IMG/VR virus record: IMGVR_UViG_3300032322_001562
Coordinates: 4,769-68,768 of that record
Source of the DNA: a virus
Length of the DNA: 64,000 nt
Strand: one strand, 5' to 3'
The translations under genes were made by a program, and so were the position numbers. Within the stretch, counting starts at the first letter, position 1; each line of letters starts with the position of its first letter. Of this stretch, positions 1 to 64,000 are shown piece after piece. The notes under the pieces are model-generated. The model did no database searches. It worked only from the letters and a program-made list of their open reading frames with translations, and was not told where the DNA came from.

Positions 1-45
1 GGAAACGTAAGCTGGTCAGCCTAGTAATCATTTTGCCCCTTTTCG

Positions 46-53
46 GGTAAAAT
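46..53 (+). promoter_or_regulatory. Putative promoter -10 motif GGTAAAAT
   Basis: The same octamer recurs upstream of gene blocks at 11064(+), 16667(-), 36127(-), 42886(-) and 53882(-). Confidence 0.6.
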
Positions 54-87
54 AATAGGGACTAGTCTTCTGCCAAAGGACGCCCCT

Positions 88-1994
<1,907 letters not shown>

Positions 1995-1996
1995 CC

Positions 1997-2707
1997 ATGG
2001 TACTTTTAACAGACGCCGATGCTTTGTATTACGGAACAAGCAGTATAAGTAGAGTTTATCTAGGGGATACCCAAAAGTGGCCAGCTTCTGGCCCAATTAG
2101 TGGAGACCCGTCTTTGACTTTAGGTACTGAAGTTGCTTGGACATCTGGAACATACTTTGATAGTTGGACAAGTAGAAGCGGCGTAACAACTACAGATATT
2201 GCTAGCTATGATACTAACAATTTGGTTTGGCAGCTTTTTTATGCACACAAAGCTATTCGAATCTCAGTTGGGTCTAATCGAGTTGGAATTAATCCAAGAC
2301 AAAATGGTACAAACTCAATAACTTTAAGAGCGGCTGTTTCCTCAGCAAATAACACTATTGGAAGTTTTACTGGAGAAAACAGCTATGGATCAACTAGCGG
2401 ATCTTATCAAGCAGGAGTGCTTAGAGAATTTGCTACAAACACACTTTTAAGTATTCCAGCAAATAGATATTTCTTGCTTGGAATTGTAAACGGGCCTTTT
2501 TACAGAACATTTAAAACACTTGCAGCAAATAGAACTGCAATAGTAAACAACGAAGCTGTTGTAACCGTAGTAAATAAGTTTTGGTGGCCCGGATGGCCAT
2601 CTGGCCCGACAACCGGGATTCCAACCCAGCTCGGGGGATCAACAGCTGGCTATACTGAAAGATCAGGGTTTGTGCCAGTAACCAGTTTTAAGTTTGAGAT
2701 TGTGTAG
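1997..2707 (+). CDS. Putative fibre-associated/receptor-binding protein
   Basis: N-terminal LYYG..I.RVYLG...WP motif often found after fibre genes; Ser/Thr/Gly-rich beta-like body. Confidence 0.55.
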   Translation: MVLLTDADALYYGTSSISRVYLGDTQKWPASGPISGDPSLTLGTEVAWTSGTYFDSWTSRSGVTTTDIASYDTNNLVWQLFYAHKAIRISVGSNRVGINPRQNGTNSITLRAAVSSANNTIGSFTGENSYGSTSGSYQAGVLREFATNTLLSIPANRYFLLGIVNGPFYRTFKTLAANRTAIVNNEAVVTVVNKFWWPGWPSGPTTGIPTQLGGSTAGYTERSGFVPVTSFKFEIV

Positions 2708-4200
<1,493 letters not shown>

Positions 4201-4201
<1 letters not shown>

Positions 4202-4695
4202 TGAAGCCTATTAGCATAGGCGTTATAGCCTCTCAGTTAGTTAAAATATTTACAACCACGACCACGACCACAACCACTACAACTACAACAACCCCCGCAC
4301 CAACAACAACAACTACAACTACAACAACTACCACCCCAGCACCAACTACCACAACCACAACTACAACAACCCCAGCGCCAACCACTACAACAACTACAAC
4401 AACTACTACCGAAGCACCAGCTACGACCACAACTACAACTACAACAGCCGCTCCAAGCTGTAGCGGAACCTGTAGTGCTGGAACCGTTGGAAATACAACT
4501 AATTGCGGTGCACTAACTGGAAGTTGTACTCCTTCAGGTTGCGGCCCAGGATGTACTGTAACTTGTACAAACTACTGCAGCACGGCTGCAAGCTCTCCTG
4601 GACAAAGCGTTACAGCCTCAGGCCCCTGTGGATCATTCACTGTTACAGCCACATTCCCGGGAGCTAGAGCAGTTATTAGGTGTTGCGCGTGCTAG
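4201..4695 (+). CDS. Mucin-like Thr-rich protein with a 12-Cys C-terminal domain
   Basis: ATG at 4201 overlaps the upstream stop (TAATG) and is preferred to the track's 4171 start; Thr runs are separated by PAP/EAPA. Confidence 0.8.
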
Positions 4696-4727
4696 TAAAC
4701 CTGATATGCTATGTCTAGGAGGCAATT

Positions 4728-4874
4728 TTGTCTGAAGAAGAAATTAATATAGTAGTTTCACACAAGTTTGCAGTATTTGTAGATGGAGAATTAGTTTCTA
4801 TCAATAACTGTGACGATAGAATGGCAGCAATACTTAACAGCAGCCCGAGATTTGAGGAGATAGCAGATGATTGA
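4728..4874 (+). CDS. Small hypothetical protein (48 aa, not in ORF track)
   Basis: AGGAGG SD at 4717, TTG start, MSEEEINIVVSHKFAVFVDGELVSINNCDDRMAAILNSSPRFEEIADD; overlaps the next start. Confidence 0.75.
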   Translation: MSEEEINIVVSHKFAVFVDGELVSINNCDDRMAAILNSSPRFEEIADD

Positions 4875-5079
4875 AGGAATATCTAGGGAAGAAGTTGAAG
4901 CTGTTATGCAGCAAGCTATATCTGACTATAGCAATTCAACGGATCCTAAAGAGTACAGATTTAAAATATGGGTAGAAGATGAATTAGTAGACATTATGAC
5001 TTTGCCCTCTTATCTTGCTCCTATTTATAGGAATAACCCAGTTTTTATAGAAGTAACTGGCAACCCTATTTTTGATTAG
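4867..5079 (+). CDS. Small hypothetical protein, apparent paralogue of 4728-4874
   Basis: Shares an F.++V++ELV.I......A.I...P.F.E+ pattern with the preceding ORF; GAGGAG SD. Confidence 0.7.
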   Translation: MIEGISREEVEAVMQQAISDYSNSTDPKEYRFKIWVEDELVDIMTLPSYLAPIYRNNPVFIEVTGNPIFD

Positions 5080-5087
5080 GAATCTTT

Positions 5088-5324
5088 ATGAGTGAATTAT
5101 CGCCATGGCAAAAATGGAAACAAGCTCAGGGTGACACAAGGCCTTGGCATCTGTTAGATCCTAATGTTTCTAAGGCGGACGAGGAAATCGTAGCTAAAAG
5201 ATTAGAAATTTGCAAAGGTTGCGAGCATCTAATCAAAGTAACAACACAGTGCACAAAGTGCGGATGTTTTATGAATTTAAAAACAAAACTACAAGCTGCT
5301 GCCTGTCCTATAGGTAAGTGGTAG
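5088..5324 (+). CDS. Small Cys-rich protein (DUF6171-like)
   Basis: RLEICKGC...QCTKCGCFM..K..L..A.CPIGKW. Confidence 0.75.
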   Translation: MSELSPWQKWKQAQGDTRPWHLLDPNVSKADEEIVAKRLEICKGCEHLIKVTTQCTKCGCFMNLKTKLQAAACPIGKW

Positions 5325-5346
5325 TTTTTACAAAATACGAGACTAA

Positions 5347-6357
5347 ATGACTAACAATGTAGATTACAAAATTCACATGGCCCAAATAGACCCCAACGGG
5401 CTTTGTAATGTTGGGTGCTGGTTCTGTCCCGTAGGCTACACCCCTAATCCAGAAATTGGCAGAAAAAATATGCCAATAGAGATGCTAGAAAACATACTTC
5501 AGCAACTTAATGATGGTAAAGGAAATTTTGTATCTACTAACTTTGACTTTATCTACACTGCCCACTACAACGAAGTTCTTTTATACAAATATTTTCCAGA
5601 AATGTTAGAACTTTTTCGTAGGTACGGATTTAAGACAATAATTTTAACTAATGGTACTCCGCTAGTGCCAGCAAAAACTGATTTAATCAAACAGTATCAA
5701 GATGTGGTCTACGGCATAAACTTTAATACTCCTTCTTCAGACCCAGCACGGTGGGCCGAGCTGACTCAGTCAAACATCAAGATGCATGACCGTCTAACGA
5801 GCAACATCCAATATGCCATTGATCAGCTGCCAGAAATGTTTGAAACAAGAAGATTATCTATCCAGGTAAACGGCATGAATAAAATGTCTTTGTATGAGTA
5901 TGGCGGGTGGCTAGACAAATTAGTTAATGCTCCTGAACTTGACCTAGATCCGGAAACAGGGTCGCTCTCAACTGAAGTAAAAGAGTTTATGGAAAAATTT
6001 CCTGGACTTCAGGTTTATCCAATGCCAAGCCTTATTGACCGTGCTGGACATTTGGATCGAAAAGGCGTAATTACAAACGCAAATGGAATTCAAAAATATC
6101 TTAAAAAAGAAAACTCCAGAGTAATCGGCTGCGGAAATGGAATAGAAGTTGGTGGACGCCCCAACGGCTGGGTACATATTAACGCCAACGGAGATTTATT
6201 TATTTGTTGCAATGACTATGATTTTGACACAATCTTCGGAAATGTTGCTGAAAAACCTCTTAGCCATCTGTGGATGAGCCCAGAGCATCGAGCCATGATA
6301 GATCACTCTTATGACACAATCTGCCGAACCTGCGCAGCTGCCATTTGGGGGGACTAA
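5347..6357 (+). CDS. Radical SAM enzyme with SPASM/Twitch-like C-terminal domain
   Basis: CxxxCxxC motif (CNVGCWFC) and LTNG; C-terminal GC...NGDLFICCND..FGN...CRTC auxiliary-cluster pattern. Confidence 0.9.
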   Translation: MTNNVDYKIHMAQIDPNGLCNVGCWFCPVGYTPNPEIGRKNMPIEMLENILQQLNDGKGNFVSTNFDFIYTAHYNEVLLYKYFPEMLELFRRYGFKTIILTNGTPLVPAKTDLIKQYQDVVYGINFNTPSSDPARWAELTQSNIKMHDRLTSNIQYAIDQLPEMFETRRLSIQVNGMNKMSLYEYGGWLDKLVNAPELDLDPETGSLSTEVKEFMEKFPGLQVYPMPSLIDRAGHLDRKGVITNANGIQKYLKKENSRVIGCGNGIEVGGRPNGWVHINANGDLFICCNDYDFDTIFGNVAEKPLSHLWMSPEHRAMIDHSYDTICRTCAAAIWGD

Positions 6358-7269
6358 ATTTCTAGCATATTTATTCAAATTTCGTCTTATCACGATTACG
6401 AACTTCCCAAAACCATACTGAGTGCATTAACCAATGCTTCGGGAGAAAATGAAATCTACTTAGGGGTTCATCACATATATAAAGACATTAATGATATAGA
6501 AATCCCGGACTTGCCAAATGTAAAAGTTACACTAAGTCAAGCCCCAAACAATTTAGGCATGGGAATTGGAAGAAAGATCGCTCACAAACATTACAATGGC
6601 GAAGATTATTATGTTCAAGTAGATGCTCACACAAGATTTAATAAAAATTGGGACAGAACTTATATAAATCAAATTAAGTACTATCAGGCTATGGGAATAG
6701 AAAAACCAATACTAACTTGCTATCCTAAAAACTACTGGTATTTAGCAGATGGCTCTGAGTTCTTAGAAAACAGTCTGAATGTCACATTAATTTCTTTTCA
6801 CGAAAAGCCAGAGCTTTTTAAAAATTTTAGAATCACTTCTCAAGCAGCGATGCCAAATTCTTCAGTAGGTATATACACAAGGTCTGTGTCTGGCGGCTCT
6901 ATTTTTACTGTAGGACCATTCATAGAGCCAAATTCTAAAATTTTAGCGGGAGGAGAAGAGTTAGTAATAGCCGCTAGAGCGTATACCCACGGATATGACT
7001 TAGTTCTACCTAGGTCACTAGAAATTTGGCATTTATATTACAACCACAATGTTCCAGAAATAAACAAAAGACGTCTAGCCTGGAACGACTACCCAGAGAT
7101 AACAAACGGCTTAGATCAAGTAAGTCAATCAGAAATAAAACGGCTTTTTCTAAACGCCCCTATTGGAGAAGAAGAGTTTGGAACAGAAAGAACCCTAGAA
7201 GAGTTTGGAAAATTCGTAGGCTTAGACTTTGTTAATGGGGAAATAGTAAAGTCTGAGTGTTGTGGCTAG
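6358..7269 (+). CDS. GT60-like (Gnt1/Skp1-type) alpha-GlcNAc transferase; start non-canonical or uncertain
   Basis: IFIQISSYHD (upstream of the track's 6511 start, same frame), QVDAHTRF..NWD, ILTCYP, GEE...ARAYTHGYDL, HLYY. Confidence 0.75.
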   Translation: MSSIFIQISSYHDYELPKTILSALTNASGENEIYLGVHHIYKDINDIEIPDLPNVKVTLSQAPNNLGMGIGRKIAHKHYNGEDYYVQVDAHTRFNKNWDRTYINQIKYYQAMGIEKPILTCYPKNYWYLADGSEFLENSLNVTLISFHEKPELFKNFRITSQAAMPNSSVGIYTRSVSGGSIFTVGPFIEPNSKILAGGEELVIAARAYTHGYDLVLPRSLEIWHLYYNHNVPEINKRRLAWNDYPEITNGLDQVSQSEIKRLFLNAPIGEEEFGTERTLEEFGKFVGLDFVNGEIVKSECCG

Positions 7270-7388
7270 GCCGCTTTAATAGATTTTCGGCGTTCTTTCT
7301 CGTGCTTTTCTTCGCACTCTCTGGCTAGTGATGGAACAACGTGAAACTTTTCACATTCTTTGCATATGTAGTCAGTTTTTTGAGCCAA
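7266..7388 (-). CDS. 40-aa zinc-finger-like peptide (not in ORF track)
   Basis: TTG start after GAGG; MAQKTDYICKECEKFHVVPSLARECEEKHEKERRKSIKAA (CxxC...CxxxH). Confidence 0.6.
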   Translation of the reverse strand: MAQKTDYICKECEKFHVVPSLARECEEKHEKERRKSIKAA

Positions 7389-7438
7389 TATTCTGTTACC
7401 TCGATGTCGTGGACCTCGTGTAACTATTTTCTCATATT

Positions 7439-8221
7439 TTAGACTTCTGGATCCGGGAACTGTCTAAGCTCTAGCGAATATAAAAAGTTCCCAGAAAATG
7501 TGTAGTCTCCAATGTGAGTCATACGGACCCACGGGGCTGCCCAAACATCATTTCCAAGGTCTCTCCACTTCTTGCAAAAGTAGTAGTCTTCGGAAAGAAG
7601 AATGTCTTGACCACTTTCGTTGTCGATCTCGGTCTTAAAGTATTCAGTAACAACGTCTCCTAGCTCAACGTCGCGGCCTAAGCCGTTAGCAACATAAGTA
7701 GCACAGTGAGGTTTTAGCTCTTCAAAAACCTTTCTAGAAATAAACATCAGTCCAGTGCCAACATCTCGTACTTTAAAAGGTTCGTCAGTTTTAAATTCCT
7801 GAGGCTCGTCCAGCAGATTAAGAGCGAAAGATCCAGAATACAGTTCTAAGTTTTTCTTTCCAAGCATGGCAGCTTTGCGAACAGCTTCCCAGTTAATGCC
7901 CTTCATTGGATAGATGCCACCAATCAAGTCTTTTCCAGACTCGATCATCTTGACAACATCTTTTGCAACAAAACCGTGGTCAGCGTCTACAAACAGCAAC
8001 GCGGAGTGGTCTGGCATGTTATTCATAAAATTGTGTACTAGCGAGTTTCTGGCTCTAGTAATCAGGCTTTCATTGCCGATGTGCATCTGAGTAACAGACC
8101 AGCCTGCTCTAGCCAGCTCAAATATCAAGTCTGAGACACTAGTAACGTAAGCACTTTTAGCGTTACCGCCATACATAGGAGTGGCGATGCAAATTTTTTT
8201 TATTTCTTTAGTTTCTGTCAT
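7439..8221 (-). CDS. GT-A-fold glycosyltransferase-like protein
   Basis: IATPMYGG, ESLITRARN, FVDAD (DxD), GTGLM.I.R.VF, SEDYYFC. Confidence 0.65.
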   Translation of the reverse strand: MTETKEIKKICIATPMYGGNAKSAYVTSVSDLIFELARAGWSVTQMHIGNESLITRARNSLVHNFMNNMPDHSALLFVDADHGFVAKDVVKMIESGKDLIGGIYPMKGINWEAVRKAAMLGKKNLELYSGSFALNLLDEPQEFKTDEPFKVRDVGTGLMFISRKVFEELKPHCATYVANGLGRDVELGDVVTEYFKTEIDNESGQDILLSEDYYFCKKWRDLGNDVWAAPWVRMTHIGDYTFSGNFLYSLELRQFPDPEV

Positions 8222-10891
8222 TTATAGCCTTATTCCATTCAACAAGCTGTTAAAGTCTACATTATCATTGGCAGAAGCTTGAACAGGTGCAACTTCTTTT
8301 ATCATTCTAGAGTAATTAAGAAGTACGGCTCTGTTTCCTTCGCCTTCAATCTTAAGCCCTCTATCGCCAAGCTTACGCTGGAATCCAATCTGAGTCAAGG
8401 CACGCTCATTTCGACTCTCGCTCCACATCCTGTAGATGCTAAACAAGTCGCTAATCATTATGCTGCCGCCCTCGTTGGTTACAGTCTCCTCGGCAAGGAA
8501 CGCTCCAATTCTGTCCTCGTTCTTCTTGTAAACCTCGCAGGCATCTTTAATTACAGAAGATAGGTTGATATCTAGCGGATCTCTACTAGCGCTCCAACCA
8601 AAATACTTAACAGCTCCTTCTACTGCCCAGGAGAACACCGCGGGTAGACCACCTTCTGGGTCAGATAGATACTCCTTCAAGGTTGGATCTGGAGTAATTG
8701 GAATGTTAGTTAGTGGCAGCACACGCAAACGACGCCACATGGCATCGTCAGTAATGATTGGTCTGTGGTTGGTTGTAATCCAAAGCTTGGCTTTTGATTC
8801 AAAAGTAAAAGGCTTTTCTCCAGGAGATCTACCAGTAAGGTTCATAGAACCTGTCATTTTCTTGACCTGGTTTTCCTTAATTCGGTCGCCTTCTGGAAGC
8901 TCATCGACCCAGGCCATACGCTTTCCGCGAAGCTCGGCCATGTAGTACTGGTCGGATGCATCTTTTTTACCTTCGTTGGCAATCAGCATATTCGAGTCCA
9001 ACATCATGGCATAGTCGTTGTGTCCTAGAGCGTTAAAGACAGTTTCGACAAACGTATTCTTACCAGAGCCGGGAGGACCATAGACAAGGAAAAGTATGTC
9101 CTGCTTGTTTAGACCTGTAAGCGTGTAACCAACAGCCCTTTGCAGCCAGGATTCATAATCTTTATCGCCACCAGTTGCATATTCTAGGAACTGACTCCAT
9201 CGAACATTTACAAGCCCTGGAATGTAGCCGACAGACACCCTCTTTGTAATGTTTAGGTCAGGGCGTCCAGTCATAAGCTCGCCAGTGCGCAAATTCACAA
9301 CGCCATTCTTAACACCAATAAGCTCACTGTCAGCGTCCCACTTATTAACTGGAACTCTAATTCTTTCATCGGAGTTAGCGCTAGTAATCATGTTGTTAAT
9401 TCTGGCAACAGATTTAGTCTGTTTAGCCCAGTTAATTAGCTCGCCCTGCTTGCTATCATCTCCTGCATAGTGGCGAACTTCAGACGCAACTACTGCTGCG
9501 ATACGCTTTGAAAGTTCTAGAATAGAAAGTTTTTCTGGATCTGGCTTCCAGTAGTTGCCGTCCCAGTAAAACCACCCAAGGCCTTCGGAGTATCGGATTA
9601 CAGATTCGTAAGTATCTACAAGCCGTCTTCCATTTCCAGTGTCAGACAAAGTTCTCTTACCAGGAGTACCACCATCTTCCACGCTAAGAGCGTCAGGGTC
9701 TTTAGGAACATTTAGATTTCCGTTAGTGACAATGTCTGAAGCCGACATACCAGCTTCGGCAAAGCTTTTTACCTGTCCACCTACTGCGTTAGGCGGAACA
9801 ACCTGAGGAGCATCGTCGTCTTCGTAAACTTCTACTTCCGAGCTGGTTACAGAATTTTGTAGATTCTTAGCCCAAACAGTTCCCTCGTTTTTAACCCAGT
9901 CTGTAATTCCAGCCCACCCTCTATCTGCAATAGGGTTGGCTTTTACAAACTCGATTGCACGACGAACGTGCATCAAAAGACCGTTACTTCCCTCAAGCTC
10001 CATCGGAGGACGAATCTTTTCGTAGTTGAAGCGAATCATCATCGTCTCGATGAACTGAGCGTCCTGCTCGCTGGTGCCATATTTGTTTGCCAGTGCGCAA
10101 ACAAGAGGGTAAAGAGTGATTGCTCTAGAGCCTTCATCAATGCCGTCTCTGAGAATCTTTTCCATGTCAAGACGTTCGTTGTCATAGACAAGGTTGTCGA
10201 AAGCGGACCAGTTGGCATCAGAGTATCTAGTGCTTACAGCACCGCCTGTACCCTTACGGTTTTTAGCCCTGATTACTGCAAGAAGCTCTTCTGGAGCATC
10301 GGCAATCTCCATTTCCCATGGAGCGTGACCAGGTTTCCATTCGTAAACAAACCCAGAAAAATGTCTAGATGGAGATATAAGAATGTACCCGTTGTGCTTT
10401 ACATCAATTCCGTTTAAGCCCTCGGACTTAAAATTTCCAATAAATTTTTCGTTAGGGTCGCACTTATAGATGAAGTGTCTTCCACGAACATTCTTACCCT
10501 TATCACTGTGTGATCCAGTAATTGCTTCAACAGTTGGTGGCAGCGCCCCCTGAGCTAGCTCTTCTAGTTTTAGGAATGACTCGTCTCCACCGGAACGAGG
10601 GTCGATATCGATTACTAGAAAGCCAGAGCCCTTGCAGTAAACGCCGATATTGTAGTTGGGATTCTCCTCCCACCACTTTTCAATCTGGGTTAAGTCAGAT
10701 GTAGATTCGCTGTTCCAGCCAATAATTGCTGGGTGCTTTCCTATGTCTTTTGGCTCTGCGTGCTCCTTACCGCAGGTGCACTTTCCAGACTCGTTGATAC
10801 CATGAACTGGGAGAATCTTCCACCCGCGCTCGCGGGCATACCATGAGGCTCCTCTGCCTAATTTTCCGTCTGCCGATGCCCAATCTCTCAT
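8222..10891 (-). CDS. Bifunctional primase-polymerase / P4-D5-type SF3 helicase
   Basis: N-terminal prim-pol (GKHP, NIG, VIDID, G.H); D5_N (SDTGNGRRL); Walker A GPPGSGKN; TNHRP, AMWRR. Confidence 0.92.
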   Translation of the reverse strand: MRDWASADGKLGRGASWYARERGWKILPVHGINESGKCTCGKEHAEPKDIGKHPAIIGWNSESTSDLTQIEKWWEENPNYNIGVYCKGSGFLVIDIDPRSGGDESFLKLEELAQGALPPTVEAITGSHSDKGKNVRGRHFIYKCDPNEKFIGNFKSEGLNGIDVKHNGYILISPSRHFSGFVYEWKPGHAPWEMEIADAPEELLAVIRAKNRKGTGGAVSTRYSDANWSAFDNLVYDNERLDMEKILRDGIDEGSRAITLYPLVCALANKYGTSEQDAQFIETMMIRFNYEKIRPPMELEGSNGLLMHVRRAIEFVKANPIADRGWAGITDWVKNEGTVWAKNLQNSVTSSEVEVYEDDDAPQVVPPNAVGGQVKSFAEAGMSASDIVTNGNLNVPKDPDALSVEDGGTPGKRTLSDTGNGRRLVDTYESVIRYSEGLGWFYWDGNYWKPDPEKLSILELSKRIAAVVASEVRHYAGDDSKQGELINWAKQTKSVARINNMITSANSDERIRVPVNKWDADSELIGVKNGVVNLRTGELMTGRPDLNITKRVSVGYIPGLVNVRWSQFLEYATGGDKDYESWLQRAVGYTLTGLNKQDILFLVYGPPGSGKNTFVETVFNALGHNDYAMMLDSNMLIANEGKKDASDQYYMAELRGKRMAWVDELPEGDRIKENQVKKMTGSMNLTGRSPGEKPFTFESKAKLWITTNHRPIITDDAMWRRLRVLPLTNIPITPDPTLKEYLSDPEGGLPAVFSWAVEGAVKYFGWSASRDPLDINLSSVIKDACEVYKKNEDRIGAFLAEETVTNEGGSIMISDLFSIYRMWSESRNERALTQIGFQRKLGDRGLKIEGEGNRAVLLNYSRMIKEVAPVQASANDNVDFNSLLNGIRL

Positions 10892-11063
10892 CAGCTTCTG
10901 GCCTCATTGTCACTAAACGAAAACATAACTCTCCACAAAAACTTGAGTACAGCATACACAGAATTCTCAGGCATGCAAGATAAAATGCCAAAATTGGCTA
11001 AAAATTATTCGAGCTGTGACCAACTTAATGGCTAGACCCCTCGAATAAAGGGAACCCTATTAG

Positions 11064-11071
11064 GGTAAAAT
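11064..11071 (+). promoter_or_regulatory. Putative promoter motif GGTAAAAT
   Basis: Recurrent octamer in the divergent intergenic region. Confidence 0.55.
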
Positions 11072-11118
11072 AGACGGAGCAAATCTAATTGATCGATCTG
11101 TAGGAAATAGTATAGACC

Positions 11119-11466
11119 ATGACCTCCGACATTATTCTAACCGTGTCGGCTGTAGTTAGTGCCTTTGGAATTTTAATTGGCGCTATCTACGCCATTTACA
11201 GAATTGCTCGTAGAATCGGCGACACCCTCGGGGTGGACAAAGAAGGCCGTACCCTTTCAGAAAGGCTAGAGCGAGTCGAATACCAGCTTTGGGAAAACGG
11301 CGGCAGCTCTCTAGCTGATCGAGTCAACAACATCGAGATGCACGTTGTTAAGGTTTCCACAGAGATAGAACTAATAAAAGACATCACCCTCGGTCTTCAC
11401 AACACCGTGTCCAACCAAGTTGTGGATGATGTCCCCCAAAAAAAGACACGCCGTAAAGCAAGCTAA
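11119..11466 (+). CDS. Membrane-anchored protein with ENGGSSL.D motif (possibly lysis-associated)
   Basis: N-terminal transmembrane segment, then coiled coil and the NGGSSLAD motif common in actinophage membrane proteins. Confidence 0.6.
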   Translation: MTSDIILTVSAVVSAFGILIGAIYAIYRIARRIGDTLGVDKEGRTLSERLERVEYQLWENGGSSLADRVNNIEMHVVKVSTEIELIKDITLGLHNTVSNQVVDDVPQKKTRRKAS

Positions 11467-11518
11467 TTTACCTATCTTGTAGTAGCATAGTCTCAACCTT
11501 TAGTTGAAGGAGAGGACT

Positions 11519-11797
11519 ATGGCTCTAGCAGACCGCCTTCAGGCTGCTACCTATACATATCAGCAAAAAAGCTCCCTGTGCAAGTTAATGCAGGTCACCC
11601 TTGATCCGAAGCTGTCGGAGGAAGACTCAAAATCAGTCCTGGCAATTATTAATAGCCAGCCCGGTGACGAGGCTCATGTGCCGAACATACGACTTGCATA
11701 CGCTCTTCGTGCCGAAGGATATGATGTAAGTCCAAGCGCAGTGGACAGGCACCGCCGCAATATCTGTGCATGCAGTAGACCATCCAAGGGAGAATAA
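11519..11797 (+). CDS. Hypothetical DNA-binding-like protein
   Basis: ATG at 11519 after AAGGAGAGG; C-terminal HRR..C.C; such genes often precede phage phosphoesterases. Confidence 0.6.
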   Translation: MALADRLQAATYTYQQKSSLCKLMQVTLDPKLSEEDSKSVLAIINSQPGDEAHVPNIRLAYALRAEGYDVSPSAVDRHRRNICACSRPSKGE

Positions 11798-12993
11798 TGG
11801 GTCTGTCAGAAAAACTAGAACAACTACGCAATCCAGGCCCATCTGGTTCCGACACTAGGTCGAATAAAACACCAGAAGACTGGCGTCCAAGAATGGACTT
11901 GGACTCGGTTAGAGGTGGATTCGTAATCGGATCTCCCAAACCAGCAGGAGAAGTAACAGACGCAAATACTGTACTCGCCGAATTTGGACTAAATCCGAAC
12001 GAGTGGTGCGTCACCTCGATGCGCCGAGGAAAGTGGCAAGTTTATAACGGAGAATGGCTCGAATCCGTTCGAGTAAATGTAGTGCCAACAGGAATGGTTG
12101 CTACAGACGAATTAGACATAGAAGCTCTGGTTGATCACATTAAAAAATGGCGTCCGGGTAAGGGAATTAAAAAGTCCACTGGCCCAGGCGCCTTTCTTAT
12201 TGCTCCTAGCGATCAGCAAATTGGTAAGAAGGCAAACGGACAAGGTACGGGACAGTCTGTAGACCGTATTTTGTCACTAACGGAAAAGGCAGTACAAAAA
12301 TTTGAAACTCATAAAAAAGCTGGTCTTTCTCTTGGGACTGTCTGCATTGCTCTACTGGGTGACCATGTCGAAGGAACCACCAGCCAAAACGGAAGGCTCC
12401 AAGGACAGGCAGCGTCCGATCTCGGCATTACAGAACAAACAAGAGTTGCCCGTCGACTCTTACTGGCGCAGATAAAAGCTCTTGCTCCACTAGCAGAGCG
12501 AGTAATTATTCCAGTCATCAATGGAAACCACGACGAGGCTACTCGCCAGGTTGTCACCGATCCAGCAGACGGCTGGAACGTAGAGATTGCATCTGCTGTG
12601 CAAGACATCTGTGCAGAAAATCCAGAGCTAGCTCATGTCGAGTTTCGCTATCCAAGCTCAGGGCACCAAACTCTCACTGTAGATGTAAACGGAACTATGG
12701 TTGGACTTTTTCACGGACACCAAGTCGGTCAAAACAATACATTGAAGTATTTAGCTCAGCAGGCAGCTGGACAGACCGCACTTGGCGGAGCAGACATTTG
12801 GTTGTCTGGTCACTACCACAACTTCAAGACTATGGACGTTGGAGAACGACTGTGGATTCAGGCTCCAACAACAGACCCGGGAAGCGAGTGGTTTAGAGAC
12901 CGGGCTGGAATGAACTCCAAGCCAGGACTTTTGACTCTAGTTGTTGGTGGCGACTATGAGCCAAGAGAACACATCAGCGTATTGGCGGTGTAA
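11797..12993 (+). CDS. Calcineurin-like metallophosphoesterase (Mre11-like)
   Basis: SDQQIG, LGD, GNHD, HGH, GHYH motifs. Confidence 0.85.
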   Translation: MGLSEKLEQLRNPGPSGSDTRSNKTPEDWRPRMDLDSVRGGFVIGSPKPAGEVTDANTVLAEFGLNPNEWCVTSMRRGKWQVYNGEWLESVRVNVVPTGMVATDELDIEALVDHIKKWRPGKGIKKSTGPGAFLIAPSDQQIGKKANGQGTGQSVDRILSLTEKAVQKFETHKKAGLSLGTVCIALLGDHVEGTTSQNGRLQGQAASDLGITEQTRVARRLLLAQIKALAPLAERVIIPVINGNHDEATRQVVTDPADGWNVEIASAVQDICAENPELAHVEFRYPSSGHQTLTVDVNGTMVGLFHGHQVGQNNTLKYLAQQAAGQTALGGADIWLSGHYHNFKTMDVGERLWIQAPTTDPGSEWFRDRAGMNSKPGLLTLVVGGDYEPREHISVLAV

Positions 12994-12995
12994 TT

Positions 12996-13580
12996 ATGAC
13001 TAACTACCCCAACTGGTTTGCAGTTTCCGGCGAGTGGTATTTCAAAAAACATCTTTCTCCAGTAGAAGATAGAAGACTGAACGCACTTCAGATTGGTGCA
13101 TATACGGGAGACGCCACTGTTTGGCTAATGGAAAACTATCTGCTTCATCCCTCTTCAACTCTCACAGACGTAGATACGTGGAAAGGCTCTGACGAAGAAG
13201 TACACAAGAGCTTCGACTGGGAAGACGTCGAGACTGTCTACTCTAATAAAACCCAGAAGTATGCTGCCGAGGGAAAACTAATAAAGTTTCGTGGAGACAG
13301 CGACAGCTTCTTTTCGGCCTCTGGATTCCTAAGCAGAAAATACGATTTTATCTATGTAGACGGCGACCACACCGCCAGAGCCGTTCTTAAAGACGGAATG
13401 AATGCTTTGGAAGTTTGCGCCCCAGGCGGTATAGTGGCTTTTGACGACTACATGTGGCGTTCTGGGCGTGGAGCTACTTACGACCCATATCCCGCAATAG
13501 ACGCCCTTATGGTAGCGTATGCAGATAAGTTTGAAGTTATAGAAAAAGGCGCACAGGTTTGGATGAGGAATGTCCAGTAA
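12996..13580 (+). CDS. Class I SAM methyltransferase (Methyltransf_24-like)
   Basis: QIGAYTG, VDTW, DFIYVDGDH, GGIVAFDDY. Confidence 0.85.
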   Translation: MTNYPNWFAVSGEWYFKKHLSPVEDRRLNALQIGAYTGDATVWLMENYLLHPSSTLTDVDTWKGSDEEVHKSFDWEDVETVYSNKTQKYAAEGKLIKFRGDSDSFFSASGFLSRKYDFIYVDGDHTARAVLKDGMNALEVCAPGGIVAFDDYMWRSGRGATYDPYPAIDALMVAYADKFEVIEKGAQVWMRNVQ

Positions 13581-14373
13581 GACTTACATAATTGGTTGGA
13601 ATGAGGCTTTCGATAACTGCTTAGATATTGACAAGCAGCTAAGCGAGTCAGATTTATACTATAAGTTTTGGAATGTCTCGTCTGATAAAAATAAACGCCC
13701 TAACTGGGAAGTAGCCAAAGACATTAGATACTACGGTCATTTTTATAATTCCTTGGTTGACTTTATGACAACAGACAAGTTGGTCTTTGGGTTTAACGCT
13801 GGTGACCCGGCTTACCCTGACTACCCAGCGCTAATTAAAAAAGCTGAAAAAGTTTTAGAGCGACCTGGAATCTATGCTCCAAACATAGAAGGTGATCTAT
13901 TTGCAGAAGACGGCGTCTATTTGTCTCAGTCTAAACTGCACCCAGATCTATACCTAGCGTCACAGACAAACGGAATCTGCGTCTTTATGCACCAAGACGT
14001 TGCGGTTATGATGTTTGATTTTATGTTCTGGATGAAGTTTACGAAAGACGTGGACTTCTCAAAAATGAAGTCCGGCTGGGGGCTTGACACGGTGTATTGC
14101 TTGATGGCGATGTATAACAATCTGCCAATCTATAGAGACAAAGAAGTCTATGTTGACCACCCAGAAGGGTCTCACTACAACGCGAATGAAGCTGGCAAAG
14201 AAATGCTTCTCATAGAGACCATGTTCTTCGAGTACGCTGCGACAAAGAAGTGGGACGTAGAGACCTTAAAGCTTATGAAGCAAAATATTCTAGCTAAGGC
14301 TAGACAAAGAAAGAAGTACGGTCTTCTACTCGAAACTATGTACCCAAACTTGAAAGGCGAGCTAGAAGCGTGA
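13570..14373 (+). CDS. Hypothetical protein, possibly a divergent glycosyltransferase
   Basis: GWGLD...VDHP..S.Y pattern; sits within the sugar-modification cluster. Confidence 0.45.
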   Translation: MSSKTYIIGWNEAFDNCLDIDKQLSESDLYYKFWNVSSDKNKRPNWEVAKDIRYYGHFYNSLVDFMTTDKLVFGFNAGDPAYPDYPALIKKAEKVLERPGIYAPNIEGDLFAEDGVYLSQSKLHPDLYLASQTNGICVFMHQDVAVMMFDFMFWMKFTKDVDFSKMKSGWGLDTVYCLMAMYNNLPIYRDKEVYVDHPEGSHYNANEAGKEMLLIETMFFEYAATKKWDVETLKLMKQNILAKARQRKKYGLLLETMYPNLKGELEA

Positions 14374-14786
14374 AGGTTTATACCGGAGGAACTTATGACC
14401 TTTTCCACCGTGGGCACGTAAATTTTCTCAGCCGCTGTGCAGAGTTTGGAGAGGTTACAGTCGCACTAAACACAGACGAGTTCAATTTTCAGTACAAAAA
14501 TAGACGGCCAGTAATGAGCTTTGAAGACAGAAAAGCTGTGCTCGAGTCTTGCAAGTATGTTTCAGAGGTTGTTGAGAACACAGACGGAGCGGATAGCAGG
14601 CCGACTATTCTAAGAGTAAAGCCTAGCATCATTGTCGCAGCCTCCGATTGGGCTCGTAAGGACTATTATTTACAGATGGGATTTACTCAGGATTGGCTTG
14701 ATGAGCACGGAATAGCACTTTGCTACATACCGTATTCCTGGGGAATAAGTACAACAGAAATCATTGGAAAGATAGAGCAAAAATGA
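14370..14786 (+). CDS. Cytidylyltransferase (TagD/glycerol-3-phosphate type)
   Basis: GTYDLFHRGH (HxGH) and GISTT motifs. Confidence 0.88.
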   Translation: MKVYTGGTYDLFHRGHVNFLSRCAEFGEVTVALNTDEFNFQYKNRRPVMSFEDRKAVLESCKYVSEVVENTDGADSRPTILRVKPSIIVAASDWARKDYYLQMGFTQDWLDEHGIALCYIPYSWGISTTEIIGKIEQK

Positions 14787-15859
14787 AAGTTGCAGTTTAT
14801 ACAATCGCACTTAACGAAGAACAGTTTGTAAAGCGTTGGGCGGAAAGTGCCAAAGACGCAGACTTTTTGCTTATTGCTGACACTGGCAGCACAGATGGCA
14901 CTCAAGAAACTGCACGCTCTCTCGGAGTAAATGTAGTTGACATAAGAATTAAGCCTTGGCGCTTCGATCTTGCAAGAAACGCATCCATGGCTTCAATACC
15001 AGCCGATATTGACTATTGCATTGCACTAGACATGGATGAAGTGCTGCTTCCAGGTTGGCGCGAAGAGCTAGAAAAGGCTTTCGAGCAGGGATGGACCAGA
15101 CCTCGCTACACATACACTTGGAGCTGGAAAGACGAAGAAGAGACAATTCCAAGTCTTCAATACGGTGGAGATAAGATTCACGCCAGAGCAGGCTATAGAT
15201 GGACACACCCAGTCCACGAAGTTATGAGAGGCTATGGTGGCCTCAAAGAGAGCCAGGGCTGGATAGCTCTAGAGATTCATCACCACCCAGATAAGTCCAA
15301 GCCAAGGTCTCAGTACTTCCCGCTTTTGGCCATGTCTGTGGAAGAGGATCCAGACGACGATAGAAATGCCTTCTATTACGCCAGAGAGCTCTTCTTCTAC
15401 AATCACAGGGAGCAGGCTATTTCCGAGTTCAAGAGGCATTTAAGCCTTCCTAGGGCCACCTGGGCCCCGGAGAGGGCCGCTTCTATGAGGTACCTCGCAA
15501 AGCTTGAGACAGACAAGGCAGCCGAGTGGCTAGAGAAGGCTATAAAGCAGTCCCCAGGTCGTAGGGAGTCTTTGGTCGAGCTGGCTATGCATCACTACGG
15601 GCACGGAAACTGGCAGCCCTGCTATGACAATGCGATTGCGGCGCTCGCAATAAAAGAGAAGCCTTTGGACTATCTTTGTGAAGATTTTGCCTGGGGCGCT
15701 TTGCCTTGGGACCTAGCTTCTATTTCCGCTTTTAGACTAGGTAAGGTTTCTGAAGCTATTGAGTATGGAGAAAAAGCTTTAGAGCTAGATCCAGAAAATG
15801 AAAGATTGAGAAACAATCTTATTTACTATCACGCCGCTGCTGCTTCTTCTGCTGAATAG
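14783..15859 (+). CDS. GT2 glycosyltransferase with TPR repeats
   Basis: ATG at 14783 (ATGA overlap); DTGSTDGT, FDLARN, LDMDE, HPVHE; C-terminal TPRs. Confidence 0.88.
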   Translation: MKVAVYTIALNEEQFVKRWAESAKDADFLLIADTGSTDGTQETARSLGVNVVDIRIKPWRFDLARNASMASIPADIDYCIALDMDEVLLPGWREELEKAFEQGWTRPRYTYTWSWKDEEETIPSLQYGGDKIHARAGYRWTHPVHEVMRGYGGLKESQGWIALEIHHHPDKSKPRSQYFPLLAMSVEEDPDDDRNAFYYARELFFYNHREQAISEFKRHLSLPRATWAPERAASMRYLAKLETDKAAEWLEKAIKQSPGRRESLVELAMHHYGHGNWQPCYDNAIAALAIKEKPLDYLCEDFAWGALPWDLASISAFRLGKVSEAIEYGEKALELDPENERLRNNLIYYHAAAASSAE

Positions 15860-16289
15860 TGTGGTAAGCATCCACTGCGTTAGCACTGGTTCTACTCTGC
15901 CAAGTGAACTTGCAGGACTCGCAGCGGACAATTCGCATAGTTGACCAACGGCCGCCGTCAGGTCTGTCAATAGTTGCAGTCTTAAGATGTTCAGTTTTAG
16001 CTTTGCAGTAAGGGCACAGAGGAAAACGCTTGTGACGCATCTCTTGACCTTCCCAGTTGACAGAAAGCGTTCTACGAATTTGCTCTGGGGTTAGTCCACC
16101 CCAAATTCCCCAAATTTGCTTATTATTAAGTGCCCACTGAACGCACTGCTTTCTTACTGGGCATTCATTGCAAAGCTTTTTTGCTTCCCACTGCTGAGAT
16201 GGCTTGTTAGCGAAAAAGTTATTTATCTTGTCATTATTTTGTGGCTTTGCACATTCGGCGTCTTCGTGCCACTCTGGATTGTTAATCAA
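15819..16289 (-). CDS. whiB: WhiB-family transcription factor with C-terminal zinc ribbon
   Basis: W...A.C...FF...AK..C..CPVR..C...AL...GIWGG, then CPYC...CESC. Confidence 0.9.
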   Translation of the reverse strand: MINNPEWHEDAECAKPQNNDKINNFFANKPSQQWEAKKLCNECPVRKQCVQWALNNKQIWGIWGGLTPEQIRRTLSVNWEGQEMRHKRFPLCPYCKAKTEHLKTATIDRPDGGRWSTMRIVRCESCKFTWQSRTSANAVDAYHTIQQKKQQRRDSK

Positions 16290-16638
16290 CGTAAGGAACC
16301 TCTACAAAAGTAGTAGGAACTAGTTCCTCTGGTTCAACCATATCTCCGTAGAGGGTCTCGCCATTCTCGTCGCAGTAGGTGGGAATCCTTGCGCTTGGGA
16401 AAGTGGTAGACGCCCCTAGCGTCACTACCGACTGCTCTATCATTCTGAAGCTTTGACCTAGAGATAGTGATATTCCATCTCGTTGAATAGAAGATGCCAG
16501 GGCACGCCTAACTACTTCGTTTTCAATGTCTACGTGTTCGTGTGTGTAATATATAACTTCTGCCTCAGATAGAGTAATGGGAAGGCCTTCACCTTCCCAC
16601 ACACTCCACAGCGACTCGCCAATTCTTGAATCCTTCAT
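16282..16638 (-). CDS. Hypothetical protein
   Basis: ORF overlapping the whiB start, downstream of a GGTAAAAT motif. Confidence 0.65.
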   Translation of the reverse strand: MKDSRIGESLWSVWEGEGLPITLSEAEVIYYTHEHVDIENEVVRRALASSIQRDGISLSLGQSFRMIEQSVVTLGASTTFPSARIPTYCDENGETLYGDMVEPEELVPTTFVEVPYVD

Positions 16639-16687
16639 AGAAGGATTTTATAATTACAAGCGTGTAATTTTACCGTAAATTACAATT

Positions 16688-17179
16688 TTACTTAACGGGC
16701 CAAATATAGTCGTAACTGTCAGGTCTAGCACCAGTGTCTTCTGGCCAACCAAACTGGCTATACCACTCATAGTCTTTGTTGAGCAGTGCCATGCGGTGGC
16801 TAGAAGCTATCTGACCGAATAGATCCCTATCTCTCATCCAAGCAGGATAGCGATGGCTTTCTCTAGTTATACGGCCAAGCTTTACAGCCTGTATGTATGT
16901 GATCAAAGTCTTGGTGCCAATCGTGGACTTGTAGCCACGCTTTTCCCACTCCATGACCATCTTGAGAATGTAGGACACCAAAGCGCCCTCGTGACCTCGC
17001 CACATCTTAACGGCGGGGTGGTTACGCCAGCCCTTGGCTGTGCGGTGGTTGCCCTGTGGGTCCAGTTCCACAAGATTCATTAGGATTTGCCAGCCCTCTA
17101 GGGCTTGCTTATTTAGACGGGCGCGGTCAAGAACCTGTGCGGTGTCCGCCGAGCCAAATAGCGGTACAAATGTTTGCAT
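16688..17179 (-). CDS. MSMEG_6728-family (pyrimidine-dimer glycosylase/endonuclease V-like) protein
   Basis: MQTF.P...A..LD..RL.KQ..E...GWRNHPAVKMW.G...SHR..LL.KD..WY...Y.WP. Confidence 0.85.
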   Translation of the reverse strand: MQTFVPLFGSADTAQVLDRARLNKQALEGWQILMNLVELDPQGNHRTAKGWRNHPAVKMWRGHEGALVSYILKMVMEWEKRGYKSTIGTKTLITYIQAVKLGRITRESHRYPAWMRDRDLFGQIASSHRMALLNKDYEWYSQFGWPEDTGARPDSYDYIWPVK

Positions 17180-17214
17180 ACCTACACGCTAACAGGTTAG
17201 TTAGAGTTTGTCAA

Positions 17215-17454
17215 CTAGCTGTTGAAAGGTTTAAATACGCTTTGTTTCACATTGGCAAACACAGAAACTTCCAGTTCGTTACTGTATTTGGCAGCATCTT
17301 TTTCTTTTACCTGGGTAACCCTAAGCTCTACGTCAACCATTTCTGGCACCCCTTCGATGGGAATGCTTAAGAAGTTAGCAATCGCTTGGTAAGCCTGTAG
17401 CTTAGCCTCTTTGTATGTTTGAGCGTAGATCTTTAGATCAAAATTTACTCTCAT
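17215..17454 (-). CDS. Hypothetical protein
   Basis: Translationally coupled ORF. Confidence 0.65.
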   Translation of the reverse strand: MRVNFDLKIYAQTYKEAKLQAYQAIANFLSIPIEGVPEMVDVELRVTQVKEKDAAKYSNELEVSVFANVKQSVFKPFNS

Positions 17455-17888
17455 TATTGCTTCTTATAGCGCTTTTCTAGTTTGTATGGGGAGTAGTGGA
17501 CGCCCCTAAGTTCTGGCTTTTTTCCGTCGGTGTCGTTGAAGATGACGTCTCCGTAGCGTACTGCAACAACCTTTCCACGGCGGCCATTGTGCAAGGTTCC
17601 AAGGTTGTCTGTGAAGGCATCAGCCTTAACACGGACAGTATCTCCAACTGTGATTTGTCCTGGTTGTAAGTCGATCCAGACGTAGTCATCTTCGTTTTCT
17701 TCTACTTTCAGAGTGTGTCCAAGAGCAAGCTTGGGGAACACGGTCAAAACTTCATTTGTCATGTTGTCGCTAAGCTTTGGAATTTCGGCCCAGGCATCCA
17801 GTAGCTTTAGGATAGCCTTACCTGATCCAACCTTAACTTTGGCAGCTTCTAGCTGCTCTATAATCCATTCGCGGTTAATTTCTGGCAT
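17454..17888 (-). CDS. Hypothetical protein with SH3/KOW-like C-terminal half
   Basis: VGDTVRV...NGRRGKVVAVR pattern; coupled ORF. Confidence 0.6.
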   Translation of the reverse strand: MPEINREWIIEQLEAAKVKVGSGKAILKLLDAWAEIPKLSDNMTNEVLTVFPKLALGHTLKVEENEDDYVWIDLQPGQITVGDTVRVKADAFTDNLGTLHNGRRGKVVAVRYGDVIFNDTDGKKPELRGVHYSPYKLEKRYKKQ

Positions 17889-18895
17889 TAGATTTTCTCC
17901 TTCGCAGAGTCTAGCAGATTTATCTTAAGGGTTTCTAGTGATTCTTCCCGTTGAGGGATGGCATTGAGGTAGGACGATCTCTGAGAATTCGCCAACATTT
18001 GACGCACCGCTGGGTCGTAGTCTTCTATGTCGTACGCCAGCGCCGCCCAGCTTGGGTCAAATCTGTAGGTGTCCTGCCAATACGTGGCTATGGGGGTTCC
18101 AGTATTCATGGCTTGGAACATCCTGTAATTCCACCAAGTCCCGACCTTGCGCTCCTGAGGTGGGATGATTAGCCCGATGCTGTTCCTGAGAACACCCAAA
18201 GCATAGTCATCGTCAGTTTTACGACCGGTTTTAGTTGGAATCCTAGGGAAGGACAAAATTTTCTCTAGCTCAGAAAGCCACGAATTCTTAGGATTTTCTA
18301 CAGCCCACAAATCTCTTCTACCAATTCTCGGTGGCTCTGGATTTATTAGATTCGCATCTAGGTTAATCCCTAGTAAGTCCTCCGAGCTCACAAAGCCGAG
18401 AATGTTAGAAACCTTCTCTGAGGTAATCCAAGGCATAGAAGGATATACAACTTGAGGCCAGACTCCAGCGTCCATATTATTCGCTGCCAGTTCTATAAAC
18501 TCTCGATTTTCATAAGCTTGTGCATATCCTTCTCTTTTTGAGTAGAAAGAGGTAAATAAGATTCCAGCGTCTCTTTTTAGGGCATTTACGCTGTTTTTGT
18601 ATTGCCACATCTGTGGGCTATCGACTACTAGCTTGAGCTTAGGTGAGTCAGACATCAAACCTAAAAGATGGAGAGCTCCAAATATTTTATTTGCGCTCAG
18701 GGAGGTCGGTGCAATAAATCCAAAAATAATTAAATCGAAGTTATCTAAGTCTTTTTTAGTCCAAGACAAACTAGGAGACGCCCAGATTACTTCTTCTGCA
18801 ATCTCAGAAAGAGCGTCAGATAAAACTGTAAAGAAGGTTGTGTTAGATGGTCGATTGCAATGGTTTGATCCCATGCCTGTAAATAGAACCTTCAT
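17888..18895 (-). CDS. Hypothetical protein (possible GT-B-like fold)
   Basis: 335-aa ORF with AAGGAG SD; MKVLFTG start and R.FQAM..GTPI resemble GT-B enzymes; assignment weak. Confidence 0.45.
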   Translation of the reverse strand: MKVLFTGMGSNHCNRPSNTTFFTVLSDALSEIAEEVIWASPSLSWTKKDLDNFDLIIFGFIAPTSLSANKIFGALHLLGLMSDSPKLKLVVDSPQMWQYKNSVNALKRDAGILFTSFYSKREGYAQAYENREFIELAANNMDAGVWPQVVYPSMPWITSEKVSNILGFVSSEDLLGINLDANLINPEPPRIGRRDLWAVENPKNSWLSELEKILSFPRIPTKTGRKTDDDYALGVLRNSIGLIIPPQERKVGTWWNYRMFQAMNTGTPIATYWQDTYRFDPSWAALAYDIEDYDPAVRQMLANSQRSSYLNAIPQREESLETLKINLLDSAKEKI

Positions 18896-18904
18896 GATTC
18901 TCCT

Positions 18905-18937
18905 TTAAAAGAAGGGGCACCTTTCGGTGCCCCTCCC
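18905..18937 (-). terminator. Intrinsic terminator after the SSB-like gene
   Basis: Minus strand AGGGGCACC-GAAA-GGTGCCCCT followed by TCTTTT. Confidence 0.75.
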
Positions 18938-18947
18938 ATTAATTTAT

Positions 18948-19508
18948 TTAAAAGGGCTCGCTTACATCTGACACTGGCGAAGCTGGGGCAGGAGCCGGAG
19001 CTGGAGCCGGTGCAGGTGCAGGGGCTGGAGCAGCTGCAACAGGGGCTGGTGCAGGAGCAGGTGCAGGAGCTGCAGCAGCCGATGGCTGTGCAACCTGCAC
19101 TGGATAGTAACGCTTGATTTCGTTGCTCTGAGTTCCGTTGTAAGTACGGGTTCCTAGAGTCGCACGGAAAGTGCGTCCTAGCAGAGCCTGCTCAATCTGA
19201 GCGTTAGTTGGGTTGGCACCGAAGAACTCTCTACCAAGGCCCAATGCTGATGCCTTCATAAAGAACATGTTTAGTGCCTTTGGATTGTCAGCTGTGATTA
19301 CCAGCTGATCCCATACGCGGCGGCGGTCGTGTGGACCACCCTGTACCTCGGTAGTAATTTTGAACATAGGCTTACCGCTCTGAGCAGTTACTGCCTGTGC
19401 CTCAATAACCTTGAGGTTGTAATCGCCGTCTGGTAGTGGCTGATAGTTGCTGGCTGAAGCAGCATCTCCGGCCTGAGCTACCAGATCGGACCAGTTTAGT
19501 GTTGACAT
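18948..19508 (-). CDS. DUF669-like single-stranded DNA-binding protein
   Basis: PLPDGDY...SGKPM..., Pro/Ala linker, acidic tail ending PF; adjacent to the ATPase and exonuclease. Confidence 0.75.
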   Translation of the reverse strand: MSTLNWSDLVAQAGDAASASNYQPLPDGDYNLKVIEAQAVTAQSGKPMFKITTEVQGGPHDRRRVWDQLVITADNPKALNMFFMKASALGLGREFFGANPTNAQIEQALLGRTFRATLGTRTYNGTQSNEIKRYYPVQVAQPSAAAAPAPAPAPAPVAAAPAPAPAPAPAPAPAPASPVSDVSEPF

Positions 19509-19519
19509 AAGTTGGCTCC

Positions 19520-20287
19520 TTAACTTGCCTTCTTAGTTGCTGAGGCCTTCTTCTCTCCGAAGACCATGTCTAGCATGCGCTCTACTCCTAGATCACCTTG
19601 CTCGACAATCTTACCTAGACGACCCTGAACTCGCTCGCCAGCCTCATACTCTGGAGTACGCTCAACATACATGCGGCGTACCTTGTATGGGGCTTGCAGT
19701 GGATCTGGATTTGGCATCGTCTCCACCGTTATGGCTCCTAGTAGGTCGTAAAAATATGGGGCCTGAATAGCTAGCTGACCCTGCAGGTAAGGACGGTAAA
19801 CGCCATCCTGACCCTTACGTGCCATAGCTGTCAGTACCACAGCCTCTAACGGCTGGGTTGGGTGCATCGTGAGGTCACGGAGGTCACGAAGTAGTGCACC
19901 CATGTGGCGAAGTAGTTCGCCCCACTGCTGCATCTTCATTTGCTCTGTGCCTGCGATGTTATCCATGCACTTGACCTGTAGCTCCGAAATGGAGTCAATG
20001 ATCAAGGACTTGAATTGGTGCTTACCTGACTGAAGCCACTGGAAAGCTTTGATGACTACGTCGTAGTCACGAACCTGGACAACAACAGTGTCCCAAGTTC
20101 CATCAGCCAGCGGCGGCTCCTGAGTCAGGGGGTCCCAGTACTTAACGTTGATTGGGAGGAATCTGTGTCCGCCCTCTACGTCGAGCATGAGACGTGGGTA
20201 TGGTGCCGTTACAGCAAAGGTTGATTTACCAACCTTAGACTCGCCATAAACCATAATTGTTAAACTGCGGTCTACTGTGTTTGACAT
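19520..20287 (-). CDS. AAA_24/Sak4-like recombination ATPase
   Basis: YGESKVGKST Walker A, LDVEGG, IIDSISE. Confidence 0.85.
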   Translation of the reverse strand: MSNTVDRSLTIMVYGESKVGKSTFAVTAPYPRLMLDVEGGHRFLPINVKYWDPLTQEPPLADGTWDTVVVQVRDYDVVIKAFQWLQSGKHQFKSLIIDSISELQVKCMDNIAGTEQMKMQQWGELLRHMGALLRDLRDLTMHPTQPLEAVVLTAMARKGQDGVYRPYLQGQLAIQAPYFYDLLGAITVETMPNPDPLQAPYKVRRMYVERTPEYEAGERVQGRLGKIVEQGDLGVERMLDMVFGEKKASATKKAS

Positions 20288-21217
20288 TTACTCACTTCCC
20301 TTCATCTCTTCGGTTTTGTAGTATCCGTACGGGTCGGCGACCTCGAACGCGTCGCTAATTGCAGCCTCTGCGGCGCTTCCGTCGTCAACCAACGGGCAAA
20401 TAGCGAAGAATTGGCACTTCCACTTGCAGTCTCTAGTAGGACGTGGATATGCATGCTTGTAGTGGCTCTCTCCAGCATCTAGAGCACTGCGAACCTTGAG
20501 AATATCTTCTAGGGTTCCTTCTAGTCTCTGGAAGAAAGAGCGAAGCGTAAATTGATTGTGGCGGACCTCAATCTGGTCATAGAACGGTGGCTTAGCGTAA
20601 GCGCCGCGCTTAACCTTGCGGAGCATTGTAAATATGCCACCCTCGGAACGCTCATTGCCAGTGTTCTGAGCCTCTTCCAAGACCATGTAGGTAAGAATCT
20701 GCTCATTCATGTGAGCAATCGATCCAAAGTCGGCGAACGAGCCACCAACAGTCTTGAAGTCACGGAACATACGCACGCCATCAATCTTGCGGCGAACACG
20801 CATGTCAATCTTTCCCTGAAGAGTCACACGGCCGTCCATCATTGGGCGCTCGATAATCTCTTCTGTAGAAATCATTTCCAGCTCAGCGTCAATACCCTCT
20901 AGTTCTACCCACTCTAGGTAGCCTTCTAGCATGACTCGGCCAAGCTCGGCTTCGGTTTCTAAAGTAGATGTGTCTCGGAAAGAGTCGTTCATCTTCTTCA
21001 TATCGGCTGCCACTAAATCAGCGTGAGCTTGGAGTAGTGGCTTACCTGTTGAGTAGTACTGGTCAAGTGCCTCGTGGATTCTTGATCCAAGAGCCAGTGC
21101 TCCAGTGAAGTCTTGAACCTTTGGCTGCAGCCTGCGGTAGTAAGTAAACCACCAGCGTCGGCGGCAATCCTTAAACGTTTGGATTTCAGAGTTAGAAATC
21201 CTTACTGGTTCTGTCAT
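20288..21217 (-). CDS. Cas4/RecB-like PD-(D/E)xK exonuclease
   Basis: S.S....FKDC.R, GS.IH, GKID, DFKT, C-terminal C.WKC.F..IC. Confidence 0.88.
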   Translation of the reverse strand: MTEPVRISNSEIQTFKDCRRRWWFTYYRRLQPKVQDFTGALALGSRIHEALDQYYSTGKPLLQAHADLVAADMKKMNDSFRDTSTLETEAELGRVMLEGYLEWVELEGIDAELEMISTEEIIERPMMDGRVTLQGKIDMRVRRKIDGVRMFRDFKTVGGSFADFGSIAHMNEQILTYMVLEEAQNTGNERSEGGIFTMLRKVKRGAYAKPPFYDQIEVRHNQFTLRSFFQRLEGTLEDILKVRSALDAGESHYKHAYPRPTRDCKWKCQFFAICPLVDDGSAAEAAISDAFEVADPYGYYKTEEMKGSE

Positions 21218-23427
21218 TATCGTCCGTTCTTTAGCATGTCTAGAAGCTTGGCTCTATCTTTGACTATCTGGTCAAAGTTGTCGGCTTTGACATCTAGAGC
21301 CTCTATAACTCTTTCTTCAATTGTTCCTTCGGTCACATAGTCGGTGATGAGAATCGAATCGTGAATCTCGGAGCCAATTCTGTGAACCCGGTCCAGGGCC
21401 TGCTTGTAGTCAACAAGTGACCATGGTCTCTGAAGCATAACAAGTCGACGTGCCGCTGTCAAGGTGACACCCACACCACCAGCCTGAGCAGTGAAAAGAA
21501 TCCACTTAATCTTTCCTGACTGGAAGTTATCGATAGCCTGCTGACGCTCCGACTCACTCTGAGCACCAGTAATTAGACCGTGCTTGATATCTTCCTTAGT
21601 CATGCGTGCACTAAGAAGCTCTATCAGTTGTCGAGATACGGCGCAGACAGCCACTTGGTCACCCTCGTAGTCTCCGTTTTTAATGTCATCCATCAGAGCA
21701 TCGACCTTACAGGATGGGTCAGACAATTTAATGCTTTCCTCTCCCGTTTCGGAAACTTCAATCTCGGCGTAAGCGCTGGCAAACTGAACCAACCTTAAAG
21801 TCTGAGTTAGAGGGTTTGGAGCAACCACAACATCTCCAGACGAGTCCGTGCTTCCATCTTTTTCCAGAAGGGTAATCATGTTTTCCAGCATCTGGTTGTA
21901 AGCCTTCTCTTGCTTAGCACCCATCTCAACGTCACGCCGTGAGTTGATTACTTCTGGCAGCCAAGGAAGAACTCTTGCTTTAAGCATGCGACGCATACGT
22001 GGGTTGATTCCAGCGTAGAACTCTTGTTCCATTTCTGGCTTAAGTCCTAGAACCAGCATTCCACCGAAAGCATTGACCATTGTGTTTACATAGCGATCAA
22101 TCCACTTAGTTCTTGTAGGCCACTCTGTCTCGTCAAGCCAGTGAAGAATTGGCCAAAGGTCAATTACATTGTTAGCAATTGGAGTACCGGTTAGTGCATA
22201 GCGAATATCTGCATGACCACTGGCTGCCCAAAGAGCTCTGGTCTGCTTGCTTTTTGGGTCCTTTGACCTGTGAATCTCGTCGGCTATGACTGACTTGAAA
22301 TCAATCATGTTCAGCTCACGTTTGTGAACCTCGCAGCGGGCCTCTGTGACCCTAGAGTCGTGGCCACCGCACTCGGTGCAGCGGGCTAGGGCAATAGACC
22401 CGTAGGGCTGAAGCCTAGAGTGGCCCCTGAGGGATTCCCAGTTGGCTACTACAACAGTTTTACGACAGGTACAACTTTGCTCTGTCGAGCCATAAGATAT
22501 CACGCTCTGCTTGATGGATTGCAGTGTTGCACTGTCTGCAGAGGACCCCCCTAATTTTTCCAGTGGAATGGCAGTGGTCGAGGACGTTAGCTGGTCTTGG
22601 GCATAAACCACATTTGTAGTCTGCATCAGAGAAATATTGCTCGTACTGATCGACGGTGATTCCGTAGCTTGTCTCGACGTGTCTACGTTTAGAGGCAATG
22701 GCTCGTTTTGACTTAGGCCACTGTTTACTATTAGCCCGCTGGCGCTCTCTATATTCTGGATTTCGCTCTCGGAGATCTTTTTCGTAGCAGCTTCTACATT
22801 TTTCTTTTGCGTAGACTCTAATCTCTGGGTGACACTGTGAATAGCGCATATATCAGAGTTTATCACGTCATCAAATGCCTTACGCCTCTGGGTGGCAGAC
22901 CCCTTGATAATCTGTACATCAACCCCGGGCCACCATTTATCAAATTCTCGCTGCCAGTTGCTCTTTAGAGTGTTGGGGCAGACAATTAGGGCCGGAAAAA
23001 CCTGCTCTCCGCGGTCATATAAGCGCTTTAGAGACCTTATAGCCTGGGCGGTCTTCCCCAGACCCGGTTCGTCCGCTAAAAGGGCTCTACGGGCCTTAGA
23101 GAGGAACTCTACGCCTGCCCTCTGGTGTGGGAAAAGGTCTTGGTCGCCATCCTCTAGGACTTCTACGTCCCTCAGGCTGTTGCTGGGGTCAATTCTGCTA
23201 ATTCTCTCGTTTTTAGCCCATTCGGCTAGCACTGGCCCGATTTCTAGGTCTTCCTTAAAGGTTGACCTTAGTGATAGGCAACCAGTCCAAGACAGAGGGA
23301 TAGTCCAAACCTGCTTTTCTTGGCTCCACTTAGAGCCTGGAAGTGCCCTGCAGATCTCTTTCAGCCTCCAGGGGGCATCAATAACGATTTTTTTGCTAGA
23401 GGGGTCTAGCTCTACCTTTACAGGCAT
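21217..23427 (-). CDS. SNF2-family helicase with a ~140-aa in-frame insertion
   Basis: LADEPGLGKT, DEIH, LTGTP, GGVGVTLT, QALDRVHRIG; low-complexity insert at residues ~186-325. Confidence 0.9.
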   Translation of the reverse strand: MPVKVELDPSSKKIVIDAPWRLKEICRALPGSKWSQEKQVWTIPLSWTGCLSLRSTFKEDLEIGPVLAEWAKNERISRIDPSNSLRDVEVLEDGDQDLFPHQRAGVEFLSKARRALLADEPGLGKTAQAIRSLKRLYDRGEQVFPALIVCPNTLKSNWQREFDKWWPGVDVQIIKGSATQRRKAFDDVINSDICAIHSVTQRLESTQKKNVEAATKKISESEIQNIESASGLIVNSGLSQNEPLPLNVDTSRQATESPSISTSNISLMQTTNVVYAQDQLTSSTTAIPLEKLGGSSADSATLQSIKQSVISYGSTEQSCTCRKTVVVANWESLRGHSRLQPYGSIALARCTECGGHDSRVTEARCEVHKRELNMIDFKSVIADEIHRSKDPKSKQTRALWAASGHADIRYALTGTPIANNVIDLWPILHWLDETEWPTRTKWIDRYVNTMVNAFGGMLVLGLKPEMEQEFYAGINPRMRRMLKARVLPWLPEVINSRRDVEMGAKQEKAYNQMLENMITLLEKDGSTDSSGDVVVAPNPLTQTLRLVQFASAYAEIEVSETGEESIKLSDPSCKVDALMDDIKNGDYEGDQVAVCAVSRQLIELLSARMTKEDIKHGLITGAQSESERQQAIDNFQSGKIKWILFTAQAGGVGVTLTAARRLVMLQRPWSLVDYKQALDRVHRIGSEIHDSILITDYVTEGTIEERVIEALDVKADNFDQIVKDRAKLLDMLKNGR
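22460..22849 (-). CDS. Endonuclease VII-family nuclease nested in an alternate frame of the helicase (putative homing endonuclease)
   Basis: YGIT..QY...CGLC...LDHCHSTGKIRGVLCRQCNTAI motif; N-terminal C-H...CxxC. Confidence 0.88.
   Translation of the reverse strand: MRYSQCHPEIRVYAKEKCRSCYEKDLRERNPEYRERQRANSKQWPKSKRAIASKRRHVETSYGITVDQYEQYFSDADYKCGLCPRPANVLDHCHSTGKIRGVLCRQCNTAIHQAERDILWLDRAKLYLS
22857..22865 (-). promoter_or_regulatory. Extended -10 (TG-a-TAAACT) for leaderless expression of the nested endonuclease
   Basis: TGnTAnnnT lies 7 nt before ATG 22849; no SD; same geometry at the free-standing endonuclease gene. Confidence 0.55.
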
Positions 23428-23502
23428 TCAACTCCGTTCGTCATTTCGTCTCTATATTATCAGAAAAAATTAGCCTAGGCGACTATTTTTTGATAATAAC
23501 TT

Positions 23503-23967
23503 TTATTGCAGCAATTTTACTGGTTTCCAGCCAGTTTTTACAAATCTCAGTAGGGCGTGTCGGATTGAGTCCAAAGCGTGACCCTCACCTCCACGATGCC
23601 AGTATTCTAGCTTCTTAAGCTTCTCGTTGTCAAACATGGCTTTAGCGTCGGCTGGCGACTGAAAGTAAATGTCATCCATTGGACGCCCGTTGTCCTTCAG
23701 GCACTGCTTAAGAATTCCTATTACCTCTAGCGAGTACGGAGCCTGGGAGTTTTTAACGGTCTGGGCGTTGATAGTAAATCGCTCACATACTACGTCTATG
23801 TGGTGTCGCTTTTCTGGTGCCCAGAGAGCTCCTCGAAAGACCTCGGCTACCTCTTCCTGCTGAAGCTCTTTAGACCAAATTAGAACTGGATCTTGATCCC
23901 TCTCCCGACTAAACAAAGAAACTCCGCTTGCTTTCCCGGGGTCTACAGATAAAACGTAATGAATCAC
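23503..23967 (-). CDS. RuvC-like/RNase H-fold resolvase
   Basis: GTG at 23967 overlaps the polymerase stop (GTGA); LSVDPG..SG, VVCERF, HALDS.RHA. Confidence 0.75.
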   Translation of the reverse strand: MIHYVLSVDPGKASGVSLFSRERDQDPVLIWSKELQQEEVAEVFRGALWAPEKRHHIDVVCERFTINAQTVKNSQAPYSLEVIGILKQCLKDNGRPMDDIYFQSPADAKAMFDNEKLKKLEYWHRGGEGHALDSIRHALLRFVKTGWKPVKLLQ

Positions 23968-25784
23968 TGGTATTTCGCTCCCCAGCTTTCTAGTGGACCG
24001 TCCACATCTGCGGTCAGGGGCACAGCCCAGCCCCTGCGGGTGGTCATGCATTCTCTAACTAACTTTTTAATTTCCTCGGCCTCGTTCCTTGGAGCATTCA
24101 ACACTATCTCATCATGAACTGGGACAATCAGCAAGTCAGTTAAATCCTGCTGGTCTAGTTTTATAAGGTTGGACTTAAAGACCTCAGCCGCGCCACCCTG
24201 AATAAGGTAATTCACAAGAGTATAGACACGGTCATCATCGCAGGGGAGTCTTCTTCCAGTCCACGTTTTCACATAGCCAACGTTCTCGGTCTCTAGAGTT
24301 ACCCTCCCCTGCTCTTCAATCTTTCTCTGGAACACCTGCATTCCAGGGAACCTGCTATCAAAAGCATTAGATACTGCACGCATCTGCTCTTCTGGCACAC
24401 CAGCAGTAAGTGCCTGTTTAGCAACACCTGCACCATACAGACGACCATAGACAACGCCCTTAATCAGTGCGCGTCGTTTGTCGGACTTTTGCATAGTCGG
24501 GTCTCTGTAGATTTCTCTACCAATTTCTGTGAATGGGTCAGAGCCAGTTGCATCGGCTTTCAGGAAAAGTTGAATAAGGTTGGGGTCTTCAGAAAGCGAA
24601 GCAAACATACGGAACTCAACCTGGTCAAGGTCGGAAGTGACAATTACGTGGTTTTCATCTTTAGGTAGGAATGCACGGCGGACAGTGTCATCGCCCTTAG
24701 GTAGGGTCTGAAGAGCGGGGTTCTGGATAGACATACGACCAGTGCGTGCTCCCATCGTGTTGACGGATGGGTGTACAAATCCATTGATGTTGTCATTTAT
24801 AAAGTTGGCAAAGTAGGTGCTAGCTAGCTTTCCGGCTTTTCTGTAGTTAAGAGTTGCCTCTGCTAGCTGCCTGACTTCTGGATTACCGTCACGAACTATT
24901 AGCTTCAGCTGGTCAGCTGATGCGGACTTTTGGCCAGACTCGGTTTTGTCAAATATTTCAAAGCCAAGCTGCTCGAACTTTTGAACTAGCTGCTGGTTGC
25001 TTCCAATAGAGATTCCATAAGTACTCTTAGCCCAGTCGCGAACTTGGTCAGTGTATTGAACAAGTTCGTCATATTTCTTCTGTGAGTACTCTAAATCTAG
25101 ACGAGCTCCGTTTAGCTCCATCTGCGTAACTATTCGACGGGTATTCATCTCTAGCTCGTATGGATAGCTGTAGGGCCGCCCGGGGGCGCAGTCCTGCCAA
25201 AACAGATGAAACAGCTTCATGGTCAGAACTGTGTCCAAAGCACCGTAAGCCCAGTAGGGCTGGAACTTGTATGGAACTGTGCCCCAGGTCCAGCCATTGT
25301 CTGTGAGTCCTCTGTCGAGGGCGTCCTGCAGATACGCAGCTAGCGGATCAATCTTTTGTTCAGTGAGCTTTTTAAGAGCCCCCGTGCCTAGCGGATCAAT
25401 AATTTTGGCCATAATCATGGTGTCATGAGCTCGGTGCCAAGGAATAGACCACTCGGACTGAATCTCGAACCACTTGGCTTCAAAGGCTATGTTGTGGCAA
25501 ACAATGGGGCCGTTAAATTTGTGCATTGCCTCGTAGAAAACGCCCTTCCAGTTCTCCCAAGGGATAGACCAGCCATGCATAGCATCGCCAACCTGAACTA
25601 GGCGCAGCTGGCCGTGCCAAGGAGAGAGTGCGTGTGCACGAGGATTGCCTGGAAGCTCTCCAGTTTCTGTGTCTATGGCAATTGCATTTAATGGACGCCG
25701 CTCACCCAGCCAACGCATAAAGTCGTTGGCGGCGTCTAAATTGTCGACCAGAGTGAATTGCACTCCATCGAGTCCGTTTGTCAT
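23964..25784 (-). CDS. polA: Family A DNA polymerase (3'-5' exonuclease + polymerase)
   Basis: DTETG, YGALD, ARTGRMS..NP.LQ, motif A DLDQVEFR, motif B KGVVYGRLYG, motif C VHDE. Confidence 0.95.
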   Translation of the reverse strand: MTNGLDGVQFTLVDNLDAANDFMRWLGERRPLNAIAIDTETGELPGNPRAHALSPWHGQLRLVQVGDAMHGWSIPWENWKGVFYEAMHKFNGPIVCHNIAFEAKWFEIQSEWSIPWHRAHDTMIMAKIIDPLGTGALKKLTEQKIDPLAAYLQDALDRGLTDNGWTWGTVPYKFQPYWAYGALDTVLTMKLFHLFWQDCAPGRPYSYPYELEMNTRRIVTQMELNGARLDLEYSQKKYDELVQYTDQVRDWAKSTYGISIGSNQQLVQKFEQLGFEIFDKTESGQKSASADQLKLIVRDGNPEVRQLAEATLNYRKAGKLASTYFANFINDNINGFVHPSVNTMGARTGRMSIQNPALQTLPKGDDTVRRAFLPKDENHVIVTSDLDQVEFRMFASLSEDPNLIQLFLKADATGSDPFTEIGREIYRDPTMQKSDKRRALIKGVVYGRLYGAGVAKQALTAGVPEEQMRAVSNAFDSRFPGMQVFQRKIEEQGRVTLETENVGYVKTWTGRRLPCDDDRVYTLVNYLIQGGAAEVFKSNLIKLDQQDLTDLLIVPVHDEIVLNAPRNEAEEIKKLVRECMTTRRGWAVPLTADVDGPLESWGAKYQ

Positions 25785-25802
25785 TTAAGTCTTTCGTTGT
25801 CG

Positions 25803-26273
25803 TTAAGGGATGATTTCGTAATTGTAGACGTTAGCGATGTTTTTGTCTACTATGGCTGCCTCCTGCATCAACCGCTGAGCGACACCCGTAAGGTAGCGTG
25901 CTCCGTTGTCATCATATTTGTATAGGGCTTCTAGCACAGCGTCAGCTTTGTCGCTTATCTGTGCCCAGTGGCGGTACTTCTCTGGAAATACTAGATCAAT
26001 CATGTCGTCTGGCTCACAGAGCTCGCACGGCACTGCGCCCATTTCCAGTTGAGTGTTGGACTTCTCGTTAAGACCGTACTTTTTTACTAGAGAGCAGGCG
26101 GCACCGTGAAATACAAGGGAGACGCCAGTACGAGAAAGAATGTAGGAGCCAGACTCGGTTTTGTAAAGCTCGAACTCGATCCAGCGGAAAGCGCCCCTAC
26201 GTAGGGAGCTTGATTTGGCAAGCAGGGTCCCGTTGAACTGGAGAACTCGGTCTCCGTCTTTTACTTCTATCAT
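25803..26273 (-). CDS. Hypothetical protein with putative Zn site
   Basis: RWIEFELYKT..G.Y, H...C, CELC.P; coupled to the tail gene. Confidence 0.65.
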   Translation of the reverse strand: MIEVKDGDRVLQFNGTLLAKSSSLRRGAFRWIEFELYKTESGSYILSRTGVSLVFHGAACSLVKKYGLNEKSNTQLEMGAVPCELCEPDDMIDLVFPEKYRHWAQISDKADAVLEALYKYDDNGARYLTGVAQRLMQEAAIVDKNIANVYNYEIIP

Positions 26274-29200
26274 TATGTCGTTCCTTCTAATGCAGCTATT
26301 CTAGTCTGTAATTCATCGTTTTTAGCGGAAAGCTCTTGAACTGCCTTAATTAAAGGTGCAATAAATGAAATATATTCTATGCTTAGGTACTGAACTCCGT
26401 CTTCAGACAAGCTCATTTCGTTTACGATATGGTCTCTGTCATCGAACAGTTCCTGCACTTCCTGAGCGATAAGCCCGTAATTTACCGGACCTTCTGGTTC
26501 TGATTTATATGTGAACTTAACCGGACGAAGTCTCTTAATAATGTCCAAGCTATTGGCTAGCGGCTCAATGTTTTCCTTGAGCCGTAGATCAGAGGGGGTG
26601 GGACCAAACAGTCCGGTACTGCTAAGACGCCCTACAGCGGCCACTGTTCCTAGCGAGGAAAAAGTTAGCTGACCGAGGCGACCGGCCGCAGTTATATTTG
26701 CAGTTCCAGAGGTGCTTAAATTTCCATCAACAACAGTAGAACCAACGCTAATAGCTATGGAAGGAGTGCCAGGCCCTGAAATGTTTATACCGCCTACGGC
26801 AGTAGTACCTTGAATTCTACCTGCTTCATTCCCGTTCTCATCATAGAATACAACGGAGTTAGAGGATCCACTTATAAGAACTCTTTTACCTGAAGCAGCG
26901 GTTCTAAAAGTACCGCCAGTAAAAGTACCTCCAGAGACAGAACCATTAACAGTTAATGTTCCGCTTAAAGTTGCAGTATCTAACTCTAAGTTATTTAAAT
27001 AAGAAAATCCATTAGAATAAAATCTAAAATTACTGCCACCGACACCATCAAGGTGAACAATGCCAGGATTAGCAATTGTAGAACCTCTAATTTCAATCCT
27101 ATTTGTTCCAGCAGCTCCGGTTGAAAGTTTTCCGGTATACACTGTGTCCGCGCTTATTTTATTAGCGTCAATACTTCCAGTAGTTATAGTGCCACCACTT
27201 ATAGTAGTAGTGTTACCGGGATCTACTCCCTCGTTTATTGCACCTACAGCTTTTGCCTTAGTTACTGTAATGTCACCGGCATTTATTCTTGTAATTGCAT
27301 TACCGGCTGTCGTGTTTGCAGTAACGGCAATTCCGCTAGCACTAATTGCGGTGCTATTGGCACTATTCGCCGTATTGTTTGCAGTTACAGCAATAGAATT
27401 TGCAGATATTGCAACACTTTCAACAGCCGACAATTGTTGGCTAGTTGCATATCCACCAATAGTCAAAGTAGAGGTTGCAGTATCAAAGCTTAAAACTGGA
27501 ACGTTGCTAGAGTTTATTGCGTAAATTCCGGTGCTTCTAAGCTCGACGCGGGCGCCAGTGTTAGAAGTCTGGATAACATCACCTCTAACAATTGTTCCAG
27601 TTATAGCACCAACGTTTATTTTGTCCGCAGTTATAGCGTTTCCCTTTATATTTCCAGCCTCAATGGTGAGAGCTTGAATTAACGCACCAGTAATTGTGTT
27701 ACCAATAATTTTGTCAGACGCAACTATTGTTCCCGGCTCAATTTTTGCCCCGCTAATTGTGTTAGCAATGATGTCAGTGTTTACAAGAGGGGCGACTTGG
27801 ATTGCATCAGAGACAACGGATGGATCAGACTTGTCAAGTTCGGTTTCGCTAAGCTTCCTGACAAATACTAATTTAAAGTAGTAGTTAGTTCCATAGCTTA
27901 AGTCAGCAACTACCTGGTAGTCTCCGCCAAGCGTAGGAAGAGTCGTGCCTATAAGTGTTGAGGAAGACGGGGTAAACGTCGAACTTGTAGATTGGTGATA
28001 CTCGACGTAGATAACCCCACGAACAGGCAAGTTCCCAGTCGAATCATTACCGTCCCAAGTAACGGTAATTGTTCCAAGCCTGGAAGATACGAGTGGCTTG
28101 CTTGGAGGATTCAAAGTTTCTGAATATTTTGCTGTTAAAACATTTACTGTTGCAGCCGTTGAATACTGCGACATAATGTCAACGGTGTAGACCCGAATAT
28201 TGTAAGTGGCATTCTGTATTAGCGTGGCGTCTTTGATTTGATAGCTATTTATGCCAGCGCCACCGTCTTTAACAAATTCTTTTTTAAATACGGGATCGCC
28301 AGAACGTTTATACCAGATGTCGTAGCCATCCAAAAATCCCGAAATAGGATCTCCGTTACTTCTAGTAGTGGGTGCTGTCCATGTTAGGTTTATAACAGGA
28401 GTTGTTGAACCTGCTGGAACTTCGCTCGTTCCAGCCAAGCCAGTTACAGGGGAAGGAACAACGCCATCTTTTTCTGGAGTTACCTGCCCGATAGGGTCGG
28501 CAGTGTCATACCATCGGTACTCTTTCCAAACGTACACTTTGTTTGGCTCAACGCTTTTATCTATCCAAACCTCGCCCTCCTCTACGTAAGGCTGGGCTAC
28601 CGGATAAACGTACTTAAATGTACTAGGAGTGAATGCGGAAATAGGCGTTGACAGTGGTGCTTCAAGTTCATACTTAATAATGTTTGTTGATTGAACCTCG
28701 GAGACTTTAAACAGACCGTCTCTACCAAATAGGGCAGTGTATGAAGATCCTAAATTATCTATGTATATGATGTCGCCAACTTTAAATTTATTTGTCGAGT
28801 TAAAAGTAACGGTGACGGTTGATCCAGTAGCCGAAACTGTGTCAATTCTTCTGGTTGTAATTAGTTCTCGGCCGGAAGTGGAGCTATAGGTTTTTGGAAC
28901 AGCAACAACTGGATTGAAAAACACCGTGTAATCCACGGTTTCACCATTGTTTCCAGTAGAGGGGGTATTTCTCCAGCTTCTTCTAGTTTGCCCGGAAGTA
29001 CCTGCAACTCGGACATCTGGATCTGTCCAAGGAGGAGTGTCAGTGGCTATTACCGTAAAACTTTTTGGAGAAATTACAAAATCATCGTCGCTAGTAGCAT
29101 GGACACCCTGTACTCTAAAAGTATTCCCCGGGGGCATTGGAGTGGTGACCTCAGTGCCGGTTTCTGGATCGTTATCAATAGCAGTAACCAGTGGTTCAGA

Positions 29201-29455
29201 AAAATAAAGCTCTATTCTTGAGCCATTACCAGTTACATGGTCTCCATAAATATAACCTTTGATAATTTTCTTGTAAGTCTTTGGCGGCTGAGTCCCGGAG
29301 CCTGGCTTATTAGAGGTCGGATCGACGTCGCTTGGGGTGGATATCGAACTAATAGCCGAAGAAGCTAGACCTAAAGCCTTGCTCTCCACAGTGTGAAGTC
29401 TTCTGTCTAGCTTTGATATAGCTGAAGAAACGCTATTTGTTCTTTCTACTGACAC
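26273..29455 (-). CDS. Tail tip/fibre protein with FN3-like domains and C-terminal intramolecular chaperone (Peptidase_S74)
   Basis: FN3-like LTWTAP...YNIRV; ITADKI..G.I repeats; SDLRLKENI...GLIAQEV plus coiled coil. Confidence 0.85.
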   Translation of the reverse strand: MSVERTNSVSSAISKLDRRLHTVESKALGLASSAISSISTPSDVDPTSNKPGSGTQPPKTYKKIIKGYIYGDHVTGNGSRIELYFSEPLVTAIDNDPETGTEVTTPMPPGNTFRVQGVHATSDDDFVISPKSFTVIATDTPPWTDPDVRVAGTSGQTRRSWRNTPSTGNNGETVDYTVFFNPVVAVPKTYSSTSGRELITTRRIDTVSATGSTVTVTFNSTNKFKVGDIIYIDNLGSSYTALFGRDGLFKVSEVQSTNIIKYELEAPLSTPISAFTPSTFKYVYPVAQPYVEEGEVWIDKSVEPNKVYVWKEYRWYDTADPIGQVTPEKDGVVPSPVTGLAGTSEVPAGSTTPVINLTWTAPTTRSNGDPISGFLDGYDIWYKRSGDPVFKKEFVKDGGAGINSYQIKDATLIQNATYNIRVYTVDIMSQYSTAATVNVLTAKYSETLNPPSKPLVSSRLGTITVTWDGNDSTGNLPVRGVIYVEYHQSTSSTFTPSSSTLIGTTLPTLGGDYQVVADLSYGTNYYFKLVFVRKLSETELDKSDPSVVSDAIQVAPLVNTDIIANTISGAKIEPGTIVASDKIIGNTITGALIQALTIEAGNIKGNAITADKINVGAITGTIVRGDVIQTSNTGARVELRSTGIYAINSSNVPVLSFDTATSTLTIGGYATSQQLSAVESVAISANSIAVTANNTANSANSTAISASGIAVTANTTAGNAITRINAGDITVTKAKAVGAINEGVDPGNTTTISGGTITTGSIDANKISADTVYTGKLSTGAAGTNRIEIRGSTIANPGIVHLDGVGGSNFRFYSNGFSYLNNLELDTATLSGTLTVNGSVSGGTFTGGTFRTAASGKRVLISGSSNSVVFYDENGNEAGRIQGTTAVGGINISGPGTPSIAISVGSTVVDGNLSTSGTANITAAGRLGQLTFSSLGTVAAVGRLSSTGLFGPTPSDLRLKENIEPLANSLDIIKRLRPVKFTYKSEPEGPVNYGLIAQEVQELFDDRDHIVNEMSLSEDGVQYLSIEYISFIAPLIKAVQELSAKNDELQTRIAALEGTT

Positions 29456-31752
29456 TAGACAGTCTCCGGTTTCTCTTCTTCAACTCGCCACTCGGTTTCT
29501 CTACCAGTTATATCAACGCCTGGTTCGGTAACAAGCTCGAGCGAAACCTGCTCTGGTAGAGCCGGGTTGTTTGAAAGCTGAACATTTATAGAGGTTATCT
29601 TTCTAAGAAAGACGTTTCTTGTAGTGTCACCGCTATTTTCATAGTAACTAGATAAACGCTCAGCGATAAACGGATCTTGAATGTTTACTATGCACCAGTC
29701 TCCCGGTTTGTAGCTACCCACCTGAGGATTCAAAGTCCCGTTTACCGTTATAGAGAAGGTAGCAACTGGTAGTTGCGCCTCAGAAAGAATTCTTTTTGAC
29801 ACCCTATACAAGTCATCGTTGTAGTACATCTTATCTTTTTTAACTACTTTATCAAAAATTGGCCAACGCCTTCCATCAGAAAGCTCTCCTCTAAGGAAGT
29901 CAAAGTCAGAGAATGCTGCATAAGGAGGCGGAGCATCTACGTCTGTCTTTCCCTGAACAAAGACTCTTGTAGCTCCTTCTTCTAGAGTTTCGTTGAAGTC
30001 GACACTTTCGATATTTCCGGGAAACTCGAATGAGATACCGCGAGCATTTCTTCCATCAACAGAAAAATACTCGATGGATGGCAGCGTGTTTTGCGGGAGT
30101 ACTCCACCAGGAAGGCTGGTTATTGCAGCTGTCAGAGATTCTGGCTTGAGCGGTAAAAACTTAAATTCTTTAGAAAAAGTGTCAGTCATAGAGTCATAAG
30201 AGCAGTCGATTCGGTAGTCAAATCCCAAGACATCTCCAGCGTATTTATCTATAACTTCCTTAAAGGTAAATAGCTCAGCTCCACGTATGGCATCTTGGTA
30301 TGCTCTGGTAGTTATCACGTTTGCATTAGTGCTAAAAGTTATTCCAATATCAGAATTGTCTGTAAACGATCCCGCGGTAAGAGCTTCAACAATCGGAAGT
30401 TTAGTTGCTGTAGCACCAGAAGGAGCTTTACTAAAACGTATGGCAGTTCCGGGTGAGTAGAACTGAAACACCTTTGGATTAGGTCCAGCGCTAGTTCCTA
30501 TCCTTGTAACCAAATACTTTACTTCAGCATCAATTCTATTATCTAGGCCAGCAATCTCCACTATGTCACCTTCGTCAAAGCCGTGGTTCACAGAAGTAGT
30601 AATAGAAACTATGTTGTTTGATCGCTGATAGTGAGTTATCGTGTAATTTGTAGGGCTTGCTATGGTGTTTGCAGTAACATTTGCACCAGTATATGCAAAT
30701 GTAAACGTCTTGTTGTCTGAGCCAACAGAAAGAATTTTAGTTCTAGAAGTGTTGAATCCTGGTAAGTCTCTTACAGCAACTATTTGCCCTGGAATGAAAT
30801 AGTTTTTATCAGTAGTTGTTATTGTTGCTACGTTATTTGAGCGAGAATAGCTGTAAACCTCGTATCTAGTAAACCGGGCGGGAGCTATGTACTCATTTGC
30901 AAAGCTTAAGTCTAGTAAGTCGTCAGAGAAATGACGGGTAAGTAAATTGTTTAAATAGTCGTCAGTCTCCATTCTAAAGCGAACCGAAACTATTTCAGAA
31001 TCAATGTTTCCTATTTCAAGTTTTCTAAAGTTTTTAGCACTAGCTGGTTTGTAAAATCCCGCAAAGTGAAAAAACTTGTAGTCAGTTGTGTCGACACCGT
31101 ACGTAGGATCGTTTAGAACCGTGTATTGCCCAGAATATTGGGCATATGTTCTAACTGGAGTGCTTGGCTTGTCTTTAGAATCAGTGTCAGTTCCTGCTGT
31201 TGTTTGACCTGAATTCTCGTCCGCCTCAGAAATAGGCTCTTCAGCAAAGCTAAACCAAACTTTGCTCTTACCAGCAACCAAGTTAAAGTCTTCGTGAGTG
31301 GCATTTCCAGCTAAAGTCGCTTTTCCAATTATTCTGCTTGAATTTGCGGGGTCGGCAAATATTTCAATATCAACGGCATATTCTGTAGACCAGGTCTTCC
31401 AAACAACTCTTCTGTCTAAGTAGCTTAGGAACTCATCAGCTGAAATATCTAGAATTTTTTCTTTAATGTTGTAAGACCTGGCAGATACGATTCCACCCCA
31501 AACGCATACGCCATTTCTTAAAACATATAGTGAAGTTTTACCAGGCAAAGTGTTTTTGTAAACTTCCTGTACAGAAACATCTTCAGTAATTGGAAAGGAT
31601 CCGTTTAGTGACCCGGCTTCATTTAGTTTGGTAGAAAAATTAACATCTACCAAAGGAAGTTCAGCAATTACATCGTCACTAAGGGTGTCAACAAAGATGT
31701 ATCTATAATCAACGCTTAGCGCGGTGCTGGAGCCCGTAGAGACTGGAGACAT
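29455..31752 (-). CDS. Minor tail (hub/Tal-like) protein
   Basis: AELPL..V.F...LN.AG...RNG..VWGG N-terminus; position after the distal tail gene. Confidence 0.75.
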   Translation of the reverse strand: MSPVSTGSSTALSVDYRYIFVDTLSDDVIAELPLVDVNFSTKLNEAGSLNGSFPITEDVSVQEVYKNTLPGKTSLYVLRNGVCVWGGIVSARSYNIKEKILDISADEFLSYLDRRVVWKTWSTEYAVDIEIFADPANSSRIIGKATLAGNATHEDFNLVAGKSKVWFSFAEEPISEADENSGQTTAGTDTDSKDKPSTPVRTYAQYSGQYTVLNDPTYGVDTTDYKFFHFAGFYKPASAKNFRKLEIGNIDSEIVSVRFRMETDDYLNNLLTRHFSDDLLDLSFANEYIAPARFTRYEVYSYSRSNNVATITTTDKNYFIPGQIVAVRDLPGFNTSRTKILSVGSDNKTFTFAYTGANVTANTIASPTNYTITHYQRSNNIVSITTSVNHGFDEGDIVEIAGLDNRIDAEVKYLVTRIGTSAGPNPKVFQFYSPGTAIRFSKAPSGATATKLPIVEALTAGSFTDNSDIGITFSTNANVITTRAYQDAIRGAELFTFKEVIDKYAGDVLGFDYRIDCSYDSMTDTFSKEFKFLPLKPESLTAAITSLPGGVLPQNTLPSIEYFSVDGRNARGISFEFPGNIESVDFNETLEEGATRVFVQGKTDVDAPPPYAAFSDFDFLRGELSDGRRWPIFDKVVKKDKMYYNDDLYRVSKRILSEAQLPVATFSITVNGTLNPQVGSYKPGDWCIVNIQDPFIAERLSSYYENSGDTTRNVFLRKITSINVQLSNNPALPEQVSLELVTEPGVDITGRETEWRVEEEKPETV

Positions 31753-31788
31753 CTATATCCTTCAATTCGTCATTACTAGAATTTTACA

Positions 31789-32730
31789 CTAACCAATCCA
31801 GCCTGATCGGTAGTAAATCTTACAAGACTGCGACGATCCGCCTGTGGTGCTGAACTGAATTAAGTTGGTGCCTGGATATAGTTGGATCCAGTCAACATAA
31901 GAGTTAATGTCTCCTCTTGAAGAGGTTATAAATGCTCCGGTTGTTGCGTCAACTCTAATTACCGATCGGTTATAGGTGTCAATCTCAGTCTTATATGAAG
32001 AGCTTGACTTAGTTATACCACCGATGGTGTCTGTCCGAGTTTGCCCAGCTAGATTGGTATAGGTATTAGTTATCTGGCCGCCTGTTATAGTTCCAGAAAG
32101 CTCGAAAATAATCGGTGTTCTGGTATTACCAGCATTTGTTAGTGTCACCGATCCACCACTAGACAAAGTGCTATCTCTATAATCAGCAGATAGGTATTCA
32201 TACTTAATTGGGTCCGGAGCTTTTAGTCCAATAGAGAAGTCGTGGCGACCCCTGGCTTTAACTGATGTAATCTCTGGACGCCCACTGAGTCTAACAAAAG
32301 AGCTCTTAGGAGTAGATTCGTCGACTACTAATTTGGCCCCAACGTAGACCAGGTTGATTGCATTAATTAGGGTAGCCCTAGCAACTTCTACTTGACTTGG
32401 TGACTGGGTTAAAAAGGAACCATTTAAAGTTATTAGTCTTGAAGCGTATCTACCAACAGCATCGTACGAACCATCGCCCCAACCTCTTGTCAAATCTGGG
32501 AACTCTGGCTCAGGGATGGTCCACCAACCTTCTAAATCAGTGCACACCCAAACAACGTCATTGTTGTCTATTGTGTTTAGGGTTAGATTGCCTAGAGAGA
32601 TGTCAGCATCTAGCTTGAGACCTGACAAATATGGGATTGGCAAGGCCGACAGTGCCTTATTGACAATTCTATTTTCTTCTTTTTGTAAGTCTTGTGGAAG
32701 ATTAGTTGTTGGTTCGTAGTAGTTAGACAT
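31789..32730 (-). CDS. Distal tail (Dit-like) protein
   Basis: EGWW, APDP.KY, L.PG.N, terminal RSGW; follows the tape measure gene. Confidence 0.75.
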   Translation of the reverse strand: MSNYYEPTTNLPQDLQKEENRIVNKALSALPIPYLSGLKLDADISLGNLTLNTIDNNDVVWVCTDLEGWWTIPEPEFPDLTRGWGDGSYDAVGRYASRLITLNGSFLTQSPSQVEVARATLINAINLVYVGAKLVVDESTPKSSFVRLSGRPEITSVKARGRHDFSIGLKAPDPIKYEYLSADYRDSTLSSGGSVTLTNAGNTRTPIIFELSGTITGGQITNTYTNLAGQTRTDTIGGITKSSSSYKTEIDTYNRSVIRVDATTGAFITSSRGDINSYVDWIQLYPGTNLIQFSTTGGSSQSCKIYYRSGWIG

Positions 32731-35345
32731 TAGATTCTTCCTTTTCTAATCTCGGATGCAATACGTCTAGACACCATTTCTGCTAGCTCTCTTTCATCCA
32801 TACCAGCAGACGGGTATACGTTGATGTTCATACCATTGCCTGATAGCTCAGCGATAAGTGCTCTATCCCTTCGAGATAAGCCACTTGGATCTAAAGGCTC
32901 TACACGCTCCGGCCTTCCAGCTTCTGCAATTTGTGCAAGCGTTCCACCAGTAGAAGGCATCACGATACCGCCGTCTGCAAGTCTAGGAATTCTGTATGCG
33001 GCTATAGGAGGAAGATTAAAGCCTACGTTAGTTGGAAGATTGAAGCCCAGTAAAGCAGCTCCATCCCTAACCCATTGAGGAATTTCAATTTTTATATTAT
33101 TTATAGCAGCTAAAATTCCTGTATTGATTCCAGTAATTAGGTTATTTATGAACCCTTCCCAGACATCAAGAACAAAGTTTACAATTCCCTTAAATATGTT
33201 CCCTAGATTGGGGCCGATATTGGAGAAGAATCCAATGATTTGGTCCCAGCCCTTACCGATATTTTCTACGGTCTTGTTCCAGGCGTCACCAATAAACTTC
33301 GAGAAGTCTTCCCATATTTGCTTACCCAGCTCAGTTTGAGTAAAGAAAAAAGTAAGAGCGGTGGTAATTAGTCCTATTGCTATACCAAGCGGACCGGTTA
33401 AAAACATTCCAATACGCCCCACTAGACCTAGGAACTGCCCTCCGCTAAGAATGAGCCTAAGGAAAAAGCTTTGAAGATTTCCTATAAATCCTATGAGCCC
33501 ACCAAAATTTCTTAGAGCCTGTATAAGAATGCCTATGATAACCTTTCCAAATAGACGGAAGCTTCCAATTAGGAATGTAATAGCAGAAACTGCTGCAAAA
33601 ATTCTTCCAATAAAGTCTAGGAATCCAATTACTACTTCATTTTGAAGAATATCTCTTATGAACGTAAATGCGTCTCTAAGAATTCCTAGGAAGATGTCGG
33701 CAGCGCCGCTGTCCGTGAGCGCCGCAATTATGTCTCCAAGTGCAACCCCCAGTTCTGCCAAGGTCGGGGCAGAGTCAGCAAGCTCGTTTAGGAAGTTTTG
33801 GAAAGTTTCTATGTTTTCCGGAGCTGCAAGAGTCTCGAATGCTTTTCCAATATTTTCGTTAGTTCCAAGGTCTAGGAAGGCTTTTAAGATTCCACCAAGA
33901 AGCGACAAAACGGGCTTGGCGTTTTCTACAGCACTCTTGAAAAAGTCTTGTAGTGGGGAAGTGCCGCCCTCGGCGCTGTCCCCCAGCGAAGCTAGATTTG
34001 CCGTGGCATCTCTGAAGAATTTGAGCAGTTCTCCACCAGGACTGTCTTCTCCAACGTTAGCACCAATGATGTCGCCGAAAAAGTTGAAAATATTTCCAAT
34101 TATTTGACCAAATAGGTCGGCGCTTTCCATTGCCTTGGTAAAGAACTCTTGTAGAGAACCGTCGCCTTTGGCAGTGTCAATAAAGGTTTTAAAGCTTGCA
34201 ACTGAGTCACTAAGGAACCCAATGAAGCCGTCTGTTAGGGGCTCTGCCTCTACTAAAAGGTCTACTACAACTCCAAAAAGCTCTCCGGCAATTCGACCAA
34301 ACTCTTCAATGTTTGGTCCGGCTAGCTCGAGAAATTCCAAGACCTTGGCAGGACCGCCGCCTCGAGTAAATCCAGCAACAAAGTTATCAATAGCAGTGCC
34401 AAGACTGTTGCCAAACGACTCTAAAGCTGGCTCTAGTCTATTCCCGAATGCCTTTTGAAGAGTTGTAATTCCTCTCTCGAGGCCAGGCAAGAAGCCTCTA
34501 GCAACAGCGTCTCTAAGCTCATCAATTGTGCCTTTTAAACTGACAAGGAATTTTGCAAACTCTTTTTGAGCAGGAGTTAGGTTAGCGTACGGGTCATTTA
34601 CTCCTGCATTAGCGCCTTTTTCTAGCTCTTCAGCAACGTCTTGGTTTCTATCCTTGGCTCTTCTATAGGCCAGCTCTGCTTGCTTTGCTGCAAGCTCTGC
34701 TTCTCGACGCTCTCTAGAGTTGATTGGTAGATCTTGAGCCCTAAGAAGTGCTTCTCTAGCTTTTTCTAGATTTATAGCTGCTTCTTCTTGGGAAAGAGCT
34801 GCTTCTTCTGCCTCAAACTTGAGTTGTTGAAGTTCTTCTCTAGCCTGCCTAACGCTACGCGAATAAGTACTATTTACATCCGTGGCAGCAGAAACTGCTT
34901 GACTTACTCCATTTAGAGCAAAGCCAGCTAAAGCAAAACCAACACGTAACTGTATTGCGGCACTAACAACGCCAAGTAGGCTTGCTGCCGCACCTCCAGC
35001 AGCACCAACCAATGCTCCTAGAGCTCCAATTAGAGCCGAGATGCCACCAATAATTCCAGCAATAGCTGGACCTAGGGTAAAACTTGTTCTAACAAGACGC
35101 CTAAAACCTAGACGCGCTGCTTCAGCATCTGGAACTATGGCTTCTAGTTGATTAGCTAGATTACTAAATACGTTAGAGCCACTTCTGTTAAAGCCCTTTA
35201 GAAAAGCATCTCCAAGAGATTGACCAGCGCGGCTTGCAATTCGGTCGGTGTTCCCGCTTAGGCCACTAAACCCTCGGCGAATGTCATTGGCAACTCCAGT
35301 GGTTATAGCGCGAACAATAATATGCGCTTCGCCGACAACTGCCAA
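32730..35345 (-). CDS. Tape measure protein
   Basis: MAVVGEAHI.V N-terminus, Ala/Gly helical repeats, IPRLADGG...AEAGRPE.V.PL C-terminus. Confidence 0.9.
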   Translation of the reverse strand: MAVVGEAHIIVRAITTGVANDIRRGFSGLSGNTDRIASRAGQSLGDAFLKGFNRSGSNVFSNLANQLEAIVPDAEAARLGFRRLVRTSFTLGPAIAGIIGGISALIGALGALVGAAGGAAASLLGVVSAAIQLRVGFALAGFALNGVSQAVSAATDVNSTYSRSVRQAREELQQLKFEAEEAALSQEEAAINLEKAREALLRAQDLPINSRERREAELAAKQAELAYRRAKDRNQDVAEELEKGANAGVNDPYANLTPAQKEFAKFLVSLKGTIDELRDAVARGFLPGLERGITTLQKAFGNRLEPALESFGNSLGTAIDNFVAGFTRGGGPAKVLEFLELAGPNIEEFGRIAGELFGVVVDLLVEAEPLTDGFIGFLSDSVASFKTFIDTAKGDGSLQEFFTKAMESADLFGQIIGNIFNFFGDIIGANVGEDSPGGELLKFFRDATANLASLGDSAEGGTSPLQDFFKSAVENAKPVLSLLGGILKAFLDLGTNENIGKAFETLAAPENIETFQNFLNELADSAPTLAELGVALGDIIAALTDSGAADIFLGILRDAFTFIRDILQNEVVIGFLDFIGRIFAAVSAITFLIGSFRLFGKVIIGILIQALRNFGGLIGFIGNLQSFFLRLILSGGQFLGLVGRIGMFLTGPLGIAIGLITTALTFFFTQTELGKQIWEDFSKFIGDAWNKTVENIGKGWDQIIGFFSNIGPNLGNIFKGIVNFVLDVWEGFINNLITGINTGILAAINNIKIEIPQWVRDGAALLGFNLPTNVGFNLPPIAAYRIPRLADGGIVMPSTGGTLAQIAEAGRPERVEPLDPSGLSRRDRALIAELSGNGMNINVYPSAGMDERELAEMVSRRIASEIRKGRI

Positions 35346-35357
35346 TTAATTCACCTC

Positions 35358-35771
35358 CTAATTTAATGGTGCATCAAGATCTGGACCAAATGGATTCACT
35401 GACTCTGGATTGAAGTCTGTTGGAGGAATGTAAGGTTTACTTTCTCCAACTGCTCCTAGCCCGTCATCATCGAACCCGTAGTCTGCTGAAGAGCCTTTTG
35501 GCATGTAAGCTCTGCTAGACCTAGATCCAGACATGCCGTACTTGTATATTTGGTTGTACATCAAGTACAGCTGGTTCCTAAGCTTGCTTATCGACTCTGC
35601 CTGTTCAGCGGAGGCGTATTTCGAGTCCTCTTCAAAATAAAAATGAATAACATCAGTCATGTCTGATGCCTCCATTTCTGGCAATCTTAAGTTGTTTGTT
35701 AATGCTTTACCATTAACGTATGGCCAGAGGTCTATTGCCCAGCTAATTAAACCTCTGGCTGCTGATTTGGG
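35358..35771 (-). CDS. Tail assembly chaperone, -1 frameshift extension (gpGT-like)
   Basis: The -1 frame is open from the slippery site C CCA AAT (35771-35765) into the track ORF 35358..35684. Confidence 0.8.
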   Translation of the reverse strand, partial: PKSAARGLISWAIDLWPYVNGKALTNNLRLPEMEASDMTDVIHFYFEEDSKYASAEQAESISKLRNQLYLMYNQIYKYGMSGSRSSRAYMPKGSSADYGFDDDGLGAVGESKPYIPPTDFNPESVNPFGPDLDAPLN

Positions 35772-36082
35772 CGTCCAGTGTACTCCTCAATCAGCCATGC
35801 TACGATTTCTGACAAAGTCTCCATCGTAACAATTCTTTCCTTGTCCAATGTCAAAGCGTTGAATCTATCCAAGCTTTCATCGGTCAAAACTCTTTCAAAA
35901 AAGTCTGTAACAACGTTAGCTGCGACTACAGGGTCATCCGACTGGGATCTGCTAACCATGTCAAGAAGAACTTTTCCTTGAATTTCCGAAACGCACTGAA
36001 ACTCCTCATCGTGGAGCTTGAACTTAATTGCAGCTTTTTCGGACTTATTTCCAGAACCAAAGTCTTTAAAACGATCAGTCAT
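35747..36082 (-). CDS. Tail assembly chaperone (gpG-like)
   Basis: Position before the tape measure gene; ends WL.E.Y.GRP with a slippery heptamer. Confidence 0.82.
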   Translation of the reverse strand: MTDRFKDFGSGNKSEKAAIKFKLHDEEFQCVSEIQGKVLLDMVSRSQSDDPVVAANVVTDFFERVLTDESLDRFNALTLDKERIVTMETLSEIVAWLIEEYTGRPNQQPEV

Positions 36083-36141
36083 TTATATTTACTCTTTCTA
36101 TCATTATTTGGTCATTTGACATTTATATTTTACCCCACAAA

Positions 36142-36648
36142 TTAAACCTTCATCATGAAAAATCTAAGCTGATTAGACAAGTATCTATTTGGCTTTGTTC
36201 CAGGATGTTTGACCATCCTTGTGTATATAACTCTTCTTCCAGAAGTAAATCTAAGAGCTTTAGCTTTTGTCGGTGTAATTATGTGTGGTCTAGTTCCCTC
36301 GTGGTGGATATAGGCATAGTTTTTATTGGAACCTATCCAGAGATACTGCCCATTAGCATTTGCTAGGTGTTTCATATGTATAGACCGTCTTAAAGCGCCG
36401 GTTTTAACTCCAACTTGCCTTTTTGCGGCTGCTACTGCTTTACTTCCCTGTTTTTCCAGGTACTTCCATAGACCACCGGCTGGAGTTTGAAGTTCAGCCC
36501 TAAGAGCGTTTTGATATATCTCTACATTAGATACTGCAAAAGAAAATACAACCCCGCGAGAGCCGCCTCTAGAAGATCTTATTCCCCTAAATGACCTAGA
36601 GTATTTTAAAGCATAGTATCCGGCAATTGAATCCGGAAGGCCATACAT
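36142..36648 (-). CDS. HK97 gp10-like neck/tail-completion protein
   Basis: VGVKTGALRRSI...YA...HEGTRPH.I...V.HPGT.PN.YL. Confidence 0.75.
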   Translation of the reverse strand: MYGLPDSIAGYYALKYSRSFRGIRSSRGGSRGVVFSFAVSNVEIYQNALRAELQTPAGGLWKYLEKQGSKAVAAAKRQVGVKTGALRRSIHMKHLANANGQYLWIGSNKNYAYIHHEGTRPHIITPTKAKALRFTSGRRVIYTRMVKHPGTKPNRYLSNQLRFFMMKV

Positions 36649-36649
36649 T

Positions 36650-37159
36650 TTATGGAACCGCCATTGTTATTTGCATGTTGACACTTTGGAAGCCGCCTTC
36701 TGGAGGTGTTACATCAACTGTTGCAATAACTCCAGGACCAAATCCGGTTTCGTCCCACATGTCAAAAAGTCTTACAGACTCCATTAAAACCCATGCGTCA
36801 ATAGCCGAGCTCTCGGATGCTGCTTGAATTTTTTCGGGGCTAGGAGGCCTACCGTTTTGACCAACGGTAGGTACCTCTCTAGCGATAGAGATTGATAGAA
36901 CTGCACTTCTAGGGACATTACATCTCTGAGGAGTAGAGGCTTCATCTCCAGGAGCTCCAAGGTACATCTGTACGAAGGAAACTACCAATTGCTCGCAATC
37001 AATGGCGGGTTGACCCATTGTCCAGTAACGGCGAGCAGGTAAGTTAACGTTGTAGGATTGAAAAACAGACTCCAACCTATACAAGACGCCATCAAGCATG
37101 TCACGGAGATTTGTTGCATCTTCCGTAACTCCAGATAGATCAATATAAGTGGAGACCAT
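36650..37159 (-). CDS. Putative tail terminator
   Basis: Position; DC.QL.V and P.GG motifs of this actinophage family. Confidence 0.55.
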   Translation of the reverse strand: MVSTYIDLSGVTEDATNLRDMLDGVLYRLESVFQSYNVNLPARRYWTMGQPAIDCEQLVVSFVQMYLGAPGDEASTPQRCNVPRSAVLSISIAREVPTVGQNGRPPSPEKIQAASESSAIDAWVLMESVRLFDMWDETGFGPGVIATVDVTPPEGGFQSVNMQITMAVP

Positions 37160-37163
37160 TTAA

Positions 37164-37385
37164 TTACTCTGCTTTCGGCTCAGCCATTGGTGCTGGCTCT
37201 GCAACAGCTACTGGCTCAGCTACAGGAGCTGGCTCAGCAACAACTACAGGCTCGGCAACAACTACAGGCTCAGGAGCAGGAGTTGATGCAGGAGCAGCGA
37301 CCTTTGGTGCAGGCTTTACAACAGGCTTAGACTTTACTCCGCCAGGCATGTCAGCGGCTGTAAAGTTAGTCATAATGTTGGCCAT
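37164..37385 (-). CDS. Small Pro/Ala/Val-rich protein
   Basis: (V/A)AEP repeats; GAAGGA SD. Confidence 0.6.
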   Translation of the reverse strand: MANIMTNFTAADMPGGVKSKPVVKPAPKVAAPASTPAPEPVVVAEPVVVAEPAPVAEPVAVAEPAPMAEPKAE

Positions 37386-37400
37386 TTTTCCTTCTTTCTA

Positions 37401-38507
37401 CTATGAGTACATCACTACTTGGAGATTTCCAGCAGCAATATAAGTTAGTGACCCATCGCTATCGTCTACAGCCCATAGGGTCCATGTTCCTGGATCTACT
37501 AATCCTAACGCAGACATTGCCCTCTCATAAGGAACGTCGAAACTCAGGGTTTCGTTGACACTGTCTAGTGTTATATAGCTAGAGTCCAAGTTTACTGAAG
37601 TGGTTCCACTGTAGTTGTAGAGTGTAACTAGTGGTGTATATCCGCTTGCAGGGAAGAAGTTGCTAAGGTCAGCATCAGTGCCAGCCGAGCTCCAGGTAGA
37701 TGTTGCAGTTTTCACAACAGTAATATCGTAATCTGCGTCAGCAGCCAGTACTGGCGATTTCGGAGTGTAGCGACGTGCCCTTGGGGTATCTACAGAGAAC
37801 ACCTTAGACTTGCGGCGAGCATTGTCTGGGTTAACTGTCTTTAAGAACAGATCAATCTCGTAAAGACCCGTGCGGAGCTCGTCAATGAACTCTTGGTTGT
37901 CAAGAATTGTGTAAGAGACGCCTTGGCGAGAAACTGAAGTTACACGCTGAGGAAGCTCGCACATCTCATCGCCTGACCACAGACGAGCAAACTCAATTGC
38001 TAGCTTTCTAGCTGCCATTTTTCCTGCTACAGGCACAGGGATGCCATAAGAATAAGTAATTTCTACGTTACATGGAGTCCAAGGAGTTCCAACACGCACA
38101 TGAATTGTTGAGTGATCTACTAGATAGTAGCTGGATGGGTCTAGTACGGTTCCAGTTTTGTTTCTTATAGCGTGGATTTTTGTGACTGGTCGTCCGCGGA
38201 GTCTAATTCTTGCGTCGGGGGAAAGACCGTCAGCAACCAGCTCAGAATATTCGTCATAGTCTCCGGACGGAATGTTATATACATCACCACCGAATAGTAC
38301 AGGGCTATTGGTGCGATCAGAAGGACCCATCCGATTGTTTCGGAGAGTACAGGTATAACGCTCGGTGACAGTTGTGACTCCTGTGTATTTACGGCCAGAC
38401 ATAGCCCAAAGCAAGTTAGAGGCTACCTGTACGGCTTCTTCAGAATACTCCGTGTACGAGTAATCTCCAAGCTCATCGGCTTGAATCCACAAATTAGAGT
38501 TAGTCAT
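37401..38507 (-). CDS. Head-to-tail adaptor
   Basis: AS..LWA.SGR.Y, C.LP.RVTS.SRQGVS, TGL.E.DL. Confidence 0.75.
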   Translation of the reverse strand: MTNSNLWIQADELGDYSYTEYSEEAVQVASNLLWAMSGRKYTGVTTVTERYTCTLRNNRMGPSDRTNSPVLFGGDVYNIPSGDYDEYSELVADGLSPDARIRLRGRPVTKIHAIRNKTGTVLDPSSYYLVDHSTIHVRVGTPWTPCNVEITYSYGIPVPVAGKMAARKLAIEFARLWSGDEMCELPQRVTSVSRQGVSYTILDNQEFIDELRTGLYEIDLFLKTVNPDNARRKSKVFSVDTPRARRYTPKSPVLAADADYDITVVKTATSTWSSAGTDADLSNFFPASGYTPLVTLYNYSGTTSVNLDSSYITLDSVNETLSFDVPYERAMSALGLVDPGTWTLWAVDDSDGSLTYIAAGNLQVVMYS

Positions 38508-38527
38508 TTTGCCTCTCTATAATTTTA

Positions 38528-38569
38528 ACGGGTGGCAGCTCAAGCGAATTTGCTCAAGCGGCCACCCGT
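38528..38569 (-). terminator. Hairpin after the major tail gene
   Basis: ACGGGTGGC...GCCACCCGT inverted repeat. Confidence 0.6.
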
Positions 38570-38584
38570 AAAACTGCCTACAGC

Positions 38585-39715
38585 TTAGCTAGCTGTTGGG
38601 TTCTCGTTTGCCTGAATGATAAAGTCAATATCGTTGTCGGCATTGTAGTTTACGTTTCCTGGAACATTGTAAGCCGTGTCGGGGCTAGTTACGCTCAGGT
38701 TGGTAACTGGAATTGGGCTTGGGTAGGTCTCAGTTACAGAGTTAGCTACCGTCACACGAGCCGAAGACCCGACGTTAAACGAAGTAATATCGGCGGTGAC
38801 AGCCGAGTTAGTGTAGCTAATGGTGTTTGTAGTAACCGAAGCAACCGTCCATGTACCATCAAACAAAGTACCGATATTCTGTACATAAACCGTGTCGCTT
38901 GTAGCGATGTTGTGGGCAGCGCTGAAGGTAAGAGTTGCACGAGTGTTAGCAAGAGTAGCAGTTGCGCTGTTAACGGTAACAGTTGAGCGGCTCGACAGAG
39001 GAGCAGTTGGCGAGGTAAAGATTACCTGGTCAGTGCTGTTGTCGGTCCAAGTGTAGAATCCGTTGAGTCCGGATGGAGCCCAGCTTGCACGTGCATAAGA
39101 ATATGGACGCTCTGCAGCAACTGGGAACTCCCAGCGGCCATCGATACCTGACTGGAAGTTAGGGTTTCCTAGACCATAGCCTTCGAAGGTGTTAGCAAGT
39201 AGACCGTTTTCAATAACGCGGTCACCGGACTGACGCATCTTTACAAATGGGAAGATCCAGTGGAAGTAAGGAAGAACCGCAGACTTCTTACCATTCTTAA
39301 CTGCGTGTGACCATACTTCAATGGCAACACCGTTACCAGCAGGGTCATCGCCAACTCCAGGAGCAGCCCAACCGATTGACTTGTTGTTTGGGTCGGATGA
39401 GGTTCCTAGGTTCTTGCGAAGAAGAAGACCACCGGAGAGCAGCTGAGATAGCTCTGGGTCTGGCTCACAAATAGCAAGCTCCATGGTGATTCTCTTTAGT
39501 GTGTCGGGAGCCTTGTAAGTGACGCAAACGACACCATTAGCGCCCTTCTCTGTGATTTCGTCGCCCTCTTCGTATTCAGGGGTGAACGAAAGTCGCATGA
39601 AGGCGGAAGTGGTGTAGCTGTCAGCGCTTCCCGTTAGTAGATTTCCAGCAGCATCTAGGCGGGTGACACGGATCGACACACCCTGAATGCTGGCTGCATA
39701 TTCTTGAGTAGCCAT
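38585..39715 (-). CDS. Major tail protein with C-terminal accessory beta-domain
   Basis: RVTRLD..G, EEGDEI..K.ANG..C, A.EVW; position in the morphogenesis operon. Confidence 0.8.
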   Translation of the reverse strand: MATQEYAASIQGVSIRVTRLDAAGNLLTGSADSYTTSAFMRLSFTPEYEEGDEITEKGANGVVCVTYKAPDTLKRITMELAICEPDPELSQLLSGGLLLRKNLGTSSDPNNKSIGWAAPGVGDDPAGNGVAIEVWSHAVKNGKKSAVLPYFHWIFPFVKMRQSGDRVIENGLLANTFEGYGLGNPNFQSGIDGRWEFPVAAERPYSYARASWAPSGLNGFYTWTDNSTDQVIFTSPTAPLSSRSTVTVNSATATLANTRATLTFSAAHNIATSDTVYVQNIGTLFDGTWTVASVTTNTISYTNSAVTADITSFNVGSSARVTVANSVTETYPSPIPVTNLSVTSPDTAYNVPGNVNYNADNDIDFIIQANENPTAS

Positions 39716-39737
39716 CTAGCTATTCTCCTTATGTTTG

Positions 39738-40613
39738 TTAGGCTGTCAGGTCTACCCGGACAGCGAGGTGGATGGATGTGTCAAAGTAAACCGCCGCTGG
39801 GCGGATTGCTTTGAGTCTCATGTCATTTTTGTTTCCCGAAACATCGTAAGCCTGGCTTAGATTATCGTTTACGACATCGACATTGCCGAGATATACTCGA
39901 ACGGTGCCGGTGGCGTACATCCATTTGTTGGTGGCAGAAGCGGTAGCTCCAGTTACACCATCAGGGCCAGTGCCAGAGTAGCCGTTTCCGACAACAACTG
40001 GAGTTCCGCCCAAAGTCTGTAGGTGCTCTTTTTCCTTGTCGTGGAAGAGCATGTTTGAGTTGCTAGAAAGAATTGCAGCAACGTCTCGGGTCATGTGAAT
40101 AATTCCCTGCTCTCCACCATGAGAAGCTGAGCCAATTGTGTACTCCAGCAGAGCTAAAGCACGCTTTGCTGAAAGAGCTGTTCCAGAGTTTAGAACCGTA
40201 ACAGTGTTAGATGTCAGAGCCTTGTTGTCGTGGCTCTCTCCTTTACGGACTACTCCGTCCCAGAGTTCGGCTTCCATAGCCTTTTGGGTGACACCCTCGA
40301 GCTGACGGGTGATTCTTGCAATTCGGTCAAGTCCGATAAAACCTAGAGTTGAGCGAGTTTCCTCGACTTCAATGAAAAATGGCTTAATGTCATCGTAATA
40401 GTTGACAGTAGCGCCACTTACAAGTTGTGCTTCTGTAGTGTCAGTGTCATCCCAGTTTGACACATTCTGAACAGTGGTTTCCCATTCCTGGGCAAATCCT
40501 CGGATCCAGCGGTCCTCGTCGGCTGAGTTTTCTGGCTTGACTACAGCAAGTAGACCAAAGGCGGAGGGCAGAATTAGTGGTGCCTCTACTACGCCGTTAT
40601 TGGGGAAAGCCAT
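39738..40613 (-). CDS. Capsid-associated (minor/second capsid) protein
   Basis: Immediately follows the major capsid gene; E.ELW.G, AL..LE, G.IH, TPVV.G.GY, WMYATG. Confidence 0.6.
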   Translation of the reverse strand: MAFPNNGVVEAPLILPSAFGLLAVVKPENSADEDRWIRGFAQEWETTVQNVSNWDDTDTTEAQLVSGATVNYYDDIKPFFIEVEETRSTLGFIGLDRIARITRQLEGVTQKAMEAELWDGVVRKGESHDNKALTSNTVTVLNSGTALSAKRALALLEYTIGSASHGGEQGIIHMTRDVAAILSSNSNMLFHDKEKEHLQTLGGTPVVVGNGYSGTGPDGVTGATASATNKWMYATGTVRVYLGNVDVVNDNLSQAYDVSGNKNDMRLKAIRPAAVYFDTSIHLAVRVDLTA

Positions 40614-40638
40614 CTTTTTCCTAACTTAAATCTTTTAG

Positions 40639-40679
40639 GGGGTGAGCGCCCCCGGGGCCGAAGCCCCGGGAGCTAACCC
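40639..40679 (-). terminator. Strong hairpin (UUCG loop) after the major capsid gene
   Basis: CCCGGGGC-TTCG-GCCCCGGG with extended flanking pairing; weak U tail. Confidence 0.6.
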
Positions 40680-40697
40680 GTTGTTGCTATTTAGTTT

Positions 40698-42782
40698 TTA
40701 GAGCTCGATAGCAGCTGCGGTTGCGCCACCAGTGGTGTCGCGTAGAGCAGCAGCAACACCGTTGACCGAGATGGTCGAGGTGATTGCTAGAGACTCGATA
40801 CCAACCTTGGCAACGTTCTCGAAGGTCTCAACGAACATCTTGTAGTCGTTGGTTCCTACGAGGGAGCTGTCGCGGATGATACCTAGGTCGAGAGTTCCAC
40901 CATCCAGGAATAGGAAGGTGCCCTCTGCGAACAAGTACCATACGAAGGTGTCTGGGAACTCTACAAGTGCAGTTGCACCCTGAGAACCAAACACGTTCTG
41001 GTCTGGAGTAGCAACCAAGTCAACGTTGATGGTTGACAGGTAGCCGTTGATCTCGGCCTGTGATACAGACAGAGTTCCATCTCCTGGCATTGACAGAGTC
41101 AAGTCAGCTGCCATTGCGTCGTATACCCATGAAGGAATGAATGCCTTCAGGACGGCGGTTGGAGCTAGACGGTGACGTGAACGGTAAGCAGCAGCTGCAC
41201 GGCGTAGCTGTACCAGGAAGTCACGACCGAAACCGATCAGAGACGAAGTGGTAACAGCGGTTGAGCCAGTTGCAATGTTGGCTAGCAGGTTCTGCTCTGC
41301 CTCACGTGCGTGCTGTACGAGAGCTAGCTCGTTGTGGCGAGCAATCAACTCTGGGTAAGCACGAGTCATGAGGTTACCGAACTGTAGCTGTAGAGTGACA
41401 GCGTCAGTTGACACGGTCTGCTCCTGAGCAGCTGAAACAGTCAGGCTGGTCTTGGTGTTTGAGTATGGAGCTGCATCGGTAGCTGCGGTCCATACACCAA
41501 CTGCGTTAGCGTAGGTTCCAGCTGCGAAGCTTGGTGGGGTTACGAAGCGGATACCGCCGCGGTCTGCCTGGAAACGTGGCAGAGCGTCGCGTACCGGACG
41601 TACTGTGGTAGAGCCAATGCCGAAAATGTCGTAGCGAACTTCGACTGGAGCAGCGTGTCCACCAGAAGCGGTAAGAGCTTCCTGGCCTACAACTGCCTCG
41701 ATCTTTGCGGCGTTTGCCTCTGCGTCAGTACCGAGGAAACGGTCCTCTGGGTACTGAGTGGTGAAGGAAGCAACGATGTGCTGCTCTCCGTCTCCACCGT
41801 TTACACGACGAAGAGAGTGTAGTCTCTTCTCCATGGCGCGAGCAACCTCTGCCATGTCTTGAATTGTGCTTCCCGCGGTGTAGCCAGGGATGTCAGCACC
41901 AGCGGTGATTGCCACTGGAGCCTCGGTAACCTGAACTACAGGCTGGCGGTCAGCTGGAGCCTCGAAAGGCTTCTCTTCTGCGGCGCTCACTAGTGCCTGC
42001 TCCTTCTGCTCTTCTACGAGAGCGGTTGATGTTTCAATTGTTTCTTCAGAAGAAAGCTCTGCTGCTGGTTCTACCTCTACGGCTGCTTCTGCAGACTCTT
42101 CGGTAGAAAGCTCAGTTGCCTCTTCTGTATTGGTCGATAGTTCAGAACCGTCTTCCTGATCGGTTGATGCTTCGTTTGCAGACTCCTCTACAACTTCGGC
42201 TACTGCCTCAGTTGCAACCTCTACGTCTGCTGATAGCTCGGCTTCTGCAACAGGAGTTGCATCTGCACTTACCTCAGCGGCTGGCTCACTAGAAACTTCC
42301 TCGGTTGCGGCCTCGTTCTCGGCGGATGCCTGAATTGACATCTCATCCTCCTTCTTTTCCTCTTCCTTGGACTCTTCCATGGGCTCTTCCATTTCGGCTT
42401 CTGGTTCCATCTCCACAGGCATGTCTTCAGCTGGAGCTTCCTCCGCTGGCATGTCTTCTGCTGGAGACTCTTCCTTCATAGCCTCGTCTTCGGTCATAGC
42501 CATTTCTTCTCCCTTGTCGCCATAGCCCTCGCCCTTGACACGGGCAGCTGCTTCAGCGGCCTTTGCTGCAAGCTCTGCAGCAAGAGCTTCGCGACGAGAT
42601 AGTTCGCCACGAACAATGTCAAGAGAGTCGGCTAGCGACGTCATAGCATCAACTGTCTCAGGAGTAGGGTCTTCACCCTCAACCATTTCAAACTGGCTGA
42701 TAATCTCTGCCTGAAGCTCTGCGACTTGCTCGTCGCCAAGCTCAGCGATAGTATCAAGCTGAGTTTTGATTTGGTCGTACAC
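40698..42782 (-). CDS. Major capsid protein with fused N-terminal scaffold and acidic linker
   Basis: GTG after AGGAGG; helical N-terminus and Glu-rich linker; ALTASGG..AP, RGGI.F, GGTLDLG..RDS.L...NDY..F.E. Confidence 0.9.
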   Translation of the reverse strand: MYDQIKTQLDTIAELGDEQVAELQAEIISQFEMVEGEDPTPETVDAMTSLADSLDIVRGELSRREALAAELAAKAAEAAARVKGEGYGDKGEEMAMTEDEAMKEESPAEDMPAEEAPAEDMPVEMEPEAEMEEPMEESKEEEKKEDEMSIQASAENEAATEEVSSEPAAEVSADATPVAEAELSADVEVATEAVAEVVEESANEASTDQEDGSELSTNTEEATELSTEESAEAAVEVEPAAELSSEETIETSTALVEEQKEQALVSAAEEKPFEAPADRQPVVQVTEAPVAITAGADIPGYTAGSTIQDMAEVARAMEKRLHSLRRVNGGDGEQHIVASFTTQYPEDRFLGTDAEANAAKIEAVVGQEALTASGGHAAPVEVRYDIFGIGSTTVRPVRDALPRFQADRGGIRFVTPPSFAAGTYANAVGVWTAATDAAPYSNTKTSLTVSAAQEQTVSTDAVTLQLQFGNLMTRAYPELIARHNELALVQHAREAEQNLLANIATGSTAVTTSSLIGFGRDFLVQLRRAAAAYRSRHRLAPTAVLKAFIPSWVYDAMAADLTLSMPGDGTLSVSQAEINGYLSTINVDLVATPDQNVFGSQGATALVEFPDTFVWYLFAEGTFLFLDGGTLDLGIIRDSSLVGTNDYKMFVETFENVAKVGIESLAITSTISVNGVAAALRDTTGGATAAAIEL

Positions 42783-42885
42783 TGTACCTCCTAGGCCAGT
42801 TAGTTTTTGGACGTCAAACGCCCGTGATTACAGTCAAGGTTGAGGGACTCCGCGCTCTAGGCGCGAGGCGCTCCACCTACGGATA

Positions 42886-42893
42886 ATTTTACC
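42886..42893 (-). promoter_or_regulatory. Promoter motif GGTAAAAT upstream of the major capsid gene
   Basis: Recurrent octamer about 100 nt upstream of the capsid start. Confidence 0.6.
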
Positions 42894-42900
42894 GTATTTT

Positions 42901-45900
42901 TTAGGTAAGTAGTCGAAGTAGCTTACTCATCTCAGACTGAACCTCTCCCTGAGAGAAGAGGTCAGCTCCAGACATATAAGACTTTAGCTTTTGGGTAGCT
43001 ATGTCTGCGTCTTCCTTACCAATCTTTGATTCTACCCTGTCAATCATGCCCTCTATTAAGTCCTTAAGACCTGCAGGCAGATCGCTATACCTAACTTTTT
43101 GGGCTTCTTTACCAAAAGGTAGAGGTAGATTTGCAATAGTTTTTCCTAACTCAGCTGCAGTTAGACGAACGTTCTCTAGGGCTTCCGGATTGAGCGCCTG
43201 AGCGTCAAGTCGATCAATCATTCCTAGAAGCTCAGAACTTGCAGCTGCAGAAGCAGCATAGTCTCCTGCAAAGTCTAGATTTTCTGCTTCTTCCACTCTC
43301 TTAAGTGCTCTAGAGAGACCAGCAACACCAAGGTCTTGCTTTAGTCGAGCTAAAACTTTGCGGTACTTGCCTTTAGCATCGCGAGGCTGGTTAACGCCAG
43401 AGATATATTTAACTCTGCCTTCCTCATCGCGAATAGGTGCAGACTTAGCTTTTTCTACTTCTTCGGCGGCTTTGATCTCTTCCTCAGTTTGCTTATCAGC
43501 CTCTTCTTTGGCTTCTTTAAGCTTCTTAAGCTCTGTCTCGGAGATCTCCTCGGCTTTTGGGCCGGCAGCCACCACCACCTCTCGAACATAGGCAGCGGCA
43601 GTTTTAGAAGTCCATTCTTCTGGAATCAGGTCTTCTCTACCTAGAGCCTTTGCTCTCTTAACGATATGCTTCTTAGCAAGCTCGATGTCTTTTGCGCGAC
43701 CGTGAGCCTTGATTGCACGCTTTAGGTCTTCCTCATTCTCAATTGGGAATGATCCATCTGGAAGAGCGAGTCCTTCTTCTGCATACTTTTCGCGAGTCTC
43801 TTCTGAATAGTCTCTGAACTCACCAGTTGCTGCTGCAGTAATTGCTGCACGCATAGCAGCTACCTTCTCTGCAGCTTCCATTGAGTCAGCGTGTAGCCAG
43901 TGGCTAGGAATCAAATCGGCTTGGCGTAGCTTGCGAGCACGCTTGATGATGTGCTTTCGAACAGCCTTGCGCTCAGAAGCTTTCGAACGACCATAAGCCT
44001 GAATTGCATTCTTTAGGTCGTCGACGTTGCGAATTGGGTATGAACCGTCTGGCATTGCTTTGCCTTCTTCAGCAAGAGCCATGCGCTCTTCCTCAGAAAT
44101 CTTGGCAAGCTCTGCAACAGCAGCTGCAGTTAGGGCTTTTTCACGCATTTCAGCAGCACTAGCGGTAATAGCCTCTAGGTTTGCCTCACGCATTTTCTTT
44201 TTTGCTTCCCTGACACGATCTTTTAGGTTAGGTGCGCTAGCTGCGAGCTGACCAAGCATGTCAGCTTGTGCAACTAGGTTTCCAACTGCACGACTCTTCA
44301 TAATTGCAAGCTCGGAAGCACCAGCGGCAACAAGAGCCATAATCTTGCCGGAAGCAACCATTGCACGAGCAATTGGGAATCCTGGAACATTTACCTGGCA
44401 AACTGCAACAAGCTCCAAAGAGCCGTTGATTGGACGCCAGTCTCCAGAAGGAGCGGAAGCACGAAGTGCACGAACCTGCAGTTCATCTACGTCTGGACGA
44501 AGGGATCCAGCGCACCAAATGCCGTACTCATCCTCTCCCATGTGAACGTCTGCTACTGCAGAGGCGGTGTCGTCATAGTGCTTAGCAGCTGCGGCAGCAT
44601 CTACGTTTAGTGGGGCGTGTCCGCCAGCAAGGGTTAGCTGACCTACAGGAATGTCCATTCCCTCGGCAGTGTGAATTACGCCTGTGTGGAAGTAAGCGTA
44701 CTTGCTTCTTGAGCGTGGTGGCTTAGTCGAGCGTGGTAGACCGATGTGGCTGACGTGCCATGCTGCAATGTGGCCGTAGATACGACCATCCTTGTCCACA
44801 GTCAGTGGAGTTGGCTTTGTCAGCTTCGGGTTTTCAAACCATGAAGCTGGAGGAGTAACTGGAACATCTGATTCCAGGTATCCTGAAGCAATGATTGGCT
44901 CGACGTCAGCGAAGGTCTCTAGAGACTCTTCATAAACGCCGTCTTCTGGGGTCACAATATCCTCCTGATCCCCTGATTCTTCGATGAGAATAGAGCACTC
45001 TTGGAATGCTGGCTTAGCTACAATTGTAGCAGCCATGATTCGGGCCTTATTGATAGTAAGTTTGTCTTTGCCGTATTCTTGACCATCATCAGCGGTTTCT
45101 TTTGATGGTTTCTTGTCTTCTTTTGCCTGGAACTGATCGAGGTCAACAGAAACTCCACGCAGGAACCCGTGACGGACTAGACGCTCTGCTTCACGTCCAT
45201 ATGGGCCGCTGTCAAACACTCCGTAAGCATTGCCCATTCCGCCATCTACACGCTCGATGTAGTCAATTCGACCAACCACAACTGATCCATCGTGTCCCTG
45301 GCCAGTTTTAATCTGCCAGAGCAATGGGACTGGCAGTTCTCTCATCGAGATAGCACCTTTGTCGAATTTACGACCGTCCCCGGACTCTACTTCTTCCGGA
45401 ATAAGCATTGGAATAAAGAATCTCGCTCCGTGAGCAGGCTTAGGAGCAGCTGCCACCAGACCAATTTTTTCTCTGGCATCGGCTGCTCTAGCTGCTAGTT
45501 CTGCACGTTGGATAATTGCAGTGTCAAACTCTTGCTCACTTGCAAAAAGGCTGGCTGAAGCCTGACGACCACGCTTTTTCCCGACATTGAACTTGCTTCC
45601 GGTATATACGCCAGTAACTTCTTTGTGACGCAGTTGGCAGTAGCCTTTAGCGCGAGGCCCCATGTACTTGGAAAGCTGGCGGACACAGCGTGTCCAGTCC
45701 CCAGGAGTACCCCAACGAATTTTGAGGGCACCCTTGCCACGAGTCCAATAGCGGCGAAGTGCTTCGGCGTTTCCACGGTTGCGATCTAGACCACCAGCAG
45801 CGATTAGTGCCTCGAATTCTTCATCCAAACACTTAGCAAGTTCATCCATAGCCTTGCAAATTACATCCTCTGGCTCCCATGAGTCGTCATACAGGTCGTC

Positions 45901-48087
45901 TGGCTCTGCCATAATCTCAACGATTGGAATAAGCATGTCACTTTCAGTCACTTCCGTAGCCTGAGTGATATTTTCACCTGGAAGTTCTCCCATAAGGAAC
46001 TCGTCTGTTGAGTTTTCACGACCTGGATTAAATTTGCTGCCAGTGTAGATGCCGGTAGCGTCCTTGTGTCGGAGCTGGCAGTAGCCCTTTGCACGAGGGC
46101 CCATGTATTTGGTCAGGTATCTTACGCAACGCTTCCAGTCACCTGGAGTTCCCCAACGGATTTTTGCAGCGCCTTTACCCATAGTCCAATAACGGCGTAG
46201 GGTCTCGGCATTACCTCGATTGCGATCAATACCTCCAGCTGCTAGAAGTGGCTCTACAACTGTTTCCCAGAAAATGTGGAAATTGTAGGCTGAAGAAGTC
46301 ATACCTTGGTCTGCTTGAACAAGAACGTCGTTTAGAACTTCTTTATCATCTAGCTCTACTACTGGTGGTGGAGTTGAAGACTTAAGATCCATAAGAATCT
46401 GGTCATTTCTCTGCCAAGTTCCATCTTTTCTTTCATAAAGAACTGGAGTAGTAGTTTCTTTTGTCTCTGGAACCAGAGCAACAATATCCATAACGGCAGT
46501 CTTGTCATCCGGAGAGACTAGAGCCAAATATTTTGCAGGAATATCAGACGTTTCTGGAGTTTGGGTCTTACCAGTCGGCTCGCCAGCAGAAGTTAGCGGC
46601 TTAAACTTCTTTCTTTGGCTAATTACCCAAGAGTCCCAGTTGTACATCATTGACCTGAGCTCGTCCCTGGTCATAGGGGGAAGAGTTCCGGGTAGGTGAG
46701 CCTTTGGCCTGTTTGAAGGAGTTCTAGGTTCTCCCAAAATTCCAGACATGTCTAGTGGAGCACCCATTGGGCGGGTTTGGACTTTTAGTCCCTCTAGCTC
46801 TTCGTCTTGACCCTTAACGGTGTTAGATGGGACAGTGACTACCTCGCCATTTTCAAGCAAGACGTCTACGGTACCGTCGTCAGTATTTATGGCAGTGATT
46901 TCTCCCTTGCCACGAGCAAAATCGTCAGCAATAACAACCTTAGTTCCAACTTTAGCAAATCTTCCCAGCGCATCTTTTGGCTGTTTTGCTGCTCTAGCGG
47001 CTTTTTCAGCTGGAGTATCGATGTTGTCGTTAGGGTCTATAGCTCCAGTAGGCTTTGGCTCTCCAGCGGCTGTCAAAACTCGGTCAATCATGGCAAAGTC
47101 TTCTTCTGCAAGACCCTCGGCCATAAGTGCAGTCTCTTCTGGGTCAATCTCTTCTAGAAGAACTGGTTGGAATGGACGCTCTTGGAAGAAAGCAGAAATA
47201 ATAACGGCTGAAGATGGATCGATTAGGACGTGCTCGACTTCTACGTTGTCTTCTGAGTCATCTAGGGCTTGATCGTAGTAATAAACGTCGCCATCAACAT
47301 GTCCTAAGTCGTCCCAGCCGAAGTCGTCCCAAATAGAAACTGTTCCATCAATGTCGATTTTATATAGGCGGTCAATTCCAGAACCGTCCATGCGAACACG
47401 AGCCATAAACTCTGGACCAACATTAGCGTCCAGCTCATGTGCAACCTTGAATGGGTTTACATCAGAGTCGTAGTTTCCAAAACCATACGTGTCTAGGTGA
47501 TCTTCATACCCTGGGAGCATGTATCCACCAGCAGTTCGTGCTTTTCGGTTTTCTCTTTCAACAATTGCGCGAGACCATCTCCATGCGGCGTCGCCACCCC
47601 AAAGGGCCCAGGCGATGCGACCATTCGATGGAAACTTGTCTTCGCCTGGAGCCCAGCCTTTGCCCTTCTTGTCTACTTCGTGACGAGGGAAATATTTAGC
47701 AATATGTCTAACCTTGCGAATTCCTATTTGACCGCCACGAGCAAGAGTGCGAGCAGTGTTAAGACCTACTGGAGTTCCACCACGCTTATACTTTTTTCTC
47801 CACTCAAGAGCTTTTTTAGCTTCTGCAACAACTCCTTCTGGAATTGTGTACATTCTGTTTCCAGAAGCGGCGATTGGAGAAACTTCTATAAGCGCGGCGT
47901 TGGCAAGCTCGATAACGGAACTAGAAAAAGCTTGCTTAGTTGGCTTATCTGGTAGTGCAGCTAGTTTCTGTGCAATTTCTACCTGGGAAAAGTCAGCAAC
48001 CAGGTTAGTGTCAAAATAAACTGCAACGTATCTTCCCTTTTTCTCAAAAAAGGCTAAAGATTCGTCAGCGCCAACAAATTTAAGCAA
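42901..48087 (-). CDS. Giant multidomain capsid maturation protease (putative polyprotein)
   Basis: Directly upstream of the capsid gene; prohead-protease-like region (SGDGR.F..., GHDG..VVG.I, GVSVD) and a second GH.A.W...SGDWR domain; two pairs of internal repeats. Confidence 0.8.
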   Translation of the reverse strand: MLKFVGADESLAFFEKKGRYVAVYFDTNLVADFSQVEIAQKLAALPDKPTKQAFSSSVIELANAALIEVSPIAASGNRMYTIPEGVVAEAKKALEWRKKYKRGGTPVGLNTARTLARGGQIGIRKVRHIAKYFPRHEVDKKGKGWAPGEDKFPSNGRIAWALWGGDAAWRWSRAIVERENRKARTAGGYMLPGYEDHLDTYGFGNYDSDVNPFKVAHELDANVGPEFMARVRMDGSGIDRLYKIDIDGTVSIWDDFGWDDLGHVDGDVYYYDQALDDSEDNVEVEHVLIDPSSAVIISAFFQERPFQPVLLEEIDPEETALMAEGLAEEDFAMIDRVLTAAGEPKPTGAIDPNDNIDTPAEKAARAAKQPKDALGRFAKVGTKVVIADDFARGKGEITAINTDDGTVDVLLENGEVVTVPSNTVKGQDEELEGLKVQTRPMGAPLDMSGILGEPRTPSNRPKAHLPGTLPPMTRDELRSMMYNWDSWVISQRKKFKPLTSAGEPTGKTQTPETSDIPAKYLALVSPDDKTAVMDIVALVPETKETTTPVLYERKDGTWQRNDQILMDLKSSTPPPVVELDDKEVLNDVLVQADQGMTSSAYNFHIFWETVVEPLLAAGGIDRNRGNAETLRRYWTMGKGAAKIRWGTPGDWKRCVRYLTKYMGPRAKGYCQLRHKDATGIYTGSKFNPGRENSTDEFLMGELPGENITQATEVTESDMLIPIVEIMAEPDDLYDDSWEPEDVICKAMDELAKCLDEEFEALIAAGGLDRNRGNAEALRRYWTRGKGALKIRWGTPGDWTRCVRQLSKYMGPRAKGYCQLRHKEVTGVYTGSKFNVGKKRGRQASASLFASEQEFDTAIIQRAELAARAADAREKIGLVAAAPKPAHGARFFIPMLIPEEVESGDGRKFDKGAISMRELPVPLLWQIKTGQGHDGSVVVGRIDYIERVDGGMGNAYGVFDSGPYGREAERLVRHGFLRGVSVDLDQFQAKEDKKPSKETADDGQEYGKDKLTINKARIMAATIVAKPAFQECSILIEESGDQEDIVTPEDGVYEESLETFADVEPIIASGYLESDVPVTPPASWFENPKLTKPTPLTVDKDGRIYGHIAAWHVSHIGLPRSTKPPRSRSKYAYFHTGVIHTAEGMDIPVGQLTLAGGHAPLNVDAAAAAKHYDDTASAVADVHMGEDEYGIWCAGSLRPDVDELQVRALRASAPSGDWRPINGSLELVAVCQVNVPGFPIARAMVASGKIMALVAAGASELAIMKSRAVGNLVAQADMLGQLAASAPNLKDRVREAKKKMREANLEAITASAAEMREKALTAAAVAELAKISEEERMALAEEGKAMPDGSYPIRNVDDLKNAIQAYGRSKASERKAVRKHIIKRARKLRQADLIPSHWLHADSMEAAEKVAAMRAAITAAATGEFRDYSEETREKYAEEGLALPDGSFPIENEEDLKRAIKAHGRAKDIELAKKHIVKRAKALGREDLIPEEWTSKTAAAYVREVVVAAGPKAEEISETELKKLKEAKEEADKQTEEEIKAAEEVEKAKSAPIRDEEGRVKYISGVNQPRDAKGKYRKVLARLKQDLGVAGLSRALKRVEEAENLDFAGDYAASAAASSELLGMIDRLDAQALNPEALENVRLTAAELGKTIANLPLPFGKEAQKVRYSDLPAGLKDLIEGMIDRVESKIGKEDADIATQKLKSYMSGADLFSQGEVQSEMSKLLRLLT

Positions 48088-48091
48088 GAGA

Positions 48092-48460
48092 TTAGTCCTC
48101 TACTTTTAGATTATCTTTTGATTCGTATTCAGAAGAAGTAATAATTTTCTCAGAGTGGTCTTTCAAGACGTCTAGGGTTAGCTCATCCTTGTCGTAAAGC
48201 TTGATGGCCTTGTGCTCGTTTTCATAGTCATCGAAGTTATAGTCTTCGGTGATTGTTAGGGGGTCAGTGTCCCAGTCGAGCTGATATACATCGTGCTTGG
48301 AAAGACGGTCAAAAATCCCCGCCTCCTCCTTGTCGGTAATCTGCCAGTCGTTGTCTGCACGGACCGACATTCCTAGAGGAAACCAGCAAATAACAGAGTC
48401 AATTGACTCAGTTTCGGGGTCTACGTAGAACCAGACATCGACGATGCTGCTTTTTGCCAT
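48092..48460 (-). CDS. Acidic hypothetical protein
   Basis: ORF downstream of a TGTAAAAT motif (48508-48515). Confidence 0.65.
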   Translation of the reverse strand: MAKSSIVDVWFYVDPETESIDSVICWFPLGMSVRADNDWQITDKEEAGIFDRLSKHDVYQLDWDTDPLTITEDYNFDDYENEHKAIKLYDKDELTLDVLKDHSEKIITSSEYESKDNLKVED

Positions 48461-48535
48461 TTATTACTCTCTAACCGTAAAATAGACCAGGGACGTGGCT
48501 ATTTTCTATTTTACACTGATTTTTGTGTTGTTGTT

Positions 48536-48724
48536 CTATTGACCGTATAATTCTCTGTATACGATTTCCGAAGTAGCTTCTGGCACTTGGAAAATTAGCT
48601 GGTCGAGCTCTTCGTCGGACAGCTGAGACAGGTCCACTTCAATTTCTTTGGGCTCTCGCTCCCCTGAAAAGTCCTCGACATAATATAAAACCTTGGTTTC
48701 GTGCTTTCTTTCGGGCTTTTGCAT
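48536..48724 (-). CDS. Small acidic hypothetical protein
   Basis: TAATG-coupled ORF with GGAG SD. Confidence 0.6.
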   Translation of the reverse strand: MQKPERKHETKVLYYVEDFSGEREPKEIEVDLSQLSDEELDQLIFQVPEATSEIVYRELYGQ

Positions 48725-49023
48725 TACTGCTCCTCCCTTTCTTCCACCCTGGCCAAAAACTTAATAAATTCCTCGGAAAATTCGTCTTCTTTAGCCAAAG
48801 GAACGCTTTTCATAATGTAAGAGATCTCGTCATAAATCCGAGTCTCGAACTCCTCGGAAGTAGCGATGTATTCAGGAAACTTAATCCAGTTTGCATCCGG
48901 ATCCCAGGTTTTACCGTCCTTGCTGAAAAAGTCATAGGGCTTTGCCATAGATCCCAGGTAGCCAAACCTACGAGAGTATTCGACGTATCGGGGGTCTATT
49001 TGGTTCTCTAGTTCTTCTGCCAT
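48724..49023 (-). CDS. Small acidic hypothetical protein (candidate immunity/partner)
   Basis: Starts 3 nt after the ART-containing ORF. Confidence 0.6.
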   Translation of the reverse strand: MAEELENQIDPRYVEYSRRFGYLGSMAKPYDFFSKDGKTWDPDANWIKFPEYIATSEEFETRIYDEISYIMKSVPLAKEDEFSEEFIKFLARVEEREEQ

Positions 49024-49026
49024 ATG

Positions 49027-51141
49027 CTACTGTCCTTGAACTCCTGGTGGAACCATCATATCAACCATACTTCTATCTAGAACAATTACGTAACTTTCAG
49101 AAGGGTTTCTAACTAACTCTAGACCTTGATATCCTAGCATACCTGCAAGAATAGACAAGTTATATTCGCTAGAGGCTACAAGTCCCAGCTTTGCTTTTAG
49201 AAGCTTAATTTCTTTTTCAAGTTCCAGACCCTCTAGGTCAGGGTCAATTTCATTAAGAACTATCTCTTTAATTAAAGTCTCGTTTAGCTCTCTATTGAAC
49301 TTGTCTAGATTAAAACTTCCGTTGTTTTGGGCGGAGTAAATGTTTCCTTCAGTGCTCCAGCTATTTTCAAAGTGAACAAAAACTTTTGCATCTGGCTTTA
49401 CTCTCATTTTGGCGGTAGTTCCATAGCCCCTAGCAGTGGCCTGACTGGTAGATGCATACTGACCGTCGCCATAAATTCCATATCCATACCATGGCATATC
49501 AGCTGTTCTAAATTGATTGTGCTTATTCCAAGCTTCGGCATCAGACCTATCTGAGATTCCTCGGTAGATAGTGTATTTATCATTTGCAATACTGGCTACT
49601 GTAGTTGGCTTTTTGTCTGCAAACCCAAAAATTCTTGCTAGCTTATGAGCACGTGCGGCCCCATATTTTCCAGTTTTGTCATATTCGACACTTTCTGGGC
49701 CATTATATTCTGGAACAACGCCGTTTTGATCGTCAGCAAAAATACCATCCAAGAATTTAAAGAAGGTGTCTTTATATTGAGAGTAATTGTCTCGCCACTT
49801 TTTATTAATCTGAGCCCTAGTAAGTCCTTTAGAGGATAATAGCTCCATAAACTCTGGAGAAGCATTTCCTGTGATTAAATATTTGGCATATTGTTCTGCA
49901 AAGCTTTCAGAGACACTCTCGTCCCCGTAAAGGCTGGTTCCACTCTGAGAAACATTGAACTTCTTGAAGTCTTCCTCCAGACTCTTTCTTCCAGAAGACT
50001 TTCCGTCTCCCCAAAGCTTATACATCTGAAGGTGTCCGCTTTCGTGGACAATTAGGTGTTTGTAGGCAAGGTCCTTTGTGGTTATGTCAGTGGAGAAGAA
50101 GTCGGAAGGTCTGTCAGGCCTATTCAGCATGGCCTCTATCTTCTCGGGGAACAGGTAGATTCCATTACCACCTAGGAATGTAAATGCTACTTCGTCTCCA
50201 CCAAGTTCAGACGTTACTGCTTTTGGAGCTGCATTTGAAGCTTCAGAAAGAACGTTTAAGGAGATCCTGTCTTTGTTAAATCTAAATGCTCTTGCTGCGG
50301 CAATACCTGCCTTAATCTGGGCAGCGTCGACTTCATTTACGATGGGGGTTAGAACGCCATCGGTGCGCTTTCCGTCCATGTATATGTTGATTTCAGCATT
50401 ATCAGTGTTAGACGAAACTCTGATAAATGATTTGGTTGGATCGCTGCTTCTTTCTCGAAGGATGGAAGCAACTTTTCTACTAGCTCTGTAGGTAGCTTCT
50501 TTATCGTGAGCGCCCTGAACTAAAAACTCGTCCTTAAATTCCTTGAAAAGCCTATCGCTCAGAGCAACGGCTCCTTCAACATCCCAATCAGAGCCAAGAG
50601 CTCTAACAATCGCATCAATTCTTGGCATTTTAGTTCTATACTCTGTGGCAGCATCCGCTCTAAGCTCGTTTGCTGTTTTAGGTCTAGACCCTGTCCGCTT
50701 CTTGTTGTGGAAGAAGCCTCTTACAAGCGCAAGGCCTCTAGTGTCGAGGAATCTGTCAGCTTTTACTAAATTATCTAGGACCGCTGGATTGTACTCTTCG
50801 GTAGAAGACAGGCTGTCATAATCCAGCTGAAGCAAATCTCTAAGAGCTTTTGCATATGCCGTCTGGTCGCCGCTGCCGCGTGCGTCTCTGACCGCCGATA
50901 TTTTAGCTTCGAACTCGTCTAGGTCAGCGTTTGCAGAGATGTTATTGAAAAGCTCTGTTTCAATAGCTTTTAGGTCGTCCCAGCTGGGATCGATAGGAGT
51001 TGTACGAGGACGGCCAGGACCGCGCTTTAAATCTCTTAGCTTTGAAAGATCGAAGTTTTTTCCTTCAAGACTTTTAGCTACTCGAGGCTTTGGGGCTGAA
51101 TCCGGTCCCTCGTTGGAAGGGCCAGAGACAGCCCTATCTAT
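49027..51141 (-). CDS. Zincin metallopeptidase + ADP-ribosyltransferase-like domains; probable -1 frameshift extension of the upstream protein
   Basis: HESGH...SLYG....SESFAE; YRG...YGDGQYAS...A.GY...GYQG...YVIV.D; the frame is open 102 codons upstream of TTG 50835 with no ATG/GTG/TTG. Confidence 0.75.
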   Translation of the reverse strand: MDRAVSGPSNEGPDSAPKPRVAKSLEGKNFDLSKLRDLKRGPGRPRTTPIDPSWDDLKAIETELFNNISANADLDEFEAKISAVRDARGSGDQTAYAKALRDLLQLDYDSLSSTEEYNPAVLDNLVKADRFLDTRGLALVRGFFHNKKRTGSRPKTANELRADAATEYRTKMPRIDAIVRALGSDWDVEGAVALSDRLFKEFKDEFLVQGAHDKEATYRASRKVASILRERSSDPTKSFIRVSSNTDNAEINIYMDGKRTDGVLTPIVNEVDAAQIKAGIAAARAFRFNKDRISLNVLSEASNAAPKAVTSELGGDEVAFTFLGGNGIYLFPEKIEAMLNRPDRPSDFFSTDITTKDLAYKHLIVHESGHLQMYKLWGDGKSSGRKSLEEDFKKFNVSQSGTSLYGDESVSESFAEQYAKYLITGNASPEFMELLSSKGLTRAQINKKWRDNYSQYKDTFFKFLDGIFADDQNGVVPEYNGPESVEYDKTGKYGAARAHKLARIFGFADKKPTTVASIANDKYTIYRGISDRSDAEAWNKHNQFRTADMPWYGYGIYGDGQYASTSQATARGYGTTAKMRVKPDAKVFVHFENSWSTEGNIYSAQNNGSFNLDKFNRELNETLIKEIVLNEIDPDLEGLELEKEIKLLKAKLGLVASSEYNLSILAGMLGYQGLELVRNPSESYVIVLDRSMVDMMVPPGVQGQ

Positions 51142-53846
51142 TTTGGGACGCGGTTTGCCCCTAGCGGAACTAGCTCTAGCTGTTCGTCGCCTTGGTCATC
51201 TAGCCAAACAACGGCCCAGGCTTCGGTTCCATCTTCTGGATCAGTAACAATCTGAGCCTCTACAAAAGTTCCAAGTCTGTCACCGTCTTCGTCTGGCCAA
51301 ACATCCCCGGCCTCGAAGTCTTGAATGTTTCCTGGAGCTTCTACATCGGCCTCGGCCTCTTCTGCCTGTTCTTGTCCAGATACTCCCTGAGTTCCAATGT
51401 ATGGAGCAGCCGCGTCTTGGTCTGCGGTACTTCCTACTTGGTCATCTTCTAGGTCTTGGTTTTCATCGTCCTGCCTTGCTTCGTCTCCGAAGTCGAAGGA
51501 GAATCCGCGCAAGTCACGAAGCTCTTGTCCTTCTACATTTCTCTTGTAGTCGGTTAGGTCTGAATCCTTGTCGTGTAGGTTTAGATCGTTGTCTAGTTCG
51601 TCGCCAAGAATATCCATCTTGGTTGAGCGCAATAGACCGATTTGGTTGTCGCCAAACCTGACATAAACAGCGTCGTCGTAGCCGTCTCTGTTTGGCTCGC
51701 GTAGTCCGATGACAGTTCCAATAGACCATTCGCCAACATTGTTCCAGTAGCGAATCTTGTCGCCCTTTTGAACAATTGTCTTTCCATCCTTGGAAGCAAA
51801 TGGCCTGCGAGCAATGTCTCTTAAATCGAAGCTTTCAGAAAGGATCTTCTTCTCTAGATTGTTTGCAAGTGGAGCAACTTTTCTACCTAGAGGGGTTCCA
51901 TTAAACCTGGACTTGATTCCATCCCTAAGAGTGTTGATAAGAAGGTTTCTCGACTCTTCGGTATCTGGTAGACGTCCAAGAAGCTGAACCATTCTGGCTT
52001 CAAAGGTAGTAAGGTCGTCCTGTTCGATTGCTTCCCAGGCTGAACCGACAAAGCTTTGTAGCTTGGTACCGCGTGCCTGTCCAGACTTGTTGTACTTTTC
52101 TGCACGACCTTCAAGATACTTCTGCACCACTTCCTCTGGAGTAAGCAGCTTAAATGAAGTTTTGTTTAAGTCATCTAGAGTTACTTCCGAGCCAGCAGAC
52201 TTCTTGCCGCGGAAATATCTAATTCTGTCAGCAAGAGTCTTGTCGGAACCGAAATAGTTTAGGGTGTCTCTAGTAGGGGGCTGCTTTCCTGGCATAGTTT
52301 TACCAAGGATGTGGTCGCGGAATACGTAAACACCATTCTTGTCTCCATAGATTCCAGCGAAGGAGTCTTTGTAGTCGAAGTGGTAGAAAGTCTGGACGTT
52401 GCCATTTGAATCGGTGAACTTGTAGCGCTCAATGTATTGGTTTCCGTGGGTCTTAGCGACTGCTACCTCGTATTTATAGGACTTACCATCGTTATCGGTA
52501 AAGTCACCACGCTCAAGGATAATGTTCCCAGCCTGGTCAACTTTTGCCTGAGGATTGTTTTCCAAAAGTGCGTTGTAAATCGCGTTGGGATCTTCAATCT
52601 TTTTACGACCAGCGCCAAATACAGGACGTCCGGTATCTGGATCAATAAGTTGCTGAATTGGAACATTCTGCATCTGCTCGAGAGGAGTTGTATTTGGCGC
52701 GATATCTGAGCCGTCGTCTTCTCTTCCCTTTGGAATTGTTGGAAGCTCTTTTGGCTTAGAAGCCGGAGTCTTTGGCTTAGCTGCTGGCTTAGACACAGGC
52801 TTGGGAGCTGCTGGCGCAGCTGTGTCTACGTCATCTGTAGCTGGCGCTTGTGCTGGTGCTGGAGCAGGAGCTAAAGTAACTACTGGCTTCTTCTTAAACT
52901 TGCTTTTGTCGGGGGAAACTAGAACTTCAAGACCCTCGTCGGGGTTAACATCAAAAGTTTTTCTTACGCCATTTTCATTCTCAAGATCTACTTCAAGAAC
53001 TTGCCCCTGAGATCCTGGCTTTTGTCTAATTCCTCTAACAATGGCTTCTGTTGATTTTAACTTTAGAACATCACCATCTGCTAGCTGAATAGCAGTTTTC
53101 TTTTTGGTGGCTGCAGAGGGGGCCTTTGCAGCGTCTACCAATCTCTCTACGTCTGGTGCATCTCCTCCGTAAGCAATGTCTGCAATAACGTCCTCTACAG
53201 CTGAATCAACTGGGTCTTGCGGAGCCAGCTGATCACGTGAGCTGGCATCAAAATCGTCTGGATTAATTCCAGATTCTCTTAGAAGCTCTTTTGCTTCTTC
53301 TCTGTCTAGAGATTCAAAACCACCGGGAAGTTCTGCAATAGGAGAATTCTTTCTACCATCCTCTTCGGCTGCTCGCTCTTCTGGGGTGAGCTCTCCTCTA
53401 ATCAGACGCTCGTCATTAGCGGTGATGTCGGTTCTAGTCTTTTCAATATCTTCAATTGTTGGAATGTCTTGGTCAGTAAGAGTTCTTGTATTTCCAAAAA
53501 TATCTGTTGATTCTAGAGAGATTCCTTTTTCTTCCAAAAAGCTTTCTGGAAGCTGCGCCTTTACAGTGGAGTCGAGTAGGTGAGAGTCAATTTCATAAAC
53601 TCCATCAAACATTCCCCTTTTGTTTCTAACTACAACTCTTGCCTTACCTGGGACACCGGTTGGGCCTACATAGTTACCAGTCAGTCCGACTCGGCGGTTT
53701 CCTTTACCACGAAGGATAGCTAAAACGGTGGCGCCCATCTCGATCCAACGGCCGCCTCGGTCTCGGGGCTGAATTCTCCAGAAACCCTTGTTTGCACCAT
53801 CGTTGAGACCGATTGCAGCGGTAATTACCGTTTGCTGATTTTCCAT
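51138..53846 (-). CDS. Large putative internal virion/head protein (902 aa)
   Basis: Lies between portal and protease; N-terminal QPRDRGGRW motif; SH3-like segments; ends C CCA AAA TAG. Confidence 0.75.
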   Translation of the reverse strand: MENQQTVITAAIGLNDGANKGFWRIQPRDRGGRWIEMGATVLAILRGKGNRRVGLTGNYVGPTGVPGKARVVVRNKRGMFDGVYEIDSHLLDSTVKAQLPESFLEEKGISLESTDIFGNTRTLTDQDIPTIEDIEKTRTDITANDERLIRGELTPEERAAEEDGRKNSPIAELPGGFESLDREEAKELLRESGINPDDFDASSRDQLAPQDPVDSAVEDVIADIAYGGDAPDVERLVDAAKAPSAATKKKTAIQLADGDVLKLKSTEAIVRGIRQKPGSQGQVLEVDLENENGVRKTFDVNPDEGLEVLVSPDKSKFKKKPVVTLAPAPAPAQAPATDDVDTAAPAAPKPVSKPAAKPKTPASKPKELPTIPKGREDDGSDIAPNTTPLEQMQNVPIQQLIDPDTGRPVFGAGRKKIEDPNAIYNALLENNPQAKVDQAGNIILERGDFTDNDGKSYKYEVAVAKTHGNQYIERYKFTDSNGNVQTFYHFDYKDSFAGIYGDKNGVYVFRDHILGKTMPGKQPPTRDTLNYFGSDKTLADRIRYFRGKKSAGSEVTLDDLNKTSFKLLTPEEVVQKYLEGRAEKYNKSGQARGTKLQSFVGSAWEAIEQDDLTTFEARMVQLLGRLPDTEESRNLLINTLRDGIKSRFNGTPLGRKVAPLANNLEKKILSESFDLRDIARRPFASKDGKTIVQKGDKIRYWNNVGEWSIGTVIGLREPNRDGYDDAVYVRFGDNQIGLLRSTKMDILGDELDNDLNLHDKDSDLTDYKRNVEGQELRDLRGFSFDFGDEARQDDENQDLEDDQVGSTADQDAAAPYIGTQGVSGQEQAEEAEADVEAPGNIQDFEAGDVWPDEDGDRLGTFVEAQIVTDPEDGTEAWAVVWLDDQGDEQLELVPLGANRVPK

Positions 53847-53909
53847 GAAGTATCCTCTGTAAAAGGTGAAAACTACCTACAATTTTACCCTAATGATTGA
53901 CAGAGTTAG

Positions 53910-54407
53910 TTAGGCAGTGAGAGCTTTCTCCAGCAAAAACATAGTCTGGTCTGAAAGCTGTCCTCGCTTAGCCATCAATATCAATCTGGTGTTGGCATGA
54001 AGCAGGGTTACCTCATCAACATCAGGAGACAGAGATGCAACAATTGCATCTCTAGCCTTTTCGGAAACCTCCGGGGCTCCCGCTAGCCACTCGGCTAGGT
54101 TCTCTCTGTCCTGGCTCTCCGAATATGGGTGACCAGACGAAAGAAGTGCAGTATATCGAGAGTTGAACTCTAGCTCATCTGTAACATTAAAAGCAGTGGT
54201 TGCGTACTCGGCGAAGCTTTGGACGTCGTAGCGAATGGCATCGGCCCTTTCGTCGTCCTCCAGGTATGAGTAGTAGTTGCAGGCCTGCTGAGCAACCTCG
54301 ACAGCAGTGGCTGCTGTGATATGCCTAGATTCTCCAACCTTGGAATTGTAGTAGCTAATGGTATCTGCTAGCTCATCTGGAGATATGAATTGGTCCCAAG
54401 TATTCAC
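53910..54407 (-). CDS. Hypothetical head-region protein
   Basis: LL..GHP motif echoing LLPASHP of the upstream gene. Confidence 0.6.
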   Translation of the reverse strand: MNTWDQFISPDELADTISYYNSKVGESRHITAATAVEVAQQACNYYSYLEDDERADAIRYDVQSFAEYATTAFNVTDELEFNSRYTALLSSGHPYSESQDRENLAEWLAGAPEVSEKARDAIVASLSPDVDEVTLLHANTRLILMAKRGQLSDQTMFLLEKALTA

Positions 54408-55822
54408 TACTCGTCCTCTTTCTTAGGAAGTAAATCTGCGTCAGGGCTATCATACAAGTTCATGGCTAGCTCAGAAGCTCTTTCAAATGGATCCATTCCC
54501 ATCTCTAGAGCCCTATTCCAAGATGCTCTGATGCTAGGAATAATTTCATAGCTCAGGTCGGAATATTCGGCTAGAGAGAAAATGGCGTGCTCATCAGAAA
54601 CGTATTCTTCCCTAGGCAAAATTCTTACAGTAGACGCTTCCTTTATGGCTGAGTCAATCATGTAGCCAGCGGCGGCTAGGGACGAAGCGTTTCGCTTGCT
54701 TGATTTAGGGTGGCTTGCTGGAAGCAGGTCATTGTCTGTGGTGTACTTAGAGTTCTTTGGACGACCAGTTCGTAGCAAGTGTAGATAAGCATTTACTCTT
54801 GCCATAGCCCATGAGTTGCGGTTCTGGTCTGGACGGTGGGAAGTAGAGAACGCTCCAGCTCCACGGCGGTAAACAGCCTTAAGAGTTCTAAGAGAGGTCT
54901 TACGACCGTCTTTGGCCTTTTCGTTATGCTTTTTAACTTTCTCGGAAAGAGACTTTTCTACTTTCTTAGAGAAAGAGATTCCTTTACCAGTTGCAGCAGA
55001 GCCCTTCTTGTTTTTCTTCGAGCCAAAGATGCGATCCTTTTTAGGGGCTGGCTTTGAGCCTGCGGTAGCAGTCACCGACTCTTCGGACTCTTCCGTAACA
55101 GGTCCACCTGCAGCCCAAGCGTTGCAGGTACGCTTAGAAGCGCACTTGAAGTCGAGGGCATTGCAGTAGCCAAGCTCTCCCGCTTCGATGGAGCCTTCAG
55201 CTTCCTGGTTGCCTAAGCCAATACCTTCTTCAAGGCACTCAAGCATCTTAGGAGTACGAACAAAGAAAATGCAATTGCCGCAGCGGGCAGACTTAGCTTC
55301 GCGCACAGTTGTGTTCCAACGCTCTGCCTTGTCTTGCCAAAAAACATCGTTAGGAAGTGCTGGATTTAGTGGACCGTAACCAACATTGTCGATGGCATTC
55401 TGTCGATTTTCTAAGTTAAGTTGGATGTCCTGAGTTGCGGGAGGGCACTTGCCACCGTAGCCACCAACGTCGGCCGTAACAGCGCCGTCTGGAAGGATTG
55501 CAAAGCGGCAGAGGCCGCCCTCCTCAGTCTCGGCGTGAATAATCTTGCAGCCGTTAGGAGCTTCCCAGAAAACGCAGTTGCCGCACTTAACACCGATTGC
55601 TGCATTCTCTGCATTCTTTTCTGCAGAGTCGTAGCCAGCCCAAACGCCAGTATTGTCTGCGTTGAACTTACCATACTTTTCAACTACTTCGATAAGAGCT
55701 TCTGCAAGCTCGCGCTCTTCGTCAATTAGAATGGCAGCGCTCACTGGCTCTTCTACTTTGTCGTAGTCTAGAATTTCTGCAGGTGCACTGGCACCTCCGG
55801 ATGCGTTAAGTTGCTCAGACAT
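54407..55822 (-). CDS. Multi-module head-region protein with two Cys-rich domains and a basic C-terminal module
   Basis: CGNC.F x2; LKAVYRRG.GA...SHRP...WAMARVNA...D.DLLP..HP. Confidence 0.65.
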   Translation of the reverse strand: MSEQLNASGGASAPAEILDYDKVEEPVSAAILIDEERELAEALIEVVEKYGKFNADNTGVWAGYDSAEKNAENAAIGVKCGNCVFWEAPNGCKIIHAETEEGGLCRFAILPDGAVTADVGGYGGKCPPATQDIQLNLENRQNAIDNVGYGPLNPALPNDVFWQDKAERWNTTVREAKSARCGNCIFFVRTPKMLECLEEGIGLGNQEAEGSIEAGELGYCNALDFKCASKRTCNAWAAGGPVTEESEESVTATAGSKPAPKKDRIFGSKKNKKGSAATGKGISFSKKVEKSLSEKVKKHNEKAKDGRKTSLRTLKAVYRRGAGAFSTSHRPDQNRNSWAMARVNAYLHLLRTGRPKNSKYTTDNDLLPASHPKSSKRNASSLAAAGYMIDSAIKEASTVRILPREEYVSDEHAIFSLAEYSDLSYEIIPSIRASWNRALEMGMDPFERASELAMNLYDSPDADLLPKKEDE

Positions 55823-56277
55823 TAGCGGATACCGAGAAATGCCTTAATCTGCCAGTTCCACTTCTTGTGGGTGTCAATGCGACCAGCTAGAAAGTCCATG
55901 AGACCCTGCTCGTTGCACTTCTCTGCCTCAGTAAATGCATCGTAGTAGCAGTCAATGAGAGCCTGGTTGACATTTAGAACCGAGTTTAGAAGCTCTGGAA
56001 CATTTGCTCCGTCGTAGCGTGGCTCCTTAATAGTTGACATCTCGACGAAGTCAGTTAGCAAATATGGAGCTGCGTATCCAACCTTGAGAATGTTTTCTGC
56101 TAGTGGGTCGATAGCCCCGTCAACGTCTTCGTATAGTTTTCCGAAAAAGTCGTGCATCTCTGCGAAGTCGCCACCTAGTACGTTCCAGTGATATCCCTGG
56201 TAGACGAATTTGGCAGTTACTACATCAGAAAGCAGCTTTGCTAGCTTAGCTGCTAGCTCTGGATTTGGGCCATGCAT
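55822..56277 (-). CDS. dps: Dps/ferritin-like DNA-protection protein
   Basis: YHWNV.G.DF..MH.FF..LY.....ID.LAE...H.K..W ferroxidase signature. Confidence 0.9.
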   Translation of the reverse strand: MHGPNPELAAKLAKLLSDVVTAKFVYQGYHWNVLGGDFAEMHDFFGKLYEDVDGAIDPLAENILKVGYAAPYLLTDFVEMSTIKEPRYDGANVPELLNSVLNVNQALIDCYYDAFTEAEKCNEQGLMDFLAGRIDTHKKWNWQIKAFLGIR

Positions 56278-56278
56278 G

Positions 56279-58024
56279 TTATACCTCTGGTTCGGCTAGT
56301 GGTGGAGCTTGGGTTGGTATTGCTTCTCCCTCGGGCGAGGCGGCTGGCATTCCAGTTGCTTCCTGCAAAATTTGATCAATCTCTGGTGAAATTGGCGCAC
56401 CGCTTTGTGCCATGTTCTGCTCGCGAACCTCTCCCATAATGTCTGGCGCAACAGCCCTGAGCAGAGATTCGGTGAGTTCTGGAGTAACCATTCCCTTTTG
56501 CAGAATAAAGCGAAGTGCAAATTCTTGTGGGTCTGGTGCGTCTGCATCCGAGAATCCATGAGCACGTCTCCAAGCGTTATATGAAACCGCCATCTTGTCG
56601 AATCCAGAGTCAGCGTCCGCTGCTCGGTCGTTGCGGGTGGCAACAAGACTTGGGTCGTACCAGATGCAAAGTTTCTTTACTTCATCTTCTGGATAGCCAT
56701 TAGCAACTAGATATGGACGCAAGTACATAACAGTGAGCGCGTCAACAATCAAAAGCATCAGAGGCTCGATGTGTGCCTTGTAGAGGGCTTCATCGATTTG
56801 CATGGCGTTAGAGTATTTAACGTTGGCAAGTCCTGTTACAACATCCTTTGGAACGTCTAGGCCTTGCATGATTCTCTCGAGAACGCGGTCTGCACGCTGA
56901 GCAAGAGCTGGGTCGAAGGAACGCTCGAACTTGAACTGCTTGATACGGTCACCGAGTTCTGCAGGACCACGAATGATAAGCGGCACGACAGCTGACGCTG
57001 AATCTTCATCCTTAATCGGAGTGGTCATCGCATCGATTAGTTGGTCTTCGAACTCGTCAGCCGCTTCCTCTGGGTTGTACTGCTCGTTGTAGTTACCCTC
57101 TTCATCGTACGGATAGTCAGGATCGGGAGACGCAGCGACTGAAAGACCGTCTGGAAGATAAAGGGCACCAGCGTTGAGGCGAGAGCGTGCAGTTGCACGG
57201 AATGTTCTGTTGAGGAGAAGCAGTTCAGCGCAAAGGTCAAGTAGACCTCGTAGCGAGCTGTCTGCTTCCTGGCTGTAGCGTGGGTGTGCTCTCCAAATAC
57301 GACCAACGTAGGCAGTATTTGGAAGACGAACTACGTCCTTGTTTCCAGTAGACATGCTAGAAGCAATGGAAGTTCCACCGGAAATATCACGACGCGGGTT
57401 GATGATGTAGTTACCCTTGGCGTCTACCTGCAACTCGTCAACGGAACGGATGTCCCATGACTCTGGAAGCCCGGAACCAAGGCGCTCTGGAATCTGAACT
57501 AGGTAGCACTCTCCAGTAACCTGCAGGTTGAGAGCGGCGTCCTTTAGAAGACCTGGCTGACCGCCGTAAGCCGAGCTAAGACGGTCAAGCGCACGCTGTG
57601 CAGCTGCAGCAAGGCGTGGATCGATAGCCTCTACCGAGTCGATAGGAGCTGGAGCCTCTGCAGGGTTAGATACTGCAGCTGCATAGAGGCGAATACGAGA
57701 TACAACAGACGCAACTAAGTTAAAAGCGTACTTAACTTCACCGATTGCGTCGTAGTATTCCCATGCTTCAGTCTGCCAAGCAGTCGAGGCTGCATTTCGA
57801 CGAGCTTTGAAGTACTCCGCTTCACTTCTGTCGTCTAGTCTGACCTGAGCTGCTGCTGCAGTTAGTGGGCGAGGGGTGTTAAATGCTTGAGGCTCGGCAT
57901 AAACAATGCCAAAAGAGTCAATCGAGACTCCTGGAGCCACGCGAGTAGCATTCTTAGGAGCAGAAGCACGCATGTTGGTGCTTTTTTGCTCATTTTTTGG
58001 CGTTTCTCGCTTAAAAATACCCAA
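56279..58024 (-). CDS. Portal protein
   Basis: WQ.EAW.YYD.IGE, S.IRLYA, R.W..HPR, SA.VP; follows the terminase. Confidence 0.85.
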   Translation of the reverse strand: MGIFKRETPKNEQKSTNMRASAPKNATRVAPGVSIDSFGIVYAEPQAFNTPRPLTAAAAQVRLDDRSEAEYFKARRNAASTAWQTEAWEYYDAIGEVKYAFNLVASVVSRIRLYAAAVSNPAEAPAPIDSVEAIDPRLAAAAQRALDRLSSAYGGQPGLLKDAALNLQVTGECYLVQIPERLGSGLPESWDIRSVDELQVDAKGNYIINPRRDISGGTSIASSMSTGNKDVVRLPNTAYVGRIWRAHPRYSQEADSSLRGLLDLCAELLLLNRTFRATARSRLNAGALYLPDGLSVAASPDPDYPYDEEGNYNEQYNPEEAADEFEDQLIDAMTTPIKDEDSASAVVPLIIRGPAELGDRIKQFKFERSFDPALAQRADRVLERIMQGLDVPKDVVTGLANVKYSNAMQIDEALYKAHIEPLMLLIVDALTVMYLRPYLVANGYPEDEVKKLCIWYDPSLVATRNDRAADADSGFDKMAVSYNAWRRAHGFSDADAPDPQEFALRFILQKGMVTPELTESLLRAVAPDIMGEVREQNMAQSGAPISPEIDQILQEATGMPAASPEGEAIPTQAPPLAEPEV

Positions 58025-58042
58025 GGCGGGGCTCCCTGTCTC

Positions 58043-58333
58043 TTACCGCTCGATCCAGGCGGACAAAAGCCCGACCACAGCGGAAATGGCCATGATTAAT
58101 GATACCACAAAGGTAAATTGAGGTAGGATTGAAGCTCCGGCAACGAGCGCGAATGACACCCAGAAGCCAGTGCACCAATTACAAGTGATTAAATATCCAA
58201 TTTTTGTCGTTGGAGACCACTTTTTCCAAATCCAATTTCTAAAACCATCCAAAATTGCATCTGTTGTGATTAGGTGAGTGATTCTGTATGCAGCAAGTGC
58301 AAAAATCACGAAGTTAATTGTCGTTATATCCAT
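58043..58333 (-). CDS. DUF1360-like membrane protein
   Basis: LA.YR.T.L.T.D.I...R, L..C.WC..FW. Confidence 0.8.
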   Translation of the reverse strand: MDITTINFVIFALAAYRITHLITTDAILDGFRNWIWKKWSPTTKIGYLITCNWCTGFWVSFALVAGASILPQFTFVVSLIMAISAVVGLLSAWIER

Positions 58334-58334
58334 T

Positions 58335-58697
58335 TTAGTCCTTAATCGAATTCAAGGTTTGATACGGGTTCCATCCACGAAGCCTAGACCCGCAGCCGCA
58401 ACCAGTATCTTTCTTGAATGCTAGCATTTTTCCCGTCTTGGTGACAACCCTAGAATCAATTTTAGGGTCTTCAGACGGAAAGAACGTCTCATATGCTTCT
58501 CGAAATACGATCTGCGGACCTTCAGAGGAGTCTTTGGCGACCACGACATGCTCATCTGTAACTATCACCCTTGTAACTTCTAAGTATCTGGACCCTGGAG
58601 TAGGCTCGTAGCTTCGCAGCTGCGAAACGTCTTCGAGTTCTCCTGCAGCGATTGCTGCTAAGTGACAGGGAAACCTGTCCATAATGATTCTGGTCAC
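58335..58697 (-). CDS. Hypothetical protein
   Basis: Coupled ORF with GCGCGS.L motif. Confidence 0.65.
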   Translation of the reverse strand: MTRIIMDRFPCHLAAIAAGELEDVSQLRSYEPTPGSRYLEVTRVIVTDEHVVVAKDSSEGPQIVFREAYETFFPSEDPKIDSRVVTKTGKMLAFKKDTGCGCGSRLRGWNPYQTLNSIKD

Positions 58698-60118
58698 TAT
58701 CTTACCCTAAAAATTCTGCCTGCAGGCCGGCTGTTCGGACTAGTAACTCCTAGCTTACGGTCTGCAAAGCTTTTTGCTCGTATTTTTCCTCCGCTAAACC
58801 CTGGAGGCGGCTTAATCAGTAGTGCTGTGAGAGCGTGAACCAGTGCGTCCACTCGGTCAGGAGATTTTCCTTCGCCAGGAATCCACGAGTACATTTGAGA
58901 CTCTAGGTCTTGCAAATAGCCGACGTGGTGAACTCTCTGTTGTTCATAAGCTAGAACTGTAGGCTCAGCTCTTAGAGCTTTTCCATGCTTTGAGTGAACC
59001 TCAAGAACGTTAATAGTTGGGTCGATTGAGTTGATTGCGTTGCGTACAAGTGCGCCACCCTGATTAACTTCGGCAACGACGGGACAACCCCACTTACGAG
59101 CCATCTCCACAACTTTACGTGCCCAGGTATCTGGGGAACCATGAATTGTAGCGTCTTCAAGAACCCAAGCATTGCGCTTAAAGAGGTCTGGTTCTGCAGT
59201 CGCAGCGCAGACAACAATGCCACATTCGTCGCGGGGATTCTCAGCAACAGAAGGGTCCACGCCGATAATACGTAGCGGAGTAACAGGAGGGTAAGCCACG
59301 TGTCTAGCCGCTTCAACCATTTCTTCATTCCAAAGTGCTCCTTCAATGTCGTCGAGCATCTCTCCATAAAGTTCCTGACGTGCAAGCGTCGTGCCTTCGT
59401 AGACGCCCATGATTGTGTCAAGGTATGCCTGCGAAAGGTTTCCAGCATTGTCCAAAGTTGAACCCTTGGTAACAACAACCTTTGCCCCGTTCGGATTGTC
59501 GGTACGGGATTCTTCAATAAGTTTGTAAAGCAGCGGAACTCGCTTAGGGGTGGTGGTGCAGATGATCTGCGGATTGCGACCAAGACGAGTGCCAACACGA
59601 AGGTTGTCAAAGGCGGTCATACCTGCGGCATCTGGAGTCTGACGCCAAGCTGCAATCTCATCGCCCCAAGCATGCGTGAACTGCGGACCACGGAGTGAGT
59701 CAGGCTCGTCAGCAGTAAAAAGAGTGGCAGTGTTTCCATTGGGCCAAGTTAAGCGACGCTTCGACGGCTCGTAGTGTGGTTTTTCGGAAGGAGGAGAAAC
59801 TGCGATAATTCCAGACTCACCTTCAACGATAACGTCACGCACGTCAGCGGCGGTACGAGCAACGAGCGCGAAGCGGCGCTGTCCGTCTTTTGTAACTTTG
59901 GCCTGTTCGCGGACCCACTCGGATGCAAGGCGGGTTTTACCAAAACCACGACCAGCCAAAACTAGCCAGACGTTCCAGTCGCCATCTGGAGCTTTTTGCT
60001 CTGGACGCGCCCAGACGGACCAGTCCCAGACCAGAGACTCGGGATCCATCCCGTCAAGAATTGCTAGACGCTCCTCCTCTGGAAGGAGGGCGAGCTGTTC
60101 CATAATGCTTTTGCCCAT
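58697..60118 (-). CDS. terL: Terminase large subunit
   Basis: AGRGFGKT, LRGPQF..AW.DE, TTTP, RQELYGE, GVDP, SPDRVDALV. Confidence 0.95.
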   Translation of the reverse strand: MGKSIMEQLALLPEEERLAILDGMDPESLVWDWSVWARPEQKAPDGDWNVWLVLAGRGFGKTRLASEWVREQAKVTKDGQRRFALVARTAADVRDVIVEGESGIIAVSPPSEKPHYEPSKRRLTWPNGNTATLFTADEPDSLRGPQFTHAWGDEIAAWRQTPDAAGMTAFDNLRVGTRLGRNPQIICTTTPKRVPLLYKLIEESRTDNPNGAKVVVTKGSTLDNAGNLSQAYLDTIMGVYEGTTLARQELYGEMLDDIEGALWNEEMVEAARHVAYPPVTPLRIIGVDPSVAENPRDECGIVVCAATAEPDLFKRNAWVLEDATIHGSPDTWARKVVEMARKWGCPVVAEVNQGGALVRNAINSIDPTINVLEVHSKHGKALRAEPTVLAYEQQRVHHVGYLQDLESQMYSWIPGEGKSPDRVDALVHALTALLIKPPPGFSGGKIRAKSFADRKLGVTSPNSRPAGRIFRVR

Positions 60119-60140
60119 ACGTAATAGTCTACTGCTTTTG

Positions 60141-60213
60141 CTGCCCCACCTGGACTCGAACCAGGAATCATCAAATTAACAGTTTGCCGCGATGCCAATT
60201 TCGCCATGGGGCA
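60141..60213 (-). tRNA. tRNA-Asn(GTT), CCA not encoded
   Basis: Acceptor stem TGCCCCA/TGGGGCA, anticodon loop CT-GTT-AA, T arm CCTGG-TTCGAGT-CCAGG, discriminator G. Confidence 0.92.
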
Positions 60214-60218
60214 TAGTC

Positions 60219-60656
60219 TTAGGTGTTGGATATATATCTAAGAAGATTTTTTATGTTGTCAATACTATCACCTAAAAGCCCTAGGGAAGTATTGCACTGA
60301 GAGCATAAGACCCCACGCACGCACTTGCCGCATGAATAACTGCTAGGACAGCACTCATGGTTATGATCAATGTTAGTAGCAAGTCTAGAAAGGCACGAGT
60401 GGCAATTACCGCCGTGAATGTTTAGTAAATTTTGGTACTGATTTTGAGTAATTCCGTGCTTTTTCCAATTTGGCTTATAGTAAGTATTCATTCTTACTTT
60501 TTCAGCCTTTTTGTCTGGATTGTTTGCATAATAGCTAATCATGTAGTCAGTGTGACAACGTTTACACACATTGGCATATCCGCTTTTATTAGCCTTCTGC
60601 TTACGAAAAAAATTTAAATCTTTCTCGACATTGCATTTAGTGCATACTTTTTTCAT
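60219..60656 (-). CDS. Free-standing endonuclease VII-family (homing) endonuclease
   Basis: CTKC...CKRC N-terminus; HGIT...CHSC...IDHNH.CC...CGKCVRGVLCSQCN..LG; AT-rich; ATG 60656 lies 6 nt after TG-t-TACACT. Confidence 0.85.
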   Translation of the reverse strand: MKKVCTKCNVEKDLNFFRKQKANKSGYANVCKRCHTDYMISYYANNPDKKAEKVRMNTYYKPNWKKHGITQNQYQNLLNIHGGNCHSCLSRLATNIDHNHECCPSSYSCGKCVRGVLCSQCNTSLGLLGDSIDNIKNLLRYISNT

Positions 60657-60711
60657 GTTAACAGTGTAACACGTCTTGTTAAATAGCATTTGAGTCAGAG
60701 GGAAGTCTTTG

Positions 60712-60754
60712 AAAAAATATAACACCCCCGGGGAGTATTCCCATCGGGGGTGTT
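60712..60754 (-). terminator. Intrinsic terminator
   Basis: AACACCCCCG...CGGGGGTGTT stem followed by ATATTTTTT on the minus strand. Confidence 0.8.
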
Positions 60755-60940
60755 ATGAGTGAATAGGTGGGTTGCCTTTTACCACCAGGGCCTAGCTGTT
60801 ACGGTTCTGTAGATCCGCTTTTGAGCCCACCAGACGTTTGGTCTCTCACCGTCCTGCTAAGGACCGCCTGTGCCTTATCCGCCCCATACAGCTCCGCGGA
60901 TTATTCGGCCATACTCCAGCTCTCCCGTCGGATTGCTGTT
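60712..60940 (-). ncRNA. Candidate ~230-nt non-coding RNA
   Basis: GC-richer segment with no convincing ORF on its strand, bracketed by a promoter and a terminator. Confidence 0.55.
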
Positions 60941-60946
60941 GAACTT

Positions 60947-60975
60947 ATGGTAACACAAGTTTTGGAATGTTGCAA
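60947..60975 (-). promoter_or_regulatory. Sigma-A-type promoter TTGCAA-N17-TACCAT
   Basis: Near-consensus hexamers with an exact 17-nt spacer. Confidence 0.7.
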
Positions 60976-60990
60976 GCAACACGCCAAAAA

Positions 60991-61587
60991 TTAAAGAGCT
61001 CGGTTATCTTTAATAATTGGAGTGTAAACCTTGCTTCGTCCAGATTTAGGTTTGATGTATCCATACCTTGCAAGTCTGAACCGAATCGCGCCGTGCGTAA
61101 TTCCCAAGCGCTTAGCAAGTCTGTAAAGAGTTACCCCTTCAACCTTGTGTGCGTGGTTGAGAAGCGCTGTGTACTCTTCTGCTTCCTTGCGGTAGCGAGC
61201 GCCGTTAGCACGAACCTGCTGAGCGTAAGGCTGCAGCTCGAGAAGTTTTCTTAGCGTCTCTGCGCTTGGCTCTACGTACTCGCGCTTTGGACGCTCTGGC
61301 TTTACAGGTGGCTCTGGAATTTCAATGCCAAGCTTTTCCGTAAATTTTGGATCTGCGTTTGCAATTTGACGGATGCGCTCTCGGGTAAGACCGGAGGCGT
61401 TTGAAATTGCTTCGTAAGTCCAGTTTGCGTCAACCAGCTCGCGAATTAGTTGATCGCGGTAAGGAGCTCCTGGCTTTCTTTGGAAAGCAATCTCGATCTC
61501 TTTTGGTAAACGCTGGTTCTTTTTGATGTAGTTCTTTTCGTCGCTTAATGTTGTCATTCTTTTATTTTTCCTTTTCGTTTCGTCCAA
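60991..61587 (-). CDS. Double-HTH DNA-binding protein
   Basis: WTYEAIS.ASGLTRERIRQI and GVTLYRLAKRLGITHGAI. Confidence 0.8.
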   Translation of the reverse strand: MDETKRKNKRMTTLSDEKNYIKKNQRLPKEIEIAFQRKPGAPYRDQLIRELVDANWTYEAISNASGLTRERIRQIANADPKFTEKLGIEIPEPPVKPERPKREYVEPSAETLRKLLELQPYAQQVRANGARYRKEAEEYTALLNHAHKVEGVTLYRLAKRLGITHGAIRFRLARYGYIKPKSGRSKVYTPIIKDNRAL

Positions 61588-61882
61588 ATCTTTTGGTGTA
61601 TTTATTTTGTACCTCTGTGATTATAACCTGATAGTTTTCGATTTGCAAGGTCTCTGGGGTAGAAACTATCCGAACATCAACAACGTTGATCATTGACTCG
61701 ATAGTGTTTACCATTCTCTGCACCTCGTCGGCCATTGCTAGCTCGGGGCAGTAGATTTCGACCTCGCAGTCGTACATATCGAAAACGCCACTATGGGCGA
61801 TTTGGTCTCTGAAATCGTCCGCGTCTCTTGAGATTATTTTTGCTGTGTAGCTTTGGGGCAACTGGGTGGTCCTTTCGATCAT
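61562..61882 (-). CDS. Hypothetical protein
   Basis: ORF in the same-strand chain. Confidence 0.55.
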   Translation of the reverse strand: MIERTTQLPQSYTAKIISRDADDFRDQIAHSGVFDMYDCEVEIYCPELAMADEVQRMVNTIESMINVVDVRIVSTPETLQIENYQVIITEVQNKYTKRFGRNEKEK

Positions 61883-62012
61883 CTATTTCGATGTCGTTAG
61901 CATCGCGGGGGTATGTTACAAAAAACAATAAGGCAAGAAGCGTTATTAGCATCGGGCCTGATATGAAAACCACGGCCGTGGCGATTATAAAAGTTATAAG
62001 CGCCGCTTCCAT
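61791..62012 (-). CDS. Small membrane protein
   Basis: Hydrophobic N-terminus; AAGGAG SD; starts right after the upstream stop. Confidence 0.55.
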   Translation of the reverse strand: MEAALITFIIATAVVFISGPMLITLLALLFFVTYPRDANDIEIDDRKDHPVAPKLHSKNNLKRRGRFQRPNRP

Positions 62013-62177
62013 CTACTTCTCCTTGCCGGATAGAACTGCCAGCGCTACTGCGGAAATCGCGAGTGGCAAAGGCAGATGCGGATTTTGAAGCAGAGCCAAA
62101 GTAATAGACGCTACTACTGCCGTAATCGACAGAACGGACGTCCATACGATGGATCGTAGGAAGAGATAAAGTTTCAC
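62013..62177 (-). CDS. 54-aa two-TM membrane protein (not in ORF track)
   Basis: GTG start in a GTGA overlap; MKLYLFLRSIVWTSVLSITAVVASITLALLQNPHLPLPLAISAVALAVLSGKEK. Confidence 0.65.
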   Translation of the reverse strand: MKLYLFLRSIVWTSVLSITAVVASITLALLQNPHLPLPLAISAVALAVLSGKEK

Positions 62178-62323
62178 TTTCTAACCTTCTTTTTTGGTTG
62201 AACCACTCCGAGAAGTGGTTGTAGCCTGCGTCTCTTTCTCTTCTCGATGAAGTAAGAAAGCAGGAGTGGGATAACTATTGAGAAGCCTAAGGCGACCCAA
62301 GCTGCAATAATGTGTAGTTCCAT
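62174..62323 (-). CDS. 49-aa single-TM protein with basic tail (not in ORF track)
   Basis: MELHIIAAWVALGFSIVIPLLLSYFIEKRKRRRLQ...; TG-c-TAGGCT lies 6 nt before the ATG. Confidence 0.6.
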   Translation of the reverse strand: MELHIIAAWVALGFSIVIPLLLSYFIEKRKRRRLQPLLGVVQPKKKVRK

Positions 62324-62338
62324 GGCATTAGCCTAGCA

Positions 62339-63043
62339 CTAGTAGCGCACATACACAACCGTAATACCATTTTTTGCAAAACCATCTACGGTTTCCATAA
62401 CGGTATCAGCTGAATAGTTCTTGGCGTGTATAAACAGCCCACTTCCAACATAAACTCCGATATGGAACGCCGAGTTGCTCTTCCTGTACTTGAAGGCGAC
62501 TAGGTCTCCTGGAATAGGGGCGTCTACTATTTCACCCTCGCGCATCTGCGCTGTTGCGGAGTGTGGCAGCTCGATGCCGCGGAACTTTTGGTAGAACCAC
62601 ATCGTCAGACCGGAGCAGTCCCAGCGTTTGGGGTCATCGCCGAAGCCGTAAGGAGTTTTTCCTACATAGCTGATTAGTTTTTGAAGAGCCTTATCCATGG
62701 TCTCGTAGATTTCGCGTTGCTCCGCGAGCTCCATAAGGTTTTGCTGTTTTATCGCAGTAATCTTGGCATTTTTTTGCTCAAGAGTTAGCTCTAGATTTTC
62801 AATTCGATCGGACAGCTTTCCGATGTTTGGAAGCTGAGCCAGCAAATCAGTCTTAAGTGTTTTTGCTGGTGCTGTTGTCAAAGGTTCTAGAGATTGAGGC
62901 TGGAGTATCGGGCTGTACATCTCTCCAGAGGCCGAAGCCGCGTCCAGATCATAAACTGCGCTAGACGCAGAAACGAACAGCATTGCGAAGATAATGGAGA
63001 CAGTTAATCCATCTCTTCTTTTCTTTTTTGGATTGTCTAACAT
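62339..63043 (-). CDS. Secreted/anchored NlpC/P60 cell-wall peptidase
   Basis: Signal-like N-terminus, coiled coil, GKTPY.FG....WDCSGL, PGDLV.F, HIGVYVG.G.FIHA. Confidence 0.9.
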   Translation of the reverse strand: MLDNPKKKRRDGLTVSIIFAMLFVSASSAVYDLDAASASGEMYSPILQPQSLEPLTTAPAKTLKTDLLAQLPNIGKLSDRIENLELTLEQKNAKITAIKQQNLMELAEQREIYETMDKALQKLISYVGKTPYGFGDDPKRWDCSGLTMWFYQKFRGIELPHSATAQMREGEIVDAPIPGDLVAFKYRKSNSAFHIGVYVGSGLFIHAKNYSADTVMETVDGFAKNGITVVYVRY

Positions 63044-63125
63044 CAGACCTACCTTTCCTTGCGTTAGTTCTTGGTCTTATTTAGTTGTGGGAATATGTTA
63101 GTAGGGGCGTCTACTATTTGTCAAA

Positions 63126-63632
63126 TCAGAGTTTGATTCTCTTATACATGGCCCTATATGTTACACCAGCGGCCTGGGCCAGCTCCTTGATTGAAACGCC
63201 TTTCTGGTGTTGGAGGATGCACAGAGCTGTAAGGCGGTCATTCGCCACAGCGGCTGCGGAGGTAGTCGCCATCCGGGATCTATATGCCCTGGCAATGGGA
63301 GCTAGCTCTTGGATAGTCTCAAGGATGTCTTTTGGAATTCCTGGAGACTGTGGACGCCTCTTTTGATAGCCGCCCTCTGCCGTCTTTAGGCGAGGAGTCG
63401 GAATAGGGGCGTCTGTCCTGTTTAGGTTCGAAGCGGTCTTGGCTTTGATGACCCATGTGCGGATCGTAGTCTTTGGCCGCTTAGGCGAAAGTGCCTCTCC
63501 TATGTTTTGGAGAGACCAACCTGCATTAAACAGGTCGTAGACGCGGGCAGTTAACTGCTCAGCGGAGAGTGAGTTGAGAAGCTCAACCTCTGCCGGCGGT
63601 AGTTGCTGCCCTCGAGCAGTTCTACGAGACAT
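63126..63632 (-). CDS. Double-HTH DNA-binding protein, paralogue of 60991-61587
   Basis: GWSLQNIGEAL, GVSIKELAQAAGVTYRAM; shared Q.LP, P.P and EL.P.A..R layout. Confidence 0.8.
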   Translation of the reverse strand: MSRRTARGQQLPPAEVELLNSLSAEQLTARVYDLFNAGWSLQNIGEALSPKRPKTTIRTWVIKAKTASNLNRTDAPIPTPRLKTAEGGYQKRRPQSPGIPKDILETIQELAPIARAYRSRMATTSAAAVANDRLTALCILQHQKGVSIKELAQAAGVTYRAMYKRIKL

Positions 63633-64000
63633 GGGTTCTATTTTAAGGGGTGTTTTATGGTATTAGGGGGTAAAACGCCGAAATTTGTACTTTAGTAGAG
63701 ATTTTAGTACCCCTGGACGTTTTTTCTAAAAATTGGGGAGCGGGTAATAGGGGCGTTTAAAAAGAGGGGGTGGGGGTATTTTTAGAAATGAAGGGGGTGT
63801 CCGTAGCCGAAGATTTAGTACCTTAACGTCAACTGCTTTTGGCCTGTGAGAAGGCAGCGGTTATTGCGAACGCGTTCGCCAATTGTTTCCTAAACTCTGC
63901 ACGGGGCTAGTGCCAATTAGTATTTTTTGCTTTTGTGGGGTAGGGGGTCTATTTGTAGTTAGAGAACATAAAAGAATTGTTTGGTCTATAAATAAGCAAA

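What the first reader, a model, noticed from the sequence alone, without database searches (positions are those of the whole stretch)
22455..22875. Endonuclease VII gene overprinted inside the SNF2 helicase, with both frames open
Seen: the helicase reads without a stop through ~140 aa of S/T/Q-rich, non-helicase sequence between QRRKAF and VVVANWESL. The same DNA, offset by 2 nt on the same strand, encodes a complete 129-aa endonuclease VII with intact CxxC, DH and CxxCN motifs. The insert ends coincide with the nested ORF plus a TG-n-TAAACT element 7 nt before its ATG. There are no intein motifs (no terminal HN) and no room for an intron core. About 130 stop-free codons by chance is roughly (61/64)^130, about 0.002, so both frames look selected. 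Inference: a splicing-free homing element that avoids killing its host gene by being translated as a tolerated loop while carrying its own leaderless promoter.
Basis: partly seen in the sequence, partly recalled or inferred. Interest (0 to 1): 0.93.

Follow-up and report, generated by a model that had tools for sequence, protein, structure and literature searches.

The report
Hidden homing endonuclease inside phage helicase
A small selfish DNA-cutting gene sits in a shifted reading frame inside a lake phage's helicase gene, which stays readable and is probably translated straight through it as an extra loop; this is a clean, recently mobile example of a layout first described in 2025.

Summary
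A 736-aa SNF2 helicase ORF (21217-23427, minus strand) contains a complete 129-aa endonuclease VII ORF (22460-22849), same strand, offset 2 nt. The helicase frame has no stop.

Near-identical relatives in IMG/VR (L004 and L005, 94% and 92% nt identity) lack exactly 402 nt (134 codons). That equals the nuclease ORF plus about 12 nt. A second sample of the same study holds both the filled and the empty allele.

Identity to L004 is about 100% outside the insert. It falls to 68-85% for about 80 nt upstream and about 330 nt downstream of it. I read this as a co-conversion tract from a diverged donor, so the element arrived by homing-type recombination.

I found no intron signal (Rfam, RNA fold z -0.38) and no intein signal (Pfam, no terminal HN).

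- 3.8% given the protein and genome codon usage
- 0 of 103 blocks in other genes
- 0 of 11 free-standing EndoVII genes

The leaderless-promoter idea is untested.

The kind is already published (ShiLan domain, Arsenault et al. 2025), and this scan has noted several similar cases on other DNA. This is a new member of a known kind.

The parts
21217..23427 (-). SNF2-family helicase ORF, 736 aa, uninterrupted. It lies in a PolA / RuvC-like / helicase / RecB-like module.
   Evidence: Pfam PF00176 + PF00271; phmmer to yeast Snf2 6iy2, 6e-33. The same gene order is seen in DSL-LC01, Pumpernickel and A3Wally.
22457..22858 (-). The inserted element: 402 nt net (134 helicase codons). Junctions are good to about +/-6 nt because the flanks are diverged. 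blastn leaves 22445-22877 unaligned against 31 nt of the empty allele.
   Evidence: 2211 against 1809 nt; 433 nt replace 31 nt; best breakpoints at helicase nt 560-571; an empty-allele contig skips 495 nt with 93 between, net 402.
22460..22849 (-). Nested endonuclease VII (His-Me finger) gene, 129 aa, ATG to TAA, offset 2 nt from the helicase frame.
   Evidence: Pfam PF02945 2.6e-16. PHROG 2914 'endonuclease VII' 1.1e-31 over residues 4-128. Invariant C80, C83, D91, H92, C104, C107 and N108 are kept. AF2 pLDDT 86.6. Top Foldseek hits are T4 EndoVII 1e7l, 2qnf and 1en7, prob 1.00.
22857..22865 (-). TGATAAACT, an extended -10-like motif 7 nt upstream of the nuclease ATG. There is no Shine-Dalgarno-like 4-mer in between. 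Function is untested.
   Evidence: Read from the sequence. A comparable motif precedes 10 of 1,621 ATGs. The sigma-70 scan did not call it.
22859..22947 (-). 5' co-conversion tract. Helicase codons here are 68-93% identical to L004, where the rest of the 5' part is about 100% identical.
   Evidence: identity profile. (pS 0.77, pN 0.07, pN/pS 0.09).
22126..22456 (-). 3' co-conversion tract. Helicase codons are 68-92% identical to L004, returning to 97-100% beyond it. It includes the altered target codons KTVVVANWE (empty alleles have A-Q/D-V-Y-V/I-I/M-N-W-E).
   Evidence: (pS 0.53, pN 0.07, pN/pS 0.14). (of 761 columns invariant in 10 empty alleles, the window differs at 6, all at the junction).

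Best explanation
The element is a free-standing homing-endonuclease cassette, an EndoVII/His-Me-finger gene plus about 12 nt. It sits in a naturally length-variable surface loop of ATPase lobe 1 of a freshwater actinophage SNF2 helicase, between the conserved RRK helix and the VxNWESL strand.

Shown:
- The cassette is absent from helicases that are 94% identical.
- Filled and empty alleles coexist in one sample.
- The flanks carry a diverged gene-conversion tract.
- The nuclease ORF is intact.
- The host frame has no stop.

Inferred:
- The nuclease cuts the empty allele near the VYVINWES codons, and repair copies the cassette together with flanking donor helicase sequence.
- The changed flanks protect the filled allele from being cut.
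- Nothing is spliced. The helicase is made as one 736-aa chain with a 134-aa Ser/Thr/Gln-rich, probably disordered, loop.
- Only stop-free, in-frame insertions of this kind survive in a needed gene, which explains the open frame.

How the nuclease is translated is open. It has no SD. The candidates are a leaderless transcript from the TGATAAACT motif or weak internal initiation.
For: - Empty alleles. All listed phage relatives cover the query in 2 pieces without the insert (40 of 40 listed rows). DSL-LC01, Pumpernickel and A3Wally have 0-12 residues at the site. 11 IMG/VR loci with 74-97% aa identity have 1791-1824-nt matches.
- Exact size. 402 nt = 390-nt ORF + 12 nt.
- Population. Run X2 holds a 632-nt contig identical to the filled allele and also a contig of the empty allele.
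- Co-conversion. Identity to L004 is 0.97-1.00 at helicase nt 1-480 and mostly 0.93-1.00 (one window 0.90) beyond nt 1300. It is 0.68-0.85 next to the insert. pN/pS in the tracts is 0.09 and 0.14, as expected for a working donor helicase.
- Target change. All 6 window-private changes at 761 otherwise invariant columns lie at the junction.
- Nuclease intact.
- No intron. Rfam finds nothing relevant at E<=1 in 21000-24000. The RNA fold z-score is -0.38.
- No intein. The host-frame insert has no Pfam or PHROG family. Its ends read DD|VINSD and SCTCR|KT, with no HN.
- Open frame is unusual.
- Loop position. The insert falls between Snf2 residues 187 and 214.
- Same design published for ShiLan and Pacc40.
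Against: - There is no expression, protein or cleavage data. No RNA run was listed.
- No second, independent lineage with this insert was found. The host-frame insert matched only the window's own protein in 5.8 billion sequences. The nuclease has no relative above 55% identity. So dN/dS in the two frames could not be measured and the donor is unsampled.
- Given this protein's sequence, an open host frame has a 4-15% chance, so chance plus survivorship is enough without ongoing selection.
- The helicase model was poor throughout (mean pLDDT 44.9) and cannot show that the loop is tolerated.
- Outside the probable source sample, only the 3' junction is supported by a contig.
Confidence: 0.7

Rival explanations
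1. The insertion crippled or killed the helicase, and the open frame is luck. The variant persists because homing drives it, or because the helicase is dispensable or supplied by co-infecting phages.
For: - Chance of an open frame given the protein is 4-15%.
- Only one lineage is known.
- In X2 the empty allele is also present.
- The helicase model gives no evidence that the loop is tolerated.
Against: - In X1 the only contig laid is the filled allele, within a long contig. Contigs can drop minor variants, though.
- The rest of the ORF is intact and 97-100% identical to empty alleles.
- The insert sits at a loop that varies in length among relatives.
- 0 of 11 free-standing EndoVII genes and 0 of 103 gene blocks are open in this frame.
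- The helicase is kept in the same module in all relatives examined.
Confidence: 0.15
2. The insert is removed by an unrecognised splicing mechanism, either a degenerate or novel ribozyme or an atypical intein, so the mature helicase lacks it.
For: - No RNA or protein data exist.
- The first host-frame residues of the insert (VINSD) echo the first residues after the site in empty alleles (VINWE). The ShiLan authors discussed a similar echo as a possible intron-like trait.
Against: - No Rfam family matches.
- Folding is no better than shuffles (z -0.38).
- Only about 12 nt lie outside the ORF.
- The host-frame insert has no Pfam or PHROG match, no C/S/T at its start, and no HN at its end.
- It is 42% S+T+Q+N, against 19% in the rest of the helicase.
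Confidence: 0.07
3. The nested EndoVII is a housekeeping junction resolvase or packaging nuclease of the phage, not a homing enzyme, and it landed here by illegitimate recombination.
For: T4 EndoVII is a resolvase (top fold matches). The record has two more EndoVII-like genes.
Against: - Relatives that are 94% identical lack it.
- A RuvC-like resolvase gene already lies next door (annotated in relatives).
- The flanking conversion tract and the junction-restricted changes fit homing.
Confidence: 0.05
4. Assembly artefact: a chimeric metagenome contig joins an unrelated EndoVII gene into the helicase.
For: The window is a metagenome-assembled virus record, about 40% complete.
Against: - Logan contigs of two runs carry it. 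X1 spans the whole stretch with 0 differences, and X2 spans the 3' junction with 0 differences in 632 nt.
- The insert is an exact multiple of 3 with clean collinear flanks.
Confidence: 0.02

Closest known systems
ShiLan domain and the Pacc40 gp60 insertion: 'hidden' out-of-frame HNH endonucleases in mycobacteriophage DNA methylase genes (Arsenault, Gosselin, Gogarten, Genes 2025, PMC11855218). I read the abstract and outline, passages, and the whole Discussion.
   Same: - The insert leaves the host frame stop-free.
- The nuclease ORF is in another frame of the same strand and fills nearly the whole insert. In ShiLan the start is 18 bp in and the TAA lies in the last 4 bases. Here the ATG is about 10 nt in and the TAA about 3-4 nt from the end.
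- No intein or intron is detectable.
- The host-frame product is unassignable and predicted to be a loop.
- There is no RBS, and leaderless initiation has been proposed.
- Distribution is sporadic and homing-like.
- Pacc40 gp60 also has a helicase domain.
   Different: - The nuclease here matches the EndoVII Pfam family (PF02945); the authors call theirs HNH.
- The host gene is a conserved SNF2 helicase in the replication module, whereas the authors argue their methylase is dispensable.
- The host is an uncultured freshwater actinophage.
- This case adds a clear co-conversion tract and filled and empty alleles in one sample.
- I did not compare it by sequence with ShiLan.
[quoted passage not shown]
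   Same: An EndoVII-like homing gene is written in another frame of the same strand inside a phage replication or structural gene, while the host frame stays open.
   Different: In those cases the host-frame sequence is an intein with splicing blocks that removes itself. Here there is no Hint domain, no terminal motifs, and no room for them: 134 aa, almost all overlapped by the nuclease ORF.
Free-standing phage homing endonucleases that split genes, such as mobE in nrdA of phage Aeh1. This is recalled. Gibb and Edgell 2007 is cited in the passage, and the T4 review PMC2988022 was seen only in a search listing.
   Same: A free-standing His-Me/HNH-type gene lies inside a conserved phage DNA-metabolism gene, with intron-less homing and co-conversion of the flanks.
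   Different: Those insertions break the host gene into two separately translated pieces. Here the host ORF stays single and is read through.
T4 endonuclease VII (gp49; PDB 1e7l, 1en7, 2qnf)
   Same: Same Pfam family and fold, with the zinc-binding CxxC...CxxC and the catalytic D-H...N.
   Different: T4 gp49 is a structure-specific junction resolvase of 157 aa. Identity is 26-29% over 84-86 columns. The role here is inferred to be site-specific homing.

Membership tests
Endonuclease VII / His-Me finger (Pfam PF02945) | Profile match above the curated cut-off | tested here: met
   59.7 bits against a cut-off of 23.6, profile positions 2-80 of 82. PHROG 2914, 1.1e-31.
Endonuclease VII / His-Me finger (Pfam PF02945) | Zinc ligands CxxC...CxxC and catalytic Asp-His...Asn | tested here: met
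   C80, C83, D91, H92, C104, C107 and N108 are invariant in 18 of 18 aligned sequences, the window's included. The residue roles are recalled from the T4 EndoVII literature.
Endonuclease VII / His-Me finger (Pfam PF02945) | Fold like T4 EndoVII | tested here: met
   AF2 pLDDT 86.6. Foldseek ranks 1-3 are 1e7l, 2qnf and 1en7, prob 1.00, E about 1e-3, TM 0.37-0.38 over 84-86 columns.
Endonuclease VII / His-Me finger (Pfam PF02945) | Nuclease activity | not testable with these tools
   Needs a purified protein.
Homing endonuclease gene (free-standing, intron-less homing) | Sporadic presence, with empty alleles at the same site in close relatives | tested here: met
   L004 and L005 are 94% and 92% nt identical without the 402 nt. 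Both alleles occur in run X2.
Homing endonuclease gene (free-standing, intron-less homing) | Co-conversion of flanking host sequence | tested here: met
   The identity trough of 0.68-0.85 is confined to about 80 nt on the 5' side and about 330 nt on the 3' side of the insert.
Homing endonuclease gene (free-standing, intron-less homing) | The nuclease cuts the empty allele but not the filled one | not testable with these tools
   Indirect evidence only. The window differs from 10 empty alleles at invariant columns only at the junction.
ShiLan-type read-through insertion with a hidden out-of-frame endonuclease | The insert is a multiple of 3 and stop-free in the host frame | tested here: met
   402 nt, 0 stops.
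ShiLan-type read-through insertion with a hidden out-of-frame endonuclease | The nuclease ORF, in another frame of the same strand, spans nearly the whole insert | tested here: met
   390 of 402 nt, offset 2.
ShiLan-type read-through insertion with a hidden out-of-frame endonuclease | No splicing at the RNA or protein level; the host protein keeps the loop | tested here: inconclusive
   No intron or intein signal, but also no RNA or protein data. The helicase model is too poor to judge.
Intein | Hint-domain splicing blocks; Cys/Ser/Thr at the first residue; His-Asn at the end followed by Cys/Ser/Thr | tested here: not met
   The host-frame insert has no Pfam or PHROG family. It starts VINSD and ends SCTCR/KT, without HN. 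The motif rules are recalled and also stated in the paper passages.
Group I / group II intron | Conserved ribozyme core | tested here: not met
   No Rfam family at E<=1 apart from a chance lncRNA hit elsewhere. About 12 nt lie outside the ORF. Fold z-score -0.38.
SNF2-family helicase (the host gene) | SNF2-related N-terminal domain plus the helicase C-terminal domain | tested here: met
   PF00176 2.1e-35 in 2 stretches split by the insert. PF00271 1.1e-17. Yeast Snf2 6e-33.

The most novel reading that the evidence does not exclude
Read-through homing cassettes may be a dedicated and recurrent life-style. In this reading they are EndoVII/HNH genes whose codon choice and amino-acid sequence are kept stop-free in the host frame. 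They carry their own extended -10 promoter that gives a leaderless mRNA. They repeatedly colonise the same lobe-1 loop of phage SNF2 helicases and other replication genes, so conserved genes can be invaded with no ribozyme or intein. The translated loop could even gain a role; Cys/His residues sit at both of its ends.
Probability: 0.25. Interest if true: 0.55.

Novelty: new member of a known kind. Interest (0 to 1): 0.38.

Why it matters
Homing endonucleases were long thought to need an intron or intein, or a position between genes, to avoid killing their host. This locus is a clear natural example of the third route described in 2025: living inside a gene and simply being translated through.

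It extends that route in three ways:
- to the EndoVII Pfam family (PF02945)
- to a conserved replication-module helicase
- to uncultured freshwater actinophages

It also gives evidence for recent mobility: empty and filled alleles in one sample, a bounded conversion tract, and changed target bases. The empty-allele site, the nuclease ORF and the two helicase forms are all defined, so the key experiments could be set up directly.

There is a practical point too. Gene callers miss such nested genes. The nuclease was absent as a called protein from the 5.8-billion-protein set.

Tried and rejected
Searches for a second carrier of the insert all failed:
- EndoVII protein against IMG/VR: 0 relatives.
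- An exact 26-mer against IMG/VR: 0.
- EndoVII protein against JGI metagenome contigs: only a 33% relative, L030.
- Host-frame insert against 5.8 billion proteins: only the window's own protein P0019.
- Word-based search: best hit 42% identity.
- Full HMMER scan of 1.84 billion representatives: 56,869 hits at E<=0.001 and none at E<=1e-30. The top-scoring hit (P0020) is 47% identical and the highest identity is 55% over part of the protein (P0031).

As a result, dN/dS in the two frames and a test for stops in relatives' host frames could not be done.

RNA evidence: no RNA holder was listed by the look-up of sequencing runs, so splicing and expression remain untested.

The megablast of the helicase against the phage collection found no match. 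The tblastn search did.

The helicase structure had mean pLDDT 44.9 with only 8 sequences. The insert (192-321) is below 50, but so are residues 333-572. I draw no conclusion on loop tolerance.

Codon-usage log-odds did not separate the frames. The values were -0.14 for the EndoVII frame and -0.06 for the helicase frame, against +0.25 for the helicase outside the insert. The insert is compositionally foreign in both frames.

The sigma-70 scan found no promoter at the nuclease start.

Contig depths were not used to rank the alleles.

Intein, intron, artefact and resolvase readings were considered and rated low (see the rival explanations).

Supplementary files of the papers were not opened. The survey tables and repository of PMC11855218 may list helicase-hosted cases that I could not see.

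Literature searches for this exact combination returned only the ShiLan/Pacc40 paper and the intein preprint as relevant.
Full report
WHAT IS THERE

The window is most of a 68.8-kb IMG/VR virus record, estimated about 40% complete. On the minus strand lies a replication module: DNA polymerase I (23964-25784), a RuvC-like gene (23503-24051), a 736-aa ORF (21217-23427) and a RecB/Cas4-like nuclease (20288-21217). The named actinophages DSL-LC01, Pumpernickel and A3Wally have the same gene order.

The 736-aa ORF is an SNF2-family helicase. It matches PF00176 at 2.1e-35 in two stretches, PF00271 at 1.1e-17, and yeast Snf2 at 6e-33.

Inside it, on the same strand and offset by 2 nt, is a 129-aa ORF (22460-22849). 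Evidence that this ORF is an intact endonuclease VII gene:
- It matches Pfam Endonuclease_7 at 2.6e-16 and PHROG 2914 'endonuclease VII' at 1.1e-31 over residues 4-128.
- It keeps every invariant column of an 18-sequence family alignment, including CxxC, DH and CxxCN.
- It folds with pLDDT 86.6.
- Its best structural matches are the three T4 endonuclease VII entries.

IT IS AN INSERTION, AND A RECENT ONE

- tblastn against 50,697 phage records found 1,821 records with the helicase. All 40 listed rows match in two pieces that leave out the middle.
- In a protein alignment, DSL-LC01, Pumpernickel and A3Wally have 0-12 residues where the window has about 137. The site is a naturally length-variable loop.
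- IMG/VR gave 22 related loci. L004 and L005 are 97% identical in protein, with matches of 1806 nt.
- At the DNA level they are 93.9% and 92.3% identical. Their helicase gene is 1809 nt against 2211 nt, a difference of exactly 402 nt or 134 codons.
- blastn shows the window collinear with both loci at 95-98% across 18220-26273, except that 22445-22877 (433 nt) replaces 31 nt.
- The best-fitting breakpoints put the 402 nt at about 22457-22858. That is the 390-nt ORF plus about 10 nt before the ATG and about 3 nt after the TAA.

POPULATION EVIDENCE

Logan contigs of four coded runs were laid on 21900-23400.
- X1 is the probable source. It has one contig spanning the whole stretch with no difference.
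- X2 is a second sample of the same study. It has a 632-nt contig identical to 22159-22790, which crosses the 3' junction. It also has a 519-nt contig that skips 495 nt with 93 other letters in between (net 402), which is the empty allele. Filled and empty alleles therefore coexist in X2.
- X3 and X4, from other studies, covered only the flanks.

SIGNATURE OF HOMING

The sliding identity between the window and L004 follows this pattern:
- 0.97-1.00 over helicase nt 1-480
- 0.83, then 0.68-0.73, next to the insert
- 0.77-0.92 up to about nt 1300
- 0.97-1.00 at nt 1273-1782, then mostly 0.93-0.98 (one window 0.90) to the end of the gene

The differences in the two tracts are mostly synonymous. 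pN/pS is 0.09 in the 5' tract and 0.14 in the 3' tract, with pS 0.77 and 0.53, against pS 0.009 in the identical 5' part. So the cassette came in together with about 80 nt of upstream and about 330 nt of downstream helicase sequence. The donor allele was a diverged helicase allele whose flanking sequence had evolved under purifying selection. None of the ten empty alleles I had is closer to the tract, so the donor lineage is unsampled.

Of 761 alignment columns invariant in all ten empty alleles, the window differs at six, all at the junction. Three of the six (nt 606-610) are columns where MAFFT aligned 15 nt of the empty allele against insert DNA. The others change conserved codons, for example V-I/M-NWES to V-A-NWES. 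This fits loss of the nuclease's own target, but that is an inference.

NOT AN INTRON AND NOT AN INTEIN, AS FAR AS COMPUTATION CAN TELL

- Rfam at E<=1 over 21000-24000 gave only a chance lncRNA hit elsewhere.
- The 461-nt region folds no better than shuffles (z -0.38).
- Only about 12 nt lie outside the ORF.
- The host-frame translation has no Pfam or PHROG family.
- It is 42% S+T+Q+N, against 19% in the rest of the helicase.
- It begins VINSD and ends SCTCR-KT, with no His-Asn.

Against yeast Snf2, the insert falls between residues 187 and 214 of the solved chain, after the conserved RRK and before the strand that leads to motif II. The AlphaFold model of the whole helicase was poor everywhere (mean pLDDT 44.9), so I draw nothing from it.

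HOW UNUSUAL IS THE OPEN HOST FRAME?

Better nulls:
- Given the nuclease protein, resampling synonymous codons leaves the host frame open in 3.8% of 20,000 trials with genome codon usage, 3.4% with uniform usage, and 15% when the gene's own codons are permuted. Only 11 dipeptides are at risk.
- At those sites the gene uses safe codons that are rare in this genome: CTC (relative use 0.09) at three Leu sites and GTC (0.15) at two Val sites.
- In 41 other ORFs of the window, 134-codon windows in the same relative frame are open in 81 of 11,199 cases. These most likely come from one gene, the terminase ORF, which holds the only open run of 134 codons or more. 0 of 103 non-overlapping blocks are open.
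- Ten free-standing EndoVII genes from named phages and the window's own paralogue have 2-10 stops in that frame. None of the 11 is open.

So the open frame is not a property of the family and is unlikely by chance. But survivorship is enough to explain it, since only stop-free in-frame insertions in a needed gene persist. Ongoing selection on both frames is not shown.

EXPRESSION OF THE NUCLEASE

- The 18 nt before the ATG hold none of the five SD-like 4-mers I searched for (GGAG, GAGG, AGGA, AAGG, GGGA); read from the upstream sequence printed.
- A TGNTANNNT motif 5-9 nt upstream occurs at 10 of 1,621 ATGs in the window.
- The standard promoter scan did not call the site.

A leaderless transcript is plausible for an actinobacterial host. 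The ShiLan authors raise the same idea. It remains a guess.

COMPARISON WITH WHAT IS KNOWN

Arsenault, Gosselin and Gogarten (Genes 2025, PMC11855218) describe the ShiLan domain. I read the abstract and outline, passages, and the whole Discussion. The ShiLan domain is an insertion in a mycobacteriophage methylase that is stop-free in the host frame and has no intein or intron features. [quoted passage not shown] It is predicted to form a loop, and leaderless initiation is proposed. A second case, Pacc40 gp60, is a protein with a helicase domain and a methylase domain.

The same group's preprint reports inteins with an out-of-frame EndoVII-like endonuclease (passages read).

My four literature searches found no report of an EndoVII gene read through inside an SNF2 helicase.

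This scan has already noted several cases of the same kind on other DNA, including SNF2 helicases. I did not check those notes, and they are not evidence.

VERDICT

My confidence by claim:
- mobile insertion: about 0.9
- read-through without splicing: about 0.7
- leaderless promoter: about 0.3

It is a new member of a known kind. Its value is as an unusually clean example with population and co-conversion evidence.

Noticed in passing
window 60219-60725 (-), next to 58697-60118 (-): A second, free-standing EndoVII-like gene (168 aa, 31% identical to the nested one) lies directly upstream of a 473-aa ORF that I took, from its sequence alone, to be the large terminase subunit. That name comes from no call. 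A third EndoVII-like gene (33% identical) lies outside the window at G000:C1:3508-3822. The 168-aa gene has 10 stops in its +1 frame.
   Followed up: partly
window 58972-59610 (-): The 473-aa ORF (58697-60118) has the longest stop-free run in the +1 frame of any gene in the window: 214 codons, listed as a 212-aa Leu/Arg-rich ORF. It was not searched against any family and looks like chance.
   Followed up: partly
window 22844-22868 (-) against the empty alleles: The first host-frame residues of the insert (V-I-N-S-D) echo the first residues after the insertion site in empty alleles (V-I-N-W-E). By eye, 9 of 15 bases match. The ShiLan paper describes a similar echo. It could be microhomology used at the original insertion, or chance.
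   Followed up: partly
window 22290-22370 (-), helicase residues about 349-368: All relatives share a Cys/His-rich segment (RCxECGGHD...RCEVH) between the insertion site and motif II that yeast Snf2 lacks. It may be a family-specific zinc ribbon.
   Followed up: no
window 22845-22860 and 22457-22475 (-), host frame: In the helicase frame the loop begins with DICAIH and ends with SCTCRK, so Cys/His residues sit at both ends. Another first-reader note on this stretch (e1-6168091) suggests a zinc clasp. This is untested.
   Followed up: no
window 21217-22125 (-): The 3' third of the helicase gene differs from L004 more than the 5' part does (pS 0.12 against 0.009). This suggests a further, older recombination boundary within the gene.
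   Followed up: no

Follow-up and report, generated by a model that had tools for sequence, protein, structure and literature searches.

The window, by which we mean the whole 64,000-nucleotide stretch of viral DNA analysed, encodes on its minus strand an SNF2-family DNA helicase whose gene contains, in another reading frame, an ORF for an endonuclease VII-type nuclease. We refer to the insert together with its nested ORF as the cassette. The features of the locus are listed below with the evidence for each.

21217..23427, minus strand: gene for an SNF2-family phage DNA helicase, 736 aa, with the frame open through the insert (ORF and Pfam)
22894..22983, minus strand: short upstream tract of putative co-conversion, helicase nucleotides 445-534 (identity to L018)
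22849..22872, minus strand: cassette-borne leader D186-D-V-I-N-S-D-I193, replacing E-H-E-A-Q of the insert-less allele (alignments)
22460..22849, minus strand: nested ORF for an endonuclease VII-type (HNH superfamily) homing endonuclease, 129 aa (Pfam, PHROG)
22837..22848, minus strand: putative N-side ligand pair C194-A-I-H197, codons TGC GCT ATT CAC (sequence and cassette alignments)
22474..22836, minus strand: read-through loop, residues 198-318, Ser/Thr/Gln-rich and predicted to be disordered (composition and AF2)
22465..22473, minus strand: putative C-side ligand pair C319-T-C321, codons TGT ACC TGT (sequence and cassette alignments)
22324..22380, minus strand: native Cys/His cluster of the helicase family, C350-x2-C353-x11-C365-x2-H368, outside the cassette (alignment)
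22084..22443, minus strand: downstream tract of putative co-conversion, helicase nucleotides 985-1344 (identity to L018)

The helicase has an SNF2-related N-lobe (Pfam SNF2-rel_dom, 2.1e-35), a Helicase_C domain (1.1e-17), a Walker A motif and a DExH motif, and was therefore assigned to the SNF2 helicases. Its Foldseek matches were SNF2 remodeler ATPases; Foldseek against the PDB and a PDB sequence search returned SNF2 cores only, with residues 185-368 left without a match. The AF2 model of the protein had a mean pLDDT of 83.7. The entire helicase contains 11 Cys and 11 His. The native cluster formed by C350, C353, C365 and H368 (pLDDT 95-96) was invariant in the helicase alignment and is found in most phage relatives, with or without an insert.

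The nested ORF starts with ATG at 22849..22847, ends with TAA at 22462..22460 and is shifted by +1 base relative to the helicase frame. It matched Pfam PF02945 (2.6e-16; 59.7 bits against a cut-off of 23.6), which places it in the endonuclease VII family, and PHROG 2914, endonuclease VII, over residues 4-128 (1.1e-31). Identity to the nested ORFs of two further cassettes was 96/129 (L006) and 60/126 (L005). The host frame was open across the insertion in the window helicase and in every cassette protein found; given the nuclease protein, the chance of such an open frame was 0.033 for the window, 0.17 for L006 and 0.70 for L005.

In the helicase frame the region reads V-I-N-S-D-I-C194-A-I-H197, then 121 residues, then C319-T-C321 and R-K-T-V-V-V-A-N-W-E. 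The earlier note had proposed that C-x-x-H and C-x-C bracket the insert with no other Cys between them, and its interval, 22462-22851, correctly encloses the feature. Both pairs were found in the helicase frame, and the 121 intervening residues (24 Ser, 13 Thr and 11 Gln) hold neither Cys nor His. The pairs are also encoded, as that note had it, at the ends of the nested nuclease gene. Since the nested ORF runs one base ahead of the helicase, its ATG overlaps C194 (A followed by TGC), and the Leu-Tyr codons of its tail, in TTG-TAC-CTG-TCG, yield C319-T-C321. The disorder that it had assumed for the loop agrees with the AF2 model, in which pLDDT was below 50 over residues 230-315. Nearer the ends, pLDDT was 62 (residues 191-200) and 51 (residues 311-320), too low for a confident site at either motif. 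C-x-x-H sits at the start of a predicted helix, and C319 and C321 directly precede a confidently predicted beta-strand (residues 324-329); residues i and i+2 of a beta-strand face one side. Leaders similar to that of the window, of the form D/E-x-[ILV]-[IL]-x-x-x-x, stand ahead of the first ligand position in other cassettes too.

The insertion was absent from 80 of the 80 best IMG/VR relatives, and the insert-less allele spans the same points with five residues. Helicase P0009, encoded at locus L018, is 97% identical to the window protein, with 97-100% identity in the flanking DNA, and is without the 134 extra residues. A distant blastn search of phages with the insert region matched the flanks only. 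In the downstream tract, identity to L018 per 90-nt bin was 0.72, 0.82, 0.89 and 0.93, and 0.97-1.00 farther away; in the upstream tract it was 0.92, with 0.95-0.99 further upstream. The presence and absence of the insert in near-identical phages, together with this co-conversion gradient, point to mobility of the cassette by homing. A group I or II intron was rejected: Rfam gave no match at E<=1 in 22200-23100, indicating that there is no group I/II ribozyme core, and the host frame was open in every relative. An intein was likewise rejected, as the insert ends in E-Q-S-C-T-C without His-Asn, no Intein_splicing Pfam match was obtained on the helicase, and the loop had pLDDT below 50. Ribosomal bypass and a split gene were rejected on the continuous 736-aa ORF together with the Pfam, AF2 and Rfam results.

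The Cys/His pairs follow the cassette. None of 105 insert-less close relatives has a Cys in the segment from R-R-K to N-W-E, and neither C-x-x-H nor C-x-C occurs at the junction in any of 11 insert-less RNA ligases. Among 20 other cassette-bearing proteins, the C-side reads C-[T/I]-C in 19 of 20 visible cases, and the N-side reads C-x-x-H in 14, H-x-x-H-C in three and variants in three. The variants are C-A-H-C in P0250, C-P-A-H about 45 residues upstream in P0245, and x-x-x-H with an upstream C-V-C in P0253, whose C-side is N-T-C-N-V-H. In the helicase frame, the loops of eight cassette helicases are only 30-40% identical to that of the window and share only seven invariant columns. H197, C319 and C321 make up three of these, and the remaining ligand column has C in five helicases and H in three. 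That the motif goes beyond chance is seen from this comparison with relatives, not from the single sequence.

A profile of the loops searched against 1.84 billion representatives gave 14 matches, which include six more full-length SNF2 helicases and a truncated one (P0243), three Pfam-confirmed RNA ligases, two fragments that align with these ligases, and a single dGTP-diphosphohydrolase-like protein. A separate intein was detected by Pfam in P0247. By comparison of the protein sequences, RNA ligases also carry the cassette, and a dNTP diphosphohydrolase probably does so too. The pairs are thus kept in cassettes of three host protein families, with some variation, chiefly on the N-side. The earlier note had named a lack of conservation of the terminal Cys/His residues among related inserts as grounds for refuting its idea, and this check did not refute it.

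Cassette DNA was available for three cases, and the remaining cassettes were judged on their host-frame protein. IMG/VR scans for RNA-ligase cassettes returned insert-less genes only, and compatibility by back-translation was therefore used in place of DNA confirmation of the nested ORF in RNA ligases. In the same register, the loops of 19 other cassette proteins could accommodate 22-54 of some 50 invariant residues of the nuclease; for shifted-register controls the figure was 4-23. L005 and L006 were recovered with a degenerate DNA pattern for C-T-C-x7-N-W-E-S-L-R-x-H, which had no match in genome contigs; three further hits in aldehyde dehydrogenase genes (L007-L009) were dropped as chance matches of the pattern. 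A loop-alignment search of viral contigs found no relative.

Four helicases, Big4, Zooman, P0228 and P0229, carry a short loop that is free of the nuclease, and all four keep C-P-[VI]-H-G and E-C-T-C-P-G-H. Only 18-25 residues lie between the pairs, and the loop varies in length and sequence; in P0228, pLDDT was below 50 over residues 195-217, where no site was modelled with confidence either. The C-P-x-H-G of these forms resembles the rubredoxin-type zinc knuckle C-P-x-C-G. The sequences of these four helicases indicate that the ligand pairs outlast the loss of the nuclease.

We think it fairly probable that the terminal Cys/His pairs form a zinc clasp that closes the loop. The anatomy of the cassette is that of an endonuclease VII-type homing endonuclease gene inside a coding sequence, neither intron nor intein; translated by the host ribosome one base out of register, it would give some 120 residues of disordered loop. 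A few host-frame codons at either end of the cassette encode C/H-x-x-H and C-x-C, which would be the halves of one four-ligand metal site, Cys3His in the window and His/His/Cys plus Cys/Cys in one clade. These four conserved residues stand at fixed short spacings, as in structural Cys3His zinc sites, and we infer that the site would bind a metal, most likely one structural Zn(II). Brought together where the loop leaves the fold, the ligands would staple the two ends of the loop, and the staple may favour folding by restoring the tight turn that was interrupted. In the SNF2 ATPase this would be a turn from helix to strand in lobe 1; in the RNA ligase it is probably a hairpin. The earlier note had proposed such a clasp for the helicase insert. 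The conservation of the pairs at the insert ends was upheld, with one correction: the motif came with the mobile cassette and is no original part of the helicase.

Selection in the host frame may instead have acted for another role of the same residues, namely an Fe-S cluster, a redox-sensitive disulfide, or contact with DNA or a partner. We regard this as unlikely, although it is the alternative that keeps the most weight: sequence alone cannot separate Zn from Fe-S or a disulfide, the ligand sets differ between clades, and Fe-S ligation by three Cys and one His is known from CDGSH proteins. However, the same motif appears in helicases, RNA ligases and the diphosphohydrolase-like protein, which argues for a structural role independent of the host protein, and structural Zn is typically bound by four ligands with such short, fixed spacings. 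Disulfides are uncommon in the cytoplasm.

The Cys/His codons might also be a by-product with no role in the helicase, arising as the +1 reading of the conserved nuclease start (NTG giving TGN) and of its K-L-Y-L C-terminus. An NTG start in that register forces a helicase codon TGN, as in the overlap of ATG with TGC, so that C194 is partly dictated and is by itself weak evidence. All three cassette DNAs keep the nuclease tail K-L-Y-[LV], with L-Y-[LV] overlying C-T-C in each, and codon inertia from this tail could account for some of the C-x-C signal. As read from the overlapping codons, the remaining four invariant columns of the loop (T, A, T and G) lie over zinc-finger, catalytic or Trp codons of the nuclease. 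Nevertheless, the nuclease frame appears to account for C194 only in part and not for H197, C319 or C321. In L005, the nuclease has A-L over H197 in place of S-Q, and V-Q over C321 in place of L-S, and still the host residues are H and C; ligand 1 is His in the L005 clade, where no start codon lies at that place. Moreover, each Cys needs a Leu or Val codon ending in G and followed by a pyrimidine, which is true in 19 of 20 cassettes. The nuclease wobble G is retained at both Cys codons, whereas the wobble base is kept in all three DNAs at only 17 of 52 conserved degenerate codons. The by-product reading is largely refuted by the four short-loop helicases, which retain both motifs in spite of indels in the loop; that they arose by recent deletion is opposed by the overall identity between P0228 and Big4, which is only 73%. 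We consider it improbable.

Excision or cleavage of the loop by a non-HINT mechanism, in which the terminal Cys residues would act to give a mature helicase without the insert, has Cys at both the start and the end of the insert in its favour, and the authors of the ShiLan study of a similar insert also left unknown splicing open (PMC11855218). It is nonetheless very improbable, given the C-terminal junction without His-Asn, the lack of any Hint or intein Pfam match on the window helicase, a predicted disordered loop of only 30-40% conservation, and short-loop forms that keep the motif. Hitch-hiking, in which chance motifs would be common to the cassettes only through recent descent from one copy, agrees with the homology of all cassettes and is hardly credible, being refuted by their divergence (nuclease identity down to 48% and host-frame loop identity down to 30%, with the ligand columns fixed) and opposed by hosts from three protein families.

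If real, the zinc clasp would explain how an unspliced selfish nuclease gene is tolerated in the ATPase core of a replication/recombination helicase. How such inserts spare the host protein was left open by the 2025 ShiLan work (PMC11855218), and the clasp idea makes their harmlessness testable. Since the cassette would bring its own portable staple, it could settle in a tight turn of one or another unrelated protein (SNF2 helicase, RNA ligase and dNTP diphosphohydrolase) and leave the fold intact. We are evenly divided on a wider reading, namely that besides introns and inteins there may be a third way for homing endonuclease genes to reside in essential coding sequence: they would never be removed, and would be read as a disordered loop with a portable metal staple, C/H-x-x-H and C-x-C, placed over their own start and stop. 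Decay of the nuclease would then leave a short zinc-stapled scar loop as raw material for zinc-knuckle insertions. Two ligand pairs closing a long disordered loop would also make a small self-contained module, moved by nature between unrelated folds and of interest for protein engineering, as in loop insertion tags. For annotation, the nested nucleases of such inserts are missed by gene callers, and the inserts resemble low-complexity junk.

Structural Cys3His and zinc-knuckle sites likewise consist of four ligands in two short pairs, whereas the putative pairs described here are separated by about 120 residues, are carried by a mobile element and coincide with the start and stop codons of a second gene. 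Inteins with an out-of-frame endonuclease VII share with the cassette the nuclease family, its position in another frame of the same strand and an unstructured host-frame reading; in those, however, the nuclease lies within a HINT splicing domain that takes it out of the protein, whereas the window helicase has no such domain and would keep its loop. The terminase intein L138 has no equivalently placed C-x-C, on a nuclease alignment too weak for it to serve as a control.

Free-standing homing endonuclease genes are known inside coding regions, as in Aeh1 mobE in nrdA, T4 mobA in gene 60/39 and phage 25 seg43 in gene 43, according to a review (PMC2988022). As described there, these are also intron-less and intein-less, lie inside an essential gene and show co-conversion of flanks, but the host gene is broken up and its product assembles from two polypeptides (PMC2988022), whereas the window helicase is one continuous polypeptide. 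F-CphI and the DHHRN family are homing endonucleases that make use of the catalytic motif of Endo VII, and in them, as is likely here, an Endo VII catalytic core serves homing and not Holliday-junction resolution (PMC6083498). Unlike the nested ORF, a possible member of the DHHRN clade, F-CphI is free-standing beside its target (PMC6083498).

The closest parallel is the ShiLan domain, a read-through insert hiding an out-of-frame HNH nuclease that was published in 2025 (PMC11855218). In the published literature searched, conserved host-frame ligand pairs of such inserts were not found, and the eight occurrences of the word zinc in the ShiLan paper all concern the zinc fingers of the nuclease itself (PMC11855218). 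The window element belongs to the same type: the insertion is missing from close relatives, the host frame has no stop, nearly all of the insertion is taken up by an ORF of the HNH superfamily that uses another frame of the same strand, intron and intein signatures are absent, a looped-out product is predicted in the host frame, and the distribution suggests homing. It differs in C/H-x-x-H and C-x-C at the host-frame ends, as judged against the main text of that paper. The nuclease is of endonuclease VII type with 129 aa, compared with 195 aa and flanking zinc fingers in ShiLan, and the hosts are an SNF2 helicase, RNA ligases and a diphosphohydrolase-like protein.

The phage containing the window is of a freshwater/actinobacterial type. 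Its closest named relative is Actinomycetia phage DSL-LC01 (helicase identity 69%), and in both the genes follow one another in the same way: DNA polymerase I, RuvC, helicase, Cas4/RecB-type nuclease, RecA-like. The window helicase, for which the Foldseek matches were SNF2 remodeler ATPases, carries two features of interest here:

21217..23427, minus strand: SNF2 helicase, 736 aa (Pfam SNF2-rel_dom 2.1e-35, Helicase_C 1.1e-17)
22460..22849, minus strand: endonuclease VII family ORF, 129 aa, inside the helicase, one base ahead (PF02945 2.6e-16)
22324-22380, minus strand: C350-x2-C353-x11-C365-x2-H368, a conserved Cys/His cluster native to the helicase family, located after motif Ic and before the DExH box

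The nested ORF also matched PHROG 2914 (1.1e-31, residues 4-128). Throughout it the helicase frame is open, reading D-I-C194-A-I-H197, a Ser/Thr/Gln-rich loop of 121 residues, and C319-T-C321-R-K-T-V-V-V-A-N-W-E. The earlier note had claimed that C-A-I-H opens and C-T-C closes the helicase-frame insert, that no other Cys lies between these pairs, and that they are encoded over the ends of the nuclease. Reading of the 736-aa ORF confirmed all of this: the loop contains zero Cys and zero His, the ATG of the nuclease runs into the codon for C194 (A/TGC), and the nuclease tail L-Y-L-S-stop overlaps C-T-C-R-K. No obvious Shine-Dalgarno sequence was found in the 30 nt 5' of the nested ATG (22850-22879, minus strand). 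A nuclease-frame stop lies two codons 5' of the ATG in the window (TGA TAT ATG) and in L006, another cassette-bearing DNA (TAA TAC ATG). The nuclease of L005 (1041..1581, plus strand), a cassette-bearing DNA of a high-GC clade, lacks an ATG at the window's start position; its start would have to be a TTG just 5' of C-H-P, or farther upstream overlapping native helicase codons, and it extends six codons beyond C-T-C. The same phage encodes a second, free-standing endonuclease VII paralogue of 164 aa outside the window (G000:C1, about 3370-3864; L140 1363..1857, plus strand), which shows 33% identity to the nested nuclease and sits among Gly-rich tail-fibre-like genes.

We aligned the window loop with those of the close helicases P0003-P0006 and of P0122-P0124 from the distant high-GC clade (L005 is the DNA of P0122). 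Loop identity to the window in the helicase frame was 30-40%, and only seven columns were invariant in the eight sequences, three of them being H197, C319 and C321; at the C194 position five of them have Cys and three have His. A search with the loop profile against 1.84 billion representative proteins, a library clustered at 50% identity and therefore hiding close relatives, gave 14 matches. These included six more full-length SNF2 helicases and the truncated P0243, five RNA-ligase-type proteins (three by Pfam PF09414, two fragments by alignment) and one protein whose N-terminal domain is that of a dGTP-diphosphohydrolase. In 20 cassette proteins with visible ends (window excluded; one MAFFT alignment plus inspection of sequences), the terminal Cys/His residues proved conserved, the check that the earlier note had proposed: C-[T/I]-C was present on the C-side in 19, the exception being N-T-C-N-V-H in P0253, and the N-side was C-x-x-H in 14, H-x-x-H-C in three and a variant in three, namely C-A-H-C (P0250), C-P-A-H shifted about 45 residues upstream (P0245), and x-x-x-H plus an upstream C-V-C (P0253). 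In P0253, the dGTP-diphosphohydrolase-like protein (331 aa), the cassette is apparently present, with a weak profile match (E 1.8e-4); if real, it has the same ligand set in an altered layout (C-V-C upstream, T-C-N-V-H on the C-side). For proteins without DNA, we asked whether the host-frame loop could encode, in the same register, the 54 nuclease residues invariant in three DNAs. Compatible positions numbered 22-54 of about 50 in register against 4-23 in shifted controls; therefore, all these loops appear to carry one and the same nuclease gene.

The extra residues (about 130) were found in none of the named phage relatives. Among the best 120 helicase relatives in the protein collection, five including the window have the insert, and 105 insert-less proteins have a Cys-free R-R-K...N-W-E segment of 20-21 residues; ten were unmatched by the segment pattern and hence unscored. 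P0009, which lacks the insert, matches the window helicase at 97% identity, and its contig (L018) shows 97-100% DNA identity to the window for at least 1500 nt on each side of the helicase. Identity drops to 0.92 immediately 5' of the insert and is 0.72, 0.82, 0.89 and 0.93 in consecutive 90-nt bins 3' of it, a gradient such as homing with co-conversion of the flanks would be expected to leave. Judged by these sequence comparisons, the insert is best described as a mobile cassette. RNA ligases without the insert also exist, up to 92% identical to cassette forms, and at the junction both CxxH and CxC are missing from all 11 insert-less RNA ligases that were translated. Therefore, the ligand pairs move with the cassette and are not native to the helicase. 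The SNF2 helicase P0247 (974 aa, a metagenome representative) has the out-of-frame Endo VII cassette in its lobe 1, while its lobe 2 contains a classical LAGLIDADG intein, so that one gene hosts two different selfish elements.

In the insert-less allele the same two points are bridged by five residues, so that the loop ends must meet. AlphaFold2 placed C319/C321 directly before a confident beta-strand (324-329, pLDDT 93) and C194/H197 at the beginning of a weakly predicted helix, and in this model the strand and helix geometries would each leave two side chains pointing the same way; pLDDT near the motifs was 62 and 51 for the window protein, and a short-loop protein stayed below 50 there. It is moderately likely that the two pairs form one structural metal site, because the four ligands come in two short pairs, occur in three host families and only with the loop, and show a Cys-to-His exchange at one position. 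The ligands would then join at the base of the read-through loop and staple it via one metal, most likely Zn. The native C350/C353/C365/H368 cluster has no sequence counterpart in solved SNF2 structures, the PDB matches being split at residues 184 and 369. DSL-LC01 has lost this cluster, and neither the L005 clade nor the RNA ligases have it; the proposed clasp would therefore be independent of it.

The pairs might instead be a mere by-product of the nuclease frame. This holds in part, for C194, since an NTG start of any kind in that register imposes a host codon TGN. The other residues are not accounted for in this way. L005 has nuclease A-L rather than S-Q over H197 and V-Q rather than L-S over C321, with the same host residues. 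A host Cys also requires that the overlying Leu/Val codon end in G, and all three DNAs (window, L005 and L006) retain this G over both Cys, whereas of the 52 conserved degenerate codons of the nuclease just 17 retain their wobble base. Moreover, both motifs are present without the nuclease in the helicases Big4, Zooman, P0228 and P0229, which read C-P-[VI]-H-G, 18-25 Lys-rich residues and E-C-T-C-P-G-H. P0228 and Big4 are 73% identical overall, and the short loops vary by indels with the motifs intact. Compared with Cece and A3Wally, their nearest kin, the short forms contain an insertion, and their flanks are similar to those of the P0004 cassette. They may represent an ancestral landing pad, but are most simply read as scars of nuclease deletion. 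An intron was rejected (Rfam without match in 22200-23100), as was an intein (no intein domain in the window helicase; pLDDT below 50 for residues 230-315).

Host genes split by a homing endonuclease gene have long been known (PMC2988022), and homing endonucleases of the Endo VII type have been defined as the DHHRN family (PMC6083498). An out-of-frame Endo VII-like ORF in the terminase large-subunit intein of Mycolicibacterium phage phi1_186018 (L138 957..1475, plus strand) is described in a 2025 preprint; the phage record annotates the terminase alone there. In the literature searched, to which supplements and repositories might add, we found no description of inserts of this type that end in conserved Cys/His pairs in the host frame, and none of this cassette within an SNF2 helicase or RNA ligase. 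Homing endonuclease inserts that are out of frame and unspliced are already known as a kind from the 2025 ShiLan-domain paper (PMC11855218); what is new is the putative ligand clasp, which is portable, and the occurrence of the cassette in unrelated hosts.
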